Shown: positions 1 through 45,614 of the stretch, piece by piece
How the letters are laid out: every line of letters starts with the position of its first letter
Position numbering within the stretch: the first letter of the stretch is position 1
NCBI GenBank assembly: GCA_964016885.1
Contig: CAXHJY010001277.1
Span: 1 to 45,614 of the forward strand
Length of the DNA stretch: 45,614 nt
Direction: 5' to 3'
Source of the DNA: Eledone cirrhosa
Lineage: Eukaryota
Translations under genes and position numbers: made by a program
The notes under the pieces: model-generated
The model's input: only the letters and a program-made list of their open reading frames with translations
Told to the model about the DNA's origin: nothing
Database searches by the model: none

Positions 1-195
1 TGATATTCTAGACTTTTTCACTGGAATTGTTGATGAAATGGTAAACAATAAAATGTAGCAGATGATATTTGTGAGGAATCAACCGACCATAGATGTTATC
101 AGTTAGCAGACGCTAGTTAAACCAAATATTATTGCGATGGTTAATCACGATAACAGCAAAGGAAACACTGCTTTATTATATTACCTTTAACGGAG

Positions 196-414
196 GGCGG
201 TGGATTGGCAGAGTCGTTAAGATATCATACAAATGATTAGCTGTATTTGTTCCGACTCTCTATGTTTGAGTTCAAATCCAGCTAAGGACAACATTGCCTT
301 TCATCCTTCTTGGGCTGATAAAATAAAAGTGCCAGTCAAGTACTAAGGTTTATTTAATCGACTTTTCTCTTTCCTCAAAATTTCCGAACTCATGTCTAAA
401 TTAGAAATCATTAT
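196..414 (+). mobile_element. tRNA-derived SINE, family A
   Basis: A-box-like TGGCAGAGTCG and B-box GAGTTCAAATCC, then a body similar to TTGCCTTTCATCCTT..GATAAAATAAAGTACCAGT and an (ATT)-rich tail; more than 10 related copies in the window. Confidence 0.8.
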
Positions 415-597
415 GGATTGGCAGTATCGGTGGAAGGTCGGACATGCTTTCCAGCATAGTTACGTCCCTTTACGATCTGAGTTCAAATCCCGCCGAGGTT
501 AACTTTGCCTTTCATCCTTACGGGGTCGATAAAATAAAGTACAAGTAATACACTTGGATAATTGCTGGCCTTGTGCCAAAAGTAGAAACAATTATAT
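415..597 (+). mobile_element. tRNA-derived SINE, family A (directly after the previous copy)
   Basis: GGATTGGCAGTATCGG...GAGTTCAAATCCCGCCGAGGTTAACTTTGCCTTTCATCC...GGCCTTGTGCCAAAAGTAGAAACAATTAT; closely matches 22081-22270 and 30452-30638. Confidence 0.85.
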
Positions 598-699
598 TAA
601 TTTTAACTTTTACTTATTCATTTTTACAAAGAATTGACATACGCAGTCGGGTTGGAAGTGGTATCAAGACTGGCTTGTTACTCCAGGTAGAGCCGTGAC

Positions 700-1066
700 T
701 TCTCCGAATTGTGAGATCACAGCTCCTATACTATGTGCATGTGGTTAGAATGACTCAGGAAAGAACCGCTGGACAGATTTTACTGGGGAAAAAAACAGTC
801 GGCAGGAAACCCAGGAGAGGATCCCAAACAAGATGGTTGGATAACATCCATATGCTCTGCTGGACTCGCTTGGGGATCCAGCCGGTTGCTTCTGACAGGA
901 CCCGCTAGAAGGAATGTCTGAGGACTCTTCCCCCACGACCCTCCTAGAAATAAGTGGGCGACGAAGAAGAAGAAGAAGAAGAAGAAGAAGAAGAAGAAGA
1001 AGAAGAAGAAGAAGAAGAAGAAGAAGAAGAAGAAGAAGAAGAAGAAGAAGAAGAAGAAGAAGAAGA
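700..1066 (+). mobile_element. Degenerate 3' end of an RTE-type LINE with (GAA)n tail
   Basis: Translation QLLYYVHVVRM..GRKPRRGSQTRWLDNI resembles the RTE C-terminal LRWxGHVxRM..GRRPRGRPxxRW motif; ends AGTGGGCGAC(GAA)n at 963-1066; homologous to 9560-9855. Confidence 0.65.
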
Positions 1067-1594
1067 TTTTTTTTATAATTCAAGCTTGAAAGAAATTTTC
1101 ATTTCAAATAAATTTTATATTTTATATTTGAAAGAGTTTGTTTGCTGTTGAGGAATGCTGTTAGCTCTTCTACACATTGTTCACTATTGTAATACGAAAG
1201 AGTATATATGGGGTAGTTCGACTGCTAGAAATAGCTGTCAAATCCCATACTATTTCTTTTTTTTTTTAAATTAAAAAAGGGTATATTGGATAATGTAGTT
1301 CTAGATATATTGTACCAGGAACTCGACGTGATGGTCAAGTGGGACTGGTTCATCGGTAAAACGAGGAAACGTAGGCAAGAGCTTATCTGGTGCAATAGAT
1401 GTTATGGAACACAAGTTGATAAGGAGTTATTTGAGACGTATATAACCATAAGAATATTAGGGGATACTATATGTAAGGATCTGTAACTTCTGATAAAGTC
1501 GAAGGGGCATCGTAGTGACTGTCATACAGCATGTCTTGGGCATTTTAAAAGGCAGGGCCCATCTTCATCACCGAGTTTGAACACAACCGATATT

Positions 1595-1693
1595 AAGGGT
1601 GACCCCCCCAAACGTATACACACTTCAACAGCATTCTAATAAATATTACCTATACAGGTAATCAAAGTGTGCATACATTTTTGGGACACCCTG
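1595..1693. mobile_element. Short Tc1/mariner-derived MITE
   Basis: Imperfect TIRs AGGGTGACCCCCCCAAACGTATACACACTT and AAGTGTGCATACATTTTTGGGACACCCTG followed by TA; same TIR type as 27455-28168. Confidence 0.6.
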
Positions 1694-2420
<727 letters not shown>

Positions 2421-2488
2421 AAAAAGAGATGAAATCGAAAATGCAACTGAGGTCTTATTTTAAAAAAAATATATATATTTATTTGGTT

Positions 2489-2526
2489 CCTTTACCGGTT
2501 TCGCAGTTCTTCTGCTTTTCAAAAGG
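2489..2526 (-). ncRNA. Minimal type-I hammerhead ribozyme (U3:A8 variant), mirror copy
   Basis: Exact reverse complement of 2597-2634. Confidence 0.7.
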
Positions 2527-2596
2527 TGAGTTGAGATGGAGGGTCTGTGGTTTTTCTCACATCTGAGAAAAACCACAGACCCTCCATCTCAACTCA

Positions 2597-2634
2597 CCTT
2601 TTGAAAAGCAGAAGAACTGCGAAACCGGTAAAGG
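2597..2634 (+). ncRNA. Minimal type-I hammerhead ribozyme (U3:A8 variant)
   Basis: CCTT-TTGAAAA-GCAG-aagaa-CTGC-GAAA-CCGG-TA-AAGG: helix I CCTT/AAGG, helix II GCAG/CTGC, palindromic helix III ACCGGT, GUA cleavage triplet. Confidence 0.72.
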
Positions 2635-2704
2635 AACCAAATAAATATATATATATTTTTTTTAAAATAAGACTTCAGTTGCATTTTCGATTTCATCTCT
2701 TTTT

Positions 2705-3176
<472 letters not shown>

Positions 3177-3603
3177 ATACAATACCCACCAGTCAACACT
3201 ATCTGCGTAATCTCTACTCTATATTACAAGGACCAATTGATGCGTTGTTTGTTTTTAAGAATTCATATAGGGAAATTTTTGTATTTCAGAAATACTGAAA
3301 ACTAAAAATTCTCAAGTTCCCTTCAAATAAATCACCTCCCTACTGGGAAAAAAAACATTGAAGCTGAACTGAAAGAATCCTGTAAAGAGAAACAAACAAT
3401 GAAATAACTAGATGCATGTATTTCGAATGTTTCTGGATCTGTAAAGGTTTATAACTGGGCCAGGGCAATGTCTATCAACGCGATGAATCAATAGTTAAGA
3501 CAATAGTTAACACCGGTATAAATAAAAACAAACAACATATCAATTGGTCCTTGGAATATCGAGTAGAGATAAGGTAGATAGAGTTGACTGGTGGATATTG
3601 TAT
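3177..3603. repeat. Inverted repeat, 81-bp arms
   Basis: 3177-3257 versus the reverse complement of 3523-3603, about 9 mismatches by manual alignment; 265-bp spacer. Confidence 0.85.
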
Positions 3604-3645
3604 GTGGTACCTCAGCATACCACTAGCTATAATGACTAAAACATA

Positions 3646-3696
<51 letters not shown>

Positions 3697-3740
3697 CGTA
3701 TATTGTTGACGGCCGTAGTAAAGTTTAAATATTCATTATA

Positions 3741-3796
3741 TTTTACCTGTTTCTCACAGGGTCATTATCTAATGATCCTGTGTGAAACAGGTAAAA
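3741..3796. repeat. Hairpin with 27-bp arms
   Basis: TTTTACCTGTTTCTCACAGGGTCATTA-tc-TAATGATCCTGTGTGAAACAGGTAAAA, 2 mismatches. Confidence 0.9.
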
Positions 3797-3837
3797 ATCT
3801 ACAGTAACAAGACTCACTATTTAGCCTTAATAAAAAA

Positions 3838-3916
<79 letters not shown>

Positions 3917-4064
3917 TAAATATATATATACGTAGATAAATCTACCAAAATGTACGGTAGTGTCCAATCCGTATGAAGAACTCAATGTAATCCAAATATC
4001 ATGAAAAGAGATGTATTCAAAAAGTGTTTTCGATGAAAAACACAGGAATACAGAGTCAAGATAA

Positions 4065-4430
4065 ATTAATAAAAATAATGAATAAAAACAAAGAAACAGT
4101 TCCTTATATTAAAAAAAATCATCATTTTACGATCGTTTGTAGGATATATATGTGTGTGTTGGTATGTATAATATATAGATCCATGTAAAAGTTTTACAAA
4201 CTATCAGAGGGAATATACATACCTACACATATATATGCTGTCTTCTTATTTCTGAAGACAACATATATATATGTAGATATGTATATTCCCTCTGATAGTT
4301 TGTAAAACTTTTACATAGATCTATATGATATACATACCAACACACACACATAGATATCCTAGAAACGATCGTAAAATGATGATTTTTTTAATATAAGGAA
4401 CTGTTTCTTTGTTTTTATTCATTATTTTTA

Positions 4431-4435
<5 letters not shown>
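4065..4435. repeat. Foldback palindrome with about 180-bp arms
   Basis: 4065-4245 is the reverse complement of 4254-4435 with scattered mismatches; 8-nt loop TTATTTCT. Confidence 0.9.
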
Positions 4436-4483
<48 letters not shown>

Positions 4484-4485
<2 letters not shown>

Positions 4486-5175
4486 GTAGGGAAAACTACG
4501 TATGCAGTAGTAATCGCAGTGATAGACACATTTTTCAAATGCAGGTGGGTTTTATAGAAGTGGTTGATAGCTTCCGGTACCTAGGTGATCAGATTAGCAT
4601 GTTCCGAGGCCATAGTATCTAGAATAAGGACGTGTTGGAAGAAGTTTATGGAGCTGCTTCCTCTGTTGACAATAAAGGGTTTCTCCTTGCGTACGAAAGG
4701 CCGGTTATATGATGCCTGTGTGAGATGCGCGATGCTGCATGGTAGGGAAACATGGGCAGCAACTGCAGAAGATATGCGACGGCTGGAGAGAAATGAAGCA
4801 AGCATGCTCCGTTGGATGTGCAATATCAATGTGCGTGAACGACCAAGCATAGATGAGTTGAGAGAGAAACTGTGTATAAGAGGGATAAGTTGTGTTGTGC
4901 GAGAGAGAAGACTGAGATGGTATGGACATGTGATGCGCATGAAAGATGACCGCTGGGTAAAGAAATGCAAAGAAATCCCAATAGAAGGAAGACGCAGTAG
5001 AAGACCACGAAAGACATGGGCAGAAGTGGTAAGAGCAGACCTCAAATCGCTGAAACTCACGGAGGAGATGACGAAGGACGGTGACAAGTGGAGAGATGCT
5101 GTGCTGAATAGGACCCGCCCCACCCTTGCAAGCAGGGAAAAGCGGACGTAAAATGATGATGATGATGATGATGAT
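4484..5175 (+). mobile_element. 5'-truncated RTE-type LINE (RT C-terminus) with (GAT)n tail
   Basis: IEVVDSFRYLGDQIS, KGRLYDACVRCAMLHG, RRLRWYGHVMRM, RRPRKTW motifs; ends GGACGTAAA(ATG)n; paralogous to 22800-23401. Confidence 0.9.
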
Positions 5176-5280
5176 ATATATATATACATACACATATATA
5201 TATTATTATTATTAGACAGATTAAAAGTTTAAGCAAACAATTTCTGCTTTCACTCCAAAGCGGGATCTTCTGCTCTACGG

Positions 5281-5286
<6 letters not shown>

Positions 5287-5364
<78 letters not shown>

Positions 5365-5481
5365 TTTATATATATATACATATATTTATATATATATATA
5401 CATATATTTATATATATATACATATATTTATATATATATACATATATTTATACATACATATATTCATATATATATATATAC

Positions 5482-5516
<35 letters not shown>

Positions 5517-5546
5517 CATATATTTATATATATATACATATATATA

Positions 5547-5580
<34 letters not shown>

Positions 5581-5621
5581 CATATATATATATACACACA
5601 TATATATATACACATGTATAC

Positions 5622-5672
<51 letters not shown>

Positions 5673-5720
5673 CATACATATATATATATACATACATATA
5701 TATATATATACATACATATG

Positions 5721-5753
<33 letters not shown>

Positions 5754-5787
5754 ACATACATTTATATATATATATGTGTGTGTGTGC

Positions 5788-5836
<49 letters not shown>
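5287..5836. repeat. (TA)n/(TACA)n microsatellite
   Basis: Direct reading. Confidence 0.97.
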
Positions 5837-5840
<4 letters not shown>

Positions 5841-7792
5841 GGCTTCTAACATGACAATAACCATAATTGCTACAACAAATTTAAAAGCTTTCTGTACATC
5901 TCTAATTAATACTATTTTCCTAATGTCAGTTCAATGAAACTGGTGCTTTATGCATATTTTTCATTAAATTGGTTCTACAAATTAGGCCCTATTAAAATAC
6001 CAGCATCAAAATATGATAAGTTGAACTGTTTAAATAGAAAACATTAATAAAATATTTTGCTTTTGAACAAAGGGGTTATTCTCACCTGTTAGTATTAAGA
6101 TTCCTTCAAAAAACATATTGTTGTCTCTTTTAACCGTTCTTAAGAAAAGCTAAGATGAAGAATGATAGATGGCGGTGCTGTTTACTGCTGAACGTGTCCT
6201 CAGAACTGATTCCTATCAATCTATCCCTCCCTTTTACTGTAAATCAAGGATAGGGTTCTATTAGTTGGACCCCACCTTAGAAATTCAAACAGTGTTACTG
6301 ATGGAGGTGGTAGTTGAGATATGTCCAAATTAACATCATAGGAAACAATAGTAAACAGAAAATAGATTATTATTGAAAAAAAAACTCGGGTTGGAACTAA
6401 CTTAAATAAATGGATTTCTTTTATACTAATTGCCAATAATGGCCGAATTTAAAAAGAATATGTGCTGTTACCCGGCTAACAAGATACCTATACAAACAAA
6501 GTCAGAGTATATATAAATACAGTTTCCTGTTTGATTCAGAAATAGCATACATGTTAACTAATTTATTTGCAATTAACAGTCATCTATCTCCTTTGGAAGC
6601 TTCTCTGTGCAACTATATCATCATCATCTATATCATCATCATCATTTATACTAGAAGTAAATAAATATGTACCAACGAATCATTGTACACTGAATCACTC
6701 CCTAAAATATGTTATTCATCAAAAAACTAAAACAAAAACAAAAATTGTATGAATGATGGCTTCTGTAAACAGTTAAGAGACAAAAGACGTCCAAAAAACT
6801 CCACCTATTAAGCACGAAGTTTTCTATTGAAACATTGTTTAGATGTCTAAGTAATAACTATGTAAAAAATATTCTAGCGTGGGAAAAGAGGAATATTTAC
6901 TCAGAACTGCAGTTCTCTAAGCACTGACCAAGTTTACTTAAGCGCTCAACATATTAATTAATAGTCATAATGCTAGATACTACAATACATACTGTAATAC
7001 ATTTTCTAACAGACTCATTCCTTACCTAAAAATATCAATCCTTAACTAAATAACTATATACATGGCAAAGACTGTTGATTTTTTGTTGATTTTTTTTGTT
7101 TGGTTTGTTGTTAAATTTCTTAACAAAGATACCGTCTAAAAGTCAAAGTATAAGCTATTGAAATTGAAATTCAATTATTTCAATGGAAGGATTAGTTAAA
7201 GAATTGTAAAGAAAGGCTGGTGTCAGCTGTTGGCAGGAGATCACCATATATAATTCCCTGTAGTGTACATTAATATAAATCTAGTTGGGAATAAACCAGT
7301 GTTTCAGATGTGTGCATGTTAATGGAAGGCGCTCCATCTCATCCAACATACATCAGAAGGAGTACAAATTATAAATAAAATAAACATTAGATAAATAAAA
7401 TATAACCCAAAACAGATGATACTGCACCCCTGCAGATATACGACTCATGGTCTTCGCTTTTCACTCAGATATATTAAGGTGGAGTTTATTATCTGTTGCT
7501 GAGACCAATAGAAGTGAAGAATTATATAATCATTCGTGTTCCATCCAGCTCAGTGATGTGTTAAAGACTAAGACTCTTCACTATGTTGATTCTTTCATAT
7601 ATAGATATAAACAGCTATGTGAATAGTTGCAGATAATTGCTGTAAGTAGAGGGAGAACTATTATTTCTGAATGTCCGTTATATTCCAGTACTGAGTTTAA
7701 ATGTCCAGTAACCTTGAAATAGGTAAGAAGATATCATTCATATTTAACTTCACTAGATAATATTTAATTCAATTGGATCACTATAACTTTAT

Positions 7793-8070
7793 GGAGGCGT
7801 GTGACCTAGTGGTAAGTGTGTTAGGCTTACGATCATAATGTCATGAGTTTGATTCCAAGGCTGTGTTGTATGTTGTGTTCTTGAATAAAACACTTCATTT
7901 CACGTTGCTCCAATATGCTTAGCTGAAAATAGTACCAACAATAGATGGGGGTTTAACCCTGTGGCGGACTGGCATCCTTTCCAGGGAAGGAGTCTTGTAT
8001 TCTCAATCGCTTAACACCACAGAAACCGAGATAAGCTCCTGCCTGATGAGTCTCTGGGCTCGAGGCAGTC
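7793..8070 (+). mobile_element. tRNA-derived SINE, family B
   Basis: GGAGGCGTGTGACCTAGTGG head, GAGTTTGATTCC B-box, body CACTTCATTTCACGTTGCTCCA, 3' stem-loop; homologous over its length to 33980-34266. Confidence 0.75.
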
Positions 8071-8242
8071 ATTAGAACTGTAGACAATAACTTTAATCTC
8101 ATCATCTCATTTTCAATGGCTCCAAGACTTTAAATAAGAATGCAGAAATATGTAGAAAGTGATTAATATTTGTAATTAAAATTAAAAGTTATATTTCGAT
8201 GTAGAAGATACTTGGCCTAAGATCTCTCGGGCGTAAAGCGCT

Positions 8243-8525
8243 AGAATATAGAGGTAGTGCAAAGAATGATGTGCTCGTGCGCAGAAATGTTATATAGATA
8301 GCTTATATAATGGGACGAAAACCCTTAAAAGACTGTAAAAGAAGTTGCCATCGGCCACTATGAGGAATTTAACCCCATATCTCCCTGGTATTTGAGGTTA
8401 CATTCCTCATAGCGACCGATAGCAACTTTTTCCGTCTTTTAAGGATCTTCAACATATTTTATCAGCTATTTGTGTAGCATCTTTCCGCATGAACACATCA
8501 TCTTTTATATTAACTCTATATTTCT
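8243..8525. repeat. Old degenerate palindrome (MITE-like)
   Basis: About 130-bp arms, e.g. CCTTAAAAGAC..AAGTTGCCATCGGCCACTATGAGGAATTTAACC versus GGTTACATTCCTCATAGCGACCGATAGCAACTT..GTCTTTTAAGG. Confidence 0.75.
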
Positions 8526-8757
8526 ATATATTTCTATCCAGTTAGCATCTAATTCTTTACACATCTGCTTACTCAAATACATAGGATATCGTGTCTTAAC
8601 ATGATGTGAACCATTCATCAAAGAATAGAGCTTGTTGGAATAGATCGATGGCTTTTAGATTGATTCATAGGGTGGTTAATTGATCCTATGTCTTCCGAGT
8701 CAATCAATCACCAGGGAACCGCAAGTTGGATATTATTGGCATCTAACTTATGTGAGC

Positions 8758-8792
<35 letters not shown>

Positions 8793-8879
8793 TAGATAGA
8801 TATATGTGTGTGTGTATAAATGTATATATATGTGCGTATGTGTATGCATATATGTGTGTATGTTGTATATATATATATA

Positions 8880-9210
8880 CTGTGTAACCCCGGCATTCGC
8901 GGCGGTCCCGGTTATTCATGGAATATTCCTTGGAACCTAACTAATGATTGTTCGTGGAAACCACCGCATATTCGCGGAATCGTAAATATCTTCCGCGATT
9001 TGTTTATGGATTTTTCGTGGCAATATATATATTTTCACGGTTTTTAACGCTAAATTATTAATAACAATATACCATATTTCCTGGTCTATATCGTACGTTA
9101 TGTTTTGACGTTTATAGGCATTTTTATGGACCACATCCATTATTCGCGAGTTTTTTACTCTTCACGTGTGCTCTGGGACCATAACCTCCGCGAATACCGG
9201 GGGAAAACTG
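8880..9210. mobile_element. pogo/Tigger-like MITE
   Basis: TIRs CTGTGTAACCCCGGCATTCGCGG and CCGCGAATACCGGGGGAAAACTG, flanked by TA on both sides; internal TATTCGCG subterminal motifs. Confidence 0.7.
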
Positions 9211-9388
9211 TATATATAAGTTTTACAATGAGCCACGTATAATCAACATAAAAAAAATCAATGCAACGCCGTCAACAAGAAAGAAGTAAAAGACGCTTGG
9301 TGGGAATATGGACAGCGGATTGATTGTGACAGACGATAATAGTAAAACTGACAGTAAAACAACTGTGGGAAGAAATAACAACTGAAAT

Positions 9389-9493
9389 GGACCAACTTAT
9401 GACGAGGTACCAAACCTCAGCCTAAAATATATCACAGGTGCAGGACCAACTTATGACGAGGTACCAAACCTCAGCCTAAAATATATCACAGGT
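9389..9493. repeat. Perfect 51-bp tandem duplication (54-bp period)
   Basis: GGACCAACTTATGACGAGGTACCAAACCTCAGCCTAAAATATATCACAGGT at 9389-9439 and 9443-9493. Confidence 0.97.
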
Positions 9494-9559
9494 ACTTACA
9501 GAGTACCTTGAAAGATATTAAAGGATTTACTGGAAGAACCGAAATATACACTAAGGAAG

Positions 9560-9855
9560 GAATCGCATAACATGTTTTATTAGCAAAGCCAACCGGCACG
9601 AGACCCAGAAGAAAACCACGAACAACATAGCTGGAAAGCATTCATAAGCTCGGCTGGTCTCACTTGCTCGGTGCTTCCGATAGAATCCTCTGAAAGGCCT
9701 GCCTGTGGACTCTGTCTCTTGGACCCTCTCAGGAATCAGTGGGCGAAGAAGAAGGAAGGGAAGAAGAAGGAAGGGAAGAAGAAAGGGAGGAAGAAGAAAA
9801 AGAGGGAGGGTATGTGGAGGGAGGGAGAGGTGGAGTTGAAGGAGGAGGAGGAGGA
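9560..9855 (+). mobile_element. Degenerate RTE-type LINE 3' end with purine-rich (GAA/GGA) tail
   Basis: LAKPTGTRPRRKPRTT*LESIHKLGWSHL aligns with the 711-908 peptide; shared terminus GACCCTC..GAA.T.AGTGGGCGA. Confidence 0.6.
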
Positions 9856-9955
9856 AACCAGAGTCACTCTAATCTTTTTATATCCTTCATAATACAAATC
9901 CTTTCTAACAAAGTTTCAACACTCACCTAGAAAATATAACTCGTGTAAATAGACC

Positions 9956-10037
9956 GTTTCAGATCGATGAGACTAGAAGGTTTCAGATCGATGAGACTAG
10001 AAGTTGGACACGTATTGATTTCGAGAAGGCTTTTGAC
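9956..10037 (+). repeat. 24-bp tandem duplication followed by a tiny RT motif-A remnant
   Basis: GTTTCAGATCGATGAGACTAGAAG x2 (9956-10003); 10014-10037 translates IDFEKAFD. Confidence 0.65.
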
Positions 10038-10284
10038 AATAATTTCCACTTAGATTCTAGAAACATTAGCCACGATTAAAGTTGTAAACAGGTGTATTAA
10101 ATAAGTCAGGGCTATATGAAAAACAATTTTTCAGAAAAAAATAATAAATTATCAGGTATCTGTTGGAGTCGTCGGGGTACCGTAGTAACATATGGCGTGT
10201 TTTGGAGGTTTTAAACATAGCAGAACCTGTTCTGAACACGACCATTTTCTTCCAGAGAAAGAGAGAGGGAGTATGAAAGAGATA

Positions 10285-10400
10285 TAAACCCCAGTACTTG
10301 ACTGGTTTATTTTTATAGACCTAGAAAGGATAAAAAGCAAAGTTGAGCTCGGCGGGATTTGAAATCAGAAATCTGGGATGAACACCGCAAAGCACTCTAT
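10285..10400 (-). mobile_element. SINE family A, partial
   Basis: CCCCAGTACTTGACTGG..GCAAAGTTGAGCTCGGCGGGATTTGAA is the reverse complement of the family A body. Confidence 0.7.
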
Positions 10401-10617
10401 CTGTTAGCAAATTCTAGGAAAATGCGTTTAAATAAGTTTAGACAAAAAAGAAAGAGAAAGAAATAAGGAATATAAAAGGATTAGAGAATATATAGGCTGA
10501 AGAATCAATGAAAACCATTTGTTTAGGAAGGAATGTTATAGGTACGTCTGATAATTATTTAACACTGAAATAAATGCTAAAATATGTTAACAAGTATGAC
10601 TACACTAGATGTCACTA

Positions 10618-10835
10618 TAATGTTTTCTGATTTAGGCTGAAGGCCAATTTTAGGGGAGGGGAAAGTCGATTAAATCGACCCCAGTGTGTTATTGGTACTT
10701 TATTTTATCGATCTCGTAAGGATGGAAAGCAAAGTTATAACCTTGGCTAAATTTGAACACAGAACGTAAAGGGCCGTAACCGTATGCAGCAGAGCATATT
10801 GTCCGACGCTCTACCGAAACTGCCAATCCACCACC
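10618..10835 (-). mobile_element. SINE family A
   Basis: Ends CTGCCAATCCACC, the reverse complement of the GGTGGATTGGCAG head; full body present. Confidence 0.8.
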
Positions 10836-11037
10836 CTCGGAGATTGGAGTAATTTGGAAAATTTCACTAAAATATCTCTTGTCTTCACTAAAATAATATC
10901 TAACGTAAGATCAGGAATACTATACAATGAGGAGGAGAATCAGTTTTCCTTATTTAGTAAAGGAAATTGATATAAAAGACAAGCTAGGACAAGAGACAAC
11001 TGTGAGGAGGAAAAAAACAGAAAAGGAATTATATTAA

Positions 11038-11325
11038 CTCTTTCGTTACAAACCCACCTGATGCCCCCAGTTTTATGTTTAAAAAGTGTTTCTTTTAAAA
11101 TCTTTATATTTATCTTAAAACCTTCCCTCGTAATTTTATGTAAGAACTTTTAAGTTATGTTTTAAACACCAGCTTAAATTAGTTATATTACTAAATTCCT
11201 TAAAATTCCTGATTATTTAAAAAATGATTTGAAAACCATAGACAATGTCTTTCTTTGGAAATATGGTAACAAAAAGGTAAAAGACATAGACAGTGTCTTT
11301 CATTAGAAATTTGGTAATGAAAGGG
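11038..11325. mobile_element. piggyBac-like MITE
   Basis: TTAA|CTCTTTCGTTAC ... GTAATGAAAGGG|TTAA; TTAA at 11034-11037 and 11326-11329; the right end is tandemly duplicated (about 48 bp). Confidence 0.75.
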
Positions 11326-11451
11326 TTAATGACATTGGTTATAGTTTGATATCATCGTGTATATGGTGGGTTTAAGATTAATTAATTTAACTTTTAGTTC
11401 ATGTACCAGGGCTGCAACAGTTTCAATGAAATCCTCCCCTCTAGTCCCTGC

Positions 11452-12023
11452 ACATGGTAGCTATACTACATGGTAGCTATACTACATGGTAGCTATACTA
11501 CATCACACGGTAGCTATACTACATCACACGGTAGCTATATTACATGGTAGCTATACTACACCACATGGTAGCTATACTACATGGTAGCTATACTACATCA
11601 CACGGTAGCTATACTACATCACACGGTAGCTATATTACATGGTAGCTATACTACACCACATGGTAGCTATACTACATGGTAGCTATACTACACTACATGG
11701 TAGCTATACTACATCACACAGTAGCTATATTACATGGTAGCTATACTACACCACATGGTAGCTATACTCCATGGTAGCTATACTACACCACATGGTAGCT
11801 AAACTACATGGTAGCTATACTATACCACATGGTTGCTATACCACATGGTCGCTACACTAGATGGTAGCTATACTACACCACATGGTAGCTAAATTACATG
11901 GTAGCTATACTACATGGTAGCTATACTACATAGTAGCTATACTACATGGTAGCTATACTACATGGTAGCTATACTACATGGTAGCTATACTACGTCACAT
12001 GGTAGCTATATAACATGGTAGCT
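11452..12023. repeat. Minisatellite, 16-bp unit CATGGTAGCTATACTA with 21-bp variants
   Basis: About 30 units; variants insert CACCA or CATCA. Confidence 0.97.
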
Positions 12024-12278
12024 AAATAACAGCAGCTGTATTTATCAATAGTGTTTGAGAAATGTTTTATTAATTTTGTTTGTTTGTTTTTATTGATTAC
12101 ATTATGTCACGTTATTTTTCTTATTGTCGCTGCTTGGCTCAATAAATGGCAGTCGTATGGAAGGAGACATTGCAAACCAAGCAATATAAACTATAAACTA
12201 TAGCAGCAATAAAAACAAACAAACAAAATTAATAAAACATTTCTCAAACACTATTGATAAATACAGCTGCTGTTATTT
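12024..12278. repeat. Perfect 72-bp inverted repeat (MITE-like)
   Basis: 12024-12095 is the exact reverse complement of 12207-12278; 111-bp spacer; no TSD seen. Confidence 0.92.
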
Positions 12279-12291
12279 CTAAACCTACCAG

Positions 12292-12345
<54 letters not shown>

Positions 12346-12802
12346 ACGATGAATATAAAATGAAAGTGCTTTTATAAAAGAATTTATTAGGTATTGACAT
12401 ATGTTTCTATAACAGACGGAATACCTATGTATCGCTGCTTGCGTAATCATATAATGTTAGCAAGTATTCGATAGCAAATGTATAATCAGTTGTCACTTCT
12501 TCAGAGATATTGGATAAATTGGAAAAAATCAGAAAAATTGAAGTATTTATATTAGTTGTAAGAAAGGAAGAAGAGAGGGGATATATATATATAGTTTCTG
12601 AATTTGTTTAGAAAGATTCTTTATCTGAAAACGTGTGTTGAAACCGATATTGTTATGCTTTGGGAGGATCATGTTGCCAATAAGAAACACATGCACCAGT
12701 TGCTTTCACTCCAATTTATTATAAAGTAATTTTATAAATTTAAGAATTTATAAATTTCCGGTTGGTTGGTTGGTTCCACAACCGGACGGTTGTTCATATA
12801 TT

Positions 12803-12845
12803 GTCAAAGTTCTTTCGTCACACATTCTGTGACCTCTTCAGTGAC
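12803..12845 (-). ncRNA. Minimal type-I hammerhead ribozyme in a Penelope-like pLTR fragment
   Basis: Minus strand reads GTCA-CTGAAGA-G-GTCACA-gaatg-TGTGAC-GAAA-GAAC-TT-TGAC: canonical core, 6-bp helix II, 4-bp helix I; AATAAA downstream on the same strand (about 12715-12720). Confidence 0.75.
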
Positions 12846-12895
12846 TGGGGATTCTTTTCTTTGTTTTTGTGCCTCTCCTTTGTTCTGAAAATACA

Positions 12896-13058
12896 GCTGG
12901 ACTAAAAAGTCACACTCGTTCAGCGCATCGGTAGGGGTTCTCCTACATGGATATAAAGTAGTGGCCGTACTCGAAAACGAATTGGCAGCCACCATGTATG
13001 TATGTATGTATGTATGTATGTATGTATGTATGTATGTATGTATGTATGTACGTATGTA
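12896..13058 (+). mobile_element. 5'-truncated copy of the RTE-derived non-autonomous element with (TATG)n tail
   Basis: Near-identical to the 3' ends of 24003-24576 and 36353-36923. Confidence 0.9.
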
Positions 13059-13613
13059 TAATGTGCTGTGGTGGGAGAGAGATGAAGAAGAGAAAAACAG
13101 AGAAAATAGAAGCTATTGTCGATGTTGGCCTCGATGTCCGCCCATATTGAAAAGCTAATAAAATCATAGCTTATTATTAAAATAAATTAAGATTGGGTGT
13201 GTCGAAAATGATCGAGACAGAACGTTGAGGGATATGAAGTTCATAGAAAAATGGCAAACTGAAATGCGATAAAAATCTACCTCTTCCCCCTCTCATGCAT
13301 GTTGCTGTTACTATTTCTTCCGCTTATTACCACTACCATTGCTTCTTCAGCCCTAAAAATATACCTTTATGCTTGCCCGGGTAGGTGGATGGATAGGTAG
13401 GTAGATATATTGGTTGATAGATAAGTGTGAACGTTTTTGTTTCTACATATGGATGAATATTAGAGAAATTGATGGGATTGTATGAGAAGGTAGATAGAGA
13501 ACCACCACTTATTCTTATTGGCAACATGACCCTCCCAAATTATAACAATATCGGTTTCAACACACGTTTTCAGATAAAGAATCTTGCTAAACAAATTCAG
13601 AAACGAAATATAT

Positions 13614-13662
<49 letters not shown>

Positions 13663-13936
13663 GTTGCGGAATGTTTCGGTTACTTTCCGTGTAAGCGTGA
13701 GTCATCAATAGTTGAATCTAAAACAACACAAGACTAGTACTTAATGAGATCAAGCAAGACTATCAGCACGTAACGTTCCTGAATGCTGGTCACATTGGCG
13801 ACAATGGTATGTTTAGAAATCAATCTAAATTCAAATTCTTTCTCGTTCATATAACAAACCATAGTAGACATGATTGTAGGGGAAATTTTCTTTCTTTTTC
13901 TTTTTCATATTTATTGAATAATATATTATATTTTTC

Positions 13937-14135
<199 letters not shown>

Positions 14136-14523
14136 AATGGAAGGAATGAACCTCCGTCAGTTTCAACAATGAGTGTTCTATTTGTTCAAGTAAGTGGTTG
14201 GGTATTCCCCAGATATCTATAACCTTAACGTGATTCACGTCGATTCTCGACGTGACACAGCGTGTGACAAGGCGGTCTTTGAATTATAGGAGCAGTTCAT
14301 CGGTTGGGCTTCCAAATAGTCTCTGTCTGCACAAAAAAGGTAAAATTGGTTCTACAATTTATCTCCTATGTTTCAGTGTTGGTGACCCAGTCGGACTACT
14401 TGATATAAAAAATGTGTTTCAGACGACCGAAGGTGGAAGGCCTTGAGATGCCGCTCTTGTCTTATAACACAACCTATATATATATATATAGTAATAATAA
14501 TCTTCACATTTATTATTACTATA

Positions 14524-14772
14524 TCACCTTGATCACCTTGACCGACCAGTTTGTCGGGCGCCAATGGTCACAGCACGTCGTGCTGTTTTAGCCATAAGAT
14601 AACGCCATCGCACTGGCTGGGCGGGCAGGTACTCATTTCTACAGCTGAGTAAACTGGAGCAACGTGAAATAAAGTGTCTTGCTCAAGGAAACAACACATC
14701 ACCCGGTCCGAGAATTGAACTCACAACCTTTCGATTGCAAGTCCAATGCTTTAACCACTAAGCAATGCGCCT

Positions 14773-14775
<3 letters not shown>
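14524..14775 (-). mobile_element. SINE with family-B head and body but a different 3' part
   Basis: CTGGAGCAACGTGAAATAAAGTGTCTTGCTCAAGG..GAATTGAACTC..AACCACTAAGC is the reverse complement of the family B 5' half. Confidence 0.7.
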
Positions 14776-14776
<1 letters not shown>

Positions 14777-14846
<70 letters not shown>

Positions 14847-14927
14847 TACATATATATATACACATACATACATATATATATACATAATTATATATATATA
14901 CATATACATATATATATACATATACAT

Positions 14928-14991
<64 letters not shown>

Positions 14992-15073
14992 ATATATATA
15001 TACACATACATACATATATATATACATAATTATATATATATATACATATACATATATATATACATATACATAT

Positions 15074-15158
<85 letters not shown>

Positions 15159-15171
15159 CATATACATATAT
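14777..15171. repeat. (TA)n/(TACA)n microsatellite
   Basis: Direct reading; C variants on the + strand. Confidence 0.97.
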
Positions 15172-15173
15172 AA

Positions 15174-15374
15174 AATAAAAGCAAAAACAAAAACCATAAC
15201 CTACATAAAAATAACCACTACCACAGTCACCAACAGTCTTCTAAACAGGAAACTTCTTCCTCTTTTTTAGCCATAATGAATCTGGCAAAAGAACTGGAAA
15301 AAAACATTCGAGCTATCACCCAGCACCACCCTCCACTATCACCCCACTGCACAAACTCCCATTGCTGCCATTAA
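15174..15374 (+). CDS. Probable C-terminal remnant of LINE ORF1
   Basis: Open frame [12 protein letters not shown]...[27 protein letters not shown]...HCCH* directly upstream of and overlapping ORF2; truncated 5' by microsatellite; no homology test possible. Confidence 0.5.
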
Positions 15375-18300
15375 CAAACAAACAAATTAACAACACACCA
15401 AAACAATTAAAACCATCCACTCTCGCCTCTACATTTTTGCTTAACGCCCAAGGCATCAGCCCTTCCACCAATACTCAAAAATGGAAGATCAAATTCCTGG
15501 AGGACTGGATTGATGTCCATCCAAACCACATCCCTTTCTTCGTCCTCACTGAAACCCATCTCAGTAACCTCCACTTGGAAGCCGAGGTGAAAGTGAAAAA
15601 TTTCAAAGCCATCCGTGCTGATCGCGCTGGCAGAAGAAAGGGCGGAACTGCCATTTATGTCCATAATTCTTTCTCAACAGAGGCTATGAACATATTCACT
15701 AATGGATACTGTGAGGCAGTCACTGTATTCAGTCAAACCAACAACCTATTAGTAGTTGGGCTCTATAGGCCACCCCAAACGCCTGTACCATGCTTCAAGG
15801 AATGCCTCAACAGCATAAAGTGTTTCATCCAAGAGTGTCACCCTGACAACATCTTAATGATGGGGGACTTCAACCTCCCCGGAGTTGACTGGTCCACAAA
15901 CACCCTGCCACCAGGTTCTTCTGCCTCAACCTCTGACAGGGAAGCTGTGGAATCGCTTCTTGACTTCATGGATGATTTCTTCCTATCCCAACTAGTGCTC
16001 GAACCAACGAGGTGCCACAAAAACGTCCTAGACTTAATTTTCAGCAATCACACTGACAATATCCACAATATTGCAGTGGAGAAAACTCTACTCTCTGATC
16101 ATGACATGGTTCTCTGTGATCTGAGATTCCACCGTCCAATATATAAACCCAATGTCATTTCTCCTGTCCATCCGTTTGACGCTATGGATTTCCACAATGC
16201 AAACTGGGAAGCGATCAGTCATGATCTTGCACATGTCGACTGGTCCTTCACGCACACTCATACACCCACTAACATCAAAAAGTCCTGGCAGACATTTGTG
16301 GACACTGTTACAAACATATGTGCTAAACACACCCCATTAAGAACTATAAACAAATCTAAGAGCAGAATCCCTAGAAATAGAAAAACGCTCATCAGAAAAA
16401 TTAAGAGAACGAACAAAAAAATCAACAAGCTGAAATACTGTCAGCAGCAACACATCAACTTGACTGCCATTTCATCACTAGAGATTAAAAAACATAACCT
16501 CCAAAACAACATAATGTCCCTCATCAACAATCAGAGAAGAGCTGAAGAGGCCTGGGCCATTGAGAAGATCAAACTCAATCCCAAAGTGTTCTTTTCATTT
16601 GCAAAAAAACACAAAATCACTGGCTCTACTGTTGGCCCTCTAATTGATGAAAATGGCACTCTTCAAGACAATGCTAAAACCATGGGTGAGATACTGCAGA
16701 AACAATACTGCTCTGTTTTCAGCAATCCTGATATGGCCGATCTGGGCTGTATCGGCGATGTTACTCCCCATTACACCTTATCGGACATAACGTTTGGCGC
16801 CCCTGATGTCTTGGCGGCAATAAAGGAAATCAAGCATAATTCAGCAGTAGGTCCCGATAGGTTCCCTGCTTGTGTCTTGAAGGCGTGTCAACACCAACTT
16901 GCTTCTCCTCTTGCCAATCTGTGGCGGAACTCACTGGATGCTGGATATGTGCCAGAAAACCTTCTATCCCAGTCTGTTGTCCCAGTTTTCAAAAAGGGAA
17001 ACAAATCCCTTGCCGTGAATTACCGTCCAATCTCACTCACCTCTCATATCATTAAGGTATTTGAGCGAGTGGTGAGATCGCGAATGACCCACTTCCTTGA
17101 GAGTAACAATATGCTGAACTCCAACCAGCATGGATTCCGTAATGGAAGGGATTGCCTGACGCAACTACTGCATCACTTTGATGACATTTTGAGAGCCTTG
17201 GGAGAGGGTTCCAACACTGATGTTATCTACCTTGATTTCAGCAAGGCCTTTGACAGGGTTGATCATAACATTCTACTGAGAAAGCTGTCCAATATTGGTG
17301 TCACTGGAAAGCTGCTGCAGTGGATCAAGAGCTTCCTGTCAAACAGAACCCAACATGTTGTAGTTGAGGGAGTCAAATCAAGCCCAGCCAAAGTCAGTAG
17401 TGGAGTCCCACAAGGCACTGTGTTGGGCCCACTTCTCTTCATCATCTATATTAATGACATCACTGACATCATCAAACACAGCAACATTAAAATTTTCGCT
17501 GATGATTCCAAGCTCCAAAAGGTCATCAATGGCGTGGATGACCGGATAAGCCTTCAGTCAGACCTACTGGCTGTTACCCAATGGGCAGAAAAGAACAACA
17601 TGTTACTGAACGAAGACAAATTCGAACTGATCCACTTTGGAAAAGAGGATGCTCTGAAACTCCCGTACTCCCTTCCCTCCGGGGAAACTCTCGTGGCATC
17701 TAACAACATCAGAGACTTGGGAGTAACCGTGGACAGCAACATAAGCTGGACCACGCATATAAGCAGCAAAGTTGACATGGCCCGCAGAATGTGTTCCTGG
17801 ATCCTCAGAACCTTCCAGTCGAGAGATTCCCGTACCATTATCCTTCTCTTCTCTACTTTCGCCCGACCACACCTTGAATACTGTTGTCCACTGTGGTCTC
17901 CCCACACGAAACAAAGTATCATGAAACTTGAAGCTCCTCAAAGGGCAATCACGAAAAAGATAGATGGCATGTCAGACCTTGACTACTGGGGTCGATTGGA
18001 AAACCTGAAACTTTACTCACTCCAACGTCGCCGTGAGCGTTATATTATCTGCATGATGTGGAAAATGTTCCATCATCACTGCCCAAATGATGTTGGCATC
18101 GCCTTCAAGATACACCCAAGGCTTGGGCCCCGTGCTATCCGTCCCATTCAAAAATCTAAATCGCAACTCATAACAACAATACGGCACAATTATTTCACCT
18201 CAATCGGCCCTGCTCTCTTCAACATCACACCAGGACACGTCAAAACAGAAACTGACCACACAAAATTCAAGAAGTCTTTGGACAAATTCCTCCAAGTAAT

Positions 18301-18382
18301 CCCGGACAAACCACCCACACCCGGATATGTCTCCGCAAACAGTAATTCTCTTCTCGAATGGGCCATGGTGCCCAAATCCTGA
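15362..18382 (+). CDS. LINE ORF2: apurinic-like endonuclease plus reverse transcriptase (CR1 clade)
   Basis: EN motifs LNAQG, LTETHL, GGTAIYV, YRPP, GDFN, LDL, SDH; RT motifs YRPISLTS, QHGF, YLDFSKAFDRVDH, GVPQGTVLGP, FADD, RDLGV; CR1-type RPHLEYC..WSP and SLQRRR. The frame is open from 15245 and the listed start codon is TTG, not ATG. Confidence 0.97.
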   Translation: MLPLTNKQINNTPKQLKPSTLASTFLLNAQGISPSTNTQKWKIKFLEDWIDVHPNHIPFFVLTETHLSNLHLEAEVKVKNFKAIRADRAGRRKGGTAIYVHNSFSTEAMNIFTNGYCEAVTVFSQTNNLLVVGLYRPPQTPVPCFKECLNSIKCFIQECHPDNILMMGDFNLPGVDWSTNTLPPGSSASTSDREAVESLLDFMDDFFLSQLVLEPTRCHKNVLDLIFSNHTDNIHNIAVEKTLLSDHDMVLCDLRFHRPIYKPNVISPVHPFDAMDFHNANWEAISHDLAHVDWSFTHTHTPTNIKKSWQTFVDTVTNICAKHTPLRTINKSKSRIPRNRKTLIRKIKRTNKKINKLKYCQQQHINLTAISSLEIKKHNLQNNIMSLINNQRRAEEAWAIEKIKLNPKVFFSFAKKHKITGSTVGPLIDENGTLQDNAKTMGEILQKQYCSVFSNPDMADLGCIGDVTPHYTLSDITFGAPDVLAAIKEIKHNSAVGPDRFPACVLKACQHQLASPLANLWRNSLDAGYVPENLLSQSVVPVFKKGNKSLAVNYRPISLTSHIIKVFERVVRSRMTHFLESNNMLNSNQHGFRNGRDCLTQLLHHFDDILRALGEGSNTDVIYLDFSKAFDRVDHNILLRKLSNIGVTGKLLQWIKSFLSNRTQHVVVEGVKSSPAKVSSGVPQGTVLGPLLFIIYINDITDIIKHSNIKIFADDSKLQKVINGVDDRISLQSDLLAVTQWAEKNNMLLNEDKFELIHFGKEDALKLPYSLPSGETLVASNNIRDLGVTVDSNISWTTHISSKVDMARRMCSWILRTFQSRDSRTIILLFSTFARPHLEYCCPLWSPHTKQSIMKLEAPQRAITKKIDGMSDLDYWGRLENLKLYSLQRRRERYIICMMWKMFHHHCPNDVGIAFKIHPRLGPRAIRPIQKSKSQLITTIRHNYFTSIGPALFNITPGHVKTETDHTKFKKSLDKFLQVIPDKPPTPGYVSANSNSLLEWAMVPKS

Positions 18383-18767
18383 ATTGAAAGACTTCGCCAG
18401 GTGGTGCTATTAAGTTAGACATGGCCTGGGCCAATACTGGCCAAAACATTTCAAAGTTATTCAAAGTTATATAAATTAGAAATTATAAGCTTTCACCGTA
18501 TTTTAGACTAAAGAAATTTCTAGCCTGATAGTGGGGTTTATAACCCTCGGAGAAATGGAAAAAGATGAGTGTTGCCGTACATGTAGAGCAAACATCACGG
18601 GCGCTCTATCTCAAAATTATTTTTGAAAAGCATTAGAAATGCGCAACCGGTAAAAGTTTAAAACCAAAACTGAATACTAACCAATACTATTACTAATTTT
18701 TGCTTATTCCTAATTAAACTATTTTTCACTGGGAACAATTTGTCAGCATTTTCTCTTCCGTTTACCA

Positions 18768-18799
<32 letters not shown>

Positions 18800-21365
18800 T
18801 TCACATTTATTATTACTATATTTAGAGATTATTTTATAACCTTCTCGTTCGTTTTCTAAAATAACCTTCTCGTTTGTTTAATTATGGCCGAAATTCTAGG
18901 ATTTTATAAAATAGCCTTCCTGCTCCCTCCTATTCTTTACCCCCCCCCCCCCCTATATATATCGTATACGCGCCAGCTGGTTCTCTCTCTCAATCCCTTC
19001 TTTCTCTCTCCAAATATAAAATAAACCTGTTGCGAGGTACGAAACTCAGAATTTGTCAATCCCTTATTACTGGCAAGACTGCTCGCTCCTCTGTGAAATG
19101 TAATGTACAACGCCATTTTTTTCTCTTCTCTCCATCTTCCCCAGTCCATTCATCTATCCGTATCATCGTCCAGAATCCAATCTTTGCTTTTTTTCAATGC
19201 TATTCTATAATTCTGTCTGATTGTTCAAAATAATCTTCTTGTTTTTTAAAATCCCATAATTCTTCTCTTATTACTGTTATATGCTTGTTCAATTATGCCC
19301 AACATTCGAGGATTTTATTTAAACCTTCTCGCTAACTAACCCATACACCTCCTCCACTCGCCACCAAAATGCAAGGGTCCCTCCTATTTATTTCGGCCGC
19401 GGATGGCCAACATAACCCCATCGCCCTCACCCCTCCCTGCGCCCCCACCGTTCCCACCCATCAAACGCAATCCAAAACTTCAGAGTTGGTACCATGAATG
19501 TAGGCACCTTAAAAGGTCGATTCATTGTAGGTAAAAGACGATGCGATAAGCTTTTCTGGGTGGGAAATGACAATGGGCTGGGTGGAGTAGGAATCATGCT
19601 AGCTGAAAAATGGGCAGATAAGATAATAGACGTAAATAGAGTGAACGACAGAATAATTAAAATAAGACTTGTCCTAAATAGAACAACTGTGACAATAATA
19701 TCTGCGTACGCACCCCAATCCGGACTGCCTGGCGTTATAAAAGACAGATTCTATGAGTCATTAATGCTCACTCCCTCCCAAATAACCGACAGTGACTACA
19801 TAGTTATTGCTGGCGACCTAAATGGTCACGTTGGACAACATTGTGACGGCTATGACGGAATCCATGGAGGCTATGGGTTTGGTACTAGAAATGAGGAAGG
19901 CTCCAGAATCCTGGAATTCTGTGACGCAAATAACCTAACTATCTGTAACACTAACTTCAAAAAACGAGACAATCACTTGATCACCTAGAGATCAGGGGAA
20001 CACGCCAGTCAGATAAATTATATCCTTACCAGAAGACGTGACAGAGTGTCTGTTGTAAACACTAAATCCCTCCCCCATGAAGAATGCACCTCCCAACATA
20101 GACTCATAGTTAGCGACCTCATAGTCAGGACAAGACGTACTCGACAACAGAGGACTATCCTCAGGAGAAAAATATGGAAGCTAAAGGACCCCACAGCCAT
20201 TAATAAATTTAAAAGCATATTACTTGATGCTTTTGACAGTAAGGAAGAGCAATTAGAGTCGTACAATATAGAGGAACAGTGGGAATTCCTGAAAGCTAAC
20301 CTGCTGAAGGCGACAGATGAAGTCTGAGGCTGGAGCAGACCTATAGGCAGGAGGAGAGTAACGTGGTGGTGGAACAGTAAGGTGGAGGAGTCAATCAAGG
20401 CCAAAAAGCAGACTTGGAAAGTATGGCGGGATGGGGGAAATAGAGAAGACTATCAAGTGGCCAGGAGGGAAGCTAGGAGACAAGTGTACATTGCAAGAAG
20501 GGAAGCAGAGGAAAGAAAGTTCAAGCATGTTCTACAACGCGAGGACCAAAAACGTGAGGTGTTCAGGATTGCGAGACAATCTGTCAAGGAGAACCGTGAT
20601 ATTGTCGGGGAGAAGTGTATCCGTAATGATGATGGTGTACTTGCCATCACTGACGCTGATAAGAAGGTAGCTTGGAAGTGTCACTACAAAAGGCTACTAA
20701 ATGAGGAGAATAAATGGGAGAAAGACAGTCTCCCCCACATCGATCCAATAGAGGGACCAGCAGTGCAAGTTGAAGGTAGTATAAGTAAGGCAATCAAAGA
20801 TATGAAGACGAGCAAGGCGGCTGGGCCTTCGGAAATAGTTGCTGAAATGCTGAAAGCATCTGGAACGGTGGGACACACTATGGTCACCCGGATAGTAAAC
20901 CCAGTCATACAGAATGGGGTCGTACCGAAGGACTGGCGTAGCAGCATCATCATTAACTGCTACAAGGGTAAAGGAGATGCCCTAGATAGGGGAAACTATA
21001 GAGGCATTAAATTTATTGACCAGGTCATGAAGGTCACAGAAAAAGTAATAGCGCAAATAATCAGAGAGCGAATTGATCTGGATGAAATGCAGTTCGGGTT
21101 TGTGTCATGTAAAAGTACCACAGACGCTCTTTTCATTGTACGACAACTGCAGGAGAAGTACCTAGCTAAAAGTAAACCCCTCTACTTAGCTTTTGTAGAC
21201 CTGGAGAAAGCCTTTGACAGAGTCCCACGCCCCATTATCTGGTGGGCTCTCAGAAAACTAGGTGTTGATGAATGGCTTGTGAGCGATATACAAGCCATGT
21301 ATAAAGAAACAGTCAGCAAGGTTAGAATTAACAACGAATATAGTGAAGAGTTTAGCGTAAAAGTT

Positions 21366-22336
21366 TGTAGCAAGAGATGCCTCCCTTGTCATGACAATCT
21401 CATCACCGCTCTCTAGACAGGAAGTAGCTGGAGTTGCTTCCCTTTGGGATTGACAGACTCCCTGTTGGTCACTTCCAGTCACCTCCTATAATAGGAACAG
21501 GTCACCACCATATCTCTCTCTTGCCTCCTGATTTCCGAAGTGGTAACACCTGCGACCTTAGCTTGACATGATTCATTTTTGATAATCCTTCTCTTACTTT
21601 TATTACATTGTACCATAATTTTCATGCCTCTTACATGCTCGCCATCTTACTCCATGCATGCTTCTTTCGATTTTTATGTTTTAAAAATCTGGCGGGAGAT
21701 AATGTAGCAAGAGTTGCCTCCCTTGTCATGACAATCTCATCACCGCTCTCTAGACAGGAAGTAGCTGGAGTTGCTTCCCTTTGGGATTGACAGACTCCCT
21801 GTTGGTCACTTCCGGTCACCTATGAAAGGAACAAGCCACCACGATATCTCTCTCTTGCCTCCTGATTTCCGAAGTGGTAACACCTGCGACCTTAGCTTGA
21901 GATGATTCATTTTTGATAATCCTTCGCTACCAAGAACAATGCAACTTGCAGCCTAAGAGCCTAAGATGTTAATACCAGCTAGAAAAGATCTCTTCTTTTC
22001 TCTACCAACTTCAACCTGGAGTTGTGACCATCGGGTAACGAATCCTTAATATTTAATACCTTTGACTTCTATGAACTAACGGCGAATTGGCAGTATCGGT
22101 AGAGGGTCGGACGTCATGCTTTGTAGCATAGTGTTTCGGCTTTTTATGATCTGAGTTCAAATCCCACCGAGGTTAACTTTGCCTTTCATCCTTACGAGGT
22201 CGATAAAATAAAGTACCAGTAATGCACTGGGGTAATTGCTGGCCTTGTGTCAAAAGTAGAAATAATTATTACAACACACACCGGTATTTACTGTCTTTTA
22301 TAATAATTTTGTGTGCACCGATACTAATCTCCTAAA
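21366..22336 (+). mobile_element. LTR-retrotransposon deletion derivative nested in the RTE RT gene
   Basis: Direct repeats starting TGTAGCAAG at 21366-21591 and 21703-21925; purine tract GGCGGGAGATAA before the second; junctions share TAAAAGTT (21358-21365 and 22333-22340); the RT frame FSVK-VGVHQG is restored on removal. Confidence 0.7.
22081..22270 (+). mobile_element. SINE family A nested inside the LTR remnant
   Basis: TTGGCAGTATCGG..GAGTTCAAATCCC..GTAGAAATAATTATT. Confidence 0.85.
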
Positions 22337-23915
22337 AGTTGGTGTTCATCAGGGCTCCGTTCTTAGTTAGCCCTCTCCTATTTATTATTGCCCTTCAGGC
22401 TATAGCAGAGGAGTTCAAGACCGGCTGCCCATGGGAACTCCTATACGCTGATGATCTAACGCTTATAGCTGAATCAATGGCTGAACTAGAGAAGAAATTC
22501 CAAACATGGAAGCATGGCCTAGAATCAAAAGGCCTTAAAATTAACCTGTCTAAGACTAAAGTTCTAGTATGTAGGAAGGAAAATAGGGCACTCGTCCCAT
22601 CTGGGAAATGGCCATGCTCAGTGTGTAGGAAAGGAGTAAGCAGAAACTCCATTTTATGTCCCAAATGCAAAGTATGGGTGCATAAAAGATGTAGTGGGAT
22701 CACAGGTAAGCTAACTAAGAATATAGATTTTATATGTGGCCTGTGCTCAGGTGCAATAGGTAGCAGCAAGTACCCACAGAATACTAGCCCATTCCATTGC
22801 ACAGATGGTTCTATAGAAATAGTGGACACCTTCCGTTACTTGGGTGACAAAATCAGCAGTGGTGGAGGGTGCCCTGATAGTACAGTAGCTAGAGTCAGAA
22901 CGGGATGGAAAAGGCTCAGACAGCTTATACCACTATTGGCCGCTAAAAGGTTTCTCTCTAAAAATAAAAGGCAGGCTGTATGATGCCTGCATCCGAACAG
23001 TAATGTTACATGGCAGTGAGACATGGGCATTGTGTGCAGAGGATCTACGCAGACTGGAGAGGAACAAAGCTTGCATGCTCCGTTGAATGTGTAATAGTAA
23101 TATACGTGAACGGCAAAGCATAAATGAATTAAGTGAGAAATTAGGAATAAGAGGGATCAGATGCTGTTTACTTGAGAGAAGACTACGTTGGTATGGTCAC
23201 GTGATGCGCATGAAAGACGACAGCTGTATAAAAAAGTGCAGGACGATAAAAATAGACGGTAGCCACGGAGTAGGCAGACCCAGAAAAACCTGGGACGACT
23301 TGATAAATTCCGACCTCACACGCTTACACCTCTCCAAGACAATGTCACTGGACCGAGATCTTTGGCGCTACGCAGTAATACAGAAGACCCGCCTTGCCTA
23401 AGTGCAAAGCGAAACCTACAGTCAGTAGGCACCTCTTACCAAAATACACGCTGTCCCACTACCCCCACCCCATCCACACCCTTCGATGTAAAGTTATGTT
23501 GGTACCACAACATCCAGTCCTAAATAAATGAGGTCGTGTAGGTGTCACGACAAAAAAACACACAGTCCACGCTGTAATGTGGCCGTGTAGGTAACACGGT
23601 AAAAACCTCCCAGTCCACACTGTAAACGTGGATGGGTGTTAGGAAGGGCATCCAGCTGTAGAAAACCCGCCAGACAGTCCTATACGAGTAAGACAACCAA
23701 TCTTGCCTCAAGTGGGAAAATTCCCGTCCAAACCCATGCTAGCGTGGAAGATGGACGTTAAACGATGATGATGATGATATAGTCAGTCGATCGACTTTCG
23801 TCAAATCGGACCGATGTATGTATGTATGTATGTATGTATATATATATATGTATGTATAAGTATGTATATATGGGAAATGAAATTTCGTTTCATTTTTTCC
23901 GTTTATATATGTATG

Positions 23916-23947
<32 letters not shown>

Positions 23948-24002
23948 TGTATGTATGTATGTATGTATGTATGTATGTATGTATGTATGTATATATATGT
24001 AT

Positions 24003-24651
24003 CCCAGGACAACCTGTCACATGGTCGGGTCGTTGGCGACTAAACTGGCAACCTCACCAAGGTTTCTTGGTGAGGGGGGTGACTTTGAACATCCTGCAGG
24101 ACTAAAAACAAAACCTGTCAAAAGGTCAAAGGGCAAAGGAGCTCTTAAGAGTCAATGGCCATCCAAAATCACCGGGAGAGATGACCCCTTAGCCTTTGTC
24201 AAGGCAGAATAGTAGGAGAAGGAAAACTCTGATATAACACCTGCAACCCTGATGGTATCCAATGATGTTGACTTGTTCTTCTTTTTGGTAAATATCATCT
24301 TGGTTAAGAGAGTGGGACTGGCTTTGTACAGAGCCTATGCTCACTATAAAATCTTCACGGCACAGGCATTGCTTTATATCTGGAGATCTCTCTGCACTTG
24401 TCGTCACATGGTACCAGCACTATGTGTCAATAATTGTCACAAGTGTAGTGTTTGTACCAGAGTTTTCAAGTCGCTGGCTGGACTAAAAAGTCACACTCGT
24501 TCAAGGCATCAGTAGGGGTTCTCCTACATCGATATAAAGTAGTGGCCGTACTCGAAAACGAGTTGGCAGCCACCATGTATGTATGTATGTATGTATGTAT
24601 GTATGTATGTATGTATGTATGTATGTATGTATGTATGTATGTATGTATGTA
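24003..24651 (+). mobile_element. Non-autonomous RTE-derived retroelement (about 575 bp plus (TATG)n tail)
   Basis: Highly similar to 36353-36923; 3' part encodes [22 protein letters not shown], an RTE-type C-terminal zinc finger; no RT; flanked by TATG repeats. Confidence 0.8.
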
Positions 24652-24829
24652 TACATACAAAAACACAGGAGGCAATTTTACAATGTTATATTAGGTTAAC
24701 TCTTGGTGGAAGTGAAGGTTTCAGCGTTTCGGACAAAAGTCCTTCAGGTAAGTTCGGATAAGGAGAGAACAGATACTCCTAAGAGTAGTGTGAGAAGGGG
24801 GACCTTCGCCTTTGTTATTTTCTGTGGAA

Positions 24830-25860
24830 GCACTTTGGGCGCCACAGCTGAAGCACTTTGAGCGCCTTCCTTCCACAGATATGGGAAGTTGGGAGCCATT
24901 CCCGAGGCCTATTACGTCGGGAATAGCGCTGATGCAGTCCTAGTCGATTTGGATGAGCATCTCAATTCTAATACCAAACCAGTCCTCTCTCCCCAACTTC
25001 TGTACCTGCAGAATGGTTGTTCTATCCTCGATGCCCGCAAGAACAGACACGACCAGCCAAGGCATGGGTACGTAGGGTGGGACCTGGGTTACCCCGACAA
25101 TTTTTTTCCGCAGTAAAACGGGATTAGTGTTATGTCATCACTCCGTATTCTCCTCAGTGAGTGCGATTTTGCTTCCTGGGTGGTAGAAAAAAGGACGTCC
25201 ACGGTAGCATACTTCTTGCCTCGCGTGATGTGGGTTTTCCCGTGCCCACACAGTTCCCAAGGCCTTCTGGATTTGGGCCTCCGTGGCTCTCTCCATACGA
25301 CGCGATTTCGTGGCAATCCTGCGGTATGACACTGTGCGTCGCTCTTGTTCTTCCAGGAAGTCGGTTGGTGGTTTGAAGGACACTGAAAATTCAATTCTGG
25401 TTACCTTGCGACCATCATCTCCTCCTCTGTGATCAGGACCTTTTCTACGTTGCGAGCCATCTTTGCAGTGGCATCATTGTTGCCGCCGCTACTGCTGCTA
25501 CTGGTCTTGTTGTTGGTGCTGTTGTTGTTGCTACTGCTACAAACGGTGTTGTTGGTGTTGTTGCTGTTATCACTGTTGCAGCTGGTTGTGTTTTTGATGC
25601 CGCCGCTGTTGTTCTCGGTGCAGTTTGTATTGTTGCTGTTGGTGTTTTCGCTATTTATTTTATTGTTAGTGGTGTTAATATCGTTGTTGCATTTGTTGTC
25701 AGTTTTTCTGTTGTCTGTATTTTGGTTGTCGCTGTTACTGTTGTGGTTGGTGTGGTTATTTTTTTTAAAAAATAGTGTTCTCAGTGTTGTTGCCATTGCT
25801 GTCTTTGTTCACGGTGTTTGTGGTGGTGTTTGTTGTATCAATTTCTGTGTTCGCCGTAAC
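24830..25860 (-). pseudogene. Decayed gag-like ORF1 of an L1/Tx1-type non-LTR element
   Basis: Joined across frameshifts: Asn/Thr-rich N-terminus, then ATVDVLFSTTQEAKSH..LIPFYCGKK..VTQVPP..IPDVI..LPISVEGRRSKCFSCG, the start of a zinc knuckle that is then truncated; family assignment by recall. Confidence 0.55.
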
Positions 25861-26128
25861 CCGCCTCTCAATCATCTTTCTACACCTCTACCTTCACATA
25901 AATGAATAAAACGTATACTATAATTAAACAAGTTTTATCTCGTGTATTGTATTTTATTATTGTCTGGTTTCTTCTTCTCAACTCCCTACAGCTTACTCTT
26001 CCTACCTTGCTCTGAACCGCAGCGCATTACAAAAGAAGAGACAAAAACGACCACACACACACACACAAGTGTAAATGTAAAAAAAGGTAGCGTGATTAAA
26101 TATTTAATAATAGGGTGCTTGGTTATTC

Positions 26129-26287
26129 CAGTGCCGGATTTACCATTGTGCTCAGGCGCCTGGAGAGGCGGGGAGCATCTTCCTGCCAAAAATTGTTTTT
26201 ACTCTGAATTACCTTCTTCAGGGCCCAAGTAAGGGGCCTCATTACTTATCTAGCACAGGGCGTCATTTCTCCTAAATCTTGCACTTG
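26129..26287. mobile_element. Possible hAT-type MITE
   Basis: CAGTGCCGGATTTA ... TAAATCTTGCACTTG imperfect TIRs; no clean 8-bp TSD. Confidence 0.4.
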
Positions 26288-26312
26288 TCATAGCCACGCT
26301 ATGACAAGTGCA
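26280..26312. repeat. Perfect 15-bp hairpin
   Basis: TGCACTTGTCATAGC-cac-GCTATGACAAGTGCA. Confidence 0.95.
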
Positions 26313-26467
26313 GCAATGCCGTGTGTTGACTTGCGTCAGAAATTACTAGAGGGAAACTCCAACGCCTCTTGTTGTGGCATGTAATTCGGTGTGCAGTTCT
26401 TTCAAACTTTTACTTTCTCTCTCTTTTAAAAATATAAATTGTGTTTATTTGTATGGATTTTTATGAT

Positions 26468-27149
26468 GGCATAGGTTAATTATAACGTTCGCGAAAATGA
26501 AAGTGAATTTTCTGACAAGTGAATGTGTTTTTTTTTTTTTTTTTTTACAATGTAAGTTACGATACACTATTTGTTTATCTACAACAGGTCTCTATAGTGA
26601 TATGGTGTTAATTAGTATTGCGTGTGTGATTATTTTCTCTTATATATATATGTGTGGGTGTGTATATGTGTGTATATATATGTGTGTCTGTATGTATATA
26701 TATATGTGTTTGTATATATATATGTGTTTGTATATATATGTGTTTGTGTCATCATCATCGTTTAGATGTTTTTGTAATATCTTGCCAAAGTTGGCACCAA
26801 CTATAAACAAATTAAGGCCGGGTCATAAGAAGGACAGAGAATGATAAGGGATTTGGGTAAAAACATCTAAACGATGATGATGACACAAACACATATATAT
26901 ATACAAAAACACATATATATATATACATACAGACACACATATATATACACACATATACACACCCACACATATATATATAAGAGAAAATAATCACACACGC
27001 AATACTAATTAACACCATATCACTATAGAGACCTGTTGTAAATAAACAAATAGTGTATCGTAACTTACATTGTAAAAAAACAAAACAAACACATTCACTT
27101 GTCAGAAAATTCACTTTCATTTTCGCGAACGTTATAATTAACCTATGCC
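26468..27149. mobile_element. Mutator/Foldback-like non-autonomous element with about 300-bp TIRs
   Basis: Arms 26468-26773 and 26859-27149, 85-bp spacer, G-starting TIR, exact 9-bp TSD TTTTATGAT (26459-26467 and 27150-27158). Confidence 0.85.
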
Positions 27150-27454
27150 TTTTATGATAATGATAAATGTAAGAATATGAACTCTTTTTCTTGAATTACG
27201 AAAAAAAAGAAAAATCGTTTTAGCGTAGACCCCCCCCCCCCCCCTCTCATTAAATATATTTATTTGGCTTATTAATCTTAACCTACAAGTTTTCAAATAT
27301 AAATGTTTATACTAGAGATGAAATATTTTTCCTTAATAATTTAAGATGTATTAATCTTGTGTAATGTTTATTTTCAATAAAAATACCGCTTCATGCATAT
27401 AAAAATAATTTCATTTCAAAAGCGCATTTATTACGAAAAACATCCAACTTTATA

Positions 27455-28168
27455 CAGGGTCCTCCCAAAAAGGTATACACAGTTTGTGAGCCTCGCGAGA
27501 TGGAATAGCTCTTCCAGCGCATCTCCCTTACCATCCTCCGAGGAAACGCCTTCTCCATTCTGTCCGCCGGGGCTGTGGGAAGGCCAGCACGTGGGACCAC
27601 ATTTTCTCACCATACAGCGAGATGGGGAGGGCGAGAGAGATGGAGGCGATGACAGTGGGAGTTCGGCTCTTCCACGTTCGGACCATATCCTTGTGGTTGT
27701 GTTTATTATCTATATAGAAAATTGTTCAATGATATCATGCATTTACGATCTTGAGTTTATATAAAGTCACAGTAAAAGTAACAGTTTTAGTAAAACAACA
27801 AACAAACAAACAAACCTACGTTTGAATGATTATAAAAACGTTTATCTATACATCCCAGCACTAGTCCATGAAGATGATAGTGATCGAAGAGTTAAATTTT
27901 GTGAATGGTACCTGATGAAATGTAATTGAAAAGGATTGCACCCAAATACCAAATGAAATGATTCGTTAAGTCCTCAGTTTCATCGACCTTTTATCAGCAG
28001 TGCCTGGACCAGAATGGTCATTATTTTGAACATCTACGATAACTTAACAAATTCTAAGTCTGCCTACTTTGTCTTGAATAATAATAATAATAAAACTATA
28101 ATATTCTATATAAACATTGTTTGTATCACCATTCAAAGTGTGTATACATTTTCGGGGTAGACACCCTG
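27455..28168 (+). mobile_element. Internally deleted Tc1/mariner DNA transposon
   Basis: TA|CAGGGTCCTCCCAAAAAGGTATACACAGTTTG ... CAAAGTGTGTATACATTTTCGGGGTAGACACCCTG|TA; transposase remnant YIPALVHEDDSDRRVKFCEWY from about 27849. Confidence 0.8.
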
Positions 28169-28669
28169 TATATAAAATAAACAACAAAAGACTGCCGCAG
28201 GGTTTTAAAAAAATCCTGGCGAAAACGATATTCTTTCGTTTCGGTTAATCAAAACATAAATTATATTTTTACATTACTCATTATAGTTGATTTCACTTTA
28301 ATTACACCTCTTTTATCAACTTTTACTCTTTTAATTAACTGTACAAATCAAGGGAGTGTATAGTACTCACTTGTACTGGATGTAGTAAGCCTGGCCAGGG
28401 AGTTAAGAAGTTCTTAATTATAAGATACCAGCAATTCTGAAATATCCAGGTGTAAAAAGGTCATTAGATAGTTGATGCCTGTAAATGAAAGGTCCAGCCC
28501 TAACACATCATTTTTACTACATTATTACAACCTTAAAAATTATAAAGGTCACATGTGTGTATGTAGGTAGTTCGGTTAATAGAATAAAATGTTGGGAGTT
28601 GAAACTGACCGACGAAGAAACAGCAAACACATTCGTTTATATATGTGTCGACTCCGCCTCGAATTGATT

Positions 28670-28786
28670 AATAATTGTTTCTACTTTTAGGCACAAGGCC
28701 AGCAATTACCCAGTGCATTACTGGTTCTTTATTTTATCGACCCCGTAAGGATGGCGTCCGACTCTCTACCGATACTGCCAATCCAC
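28670..28786 (-). mobile_element. SINE family A, internally deleted
   Basis: Head and tail present, B-box region missing. Confidence 0.7.
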
Positions 28787-29287
28787 TAATAAACAAAAAT
28801 GACAACTTCAATATCGTATCCATTCACAGTATTTATACATACATTACTCTCACACAAGAGTGCTTGGTATCAAACAGGCACATACAGTATATTTCTTTAT
28901 TCTCTCTCTCTCTCTCTCTCTCTCTATTCAAAGGATTGTTTAAAACCAGTTTAACATCGTTACTATCAACATGAAGACCTTTTTAAAGATTCTTCTGCTA
29001 TTTTCAGGTATATAATCATTTATTTACATCCTAGCTGCTTTACAGCTTCCCAGTTTTCCTTTATTATTTATTTTTAATGTTTATTTCGCCTCCGCTTGGA
29101 CTTACCTGTTATTTAAAAAAATTTATTTTTATAATCACTTATCTCTGTATATCATTTGTTTCCCCTATAAGAAGTACTAAATACTTCCTCTAGTCGGTTA
29201 TGGCTTATGTAACCTTACTAGTTCTATACGGACGTTTAAAATTATTTTTATTTGTATTCACTTATCTCTGTTATTATTATATACATA

Positions 29288-29390
29288 CGAGGTTAACTTA
29301 GCCTTTCATATTCACGGGGTCGATAAAACAACACCAGTAATGCACTGGGATAATTACTGGCCTTGTGCCCAAAGTAGAAACAATTATTAT
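29288..29390 (+). mobile_element. SINE family A, 3' half
   Basis: CGAGGTTAACTTAGCCTTTCAT..GGGGTCGATAAAA..GGCCTTGTGCCCAAAGTAGAAACAATTATT. Confidence 0.75.
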
Positions 29391-29514
29391 AGAAGGATAT
29401 ATTCTTTTAATGTTGCAATATTAAAGAAAATGTAAAGGAAGGGGTGAACAACCGAGCCAACACTGGAGCCAAAAAAAAAGACAGCAGCGTCGCGAGGAGT
29501 ACCGGGCAACCTCT

Positions 29515-29799
29515 CTAATGATTTTTGAGGCAAGCCCGCACACTTGCAGCATTGCCTCGGATTATGGCGAGGCTAATGCGCTGGAACAACCAAGCGCCCT
29601 CGCGAGATTCGCCAGTTACCTCTATTAGGCGAGCCGCCAGTGAAGAGAGGAACCTCGCAGTCAGCGGCCCGACACACCCAAACGTCTTGAAAGCCACAGG
29701 CTGAAAAATGTAACTGGCCAACAGATCACAGTATTTGAGGGTCTTACTCAGCTCGGCTGCGGAAGCTGTGGCTCACGTCCTAACCGCAGCACCCAGGAT
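29515..29799 (-). mobile_element. C-terminal restriction-like endonuclease fragment of a CRE-type non-LTR retrotransposon
   Basis: AAELSKTLKYCDL..YIFQPVAFKTFGCVGPLTARFL..TGESREGAWLFQRISLAIIRGNAASV matches the AE..K..KY / P.A.ET.G / QR.S.AI.RGNA pattern. Confidence 0.7.
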
Positions 29800-30451
29800 G
29801 TATATCTTTTTGTTTGTTTCTCAACTGTAAGGACTAGATAACTGGCCCCCTCCCAGTTTATCATAGCTTACTAGCTCTACGCGGACATTTAAATTGATTA
29901 ACTAAATCAATACATATTATTCTATAATATTTATTGATTTATATAATATTCTATAATTATCCTGTATTTTAACACCATGAATTGAAAATTATTGTTATCA
30001 CTTCAATTAAGTATTATTTAATGCATGAAATTTTAGCATTAAAAACTTATTCATTTACAATGCTAATAGTTAGTATAACATTTTAAAAAGTTCTGTTTTT
30101 AATTATTTTTTCTCGTCGTCATACAAGTTTTCTTGTATATATTCCCCGTGTAAACTCATCTTCGTAGTCAAAATTATAAAACCTATAGTAAACATTTGTA
30201 AACATGTTTGTTCTTTTTTTTTAATTATTGCAAAATATATTTTAAAATAAACATTAATTAGAAATATTGGATTAGCAGGCTAAATTAATTACGATATAAA
30301 GTGGTGGTGGGGACTTGCACAATAAATTTCGATTCACCAGATTCATTTTATATAGAGATATAAGGGTTAGGGTTCCCTCTCTCTTATATATATATATAAT
30401 GCGTTATATATAAAGGTAAAGGGAGAGACCATTATTTAACTTGGTACTTTA

Positions 30452-30638
30452 AGGCGGTGGATTGGCAGTATCGGTAGAGGGTCGGACGCCATGCTTTGAC
30501 GTATAGAGTTACGGCCCTTGCCATTCTGAGTTCAAATCCCGCCGAGGTTAACTTTGCCTTTCATCCTTATGGGGTCGATAAAATAAAGTACTAGTAATAC
30601 ACTGGGTAATTGTTGGCCTTGTGCCAAAAGTAGAAACG
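30452..30638 (+). mobile_element. SINE family A with long TSD
   Basis: Full copy flanked by ATTATTTAACTTGGTACTTTA (30431-30451) and ATTATTTAACTTGGAACTCTA (30639-30659). Confidence 0.9.
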
Positions 30639-30754
30639 ATTATTTAACTTGGAACTCTATACTTATGATAATTAGTGTAGATATTATAAAGGGGAGGGTG
30701 CTTCGTGGAGTTGAAACGACAAAAGCGTACTCGTAGGGCAGAATATATATATCG

Positions 30755-30950
30755 ACAGTTGATCGACTTTCGTCAAAGCGGACCGAGGAAACAATGTTTC
30801 CGTTGGTCTTTCCAATTACTAATACTATCTATCGGTCGCAACTCCAGGTAGAAGGAGCAACATGAAATAAAAGGACATAACGCATCGTCCAGTCCAGAAA
30901 TCGAACTCACAACCTCGCGATTGCAAATCCAATTCGCTAACCATTAAGTC
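30755..30950 (-). mobile_element. Degenerate family-B-headed SINE
   Basis: GGAGCAACATGAAATAAA..GAAATCGAACTCACAACCTCGCGATTGCAAATCC similar to 14655-14750. Confidence 0.6.
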
Positions 30951-30980
30951 AGGCTAAGTTAATTATTATCAATATATGTA

Positions 30981-31592
30981 TCTATATATATAAAACTGAG
31001 TCTCTCTCTCTCTCTCTCAGTACCCAACCGATTTTTCCCAAACTTTACATGTGTATTATGTTTCAGGGAGTGTTATGCACATAAAAAAATTCAAATTTTG
31101 ATCCCCTAGGGCCCGCATTAGGTGTACTGCGTTTTTTCAGCTTTTTAGGTTTTTTTTTAGGCGTTACATCAGACCGATTTCCTTGAAATTGTAAATATGT
31201 ATTAGTCAGTCTCTTCTTCATACCGTGAGCAAAGAAAATACAACTTTTTTATGGCCTAGGGCTCGCATTAGGTGAAAAACTTCATTTTTTTTCCAGCTTT
31301 TTAGGGCTTTTTTGAAGCATTACGCCTAGCCGAATTACCCGAAATTTCAAGGCATATTATGCACATAAAAAAAATAATTTTCTTGATCCCCTAGGCCCCC
31401 GCTCCGCATTAGGTGAAAACCTGCATTTTTCCTGCTTCATCGAGGAAAATCTTAAAGATTATCCAGCCATCAGAGTATTCGGTTTATTTTCTTTACATAT
31501 TGTCCAGGCATGCAGTTTTTCCACGAATAGGTCTGTTGGCGGCCCGCGTTCCAAAATACCTTATCCCGTGCAATGCCGAGTACCACTGCTAG
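30981..31592 (+). mobile_element. Non-autonomous Helitron
   Basis: A|TCTATATATATAAAA 5' end; imperfect GC hairpin CCCGTGCAATGCCGAG about 10 nt before CTAG|T 3' end; internal roughly 150-bp repeats containing CCTAGG..CGCATTAGGTG x3. Confidence 0.75.
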
Positions 31593-31597
31593 TACCA

Positions 31598-31643
31598 TGA
31601 TCATCATCATACGTCCGCTTTTCCCTGCTTGTAAGGGTGGGAC
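31598..31643 (-). mobile_element. Very short RTE LINE 3' end
   Basis: (ATC)n-ACGTCCGCTTTTCCCTGCTTGTAAGGGTGGG, reverse complement of the 5118-5175 terminus. Confidence 0.75.
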
Positions 31644-31885
31644 AATATATATATATATATTGTCAACAAAGGCAGTGTCAGTATTGTGTCCCATCGATCT
31701 ATTCTGTCCCATTGATCATGGTTACCAGATCGATTTCATAAAAATAACCCATAATTTTTAAAAAGAAGCGAGTTGTGATATAAATAAAAAAGTTGATTGC
31801 CAGAATCTTGGGGGTTAGATTAGTTGATAGCATACGGGGGAAAAAAAGAAAAATGTTTTCCCAATTAAATCGAGTGGAGTGTTTT

Positions 31886-32097
31886 ATAATAATTGTTTCT
31901 ACTTTTGGCACAAGGCCAGCAATTTTTGGGGAAGAGGAAAGTCGATTAAATCAACTCCAGTATGTTACTGGTACTTTATTTTATTGACCCCGTAAGGATG
32001 AAAGCCAAAGTTAACCTCGGCGTGATTTGAACTCGGATCATAAAGGGCTGTAACTCTATGCTGCAAAGCATGGCGTCCGAACCTCTTCCAATCCACC
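31886..32097 (-). mobile_element. SINE family A
   Basis: Full reverse-complement copy ending CCAATCCACC. Confidence 0.85.
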
Positions 32098-32414
32098 ATA
32101 ATAATACCCATATCTCTCCAGCCTTCATAATCATAGTCCTTGTTTCACTACTATGCAACATCACACTTCGCATACAACCACCCTTATTTCATCGCAGTGT
32201 GTATATATACTTATATCTTAGGCTATAGTCATTGTGATTGTTTAAGAATATTCTTCAAAATCCTAAGTTCCAGTTTTTAATCTCACTGTGCAATACTTTT
32301 GTCAAATGTTTGTTACCTAAGTAAAATTTTTGGAATTCCATTAGACTTCAACTATAATTCATAATGCCAGCCTTGTCACATTGATTTTGTCTGAGAAAAG
32401 TTACAGCTGTCTGT

Positions 32415-34720
32415 ATTGGCAGAGTTGTTAAAACATCAGATAGAGTACTTTGTGGTATTTGTTCTGGTTTTCTGTTCTCTGAGTTCAAACTGCATTGAGG
32501 TCAACTTTGCCTTTCATTAGTGGAAACATTACCTGTACATTACTAGGGTTGGTTCTTCCTTTCTCACATCCTCTCTATCATTCTTTCTCTCCTTCTCTTG
32601 TGTTCAGTCCTGGAGATGGATGAGCTCCACCAGGTTTAAAATGGATGTATGTCACTCCTTACTACTTCATCAGGTGTTATGGGTCCATAGATACATACAG
32701 GACATAAACGAATGTAACCATTTGTGCTAGTAGTAACAAATGTGAAGCAAAGACATGGAGACAAAATGCATATACACACACTCACACACAATCTTCTTTA
32801 AAATTTCTGTCTACCCAATTCACTGAGAAGGCATTGGTCAGTTTGAGGTTATAGTGGAAGACCTATGACCACAGTAGGATAAAGCCTGAAACAATGTAGT
32901 TGTGAAACATATTTCTTAATCCAGCAGCCATGCCAGCACCTAACAGTTAATATACTAATTACACAATATCTACAGTACAACTCCTATCTCATTCTTTAAT
33001 ACTTCTTTTTGTCCCGTAATTCCTGAGAGGGTTGTGTGGGCGCTGTATTGACTTATGGCGTTTCTAAGGCATTTTAAAGCTTGGCGGTGCCCATCCCTCT
33101 CTAGGTTTGAATACAGCAGATTACTTCCAGAGAAGTGTAGAGATAGTGAGAAAAAGATATAGAGGAAGAATTGATCCCAATATTTGACTGGTACTTTTTT
33201 TTATTGACCTGGAATAGATGAAAGACAAAGTTGACAGAGCCGAAACAAATACCACAGCATTCTATCTGCTAATCCTATGATTCTTTAATTAGGCAGTGAA
33301 TTGGTAGAGTCATTAAGACATCAGATAGAATGCTTTATGGTACTCGTCCCACCTCAGTGCGTGTCTGAGTTCAAATCCTGCTGGGGTCAACTTTGCTTTT
33401 CATCCTTTTGAGGTCGATAAAAGAAAGTACCAGTCTAGTATTGGGGTCGATTCTTCCTCTATAGAAAAATCGGCTGTGTTCAGACCTGGGGAGGGTTGGA
33501 CTTTGCCAGGTTTAAAAGTACCCTAGACATGCCGTTTGACAGTGCCTCTATGACTCCACAAGGAGTTAAGGGATCTTTATTCTTCAATTGCAATACAACA
33601 ATTATATAATGTCTTCAGTACCACACCTATCATATCTCTTTATATTCTAAGTTTAAAGACAGTTCATTTAGCGGAGTTGTTAAAGTGTTGGCTGTTTGTT
33701 CTGGGTTTCTGTTCTGTGTTCAAATCCCACCAAGGTCCACTTTACCCTTTACCTTTCAGGGTTTATAAAGAAAGTACCAGTCCAGTGCTGGTGCAGCCCT
33801 TTCTCTATCCATTTGTCACATCCAAGATGTTCCACTTAATTAGAGGGTGTCTGTGTCTGCTTGTAACTGCATGGGCACCTAAAATCCTTAGAGAATGTGA
33901 GTTCAAATCTTGTCAAAGTCTACTTTGCCTTTCATCCTTTCATGGTTGATAAAATAAAGTACCAGTTAAGTACTGGAGTGGAGACATGTGGCCTTGTGAT
34001 CCAGATGCTGGACTTGCGATCATAATGCTGTGGGTTTGATTACTGAATTGGGTTGTGTGTTTTGTTCTTGAGCAAAACACTTCATTTCAAGTTGCTCCAG
34101 TATATTCAGCTGAAAATTAATACCAGCAATAGCTGGGGGTTTAATCCTGTGATGGACTGGTGTCCTGTCCATGGGGGAGTCTTGAACTCTGTCGCTTCAC
34201 ACCACAAAAACTGAAGATAGGCGCTGGTCTGATGAGCCTCTGGGCTCAAGATAGACTTTAGACTTTAGTTAAGAACTGGAGTAATGCCCCCCCCCCCCCT
34301 CTCCCTCGCAAAAAAAAAAAAAAAAAGGGTTGGCCTTGTGCCAATGTTGAAAAACATTATTTTCCCTCTAGAGCATTATAATTGAGGTCAACTTTACCTG
34401 TCATTCTTAAATAAAAGATCACAAGTAATGAGGTTGATATAATCAACTTTGTCCTTCCCCCATATTTGCTGGCTTTGTGCCTAAATTAGGAATCAATATT
34501 TAAAAGGTGACAGATTGGCAGAATCGGTAGAGCATCGAACAAAATACTTTGCTGCATTTAATTACAGCACTTTATCTTCTGAGTTCAATTCCAGCTGAGG
34601 TTAACTTTGCTTTTCATCCTTCTAGGTTGATAAAATTAATACCAGTCAAATACTGGGGTTGAATTAATCAACTGATCCCAATTTTGCTGGTCTTGTGACT
34701 ATTTTAGAAAAATTTATTAT
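32415..34720. mobile_element. Cluster of degenerate SINEs, mostly family A
   Basis: GAGTTCAA..CTTTGCCTTTCAT-like motifs near 32480, 33367, 33718, 33899 and 34580; minus-strand remnants near 32790-32935 and 33170-33290. Confidence 0.75.
33980..34266 (+). mobile_element. SINE family B nested in a family A copy
   Basis: 16-bp TSD AGTTAAGTACTGGAGT (33964-33979) and AGTTAAGAACTGGAGT (34267-34282). Confidence 0.85.
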
Positions 34721-34988
34721 TTTCCTTCTATTTTTCCAGCTTCAACTTGTGCCTTAGCTGTGTGTCAAAATACATGTGATGAGTCAGGTTCCTGTCGGTA
34801 ATTACTAATTATCTCTTTGATTTTCTAATTAATTTATAACATTTTAATTACTTTATTGTTCCTACAATTGTTAATTTTCAATTGATCTCTCTAATTCAGT
34901 GGTCCTCAAACATTTGGGGCCACCTCCACCCCCTCATGGTCACGTAATACCCTCACCCCGCAACCCTATTTCCAGAGAGACCTGCCTA

Positions 34989-35080
34989 CATCATCATCAT
35001 CATCATCATCATTTAACGTCTATCTTCCACGCTAGCATGGGTTTAGATGGGAATTGTCCTATTTGAGGCAAGATTGGTCC
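34989..35080 (-). mobile_element. RTE LINE 3' end fragment
   Basis: (CAT)n-TTAACGTCTATCTTCCACGCTAGCATGGGTTT..TTGAGGCAAGATTGGT, reverse complement of 23696-23778. Confidence 0.85.
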
Positions 35081-35098
35081 GGTGACCATGTCTCGCTC

Positions 35099-35186
35099 GT
35101 ATATATGTATATATTATATATGTATATATAATATATATATATATATGTATGTATATATGTATGTATGTATATGTATGTATGTATGT

Positions 35187-35220
<34 letters not shown>

Positions 35221-35275
35221 GTATATATATGTATGTATGTATATATATGTATGTATGTATATATATGTATGTATG

Positions 35276-35308
<33 letters not shown>

Positions 35309-35310
35309 GT

Positions 35311-35351
<41 letters not shown>

Positions 35352-35432
35352 TATGTATGTATATATATATATGTATGTATATATATATATGTATGTATAT
35401 ATATATATGTATGTATATATATATGTATGTAT

Positions 35433-35473
<41 letters not shown>

Positions 35474-35524
35474 TGTATGTATATATATATGTATGTATAT
35501 ATATATATATGTATATATATATGT

Positions 35525-35593
<69 letters not shown>

Positions 35594-35701
35594 TATGTAT
35601 GTATATATATATATGTATGTATATATATATATGTATGTATATATATATGTATGTATATATATATATGTATGTATATATATGTATATGTATGTATATATAT
35701 G

Positions 35702-35739
<38 letters not shown>

Positions 35740-35950
35740 TGTATATATATGTATATATATATATATGTATATATATATATGTATATATATGTATATATAT
35801 ATATGTATGTATATATATGTATATATATATATGTATATATATATATGTATGTATATATATGTATATATATATATGTATGTATATATATGTATATATATAT
35901 ATATGTATGTATATATATGTATATATATATATGTATGTATATATATGTAT

Positions 35951-35990
<40 letters not shown>

Positions 35991-35991
35991 C

Positions 35992-36022
<31 letters not shown>

Positions 36023-36023
36023 C

Positions 36024-36054
<31 letters not shown>

Positions 36055-36072
36055 CTATGTATGTATATATAT

Positions 36073-36113
<41 letters not shown>

Positions 36114-36119
36114 TGTATG

Positions 36120-36159
<40 letters not shown>

Positions 36160-36177
36160 TGTATGTATATATATATG

Positions 36178-36210
<33 letters not shown>

Positions 36211-36352
36211 GTATGTATATATATATGTATGTATGTATATATATATGTATGTATATATATATATATATGTATGTATATATATATGTATGTATATATATAT
36301 GTATGTATATATATATATATGTATGTATATATATATGTATGTATATATATAT
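35099..36352. repeat. (TA)nTGTATG satellite-like array
   Basis: Direct reading; G almost only on the + strand. Confidence 0.98.
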
Positions 36353-36923
36353 CCAGTACAACCTGTCTCATGGTCGGGTCGTTGGCGACTAAACTGGCAA
36401 CCCCACCAAGGTTTCTTGGTGAGGAGGGTGACTTTGGACATCCTGCAGGACTAAAAACAAAACCTGTCAAAGGGCAAAGGAGCTCTTAAGAGTCAATGGC
36501 CATCCAAAATCACCGGGAGAGATGACCCCTTAGCCTTTGTCAAGGCAGAATTCTAGGAGAAGGAAAACTCTGATATAACACCTGCAACCCTGATGGTATC
36601 CAATGATGTTGACTTGTTCTTCTTTTTGGTAAATATCATCTTGGTTAAGAGAGTGGGACTGGCTTTGTGCAGTGCCTTTGCTCACTATAAAAGCTTCACG
36701 GCACAGGCATTGCTTTATATCTGGAGATCTCTCTGCACTTGTCGTCACATGGTACCATGGGCCCAACACTATGTGTCAATAATTGTCACAAGTGTAGTCT
36801 TTGTACGAGAGTTTTCAAGTCGCTGGCTGGACTAAAAAGTCACACTCGTTCAGCGCATCAGTAGGGGTTCTCCTACATGGATATAAAGTAGTGGCCGTAC
36901 TCGAAAACGAGTTGGCAGCCACC
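36353..36923 (+). mobile_element. Non-autonomous RTE-derived retroelement, second full copy
   Basis: Collinear with 24003-24576 apart from two small indels and point changes. Confidence 0.85.
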
Positions 36924-37378
36924 ATGTATATATATATGTATGTATATATATATGTATGTATATATATATGTATGTATATATATATATATGTATGTATATA
37001 TATATGTATGTATGTATATATGTATGTATGTATATATATATGTATGTATATATATATGTATGTATATATATATGTATGTATATATATATGTATGTATATA
37101 TATATATATGTATGTATATATATATGTATGTATATATATATGTATGTATGTATATATGTATGTATATATATATGTATGTATGTATATATGTATGTATGTA
37201 TATATGTATGTATGTATATATATATATATGTATGTATATATGTATGTATATATATATGTATGTATATATATATGTATGTATATATATATGTATGTATATA
37301 TATATGTATGTATATATATATGTATGTATATATATATATGTATGTATATATATATATATGTATGTATATATATATATG
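36924..37378. repeat. (TA)nTGTATG array
   Basis: Direct reading. Confidence 0.98.
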
Positions 37379-38071
37379 TTTTCTCTTTCTCTTAATTTCG
37401 AGTATATTTTTTTGACCGGCCACCTTCCTGGTGGCAAGGTTGTAAAAGAAAAGAAATTGTCATCCCTTGAATCGCAAGAATGTTTTGCATATTTTGAAGG
37501 TGCCAGCTATCGCAGCCATTTGTAGACTATGAATTAGGGAGCTGCGCTTTTTGTCCGCAAATCCAAGTTCGGTCATACTTTGGTCCAAGCGGGTTGGTAT
37601 ATAACCCGTAGCACCAATAATGATGGGTATGAAGCTAAAGGTGTATCTTGGATACTGGATTTGTAAGCTCCTCATCAATGGTCCGTAGATGTCCTCCTTC
37701 TCCTGTATTTTTCTGACAACGTTTACATCAAGTGGGCAGCTGATCTCCACAACAGAACACGTTTTCAATGTGTGGTCCCAAACTACAATATCAGGCCGGT
37801 TGTGCTTTAATTTGGTGGCAGTTTTTATTTTCAGGTTCCACCAGTATTCCTTAGTGCCATCTGTCTCAATATATTCTTCCTCGTTTGTTGTTAATTTTGT
37901 TTTCCGAAGTGCGTTCCAGATAGTTCTAGCTATCCCATCGTGTCTCATGGGGAGGTAATAGCGAGATGACATTCTTTCGCAGCTGGCAACAATGTGGCTT
38001 ACATCCTCGATCTTTGTTTTACATAGCCTACATTTATTGTCAGCTGCTGGCCCTCCTCTTTTGTGCAGCAG
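37379..38071 (-). mobile_element. 5'-truncated R4/Dong-like non-LTR retrotransposon (CCHC plus restriction-like endonuclease)
   Basis: Uninterrupted frame 38071-37460: [47 protein letters not shown]; 3' UTR hairpin GCCACC/GGTGGC (37419-37435); both ends in TATG satellite. Confidence 0.88.
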
Positions 38072-38184
38072 ATATATGTATGTATATATATATGTATGTA
38101 TATATATATATATGTATGTATATATATATGTATGTATATATATATGTATGTATATATATATATATGTATGTATATATATATATG

Positions 38185-38227
<43 letters not shown>

Positions 38228-38264
38228 ATATGTATGTATGTATATATATATGTATGTATGTATG

Positions 38265-38297
<33 letters not shown>

Positions 38298-38456
38298 GTA
38301 TGTATGTATGTATATATGTATGTATGTATATATGTATGTATGTATATATATATGTATGTATGTATATATATATGTATGTATGTATATATGTATGTATGTA
38401 TATATATATGTATGTATGTATATATATATGTATGTATGTATATATATATGTATGTA

Positions 38457-38492
<36 letters not shown>

Positions 38493-38494
38493 TG

Positions 38495-38525
<31 letters not shown>

Positions 38526-38586
38526 ATATATATGTATGTATGTATGTATGTATATATGTATATATGTATGTATGTATATATATATG

Positions 38587-38653
<67 letters not shown>

Positions 38654-38668
38654 GTATATATATATATG

Positions 38669-38715
<47 letters not shown>

Positions 38716-39056
38716 GTATATATATATGTATATATATATATATGTATATATATATATGTATATATATATATATGTATATATATATGTATGTATGTATATA
38801 TATATGTATGTATATATATATGTATGTATATATATATGTATGTATATATATATGTATGTATGTATATATATATGTATGTATATATATATATATATGTATG
38901 TATATATATATGTATGTATGTATATATATATATATGTATGTATATATATATGTATATATATATATATATGTATGTATATATATATGTATGTATATATATA
39001 TGTATGTATATATATATATATATGTATGTATATATATATATGTATATATATGTATG

Positions 39057-39119
<63 letters not shown>

Positions 39120-39124
39120 GTATG

Positions 39125-39155
<31 letters not shown>

Positions 39156-39160
39156 GTATG

Positions 39161-39191
<31 letters not shown>

Positions 39192-39470
39192 GTATGTATA
39201 TATATATATATGTATATATATATGTATGTATATATATATGTATGTATATATATATGTATGTATATATATATGTATGTATATATATATGTATGTATATATA
39301 TATATATGTATATATATATATGTATGTATATATATATATATGTATATATATATGTATGTATATATATATGTATGTATATATATATATATGTATATATATA
39401 TGTATGTATATATATATGTATGTATATATATATATATGTATATATATATGTATGTATATATATATGTATG

Positions 39471-39501
<31 letters not shown>

Positions 39502-39614
39502 GTATGTATATATATATATATGTAATGTATATATATATATATGTAATATATATATATATGTATGTATATATATATATGTATATATATATATATGTATGTA
39601 TATATATATGTATG

Positions 39615-39667
<53 letters not shown>

Positions 39668-39882
39668 GTATATATATATGTATGTATATATATATGTATA
39701 TATATATGTATGTATATATATATGTATGTATATATATATATGTATGTATATATATATATATATATGTATGTATATATATATGTATGTATATATATATGTA
39801 TGTATATATATATGTATGTATATATATATGTATGTATATATATATGTATGTATATATATATATATGTATGTATATATATATG

Positions 39883-39914
<32 letters not shown>

Positions 39915-40184
39915 TGTATGTATATATATATGTATGTATATATATATGTATGTATATATATATGTATGTATATATATATGTATGTATATATATATGTATG
40001 TATATATATATGTATGTATATATATATGTATGTATATATATATGTATGTATATATATATGTATGTATATATATATGTATGTATATATATATGTATGTATA
40101 TATATATGTATGTATATATATATGTATGTATATATATATGTATGTATATATGTATGTATGTATATATATATGTATGTATATATA
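38072..40184. repeat. (TA)nTGTATG array, about 2.1 kb
   Basis: Direct reading. Confidence 0.98.
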
Positions 40185-42070
40185 TAACTTTGAATAACTT
40201 TGAAATGTTTTGGCCAGTATTGGCCCAGGCCATGTCTAACTTAATAGCACCACCTGGCGAAGTCTTTCAATTCAGGATTTGGGCACCATGGCCCATTCGA
40301 GAAGAGAATTACTGTTTGCGGAGACATATCCGGGTGTGGGTGGTTTGTCCGGGATTACTTGGAGGAATTTGTCCAAAGACTTCTTGAATTTTGTGTGGTC
40401 AGTTTCTGTTTTGACGTGTCCTGGTGTGATGTTGAAGAGAGCAGGGCCGATTGAGGTGAAATAATTGTGCCGTATTGTTGTTATGAGTTGCGATTTAGAT
40501 TTTTGAATGGGACGGATAGCACGGGGCCCAAGCCTTGGGTGTATCTTGAAGGCGATGCCAACATCATTTGGGCAGTGATGATGGAACATTTTCCACATCA
40601 TGCAGATAATATAACGCTCACGGCGACGTTGGAGTGAGTAAAGTTTCAGGTTTTCCAATCGACCCCAGTAGTCAAGGTCTGACATGCCATCTATCTTTTT
40701 CGTGATTGCCCTTTGAGGAGCTTCAAGTTTCATGATACTTTGTTTCGTGTGGGGAGACCACAGTGGACAACAGTATTCAAGGTGTGGTCGGGCGAAAGTA
40801 GAGAAGAGAAGGATAATGGTGCGGGAATCTCTCGACTGGAAGGTTCTGAGGATCCAGGAACACATTCTGCGGGCCATGTCAACTTTGCTGCTTATATGCG
40901 TGGTCCAGCTTATGTTGCTGTCCACGGTTACTCCCAAGTCTCTGATGTTGTTAGATGCCACGAGAGTTTCCCCGGAGGGAAGGGAGTACGGGAGTTTCAG
41001 AGCATCCTCTTTTCCAAAGTGGATCAGTTCGAATTTGTCTTCGTTCAGTAACATGTTGTTCTTTTCTGCCCATTGGGTAACAGCCAGTAGGTCTGACTGA
41101 AGGCTTATCCGGTCATCCACGCCATTGATGACCTTTTGGAGCTTGGAATCATCAGCGAAAATTTTAATGTTGCTGTGTTTGATGATGTCAGTGATGTCAT
41201 TAATATAGATGATGAAGAGAAGTGGGCCCAACACAGTGCCTTGTGGGACTCCACTACTGACTTTGGCTGGGCTTGATTTGACTCCCTCAACTACAACATG
41301 TTGGGTTCTGTTTGACAGGAAGCTCTTGATCCACTGCAGCAGCTTTCCAGTGACACCAATATTGGACAGCTTTCTCAGTAGAATGTTATGATCAACCCTG
41401 TCAAAGGCCTTGCTGAAATCAAGGTAGATAACATCAGTGTTGGAACCCTCTCCCAAGGCTCTCAAAATGTCATCAAAGTGATGCAGTAGTTGCGTCAGGC
41501 AATCCCTTCCATTACGGAATCCATGCTGGTTGGAGTTCAGCATATTGTTACTCTCAAGGAAGTGGGTCATTCGCGATCTCACCACTCGCTCAAATACCTT
41601 AATGATATGAGAGGTGAGTGAGATTGGACGGTAATTCACGGCAAGGGATTTGTTTCCCTTTTTGAAAACTGGACAACAGACTGGGATAGAAGGTTTTCTG
41701 GCACATATCCAGCATCCAGTGAGTTCCGCCACAGATTGGCAAGAGGAGAAGCAAGTTGGTGTTGACACGCCTTCAAGACACAAGCAGGGAACCTATCGGG
41801 ACCTACTGCTGAATTATGCTTGATTTCCTTTATTGCCGCCAAGACATCAGGGGCGCCAAACGTTATGTCCGATAAGGTGTAATGGGGAGTAACATCGCCG
41901 ATACAGCCCAGATCGGCCATATCAGGATTGCTGAAAACAGAGCAGTATTGTTTCTGCAGTATCTCACCCATGGTTTTAGCATTGTCTTGAAGAGTGCCAT
42001 TTTCATCAATTAGAGGGCCAACAGTAGAGCCAGTGATTTTGTGTTTTTTTGCAAATGAAAAGAACACTTT
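40185..42070 (-). mobile_element. CR1-clade LINE copy 2, 5'-truncated (RT only)
   Basis: Corresponds to 16583-18469 of copy 1; differences seen are a 1-bp deletion near 41671 (CCC to CC, frameshift) and a silent change near 40821. Confidence 0.97.
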
Positions 42071-45219
<3,149 letters not shown>

Positions 45220-45614
45220 TAACTTTCAAAATAACTTTCAAATGTTTTGGCCTGTATTGGCCCAGGCCATGTCTAACTTAATAGCACCACCTGGCGAAGT
45301 CTTCAATTCAGGATTTGGGCACCATGGCCCATTCGAGAAGAGAATTACTGTTTGCGGAGACATATCCGGGTGTGGGTGGTTTGTCCGGGATTACTTGGAG
45401 GAATTTGTCCAAAGACTTCTTGAATTTTGTGTGGTCAGTTTCTGTTTTGACGTGTCCTGGTGTGATGTTGAAGAGAGCAGGGCCGATTGAGGTGAAATAA
45501 TTGTGCCGTATTGTTGTTATGAGTTGCGATTTAGATTTTGAATGGGACGGATAGCACGGGGCCCAAGCCTTGGGTGTATCTTGAAGGCGATGCCAACATC
45601 ATTTGGGCAGTGAT
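45220..45614 (-). mobile_element. CR1-clade LINE copy 3, 3' end (runs off the window)
   Basis: Matches 40185-40582 with a few homopolymer indels and a variant tail TAACTTTCAAAATAACTTTCAA. Confidence 0.95.

What the first reader, a model, noticed from the sequence alone, without database searches (positions are those of the whole stretch)
2489..2634. Two mirror-image minimal hammerhead ribozymes with a compensatory U3:A8 core
Seen: CCTT TTGAAAA GCAG-aagaa-CTGC GAAA CCGG TA AAGG on + (2597-2634) and its exact reverse complement on - (2489-2526). Established: the hammerhead core CUGANGA has a C3:G8 tertiary pair, and Penelope-like elements carry minimal type-I hammerheads with a palindromic helix III that cleave as dimers. 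Here both positions are changed together (U3:A8), so the pair is kept, and a search for CTGA.GA would miss the motif. Inference: an inverted Penelope pLTR remnant or retrozyme-like element. A read-through transcript would form a long dsRNA hairpin sequestering the ribozyme, whereas transcripts starting near the centre would leave it free to fold.
Basis: partly seen in the sequence, partly recalled or inferred. Interest (0 to 1): 0.85.

Follow-up and report, generated by a model that had tools for sequence, protein, structure and literature searches.

The report
Mirror-image ends of a Penelope retrotransposon
The two mirror-image hammerhead-type motifs are the ends of a young jumping-gene family with over 11,000 copies in this genome, in an arrangement and core variant already described, though the copies likely show how such mirror pairs are made.

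Summary
In detail: a 38-nt minimal type-I hammerhead motif with a U3:A8 core lies at 2597-2634 (+), with its exact mirror at 2489-2526 (-). It is the pLTR motif of a young Penelope-like element (PLE) with at least 11,105 copies; intact copies carry ORF1 plus an RT/GIY-YIG ORF. The window holds two 5'-truncated pLTRs joined head to head in (TA)n. The U3:A8 core, opposite-strand motif pairs and inverted truncated copies are all published for PLEs, so this is a new member of a known kind. The copies add mechanism. 59 of 100 start 23-39 nt upstream of the motif, about 30 nt below a TATA box: likely the RNA 5' end. In 55 close pairs both arms share a haplotype (54) and one is long, one short (51), with no fold-back polarity. 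This favours two primings on sense RNA over the published antisense self-priming idea. The window's arms lack the TATA box, so transcription from the centre is doubtful. Cleavage is untested and no RNA run was listed. A sister family (about 12,500 matches) also changes core A13 to C.

The parts
2597..2634 (+). Minimal type-I hammerhead motif, U3:A8 core, palindromic helix III; predicted cleavage between 2630 and 2631
   Evidence: sequence; 6,009 exact copies; dimer fold
2489..2526 (-). Exact mirror copy of the motif; predicted cleavage between 2493 and 2492
2564..2707 (+). Right arm: 5'-truncated pLTR starting 33 nt upstream of helix I and ending at the inner (short, tail-less) end
   Evidence: 94% identical to the pLTR of intact copy L237
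2418..2565 (-). Left arm: 5'-truncated pLTR reaching 38-39 nt upstream of helix I (inferred RNA 5' end), short end
   Evidence: 96% identical to the L237 pLTR
2564..2565 (.). Two-base microhomology joining the arms head to head; the commonest junction type among the pairs examined
2275..2417 (.). Left (TA)n target with variant units, mirror of the right flank
2708..2848 (.). Right (TA)n target with variant units; 141 nt match to the left flank in inverted orientation
18619..18657 (+). Motif of the sister family B (U3:A8, A13C, compensatory changes in helices I and II) in a single truncated pLTR

Best explanation
The pair is two 5'-truncated pseudo-LTRs of a young Neptune-like Penelope retrotransposon joined head to head in a (TA)n repeat, each carrying a hammerhead-type motif that is predicted to fold only as a dimer, and likely made by two reverse-transcription primings on the element's sense RNA. 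Shown: identity with the pLTR of intact pLTR-ORF1-RT/GIY-YIG-pLTR copies, copy number, the 5' wall, shared haplotypes and the long-plus-short pattern. Inferred (about 0.6): the RT-endonuclease cuts both strands of (TA)n; one end primes at an inner TA-rich site of the pLTR RNA and the other at an outer one about 65 nt further 3'; both cDNAs run to the RNA 5' end and join by 0-2 nt of microhomology. Inferred (about 0.6): the motif is a weak, dimer- or protein-assisted ribozyme in parent transcripts and is not needed for insertion. The window copy is likely a passive by-product: it lacks the TATA box, read-through RNA would bury the motif in a hairpin, and it was probably homogenised or duplicated later, since both arms are short and the flanks mirror each other.
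For: Parent: L032 and L237 (direct pLTRs around ORF1 and a 775-aa ORF2), L031 and L033 (inverted pLTR, ORF, pLTR). Pfam RVT_1 and GIY-YIG; DKG, YLDD and CX4CxxC motifs. 72 of 150 scored RT matches are 100% identical. 59 of 100 copies start 23-39 nt upstream, 37 of them at 36-39, and only 6 at 40-92. TATAAAA lies 30 nt above the A at -38; family B has CATAAAA 32 nt above its equivalent. G precedes that A in 48 of 100 listed joins against 13 of 100 one base lower, a hint of cap copying. Close pairs: haplotype shared in 54 of 55 (permutation mean 18.4), long plus short in 51 of 55. The long arm reaches further in 25, the short in 22, equal in 4; loop-less junctions occur at L044, L083, L092 and in family B at L139, L140. 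Position 3:8 in related PLEs: 15 C:G, 4 U:A, 0 mixed among 19 distinct sense-strand motifs. Dimer -18.9 against two monomers -12.8 kcal/mol. In vitro a PLE protein cuts and extends both strands, starts at two internal sites and does not need ribozyme cleavage (PMC11167929).
Against: No RNA evidence for the start site, expression or cleavage. Shared haplotypes could come from later gene conversion or from one master copy active at a time. 29 of the 55 pairs come from loci chosen for a perfect match to the window's right arm. The T/A-run boundary matches between arms in only 6 of 53 pairs (chance 5.2), which argues against wholesale homogenisation but is itself unexplained. Some G cases have other explanations (target repeat, inverted arm, point mutation), and the control class is dominated by T-ending microhomology. 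The window is an atypical short/short pair on a 45-kb unplaced contig. Family B changes the conserved A13, so catalysis may be dispensable. The motif alone folds no better than shuffles (z -0.94).
Confidence: 0.72

Rival explanations
1. The mirror pair arises by self-priming or fold-back: one cDNA or an antisense transcript turns back on itself and copies the arm, and the endonuclease resolves the hairpin, leaving the tail on one side.
For: Explains shared haplotypes (54 of 55) and near-symmetric junctions with a 4-nt loop as in the window. Proposed for rotifer Penelope elements (PMC3846280, passages); tail by endonuclease resolution is suggested in PMC8557442 (passages).
Against: No link between tail side and the arm that reaches further (25 against 22). 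Loop-less junctions cannot form by intramolecular fold-back. Single, non-inverted copies stop at the same wall below a sense-strand TATA box.
Confidence: 0.25
2. The motif is kept mainly as an RNA dimerisation or protein-binding signal, through its palindromic six-base helix III, and is catalytically weak or dead in this lineage.
For: Family B keeps U3:A8 and the palindrome but has C at 13 in 90 of 100 listed matches and a 3-bp A-U helix I. About 196 copies join within five bases of the cleavage site against at least 11,105 intact. Catalytic mutants do not reduce insertion in vitro.
Against: The 3:8 tertiary pair covaries across lineages, which points to selection on the active fold. U3:A8 ribozymes are reported active in vitro (PMC3088659 section 8). 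The family of this finding has a complete core.
Confidence: 0.25
3. The palindrome is itself a mobile non-autonomous unit (retrozyme- or MITE-like) transcribed from its centre in both directions.
For: Many pairs share the same spacing of about 70 nt. The mirrored flanks of the window and of L002 could be 3' sequence carried along from a short source copy.
Against: Junctions differ from locus to locus and spacing runs from 13 nt to over 4 kb. The TATA box is absent from the arms. There is no tandem array, which the retrozyme definition needs (bioRxiv 10.64898/2026.07.22.740005, part 1).
Confidence: 0.1
4. The window's mirror is an assembly or sequencing artefact.
For: Small unplaced contig with very long TA tracts, a 1,495-nt perfect inverted LINE copy and flanks mirrored almost in register.
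Against: The same junction occurs at many chromosome-scale loci with unrelated flanks. The two arms differ at one base and one TA unit. Short-read contigs of run X1 show the same three element ends (X1 may be the assembly's own sample).
Confidence: 0.07

Closest known systems
Minimal hammerheads in pLTRs of metazoan Penelope-like elements, including the U3-A8 variant of Schistosoma mansoni Cercyon (Cervera and de la Pena 2014, PMC4209133)
   Same: Type-I motif in the pLTR, short helix I, palindromic helix III, U3-A8 core, opposite-strand pairs about 100-700 bp apart, mostly truncated copies.
   Different: Here helix II is 4 bp with no extra base before it, copies are highly uniform rather than heterogeneous, pairs are mostly about 70 nt apart, and a sister family adds A13C.
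Neptune/Nematis clade EN+ PLEs (as described in Craig et al. 2021, PMC8557442)
   Same: C-terminal GIY-YIG, CX2-5CxxC linker, DKG motif, (TA)n targets, inverted 5'-truncated copy, tail at one end, optional frameshifted ORF1.
   Different: The tail is about 65 nt rather than 30-40 (about 40 in family B). Clade placement was not tested by a tree against reference elements.
PAc Poseidon element of Anolis (Frangieh et al. 2024, PMC11167929)
   Same: Two internal RT start sites that define the tail, AT-rich target, ribozyme upstream of the start sites.
   Different: Here both ends fall on TA-rich sites of the 5' leader that match the target, upstream of the ORF1 start; PAc starts inside the ORF at sites not homologous to the target.
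Adineta vaga Penelope elements (Arkhipova et al. 2013, PMC3846280)
   Same: Head-to-head inverted pLTRs with palindromic junctions, tail on one pLTR, TATA plus initiator in the pLTR.
   Different: The authors favoured antisense self-priming and left it open; the counts here favour two sense-strand primings.
Non-LTR retrozymes
   Same: Type-I hammerhead with palindromic helix III, PLE-related.
   Different: Retrozymes are head-to-tail tandem repeats; this is a head-to-head pair with an autonomous parent.

Membership tests
Type-I hammerhead ribozyme | Core C3/U3-U4-G5-A6-N7-G8/A8-A9, G12-A13-A14-A15.1, U16.1-H17 with a paired 3:8 | tested here: met
   U3:A8 is a published natural covariation
Type-I hammerhead ribozyme | Helices I and II form, with compensatory changes among relatives | tested here: met
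   MFE fold shows both helices; family B has C-G to U-A at 2.3-1.3 and G-C to U-A at 10.4-11.4
Type-I hammerhead ribozyme | Helix III forms (monomer or dimer) | tested here: met
   only as a predicted dimer: -18.9 kcal/mol; monomer with helix III +0.7
Type-I hammerhead ribozyme | Match to an Rfam hammerhead model | tested here: not met
   no hammerhead family at E up to 10; minimal PLE motifs needed a custom descriptor in PMC4209133
Type-I hammerhead ribozyme | Site-specific self-cleavage after H17 | not testable with these tools
   genomic proxy (joins at the cleavage site) gave no clear peak
EN+ Penelope-like element | RT with C-terminal GIY-YIG endonuclease linked to the repeat | tested here: met
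EN+ Penelope-like element | pLTRs in direct tandem and inverted 5'-truncated copies | tested here: met
EN+ Penelope-like element | Optional tail at one end | tested here: met
   51 of 55 pairs; absent from both window arms
Neptune clade | CX2-5CxxC linker before GIY-YIG and microsatellite targeting | tested here: met
   CX4CxxC at residue 645 of the L237 ORF2; (TA)n flanks; the linker is shared with Nematis and Naiad
Neptune clade | RT phylogeny with reference Neptune elements | not tested
   no reference sequences held
Non-LTR retrozyme | Head-to-tail tandem units each with a hammerhead, no ORF | tested here: not met
   head-to-head pair; coding parent found

The most novel reading that the evidence does not exclude
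The Penelope hammerhead works as an RNA dimerisation signal, like a retroviral kissing palindrome: its self-complementary helix III holds two sibling RNAs on the dimeric RT-endonuclease so that both ends of the cut (TA)n are primed, which produces the head-to-head pairs. Catalysis is dispensable, as shown by a sister family of about 12,000 copies that changed core A13 to C but kept the palindrome.
Probability: 0.18. Interest if true: 0.75.

Novelty: new member of a known kind. Interest (0 to 1): 0.33.

Why it matters
As a ribozyme variant it is ordinary: U3:A8 cores and inverted pLTR pairs are in print. Its value is as a data set. How Penelope elements make head-to-head repeats and what their hammerheads do are stated as open in the papers read. 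Two very young families with over 11,000 copies each give a predicted RNA start, two priming sites, junction statistics and a natural core mutant (A13C) for direct tests of both questions.

Tried and rejected
Rfam scans found no hammerhead. No RNA holder was listed, so expression, start site and splicing were not tested; the four runs laid are contigs of unknown kind and the low-depth pieces in X4-X6 are not used as evidence. A C3:G8 sister with the same helix III pattern gave 1 match; U3:A8 with an AT-only helix III gave 17 against 23 for the control. Joins at the cleavage site: 196 against 95 in an upstream control window, but the control filter excludes (TA)n targets, so the two-fold difference is not evidence; 27 of 100 listed begin exactly at the site (counted by eye). 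Family B 5' starts were noisier. No TATA spacing pattern was seen in distant PLE loci. In one search I set aside 4 of 28 rows (one long weak U3-G8 hit with a GGAA core listed twice, two minus-strand hits) and merged repeats of the same motif. Earlier findings: none. Lunse et al. on dimer-cleaving PLE hammerheads was not held.

Full report
Observation. The 38-mer occurs 6,009 times in the 3.0-Gb genome against 0 for the reversed control. A 33-nt version that lets positions 3 and 8 vary occurs 11,105 times, and all 100 listed matches are U3:A8. The two motifs are the middle of a larger palindrome: arms 2418-2565 (-) and 2564-2707 (+) inside (TA)n. Rfam gave no hammerhead match.

What it is. Opposite-strand pairs among the first 100 listed copies lie from tens of bases to over 4 kb apart. 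The widely spaced ones enclose coding sequence. L032 and L237 are direct pLTR-ORF1-ORF2-pLTR units; L031 and L033 are inverted pLTR, ORF, pLTR. ORF2 (775 aa stop to stop in intact copies) has Pfam RVT_1 and GIY-YIG matches, DKG and YLDD motifs and a CX4CxxC linker. ORF1 overlaps ORF2 in the -1 frame across a slippery heptamer, also present in the sister family; frameshifting is inferred. The window arms are 94% and 96% identical to the L237 pLTR. The family is very young: 72 of 150 scored RT matches are 100% identical. The nearest named homologue is an Octopus bimaculoides protein, 74% identical over 55% of the query, so the host is probably an octopod (inference).

Is it a hammerhead? All core positions are present and helices I and II fold, but the motif alone is no more stable than shuffles. 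Helix III cannot form in a monomer (+0.7 kcal/mol); the double hammerhead in trans evaluates at -18.9 against -12.8 for two monomers. A sister family B, with one copy at window 18623, gives 12,535 pattern matches (control 1), shares U3:A8 and the helix III palindrome, has compensatory changes in helices I and II, and has C at position 13 in 90 of 100 listed matches; its ORF2 is 56% identical. In 83 related PLE loci from public contigs the same descriptor gave 28 rows against 0-3 per shuffle. After merging repeats and setting aside 4 rows (a weak U3-G8 hit listed twice, two minus-strand hits), 19 distinct sense-strand motifs remain: 15 C3:G8, 4 U3:A8, none mixed. These lineages are related, so this is supporting, not independent, covariation. 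Cleavage could not be tested. A genomic proxy showed no clear pile-up of 5' joins at the cleavage site, and its control was biased.

How the mirror is likely made. Of the 100 copies around the first 100 listed places, 59 begin 23-39 nt upstream of helix I (37 at 36-39), 6 at 40-92, 2 closer, and 33 run 170 nt or more into the 3' UTR (lower bounds). Single copies stop at the same wall. In intact copies a TATAAAA box lies 30 nt above the A at -38, and family B has a similar box 32 nt above its equivalent. G precedes that A in 48 of 100 listed joins against 13 of 100 one base lower (Fisher p 1e-7), though several G cases have other explanations. I infer that the wall is the capped 5' end of the sense RNA. 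At the 3' side copies end at one of two TA-rich sites about 65 nt apart, the published 'tail'. Contigs of run X1 show loose ends at both 3' sites and at the wall.

In 55 close pairs (29 from loci chosen for matching the window's right arm, the window included as one more) both arms share a two-site haplotype in 54 (permutation mean 18.4, maximum 34) and one arm is long and one short in 51. The long arm reaches further 5' in 25, the short in 22, equal in 4 (one locus counted twice). Five junctions have no loop. None of the 7 widely spaced pairs has an arm stopping at the wall. The simplest reading is two primings, one at each start site, on the same pLTR segment of sense RNA (one molecule copied twice or two sibling RNAs), joined by microhomology. 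It fits the in vitro behaviour of an Anolis PLE, which cuts and extends both strands, starts at two internal sites and does not need ribozyme cleavage (PMC11167929, parts 1-2 of 4). Fold-back, gene conversion and one-master-at-a-time remain possible in part.

The window copy is atypical: both arms are short and the flanks mirror each other for 141 nt. L002 is the only other true short/short pair and has 245 bp of mirrored unique flank at 98.8%. Later inverted duplication or carried-along 3' sequence are both possible. Both arms lack the TATA box, so transcription from the centre is doubtful, and read-through RNA would form a -136 kcal/mol hairpin.

Comparison with print. Natural U3:A8 covariation: PMC3088659 (passages and section 8). 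U3-A8 minimal hammerheads and opposite-strand pairs in PLEs, low activity even as dimers: PMC4209133 (parts 1-2 of 4). Inverted truncated copies, tail, (TA)n bias, hammerhead function unclear: PMC8557442 (passages). Head-to-head junction palindromes, TATA plus initiator, antisense self-priming proposed and left open: PMC3846280 (passages). Also seen: PMC2377424 and PMC6765202 (passages), bioRxiv 10.64898/2026.07.22.740005 (part 1 of 5). Searches for this family, for A13C and for a two-priming model listed no paper that states them, but I did not open every listed paper, Lunse et al. (title only) was not held, and no supplements were read; those could hold such variants or this family.

Verdict. 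A real motif and a new member of a known kind. Identity as a PLE pLTR pair about 0.95; two-priming origin about 0.6; weak catalytic activity about 0.6. Interest 0.33, for the mechanistic leverage of the copy statistics and the A13C sister family rather than for the U3:A8 core.

Noticed in passing
window 18580-18770; L131, L133, L134: Sister PLE family B, about 12,500 pattern matches, U3:A8 plus A13C, 3-bp A-U helix I, own ORF1 and RT/GIY-YIG, same head-to-head pairs and tail pattern.
   Followed up: partly
window 2657-2668 and its mirror; all family A arms: A T-run followed by an A-run keeps its total length (98 of 123 arms at one length) while the boundary slides from 3 to 10 T, and it differs between the two arms of 47 of 53 pairs. 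Unexplained; perhaps reverse-transcriptase realignment.
   Followed up: partly
window 2628-2634; L237 5' leader: The cleavage triplet overlaps a possible 5' splice site (GT) in both families, with pyrimidine tracts and AG downstream before ORF1; splicing and cleavage would exclude each other. Read from sequence only; the related U3:A8 motif in L161 lacks the GT.
   Followed up: no
L002:1060-1304 and 1787-2031; window 2275-2848: Both true short/short pairs have inverted duplications of their flanks.
   Followed up: partly
L237:2492-2580 region; L131: Conserved slippery heptamer at the ORF1/ORF2 overlap in both families, suggesting a -1 ribosomal frameshift.
   Followed up: partly
L035, L043, L097 junctions: Junctions with about 5-12 extra bases copied from the element's own 5' end, suggesting repeated template jumps at the RNA end.
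   Followed up: no
window 15245-18382 and 40178-41672: Open 1,045-aa frame resembling a LINE endonuclease-RT, with a 1,495-nt 100% identical inverted partial copy 21.7 kb away.
   Followed up: no
window 3179-3245 and 3535-3604: About 65-nt diverged inverted repeats around 290 nt, flanked by TA repeats; MITE-like.
   Followed up: no
L011, L014, L030, L034, L037, L039, L042, L046-L048: Other hammerhead motif families with C3:G8 cores and different palindromic helix III loops lie near these insertions, some also in inverted pairs.
   Followed up: no
P0012, P0038, P0040, P0061; L232-L234: Related PLE proteins are filed under bacterial symbiont or MAG names, probably host DNA in those assemblies.
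   Followed up: no

Follow-up and report, generated by a model that had tools for sequence, protein, structure and literature searches.

A Hammerhead Motif in a Probable Penelope-Like Repeat

Among the closest described counterparts of the motif considered here are the minimal hammerhead ribozymes (min-HHRs) in the pLTRs of metazoan Penelope-like elements (PLEs), where they are mostly single motifs (Cervera and de la Pena, 2014; PMC4209133). Their anatomy includes a long helix II, a helix I of 4-5 bp, an extra base between positions 9 and 10.1, and a G10.1-C11.1 pair. They are inactive as monomers and weak as dimers, and solitary copies come from truncated PLEs. Craig et al. (2021; PMC8557442) describe 5′ truncation, an inverted truncated copy, an optional tail of 30-40 bp, and a (TA)n bias as further features of PLEs, and 10 of the 26 Hydra and Repbase rows in its File S2 have U at the cleavage site, which is thus common in PLE hammerheads. 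For PAc, a Poseidon element of Anolis, Frangieh et al. (2024; PMC11167929) place the tail between two internal reverse transcriptase (RT) start sites, which lie in an AC-rich stem-loop, and describe an AT-rich target; the hammerhead cuts only with protein and is dispensable for insertion in vitro. Retrozymes are related to PLE pLTRs and can reach 10^5 copies, as in the axolotl, according to PMC7229834 and a preprint (10.64898/2026.07.22.740005). The role of PLE hammerheads is treated as still open in PMC8557442 and PMC11167929.

Octopus genomes are rich in such elements. PMC13282606, which does not mention ribozymes, gives 190 PLE families, accounting for 6.83% of the O. vulgaris genome, and PMC8967140 places Penelope among the abundant coleoid repeats. 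The hammerhead described here, from a 45,614-nt stretch of Eledone cirrhosa DNA (the window), belongs to a short repeat with thousands of variants and is probably the 5′-truncated 3′ end (pLTR) of a PLE family.

The Hammerhead Motif

The motif is a minimal type I hammerhead on the minus strand (12845-12803), recognised from its sequence, a descriptor scan with shuffles, its predicted fold, and the pattern of variants among contigs. Helix I pairs 12845-12842 with 12806-12803 (4 bp) and is followed by the core CUGAAGA (12841-12835) and by an extra G12834 between A9 and 10.1. Helix II (12833-12828 with 12822-12817) has six Watson-Crick pairs and is closed by G10.1-C11.1; then come GAAA (12816-12813), loop III GAAC (12812-12809), U16.1 (12808), and U17 (12807). 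The triplet is CUU, with the predicted cut between 12807 and 12806. A type III topology was ruled out by inspection.

The earlier note had described a well-formed minimal hammerhead on this strand, and the sequence is as it was given there. It is the sole match to a strict descriptor on either strand of the 45.6-kb window; block-wise dinucleotide shuffles gave a match in 1 of 400, and in none of 400 when 6+4 Watson-Crick pairs were required. Of the features of the min-HHRs in PMC4209133, the following are found: the CUGANGA ... GAAA ... UH core with helices I and II, the G10.1-C11.1 pair (G12833-C12817, pair probability 0.997), and the extra base at 9/10.1, which had rightly been taken for a known natural variant. 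A palindromic loop III, which is typical of min-HHRs and lies outside their published descriptor, is absent. Here the earlier reading, of a palindrome with one private change, did not hold up: GAAC is the majority form among the copies discussed below, so the family itself is non-palindromic.

For the hammerhead in isolation (51 nt), predicted pair probabilities are 0.90-1.0 in helices I and II and about 0 in helix III. In the 294-nt context of the element helix II is kept (0.87-0.89) and helix I is outcompeted, at only 0.04. The stability of a 61-nt hammerhead fold is unremarkable (z -0.68). A dimer helix III with the GAAC loop comes out at +2.4 kcal/mol, as against -5 to -8 for palindromic loops; two minor loop III variants form tandem G-A pairs, with dimer helices at -0.4 and -1.7 kcal/mol. 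Because the GAAC loop is non-palindromic and its dimer helix poor, self-cleavage is likely to be weak or protein-assisted. An Rfam scan of 12560-12990 at E up to 10 returned no hammerhead match, and the matches listed for the whole window at E up to 1 (150 of 250) include microsatellite-driven miRNA noise.

Several other strings were tried and set aside. A hammerhead-like string on the opposite strand of both arms of the inverted repeat (12625, 13573) has no counterpart of helix II, and variants occur freely at the first two of its flagged positions; another such string, at 13350, forms no helices at all. The ribozyme pattern itself had no matches in the metagenome and viral contig collections. 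A 20-nt terminal pattern matched four metagenome loci, none similar beyond the pattern itself, and a 17-nt pattern matched about 160 genome stretches against 139 expected by chance, with none of the 121 examined extending to a full ribozyme.

A Dispersed, High-Copy Repeat

Evidence for a family comes from contigs of the public sequencing runs X1, X4, and X6, matched to 12593-12993. Run X1 has 12,541 contigs on this stretch, X6 has 464, and X4 has 35. Among the 24 runs listed in a search of public runs, 19 contain part of the stretch and three contain half or more, and none of the listed runs containing it is an RNA run. Raw reads of a further run with the same organism label as X4 (X20) gave no match in 12.8 million records; organism labels therefore cannot be counted as species, and the family sequence in X4 may be foreign DNA.

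Summed contig depth in X1 is 0.5-1.9 million over 12607-12872 and falls to 0.13 million at 12887-12900, the junction with a foreign piece. Contig depth thus delimits a copy of a dispersed, high-copy repeat at 12594-12887 (minus strand), composed of ribozyme, spacer, and 3′ module, truncated on its 5′ side at 12887 and likely a PLE pLTR remnant. Other copies extend beyond 12887 with sequence unlike that of the window, which can be seen for only about 30 nt. Mean bin depth in X1 is 1.85 million at the ribozyme, compared with 1.41 million for the piece of an RTE-like element next to it, which occurs three times in the window. Summed contig depth is not equivalent to copy number, and a naive estimate ranges from 5,600 to 170,000: the higher figure is depth divided by 9, the median depth of long or jointed X1 contigs, and the lower one applies if unitig overlap inflates the sum 30-fold. 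Copies number in the thousands at least, and likely between 10^4 and 10^5. A single-copy motif, the case that the earlier note had set against its own reading, is excluded by this abundance.

The spacer (12706-12786, minus strand) has three predicted hairpins and varies between subfamilies, as judged from its fold, the contig joints, and the variants. Its fold has a z of -3.56, with none of 200 shuffles equally stable, and many variants fall at 12743-12795. It also contains an AATAAA hexamer (12720-12715, minus strand), which had been put about 85 nt after the hammerhead and read as a pLTR landmark. The hexamer is present, 86 nt past the predicted cut. As a landmark it carries no weight, because 39% of 2000 shuffles of that stretch contain one, and it is probably incidental.

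Variation within the Ribozyme

Sites were counted as variable where another letter makes up at least 5% of depth. Over the three runs, these include 7 of the 11 free positions of the ribozyme and 1 of the 32 in its core or helices (Fisher p 7e-5); in X1 alone the corresponding figures are 4 of 11 and 0 of 32 (p 0.003). Variation in the core and helices is not significantly lower than in the flanks (1/32 vs. 26/251 positions variable, p 0.33), and the signal of constraint is a contrast within the ribozyme, not one against its surroundings. No compensatory double changes in the helices were seen at 5% or more. Tolerated variants include A to U at N7 and U17 to A (18% in X1). A fifth helix I pair at 12802 is found at 10% in X1 and 34% in X6, and loop III variants range from 0.2 to 10% in X1.

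Five variants in X4 have one common depth value (103.5), and these equal depths suggest a subfamily in which helix I is longer, the triplet is CUA, and the loop would pair better as a dimer. The ribozyme has a depth of about 139,000 in X6, some 80 times the 1,700 of the 3′ module; the core therefore outlasts its flanks. The X6 bin covering loop III and the helix I 3′ strand has less depth than the core, and the abundant X6 form thus differs there.

The 3′ Module and Its Ends

Downstream of the spacer lies a conserved 3′ module (12594-12686, minus strand) that ends at (TA)n, defined by loose contig ends in X1, an open frame, and related peptides. The distance from the ribozyme to the 3′ terminus of the high-copy unit is 210-250 nt. 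Among the 18 of 356 loose X1 ends listed, there are two places where contigs run out into TA-rich DNA, one just before 12594, with 59 contigs, and the other just before 12647, with 47; the consensus of the loose ends is TA-rich, with an agreement of 0.62-0.63. The two fixed 3′ ends are 53 nt apart and amount to an optional tail.

Joints within contigs show a second kind of variation. Of 26 joints, 15 were listed, and six of these switch strand, four of them from the 3′ module, each in one or two contigs. The remaining nine leave out parts of the spacer. Several of them depart from 12682-12686, the point at which the second arm of the window's inverted repeat starts, and resume at 12788-12800. 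Head-to-tail joints, in which the 3′ end meets the 5′ part without a change of strand, are not found among the 15 of 26 listed.

Both arms keep an open 27-codon frame, which in the hammerhead copy runs from an ATG at 12672 (minus strand) to the end of the module. Variants in the frame are synonymous at one of five variant sites. A peptide search with it gave seven matches. Two of these, P0002 and P0003, are short database frames in which similarity ends at the same point, and they are likely other copies of the repeat; the other five are repetitive chance hits. An Atlas search with the short frame gave no usable match, and the peptide searches with it (three protein, one representative) reached no RT protein. 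In P0010, a gene model from Octopus bimaculoides, the first 27 residues are 73% identical to the frame. The remainder is unrelated to PLEs, with no Pfam match and no PLE domain, and its nearest named cluster is SWIM (12% of members, score 0.84), a lead only. The match points to an octopus as host, and does not by itself make the frame the start of a PLE ORF. P0010 may have borrowed a start exon or may be a prediction artefact, its remainder possibly of SWIM type.

The 1-kb Inverted Repeat

The earlier note placed the hammerhead inside a 1-kb inverted-repeat structure. The repeat is real: its arms, at 12584-12686 and 13512-13614, are identical at 97 of 103 positions, and the second arm is an inverted copy of the 3′ module (plus strand) adjoining a TA tract at 13622-13659. 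It is not the unit of the family. It encloses a foreign 98-nt piece and some 450 unrelated nt. The foreign insert (12896-13059, plus strand), identified from copies elsewhere in the window, consists of the final 98 nt of a short RTE-like element, 570 nt in length, followed by (ATGT)n. The 98-nt piece is 98% identical to 36826-36923 and 95% to 24477-24574, and other copies continue before 12896 into the RTE-like element's own sequence. The remaining 450 nt or so between the arms (13060-13511) show no similarity to the body of the element (52 and 225 of 300 shuffles score as high) or to anything elsewhere in the window.

Read along the minus strand from 13614, the order is the inverted 103 nt, about 450 nt, (ATGT)n with the 98-nt RTE-like end, eight filler bases, and the element from 12887 to 12594. 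Only the two outer ends of the whole border TA tracts, and on this account formation in one event is very slightly favoured. The structure may also represent two insertions, because the arms differ at six of 103 sites, including 12657, where the family is polymorphic, and the body of the element is separated from the inverted arm by 625 nt of other sequence. It is a composite particular to this locus. Inverted structures of this kind can be misfiled as MITEs in octopus repeat libraries.

Other Elements in the Window

A second hammerhead family is present, a U3-A8 variant at 2601 (plus strand) and 2522 (minus strand). Its 3′ region is unrelated to the 3′ module described here (187 of 300 shuffles score as high), and the suggestion that at least two unrelated hammerhead families occur in the window thus stands. 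The two copies belong to a 290-nt near-perfect palindrome (2418-2707) within a long TA tract, each arm carrying a U3-A8 hammerhead with a palindromic loop III; the palindrome is likely a second PLE family with an inverted end. A decayed third copy is found at 18591-18658.

Six more palindromic or inverted-arm insertions (4067-4433, 8261-8505, 12025-12277, 3180-3600, 3741-3796, and 26468-27149) have no intact hammerhead, and several lie beside TA tracts. They may be further PLE-type ends or MITEs. The one at 12025-12277 adjoins a minisatellite (11451-12024) with a 16-nt core and higher-order periods of 37, 58, and 95 nt.

Non-LTR elements are also represented. An intact LINE ORF of 1045 aa with APE and RT domains is encoded at 15245-18382, and there are truncated copies at 40205-42069 (99.9% identical) and 45243-45614 (99.2%). 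All three are beside TA or TATG tracts, and they represent either a very young family or an assembly duplication. The RTE-like short element of 570 nt, at 24004-24574 and 36353-36923 and in part at 12896-12993, begins at a fixed 5′ position, is bounded by TATG tracts, and carries a C2H2 finger frame in its 3′ end; its abundance in X1 is comparable to that of the hammerhead family. On the minus strand at 37463-38071, adjoining a TATG tract, is the C-terminal fragment of a non-LTR element with a restriction-like endonuclease, assigned by a zinc motif (Pfam) and by a nuclease motif recognised by eye.

Origin of the Hammerhead Repeat

Several features of PLEs are found in the repeat. It has a hammerhead in what would be the terminal repeat, near the 3′ end. 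It is 5′ truncated and accompanied by an inverted truncated copy, represented by the second arm in the window and by the strand switches at 6 of the 15 listed joints. It has an optional tail between two fixed 3′ ends, of 53 nt compared with the 30-40 bp in print, and an AT-rich or (TA)n target, both outer ends bordering TA. The earlier note's reading as a PLE pLTR thus gains from the high copy number, the conserved core, the two (TA)n 3′ ends, and the inverted joints, and loses only the AATAAA landmark. That note had also reported no PLE ORF in the window, and this is borne out by two scans. A motif scan for RT and GIY-YIG in six masked frames of the window gave one spurious match, containing a stop, and a Pfam scan of 59 of the 138 window frames of 60 aa or more gave only LINE-type RT/APE domains and zinc fingers. 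No parent RT/GIY-YIG ORF linked to the family was found in the window or by the peptide searches.

Membership of a PLE family, the steps of insertion, and any cleavage are matters that we infer by analogy, with characterised PLEs as the model for insertion. The GIY-YIG nuclease of a partner element would nick a (TA)n tract. The partner's RT would then begin within the AC-rich 3′ module, at either of two fixed sites, so that copies end at 12594 or 12647. Where RT stops early, the product would be a solo pLTR without an ORF, and an inverted copy of the 3′ end would often be added. In source elements the ribozyme would be kept by selection, and precursor RNA would be cleaved on the 3′ side of U12807. 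Since helix III has two pairs and the loop is not palindromic, the cut would presumably be weak, made by a dimer or assisted by the protein of the element. The copy in the window is most likely a dead passenger.

A variant of this history, a good deal less likely though still worth entertaining, makes the repeat a self-standing, ORF-less SINE of about 320 nt driven by a PLE, with some 10^5 dispersed copies in octopuses and a conserved, non-dimerising hammerhead. Judging from the loose ends, such an element would begin about 20 nt 5′ of 12887, at a motif that we take to be YY1-like; in the window that motif occurs at chance level (10 vs. 9.3 expected). If such a SINE exists, the role of PLE hammerheads would look to be monomeric, protein-assisted, or non-cleaving, a question that the large set of variants would make testable.

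Other origins would separate the repeat from PLE insertion altogether. It could derive, as a lone monomer, from a tandem non-LTR retrozyme, an element that spreads via circular RNA cut out by two successive hammerheads. A unit near 300 nt and a high copy number would fit, going by PMC7229834 and the preprint 10.64898/2026.07.22.740005, the latter of which also counts solo monomers, and the spacer is self-paired. Retrozymes as described in PMC7229834, however, carry ribozymes of the canonical type, and the one here is minimal, with a 4-bp helix I. The window moreover has a single unit, the loose 3′ ends enter TA-rich DNA rather than another unit, and the 15 of 26 joints listed include none that are head to tail, all of which make a retrozyme origin unlikely. 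A SINE-like element mobilised by a LINE and carrying a hammerhead, like the Schistosoma hammerhead SINEs, would also be short, dispersed, and very abundant, and with only about 30 nt visible 5′ of 12887 there is room for a Pol III head. A second 3′ end can also arise through internal priming where the sequence is AT-rich. No 3′ similarity was seen, nevertheless, between the repeat and any of five LINE-type ends of the window (141-288 of 300 shuffles reach the same score); the repeat has no poly(A) or repeat tail of its own, and strand-switch joints together with a fixed optional tail fit PLEs. This origin is quite unlikely.

The inverted repeat itself invites a different reading, in which the whole 1-kb structure is a non-autonomous DNA transposon with 103-nt TIRs, inserted at TA and carrying the hammerhead as a passenger. 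Two inverted arms that are 94% identical, each ending at TA, are what such an element would show. The arm would then be expected to outnumber the ribozyme, and it does not do so in X1 (1.22 vs. 1.85 million) or in X6 (1,700 vs. 139,000). Arm and ribozyme instead belong to one continuous high-copy unit, and other copies continue past 12887 into sequence unlike the interior of the window's structure, so a TIR element is very unlikely. That the motif is a chance arrangement with no history as a ribozyme is the hardest to credit. The missing Rfam match, the unremarkable folding energy, and a helix I outcompeted in longer contexts would all be compatible with it; a single match in 400 shuffles, variants that avoid the core and helices, and the selective abundance of the core in X6 would not. 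The reading as a truncated PLE 3′ end accordingly remains the preferred one in what follows.

Comparison with Known Systems

No published description of the family was found, although Repbase, Dfam, or published octopus libraries may list it. Solitary min-HHRs are common in truncated PLE ends, where their occurrence was described as early as 2014 (PMC4209133), and octopus PLEs with hammerheads are on record, so the locus on its own matters little. The more useful point is a very abundant family that is constrained at its ribozyme and yet has a non-palindromic loop III. Its thousands of natural variants would be good material for tests of dimeric against protein-assisted cleavage.

Animal non-LTR retrozymes, as portrayed in PMC7229834 and the preprint 10.64898/2026.07.22.740005, are similar in their length of about 300 nt, the lack of an ORF, and a type I hammerhead. 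They differ in being tandem and having canonical ribozymes, where the present family is dispersed in the data seen and its ribozyme minimal.

Hydra-1_Obim, a PLE of the Hydra clade from O. bimaculoides (Craig et al., 2021; PMC8557442, supplement), shares the (TA)n target, a hammerhead near the 3′ end, an identical 8-nt core, and U at the cleavage site. Helices I and II are different, and Hydra-1_Obim has an intramolecular helix III of 3-4 bp. Such a helix is given in the Hydra rows of File S2 of PMC8557442 and is not seen here, where the probability of helix III is about 0. Six short motifs from the window gave no hammerhead or terminal match in the Naiad, Chlamys, and Hydra consensus files of that supplement, in which line breaks could hide one.

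PAc (PMC11167929) is similar in having two fixed 3′ ends downstream of the hammerhead, an AC-rich terminus, and an AT-rich target. Its ORF starts inside the ribozyme, in contrast to the candidate ATG here, 130 nt beyond the motif, and the present family has a 53-nt tail.

There remain the min-HHRs of PMC4209133, one variant of which, with U3-A8, is the second hammerhead family of the window. The present family departs from them in its non-palindromic majority loop III, in having G as the extra base where their consensus has H, in being known without a parent ORF, and in a copy number likely above their 2,000-9,000 per genome. It agrees with them in its type I topology, the 6-bp helix II and 4-bp helix I, the extra base after A9, the G10.1-C11.1 pair, and the many solitary copies.

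Follow-up and report, generated by a model that had tools for sequence, protein, structure and literature searches.

The way in which the second open reading frame (ORF2) of LINEs is translated has been called unclear or unconventional in the accessible text of two reviews (PMC3708506, PMC5009743). In mammalian L1 a spacer lies between the two ORFs and ORF2 initiation is AUG-independent, according to the available part of one of them, which also covers HeT-A (PMC5009743), and for SART1 a UAAUG stop-start is described in the accessible sections of the other (PMC3708506). A change of frame has been stated for the Dictyostelium elements TRE5-A and TRE3-A, which need a -1 frameshift for ORF2 translation as given in the figure legend of a review (PMC5911963). 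Among retroviruses, the heptamer of HIV-1 gag-pol is U UUU UUA, and A AAA AAC is counted among the shiftiest heptamers, in the part of the review that was available (PMC5009743).

The locus described here, a CR1 LINE of the octopus Eledone cirrhosa, resembles L1 and SART1 in having two ORFs on one RNA, with ORF2 presumably made at a low level, and differs from both in a 130-nt overlap of the ORFs and in the lack of an ORF2-frame AUG near the stop. With TRE5-A and TRE3-A, which are L1-clade non-LTR elements and so belong to another clade and another kingdom, it would share the -1 frameshift that is stated for their ORF2. The likeness to HIV-1 gag-pol lies in the same heptamer and, if our proposal holds, in an RNA-binding ORF joined to a reverse transcriptase (RT) ORF by a -1 slip. 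In HIV, a strong 3' stem-loop accompanies the heptamer and a protease processes the fusion, whereas no stimulator was found at this locus and no protease domain was detected in the element by Pfam.

The window, by which we mean the whole stretch of 45,614 nt that was analyzed, is AT-rich and holds many TA and TATG microsatellites; the features of the element are collected in Table 1. The element runs from the point where the (TA)n array stops (15172) to a doubled 10-nt tail. Three copies are present, of which two are visibly 5'-truncated, all three have the 3' end in common and the doubled 10-nt unit closes copies 1 and 2; there are no LTRs. Divergence between copies is about 0.16%, and since the second copy is nearly identical and ORF2 is intact, the family appears, by sequence, to be young and to have been active recently in the host genome. 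Within the window the ORF1/ORF2 junction is present in one copy, as copies 2 and 3 do not reach it.

Table 1. Positions of the features of the CR1 element and its copies in the window.
Feature	Positions	Strand	Details
(TA)n/(TACA)n microsatellite	14777..15172	.	Array adjoined by the 5'-truncated element
Upstream frame, 3' remainder	15174..15374	+	66 codons (15174-15371) and TAA; Phe-Leu-x-x-Met motif, then amphipathic stretch
ORF1/ORF2 overlap	15245..15374	+	130 nt; ORF2 in the -1 frame
T TTT TTA	15263..15269	+	In ORF1 phase; candidate -1 shift site
A AAA AAC	15299..15305	+	In ORF1 phase; Glu-Lys-Asn codons, A-rich strand
Near-cognate ORF2-frame starts before the endonuclease	15338..15439	+	ATC 15338, CTG 15347, TTG 15362, CTG 15365, ATT 15386, TTG 15437
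ORF2	15245..18382	+	Intact, 1045 codons; longest coding frame of the window; TGA 18380-18382
3' UTR	18383..18469	+	Last part is the 10-nt tail unit, twice (18450-18469)
Second copy	40178..42070	-	99.84% identity over 1894 nt; deeper 5' truncation; without the junction
Third copy	45213..45614	-	98% identity; cut by the window edge, so that just the 3' end is present; frame break

The CR1 label, first given from the letters alone, agrees with the RT, which showed 4 differences in about 98 residues (by-eye comparison) from O.sinensis_33_LINE, a cluster of Octopus sinensis in the supplement to PMC10294476. In the accessible part of that work, O.sinensis_33_LINE is assigned to the Jockey superfamily and, by the authors' tree, to the CR1 clade, with 69 RT-bearing members (PMC10294476, Table S7). 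Given this near-identity we regard the element as a young CR1 copy, the grouping of the RT being made by proxy through O.sinensis_33_LINE. Proto2, an early lead for the clade, was dropped once the CR1 assignment had been made. The treatment of O.sinensis_33_LINE is an RT-only classification, and in its available text the ORF1/ORF2 junction is not discussed (PMC10294476).

ORF2 is immediately preceded by a stop in its own frame (TAA at 15242), and is open from 15245, as the sequence-only reading had described, to its TGA. Pfam placed an AP endonuclease (PF03372, residues 82-286; also PF14529) and an RT (PF00078, residues 585-828) behind an N-terminal linker of about 66 residues. The first in-frame ATG was likewise confirmed to lie 108 codons after 15362, past the endonuclease motifs LNAQG (15440-15454) and LTETHL (15545-15562), at 15686; this is codon 148, inside the endonuclease. 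Decay is an unlikely cause of the missing AUG, as the family is young. However, while the absence of an AUG stands, its force as an argument for frameshifting is weaker than had been claimed from the sequence, since ORF2 initiation in mammalian LINEs is described as AUG-independent and two distant loci (L002 and L006, below) are AUG-less too. Indeed, the junction-bearing distant loci differ, with the AUG lacking in one at -1 and in one at +1, so that a missing AUG alone does not imply a -1 shift.

The upstream frame ends where it was originally said to end, with ORF2 at -1 relative to it. It is short because the element is truncated against the (TA)n array; for the same reason this copy carries at most the tail of ORF1, which is what the 66-codon frame probably represents. 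It agrees with a crab ORF1 (P0186) in motif, in phase and in how far it lies from the endonuclease; the sequence similarity between the two is not significant (P 0.81). No homologue of the 66-aa peptide was obtained by direct search (0/6 candidates scored), Pfam gave no hit, matches in the Atlas were all below 0.9 and of the helical look-alike kind, and none of four window translations was present in the protein collection by exact look-up. In the ORF2 frame there are 5 stops in the 29 codons before T TTT TTA and 0 in the 37 after it, although the openness of the -1 frame from the heptamer to the ORF1 stop is not significant alone (P 0.24). No ORF2 AUG coincides with or adjoins the ORF1 stop in the manner of SART1, there being no ORF2-frame ATG before 15686; the TAATG at 15274 was rejected as such a stop-start, as it joins the third frame to the ORF1 frame and not to ORF2.

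Both heptamers of the overlap were verified to have the X XXY YYZ phase in the upstream frame. A AAA AAC is the frameshift heptamer of MMTV. The T run within T TTT TTA, the sole T6 in 3.3 kb, is the longest that the element has on its sense strand, and the -1 frame is open past this heptamer, as the X XXY YYZ pattern of a canonical -1 signal requires. In 5000 dinucleotide shuffles, the 130-nt overlap held at least two in-phase heptamers with P 0.033 and at least one with P 0.24. When the upstream peptide was resampled synonymously (20000 draws), P was 0.004 for TTTTTTA and 0.22 for AAAAAAC, so only the U-heptamer goes beyond chance. In ORF2 of the window, TTT makes up 21% of Phe codons and TTA 6% of Leu codons, TTG being commoner than TTA; by this codon use, Phe-Leu would be spelled T TTT TTA with a probability of about 0.003, and under a generous AT-rich null with one of 0.08.

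A family of the porcelain crab Petrolisthes manimaculis offers both frames of a related junction, one in an intact ORF1 (P0186; KAK4329139.1) and the other in a gene model with an ORF2-frame segment (P0094; KAK4302915.1). The tail of the former and the segment of the latter are two frames of one DNA, with ORF2 at -1 and 97/98 residues compatible, as against at most 30% at any other of the 650 offsets tried. As deduced from the two protein frames, the crab codons are forced to TTT TTT AGA, which places T TTT TTA under ORF1 Phe-Leu-Asp-Leu-Met, at a site 68 aa upstream of the endonuclease Asn; the counterpart in the window is Phe-Leu-Ala-Ile-Met, 60 aa before the Asn. T TTT TTA is the only in-phase heptamer possible in the crab overlap, where A AAA AAC cannot occur, and the Phe-Leu tail motif is found in 10/11 members of the P0186 cluster. 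Motif, phase and position are the grounds on which we propose that the two sites are homologous; no significant alignment was obtained between the tails. The crab family thus resembles the octopus element in T TTT TTA at an ORF1 Phe-Leu-x-x-Met and in ORF2 at -1, and differs in its endonuclease (36% identity), in a longer overlap with 61 ORF1 residues past the site, in having in-frame Met residues 15 and 2 aa upstream of the Asn, and in a purine-rich upstream stretch. Its ORF1 shows a resemblance to CCCH clusters and a match to PHD that stays under the curated cut-off, and its gene model bridges the two frames by a predicted intron.

In a wider search with the first 320 residues of ORF2, 7229 proteins were matched and the best 150 analyzed; 143 of these could be anchored on the catalytic Glu, 92 had a recognizable Asn motif of the endonuclease, and in 23 the sequence reached 40 aa or more upstream of the Asn. 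Read in the -1 frame, T TTT TTA gives Phe-Phe followed by a residue with an A-starting codon. In the window this is Phe-Phe-Ser, 60 aa upstream of the endonuclease Asn. Among the dipeptides of the 23 extensions, FF had the strongest enrichment (11 vs 0.75 expected), and FF followed by an A-startable residue (Arg, Ser or Ile) was found in 7/23, at 48-95 aa before the Asn, against a shuffle mean of 0.58, with 0/5000 composition-preserving shuffles reaching 7; FF before a G-starting residue was found in 0/23. The probability of 7/23 is 2e-5 with the codon use of the element and 0.08 under the generous AT-rich null. The result holds at six length cut-offs; at a lower one with 39 proteins, one more case, FFA (P0067), was added without altering it. 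All seven FF relatives can read Phe-Leu and then hydrophobic residues in the ORF1 frame, and three of them, the crab one included, have an in-frame Met before the endonuclease. The eight FF elements, with 31-45% endonuclease identity, are scattered over one clade (support 99/93). FF was not found in 16 of the 23 long relatives, many of which may start downstream of the site; it is absent from the closest long relative (P0068), which is apparently degenerate. Conservation of the heptamer beyond the need of the protein may be indicated by the crab family and, at the protein level, by 7/23 relatives; an imperfect first base is implied in P0059 (LFR) and P0126 (IFR), and in the P0040 family this base is forced to C or G. 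Judged from these proteins, protein constraint alone would poorly explain the recurrence of T TTT TTA across a diverse CR1 lineage.

The Lys-Lys signature that A AAA AAC would leave in the ORF2 frame is not enriched (2/23 vs 2.74 expected). In view of this, of its frequency by chance and of its exclusion in the crab, A AAA AAC was rejected as a second functional site and is probably an incidental by-product. The -1 frameshifting at two heptamers proposed from the sequence gains comparative support at U UUU UUA only.

Predicted starts inside the endonuclease were noted in 45/143 anchored relatives from the best 150 of 7229, which is consistent with a widespread lack of an upstream AUG, gene-predictor start calls being weak evidence; the closest relative (P0033, 68% identity) is predicted to start 17 aa upstream of the endonuclease Asn. 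Two predicted proteins, P0140 and P0083, seemingly join pieces of ORF1 (the end of a CCCH finger; a C-terminal helix) in frame to ORF2 and appear, from sequence, to be mutated copies or natural single-ORF fusions. One member of the cluster of P0036 (P0201) is labelled Gadus morhua, suggesting that the lineage is in a fish assembly too.

A scan of genome contigs gave 15 further loci (L001-L015), of which six span the junction and five were placed in the tree, L004 being omitted because it is almost a copy of L009; these five fall outside the FF clade. In L002, a distant member of the CR1 group, ORF2 is AUG-less and lies in a -1 overlap of 52 nt (1063-1114), A AAA AAC occurs in phase, and a stable stem follows downstream, the best of 16 windows having z about -2.7 against mononucleotide shuffles; this locus is a second candidate for frameshifting. 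In L006 the overlap is +1 and there is no AUG, L011 is at +1 with a Met just before the ORF1 stop, L004 and L009 have their ORFs in the same frame with a Met, and the junction of L010 is complex. The upstream ORF of L010 (3-1592) is an unusual ORF1 in which a NADAR domain (E 2e-10) is accompanied by a weak match to PHD. All 15 loci are eukaryotic LINE sequences inside bacterial and archaeal genome bins, most likely as host contamination. Plasmid sequences searched for DNA of relatives gave no match.

Downstream of the U-heptamer, a stimulatory stem-loop or pseudoknot at a distance of 5-9 nt was not found by folding or by Rfam, pseudoknots being covered only through a listing of stems. None of the downstream regions folds better than its shuffles (z 0.18, 0.06, -0.11, -0.54, -0.55), and the best of 16 windows 3' of the heptamer reached z -1.41. 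The GCCA/TGGC stem pointed out in the sequence-only reading does exist; as a stimulator it was rejected, as it follows a heptamer with no spacer (0 nt) and has z about 0. Directly 5' of the U-heptamer lies a weak hairpin (15247-15261; -3.6 kcal/mol, z -0.45), no better than shuffles. Rfam gave only weak matches, on the TA repeat, and no frameshift element. As the stimulator test failed, the site was not classed as a canonical -1 signal; at best, it works like one.

With no usable start codon and with an HIV-type slippery sequence that recurs in distant relatives, the enzyme is likely made by a -1 slip. We put slightly better than even chances on low-level -1 frameshifting at U UUU UUA that would yield an ORF1-ORF2 fusion. 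In this mechanism, a small share of the ribosomes on ORF1 would slip back by one base at the heptamer, where tRNA-Phe and tRNA-Leu would presumably re-pair from UUU UUA to UUU UUU, and the slipped ribosomes would translate a linker of 60 residues and then the endonuclease and RT. The slippage would be unstimulated and low, which would suit the small need of a LINE for ORF2 protein, and A AAA AAC would not be needed. By analogy with the crab ORF1, the fusion may keep the PHD and CCCH fingers, with the C-terminal helix swapped from the shift site onward for linker, endonuclease and RT. We are more tentative, at a little under even chances, about the broader claim that a wide invertebrate CR1 lineage with ORF1 of the PHD/CCCH type (octopus, crab and many relatives) has kept U UUU UUA at a constant position within ORF1 and produces its RT as a fusion by stimulator-free -1 frameshifting.

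ORF2 may instead be a separate protein, made by AUG-independent termination-reinitiation at the near-cognate UUG 15362, CUG 15365 or AUU 15386, with Phe-Leu kept for the function of ORF1 and the U-run as a by-product. The positions of these triplets, of which the first two precede the ORF1 stop by 10 and 7 nt and the third follows it closely, would suit this, as would AUG-independent ORF2 initiation in mammalian LINEs (PMC5009743) and the stop-start coupling of SART1 (PMC3708506), as far as the accessible text of these sources goes; it is also favored by the ORF2-frame Met near the ORF1 stop in the crab relative, by the Met before the ORF1 stop of L011 and the AUG-less +1 overlap of L006, and by the absence of a stimulator structure. 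Yet selection on Phe-Leu at the protein level leaves the codons free, whereas window and crab both have T TTT TTA, and in 7/7 cases the residue after FF is A-startable and never G-starting, though TTG is the commoner Leu codon in ORF2; on balance we consider reinitiation unlikely. The pyrimidine tract and TAG at 15251-15270 could also be read as a 3' splice acceptor, through which a spliced RNA would obtain its AUG from an upstream exon that the truncated copy has lost. The site is the most pyrimidine-rich of the 67 YAG of the element (15/17 pyrimidines), and an AG follows the U-run in window and crab and could also be present in four or five more FF relatives, in which R or S comes after FF. 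However, pyrimidines make up only 22% of the 18 nt that precede the crab heptamer, P0117 reads FFI and hence has no AG, acceptor variants that contain C are not enriched in the 16 non-FF relatives (4/16 vs 3.75 expected), and an acceptor would not require U over C at the third position of Phe, all of which makes splicing improbable.

Some other route, be it internal non-AUG initiation, transcriptional slippage on the T6 or the copy-specific loss of a family AUG, would draw on the single junction-bearing copy of the window and on the predicted start of P0033 ahead of the endonuclease. Against these stand the low divergence between copies, which makes the loss of one specific ATG improbable, the many relatives whose predicted starts fall inside the endonuclease, and the length of the run, six bases being short for polymerase slippage; we consider these routes, even together, improbable.

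Returning to -1 frameshifting at U UUU UUA, if true it would be a retrovirus-like expression strategy that was not found in our literature search for any animal CR1 LINE, and a site common to elements with only 31-45% identity pinpoints a single position at which the mechanism can be tested in an animal LINE lineage. A real fusion would tie the RT covalently to the RNA-binding domains of ORF1, which would account directly for cis preference and for a constant ratio of ORF1 to ORF2. Moreover, the database ORF2 proteins of the lineage would be mis-started, as those that begin inside the endonuclease, and the crab model with its predicted intron would be a further case. In our literature search no report of a slippery site or -1 frameshift in CR1 was found, subscription papers and Repbase reports being thinly covered, so that an older note may exist. 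PHD-type ORF1s are described in PMC4120745, where CCCH or frameshifting is not mentioned in the accessible text, and the available part of PMC13343379 makes no mention of frameshift or overlap.

As to the setting of the family, its junctions adjoin TA or TATG microsatellites at 15172, 42070, 40178 and 45213, that is, at both visible 5' ends and at the 3' ends of copies 2 and 3, and the 3' side of copy 1 has only a short TATA; this is hinting at (TA)n targeting, or merely at the abundance of such repeats. The window further contains a broken second LINE with pieces of endonuclease and RT (19416-22983, + strand; 27% identity to the CR1 ORF2) and a related 3' fragment (4585-5151, + strand), which we take, from its motifs, to be RTE-like. 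Finally, an 854-nt near-duplicate (90%) lies at 23814-24656 and 36163-37005, and includes a microsatellite and a short repeat that is also present at 12896-13059.
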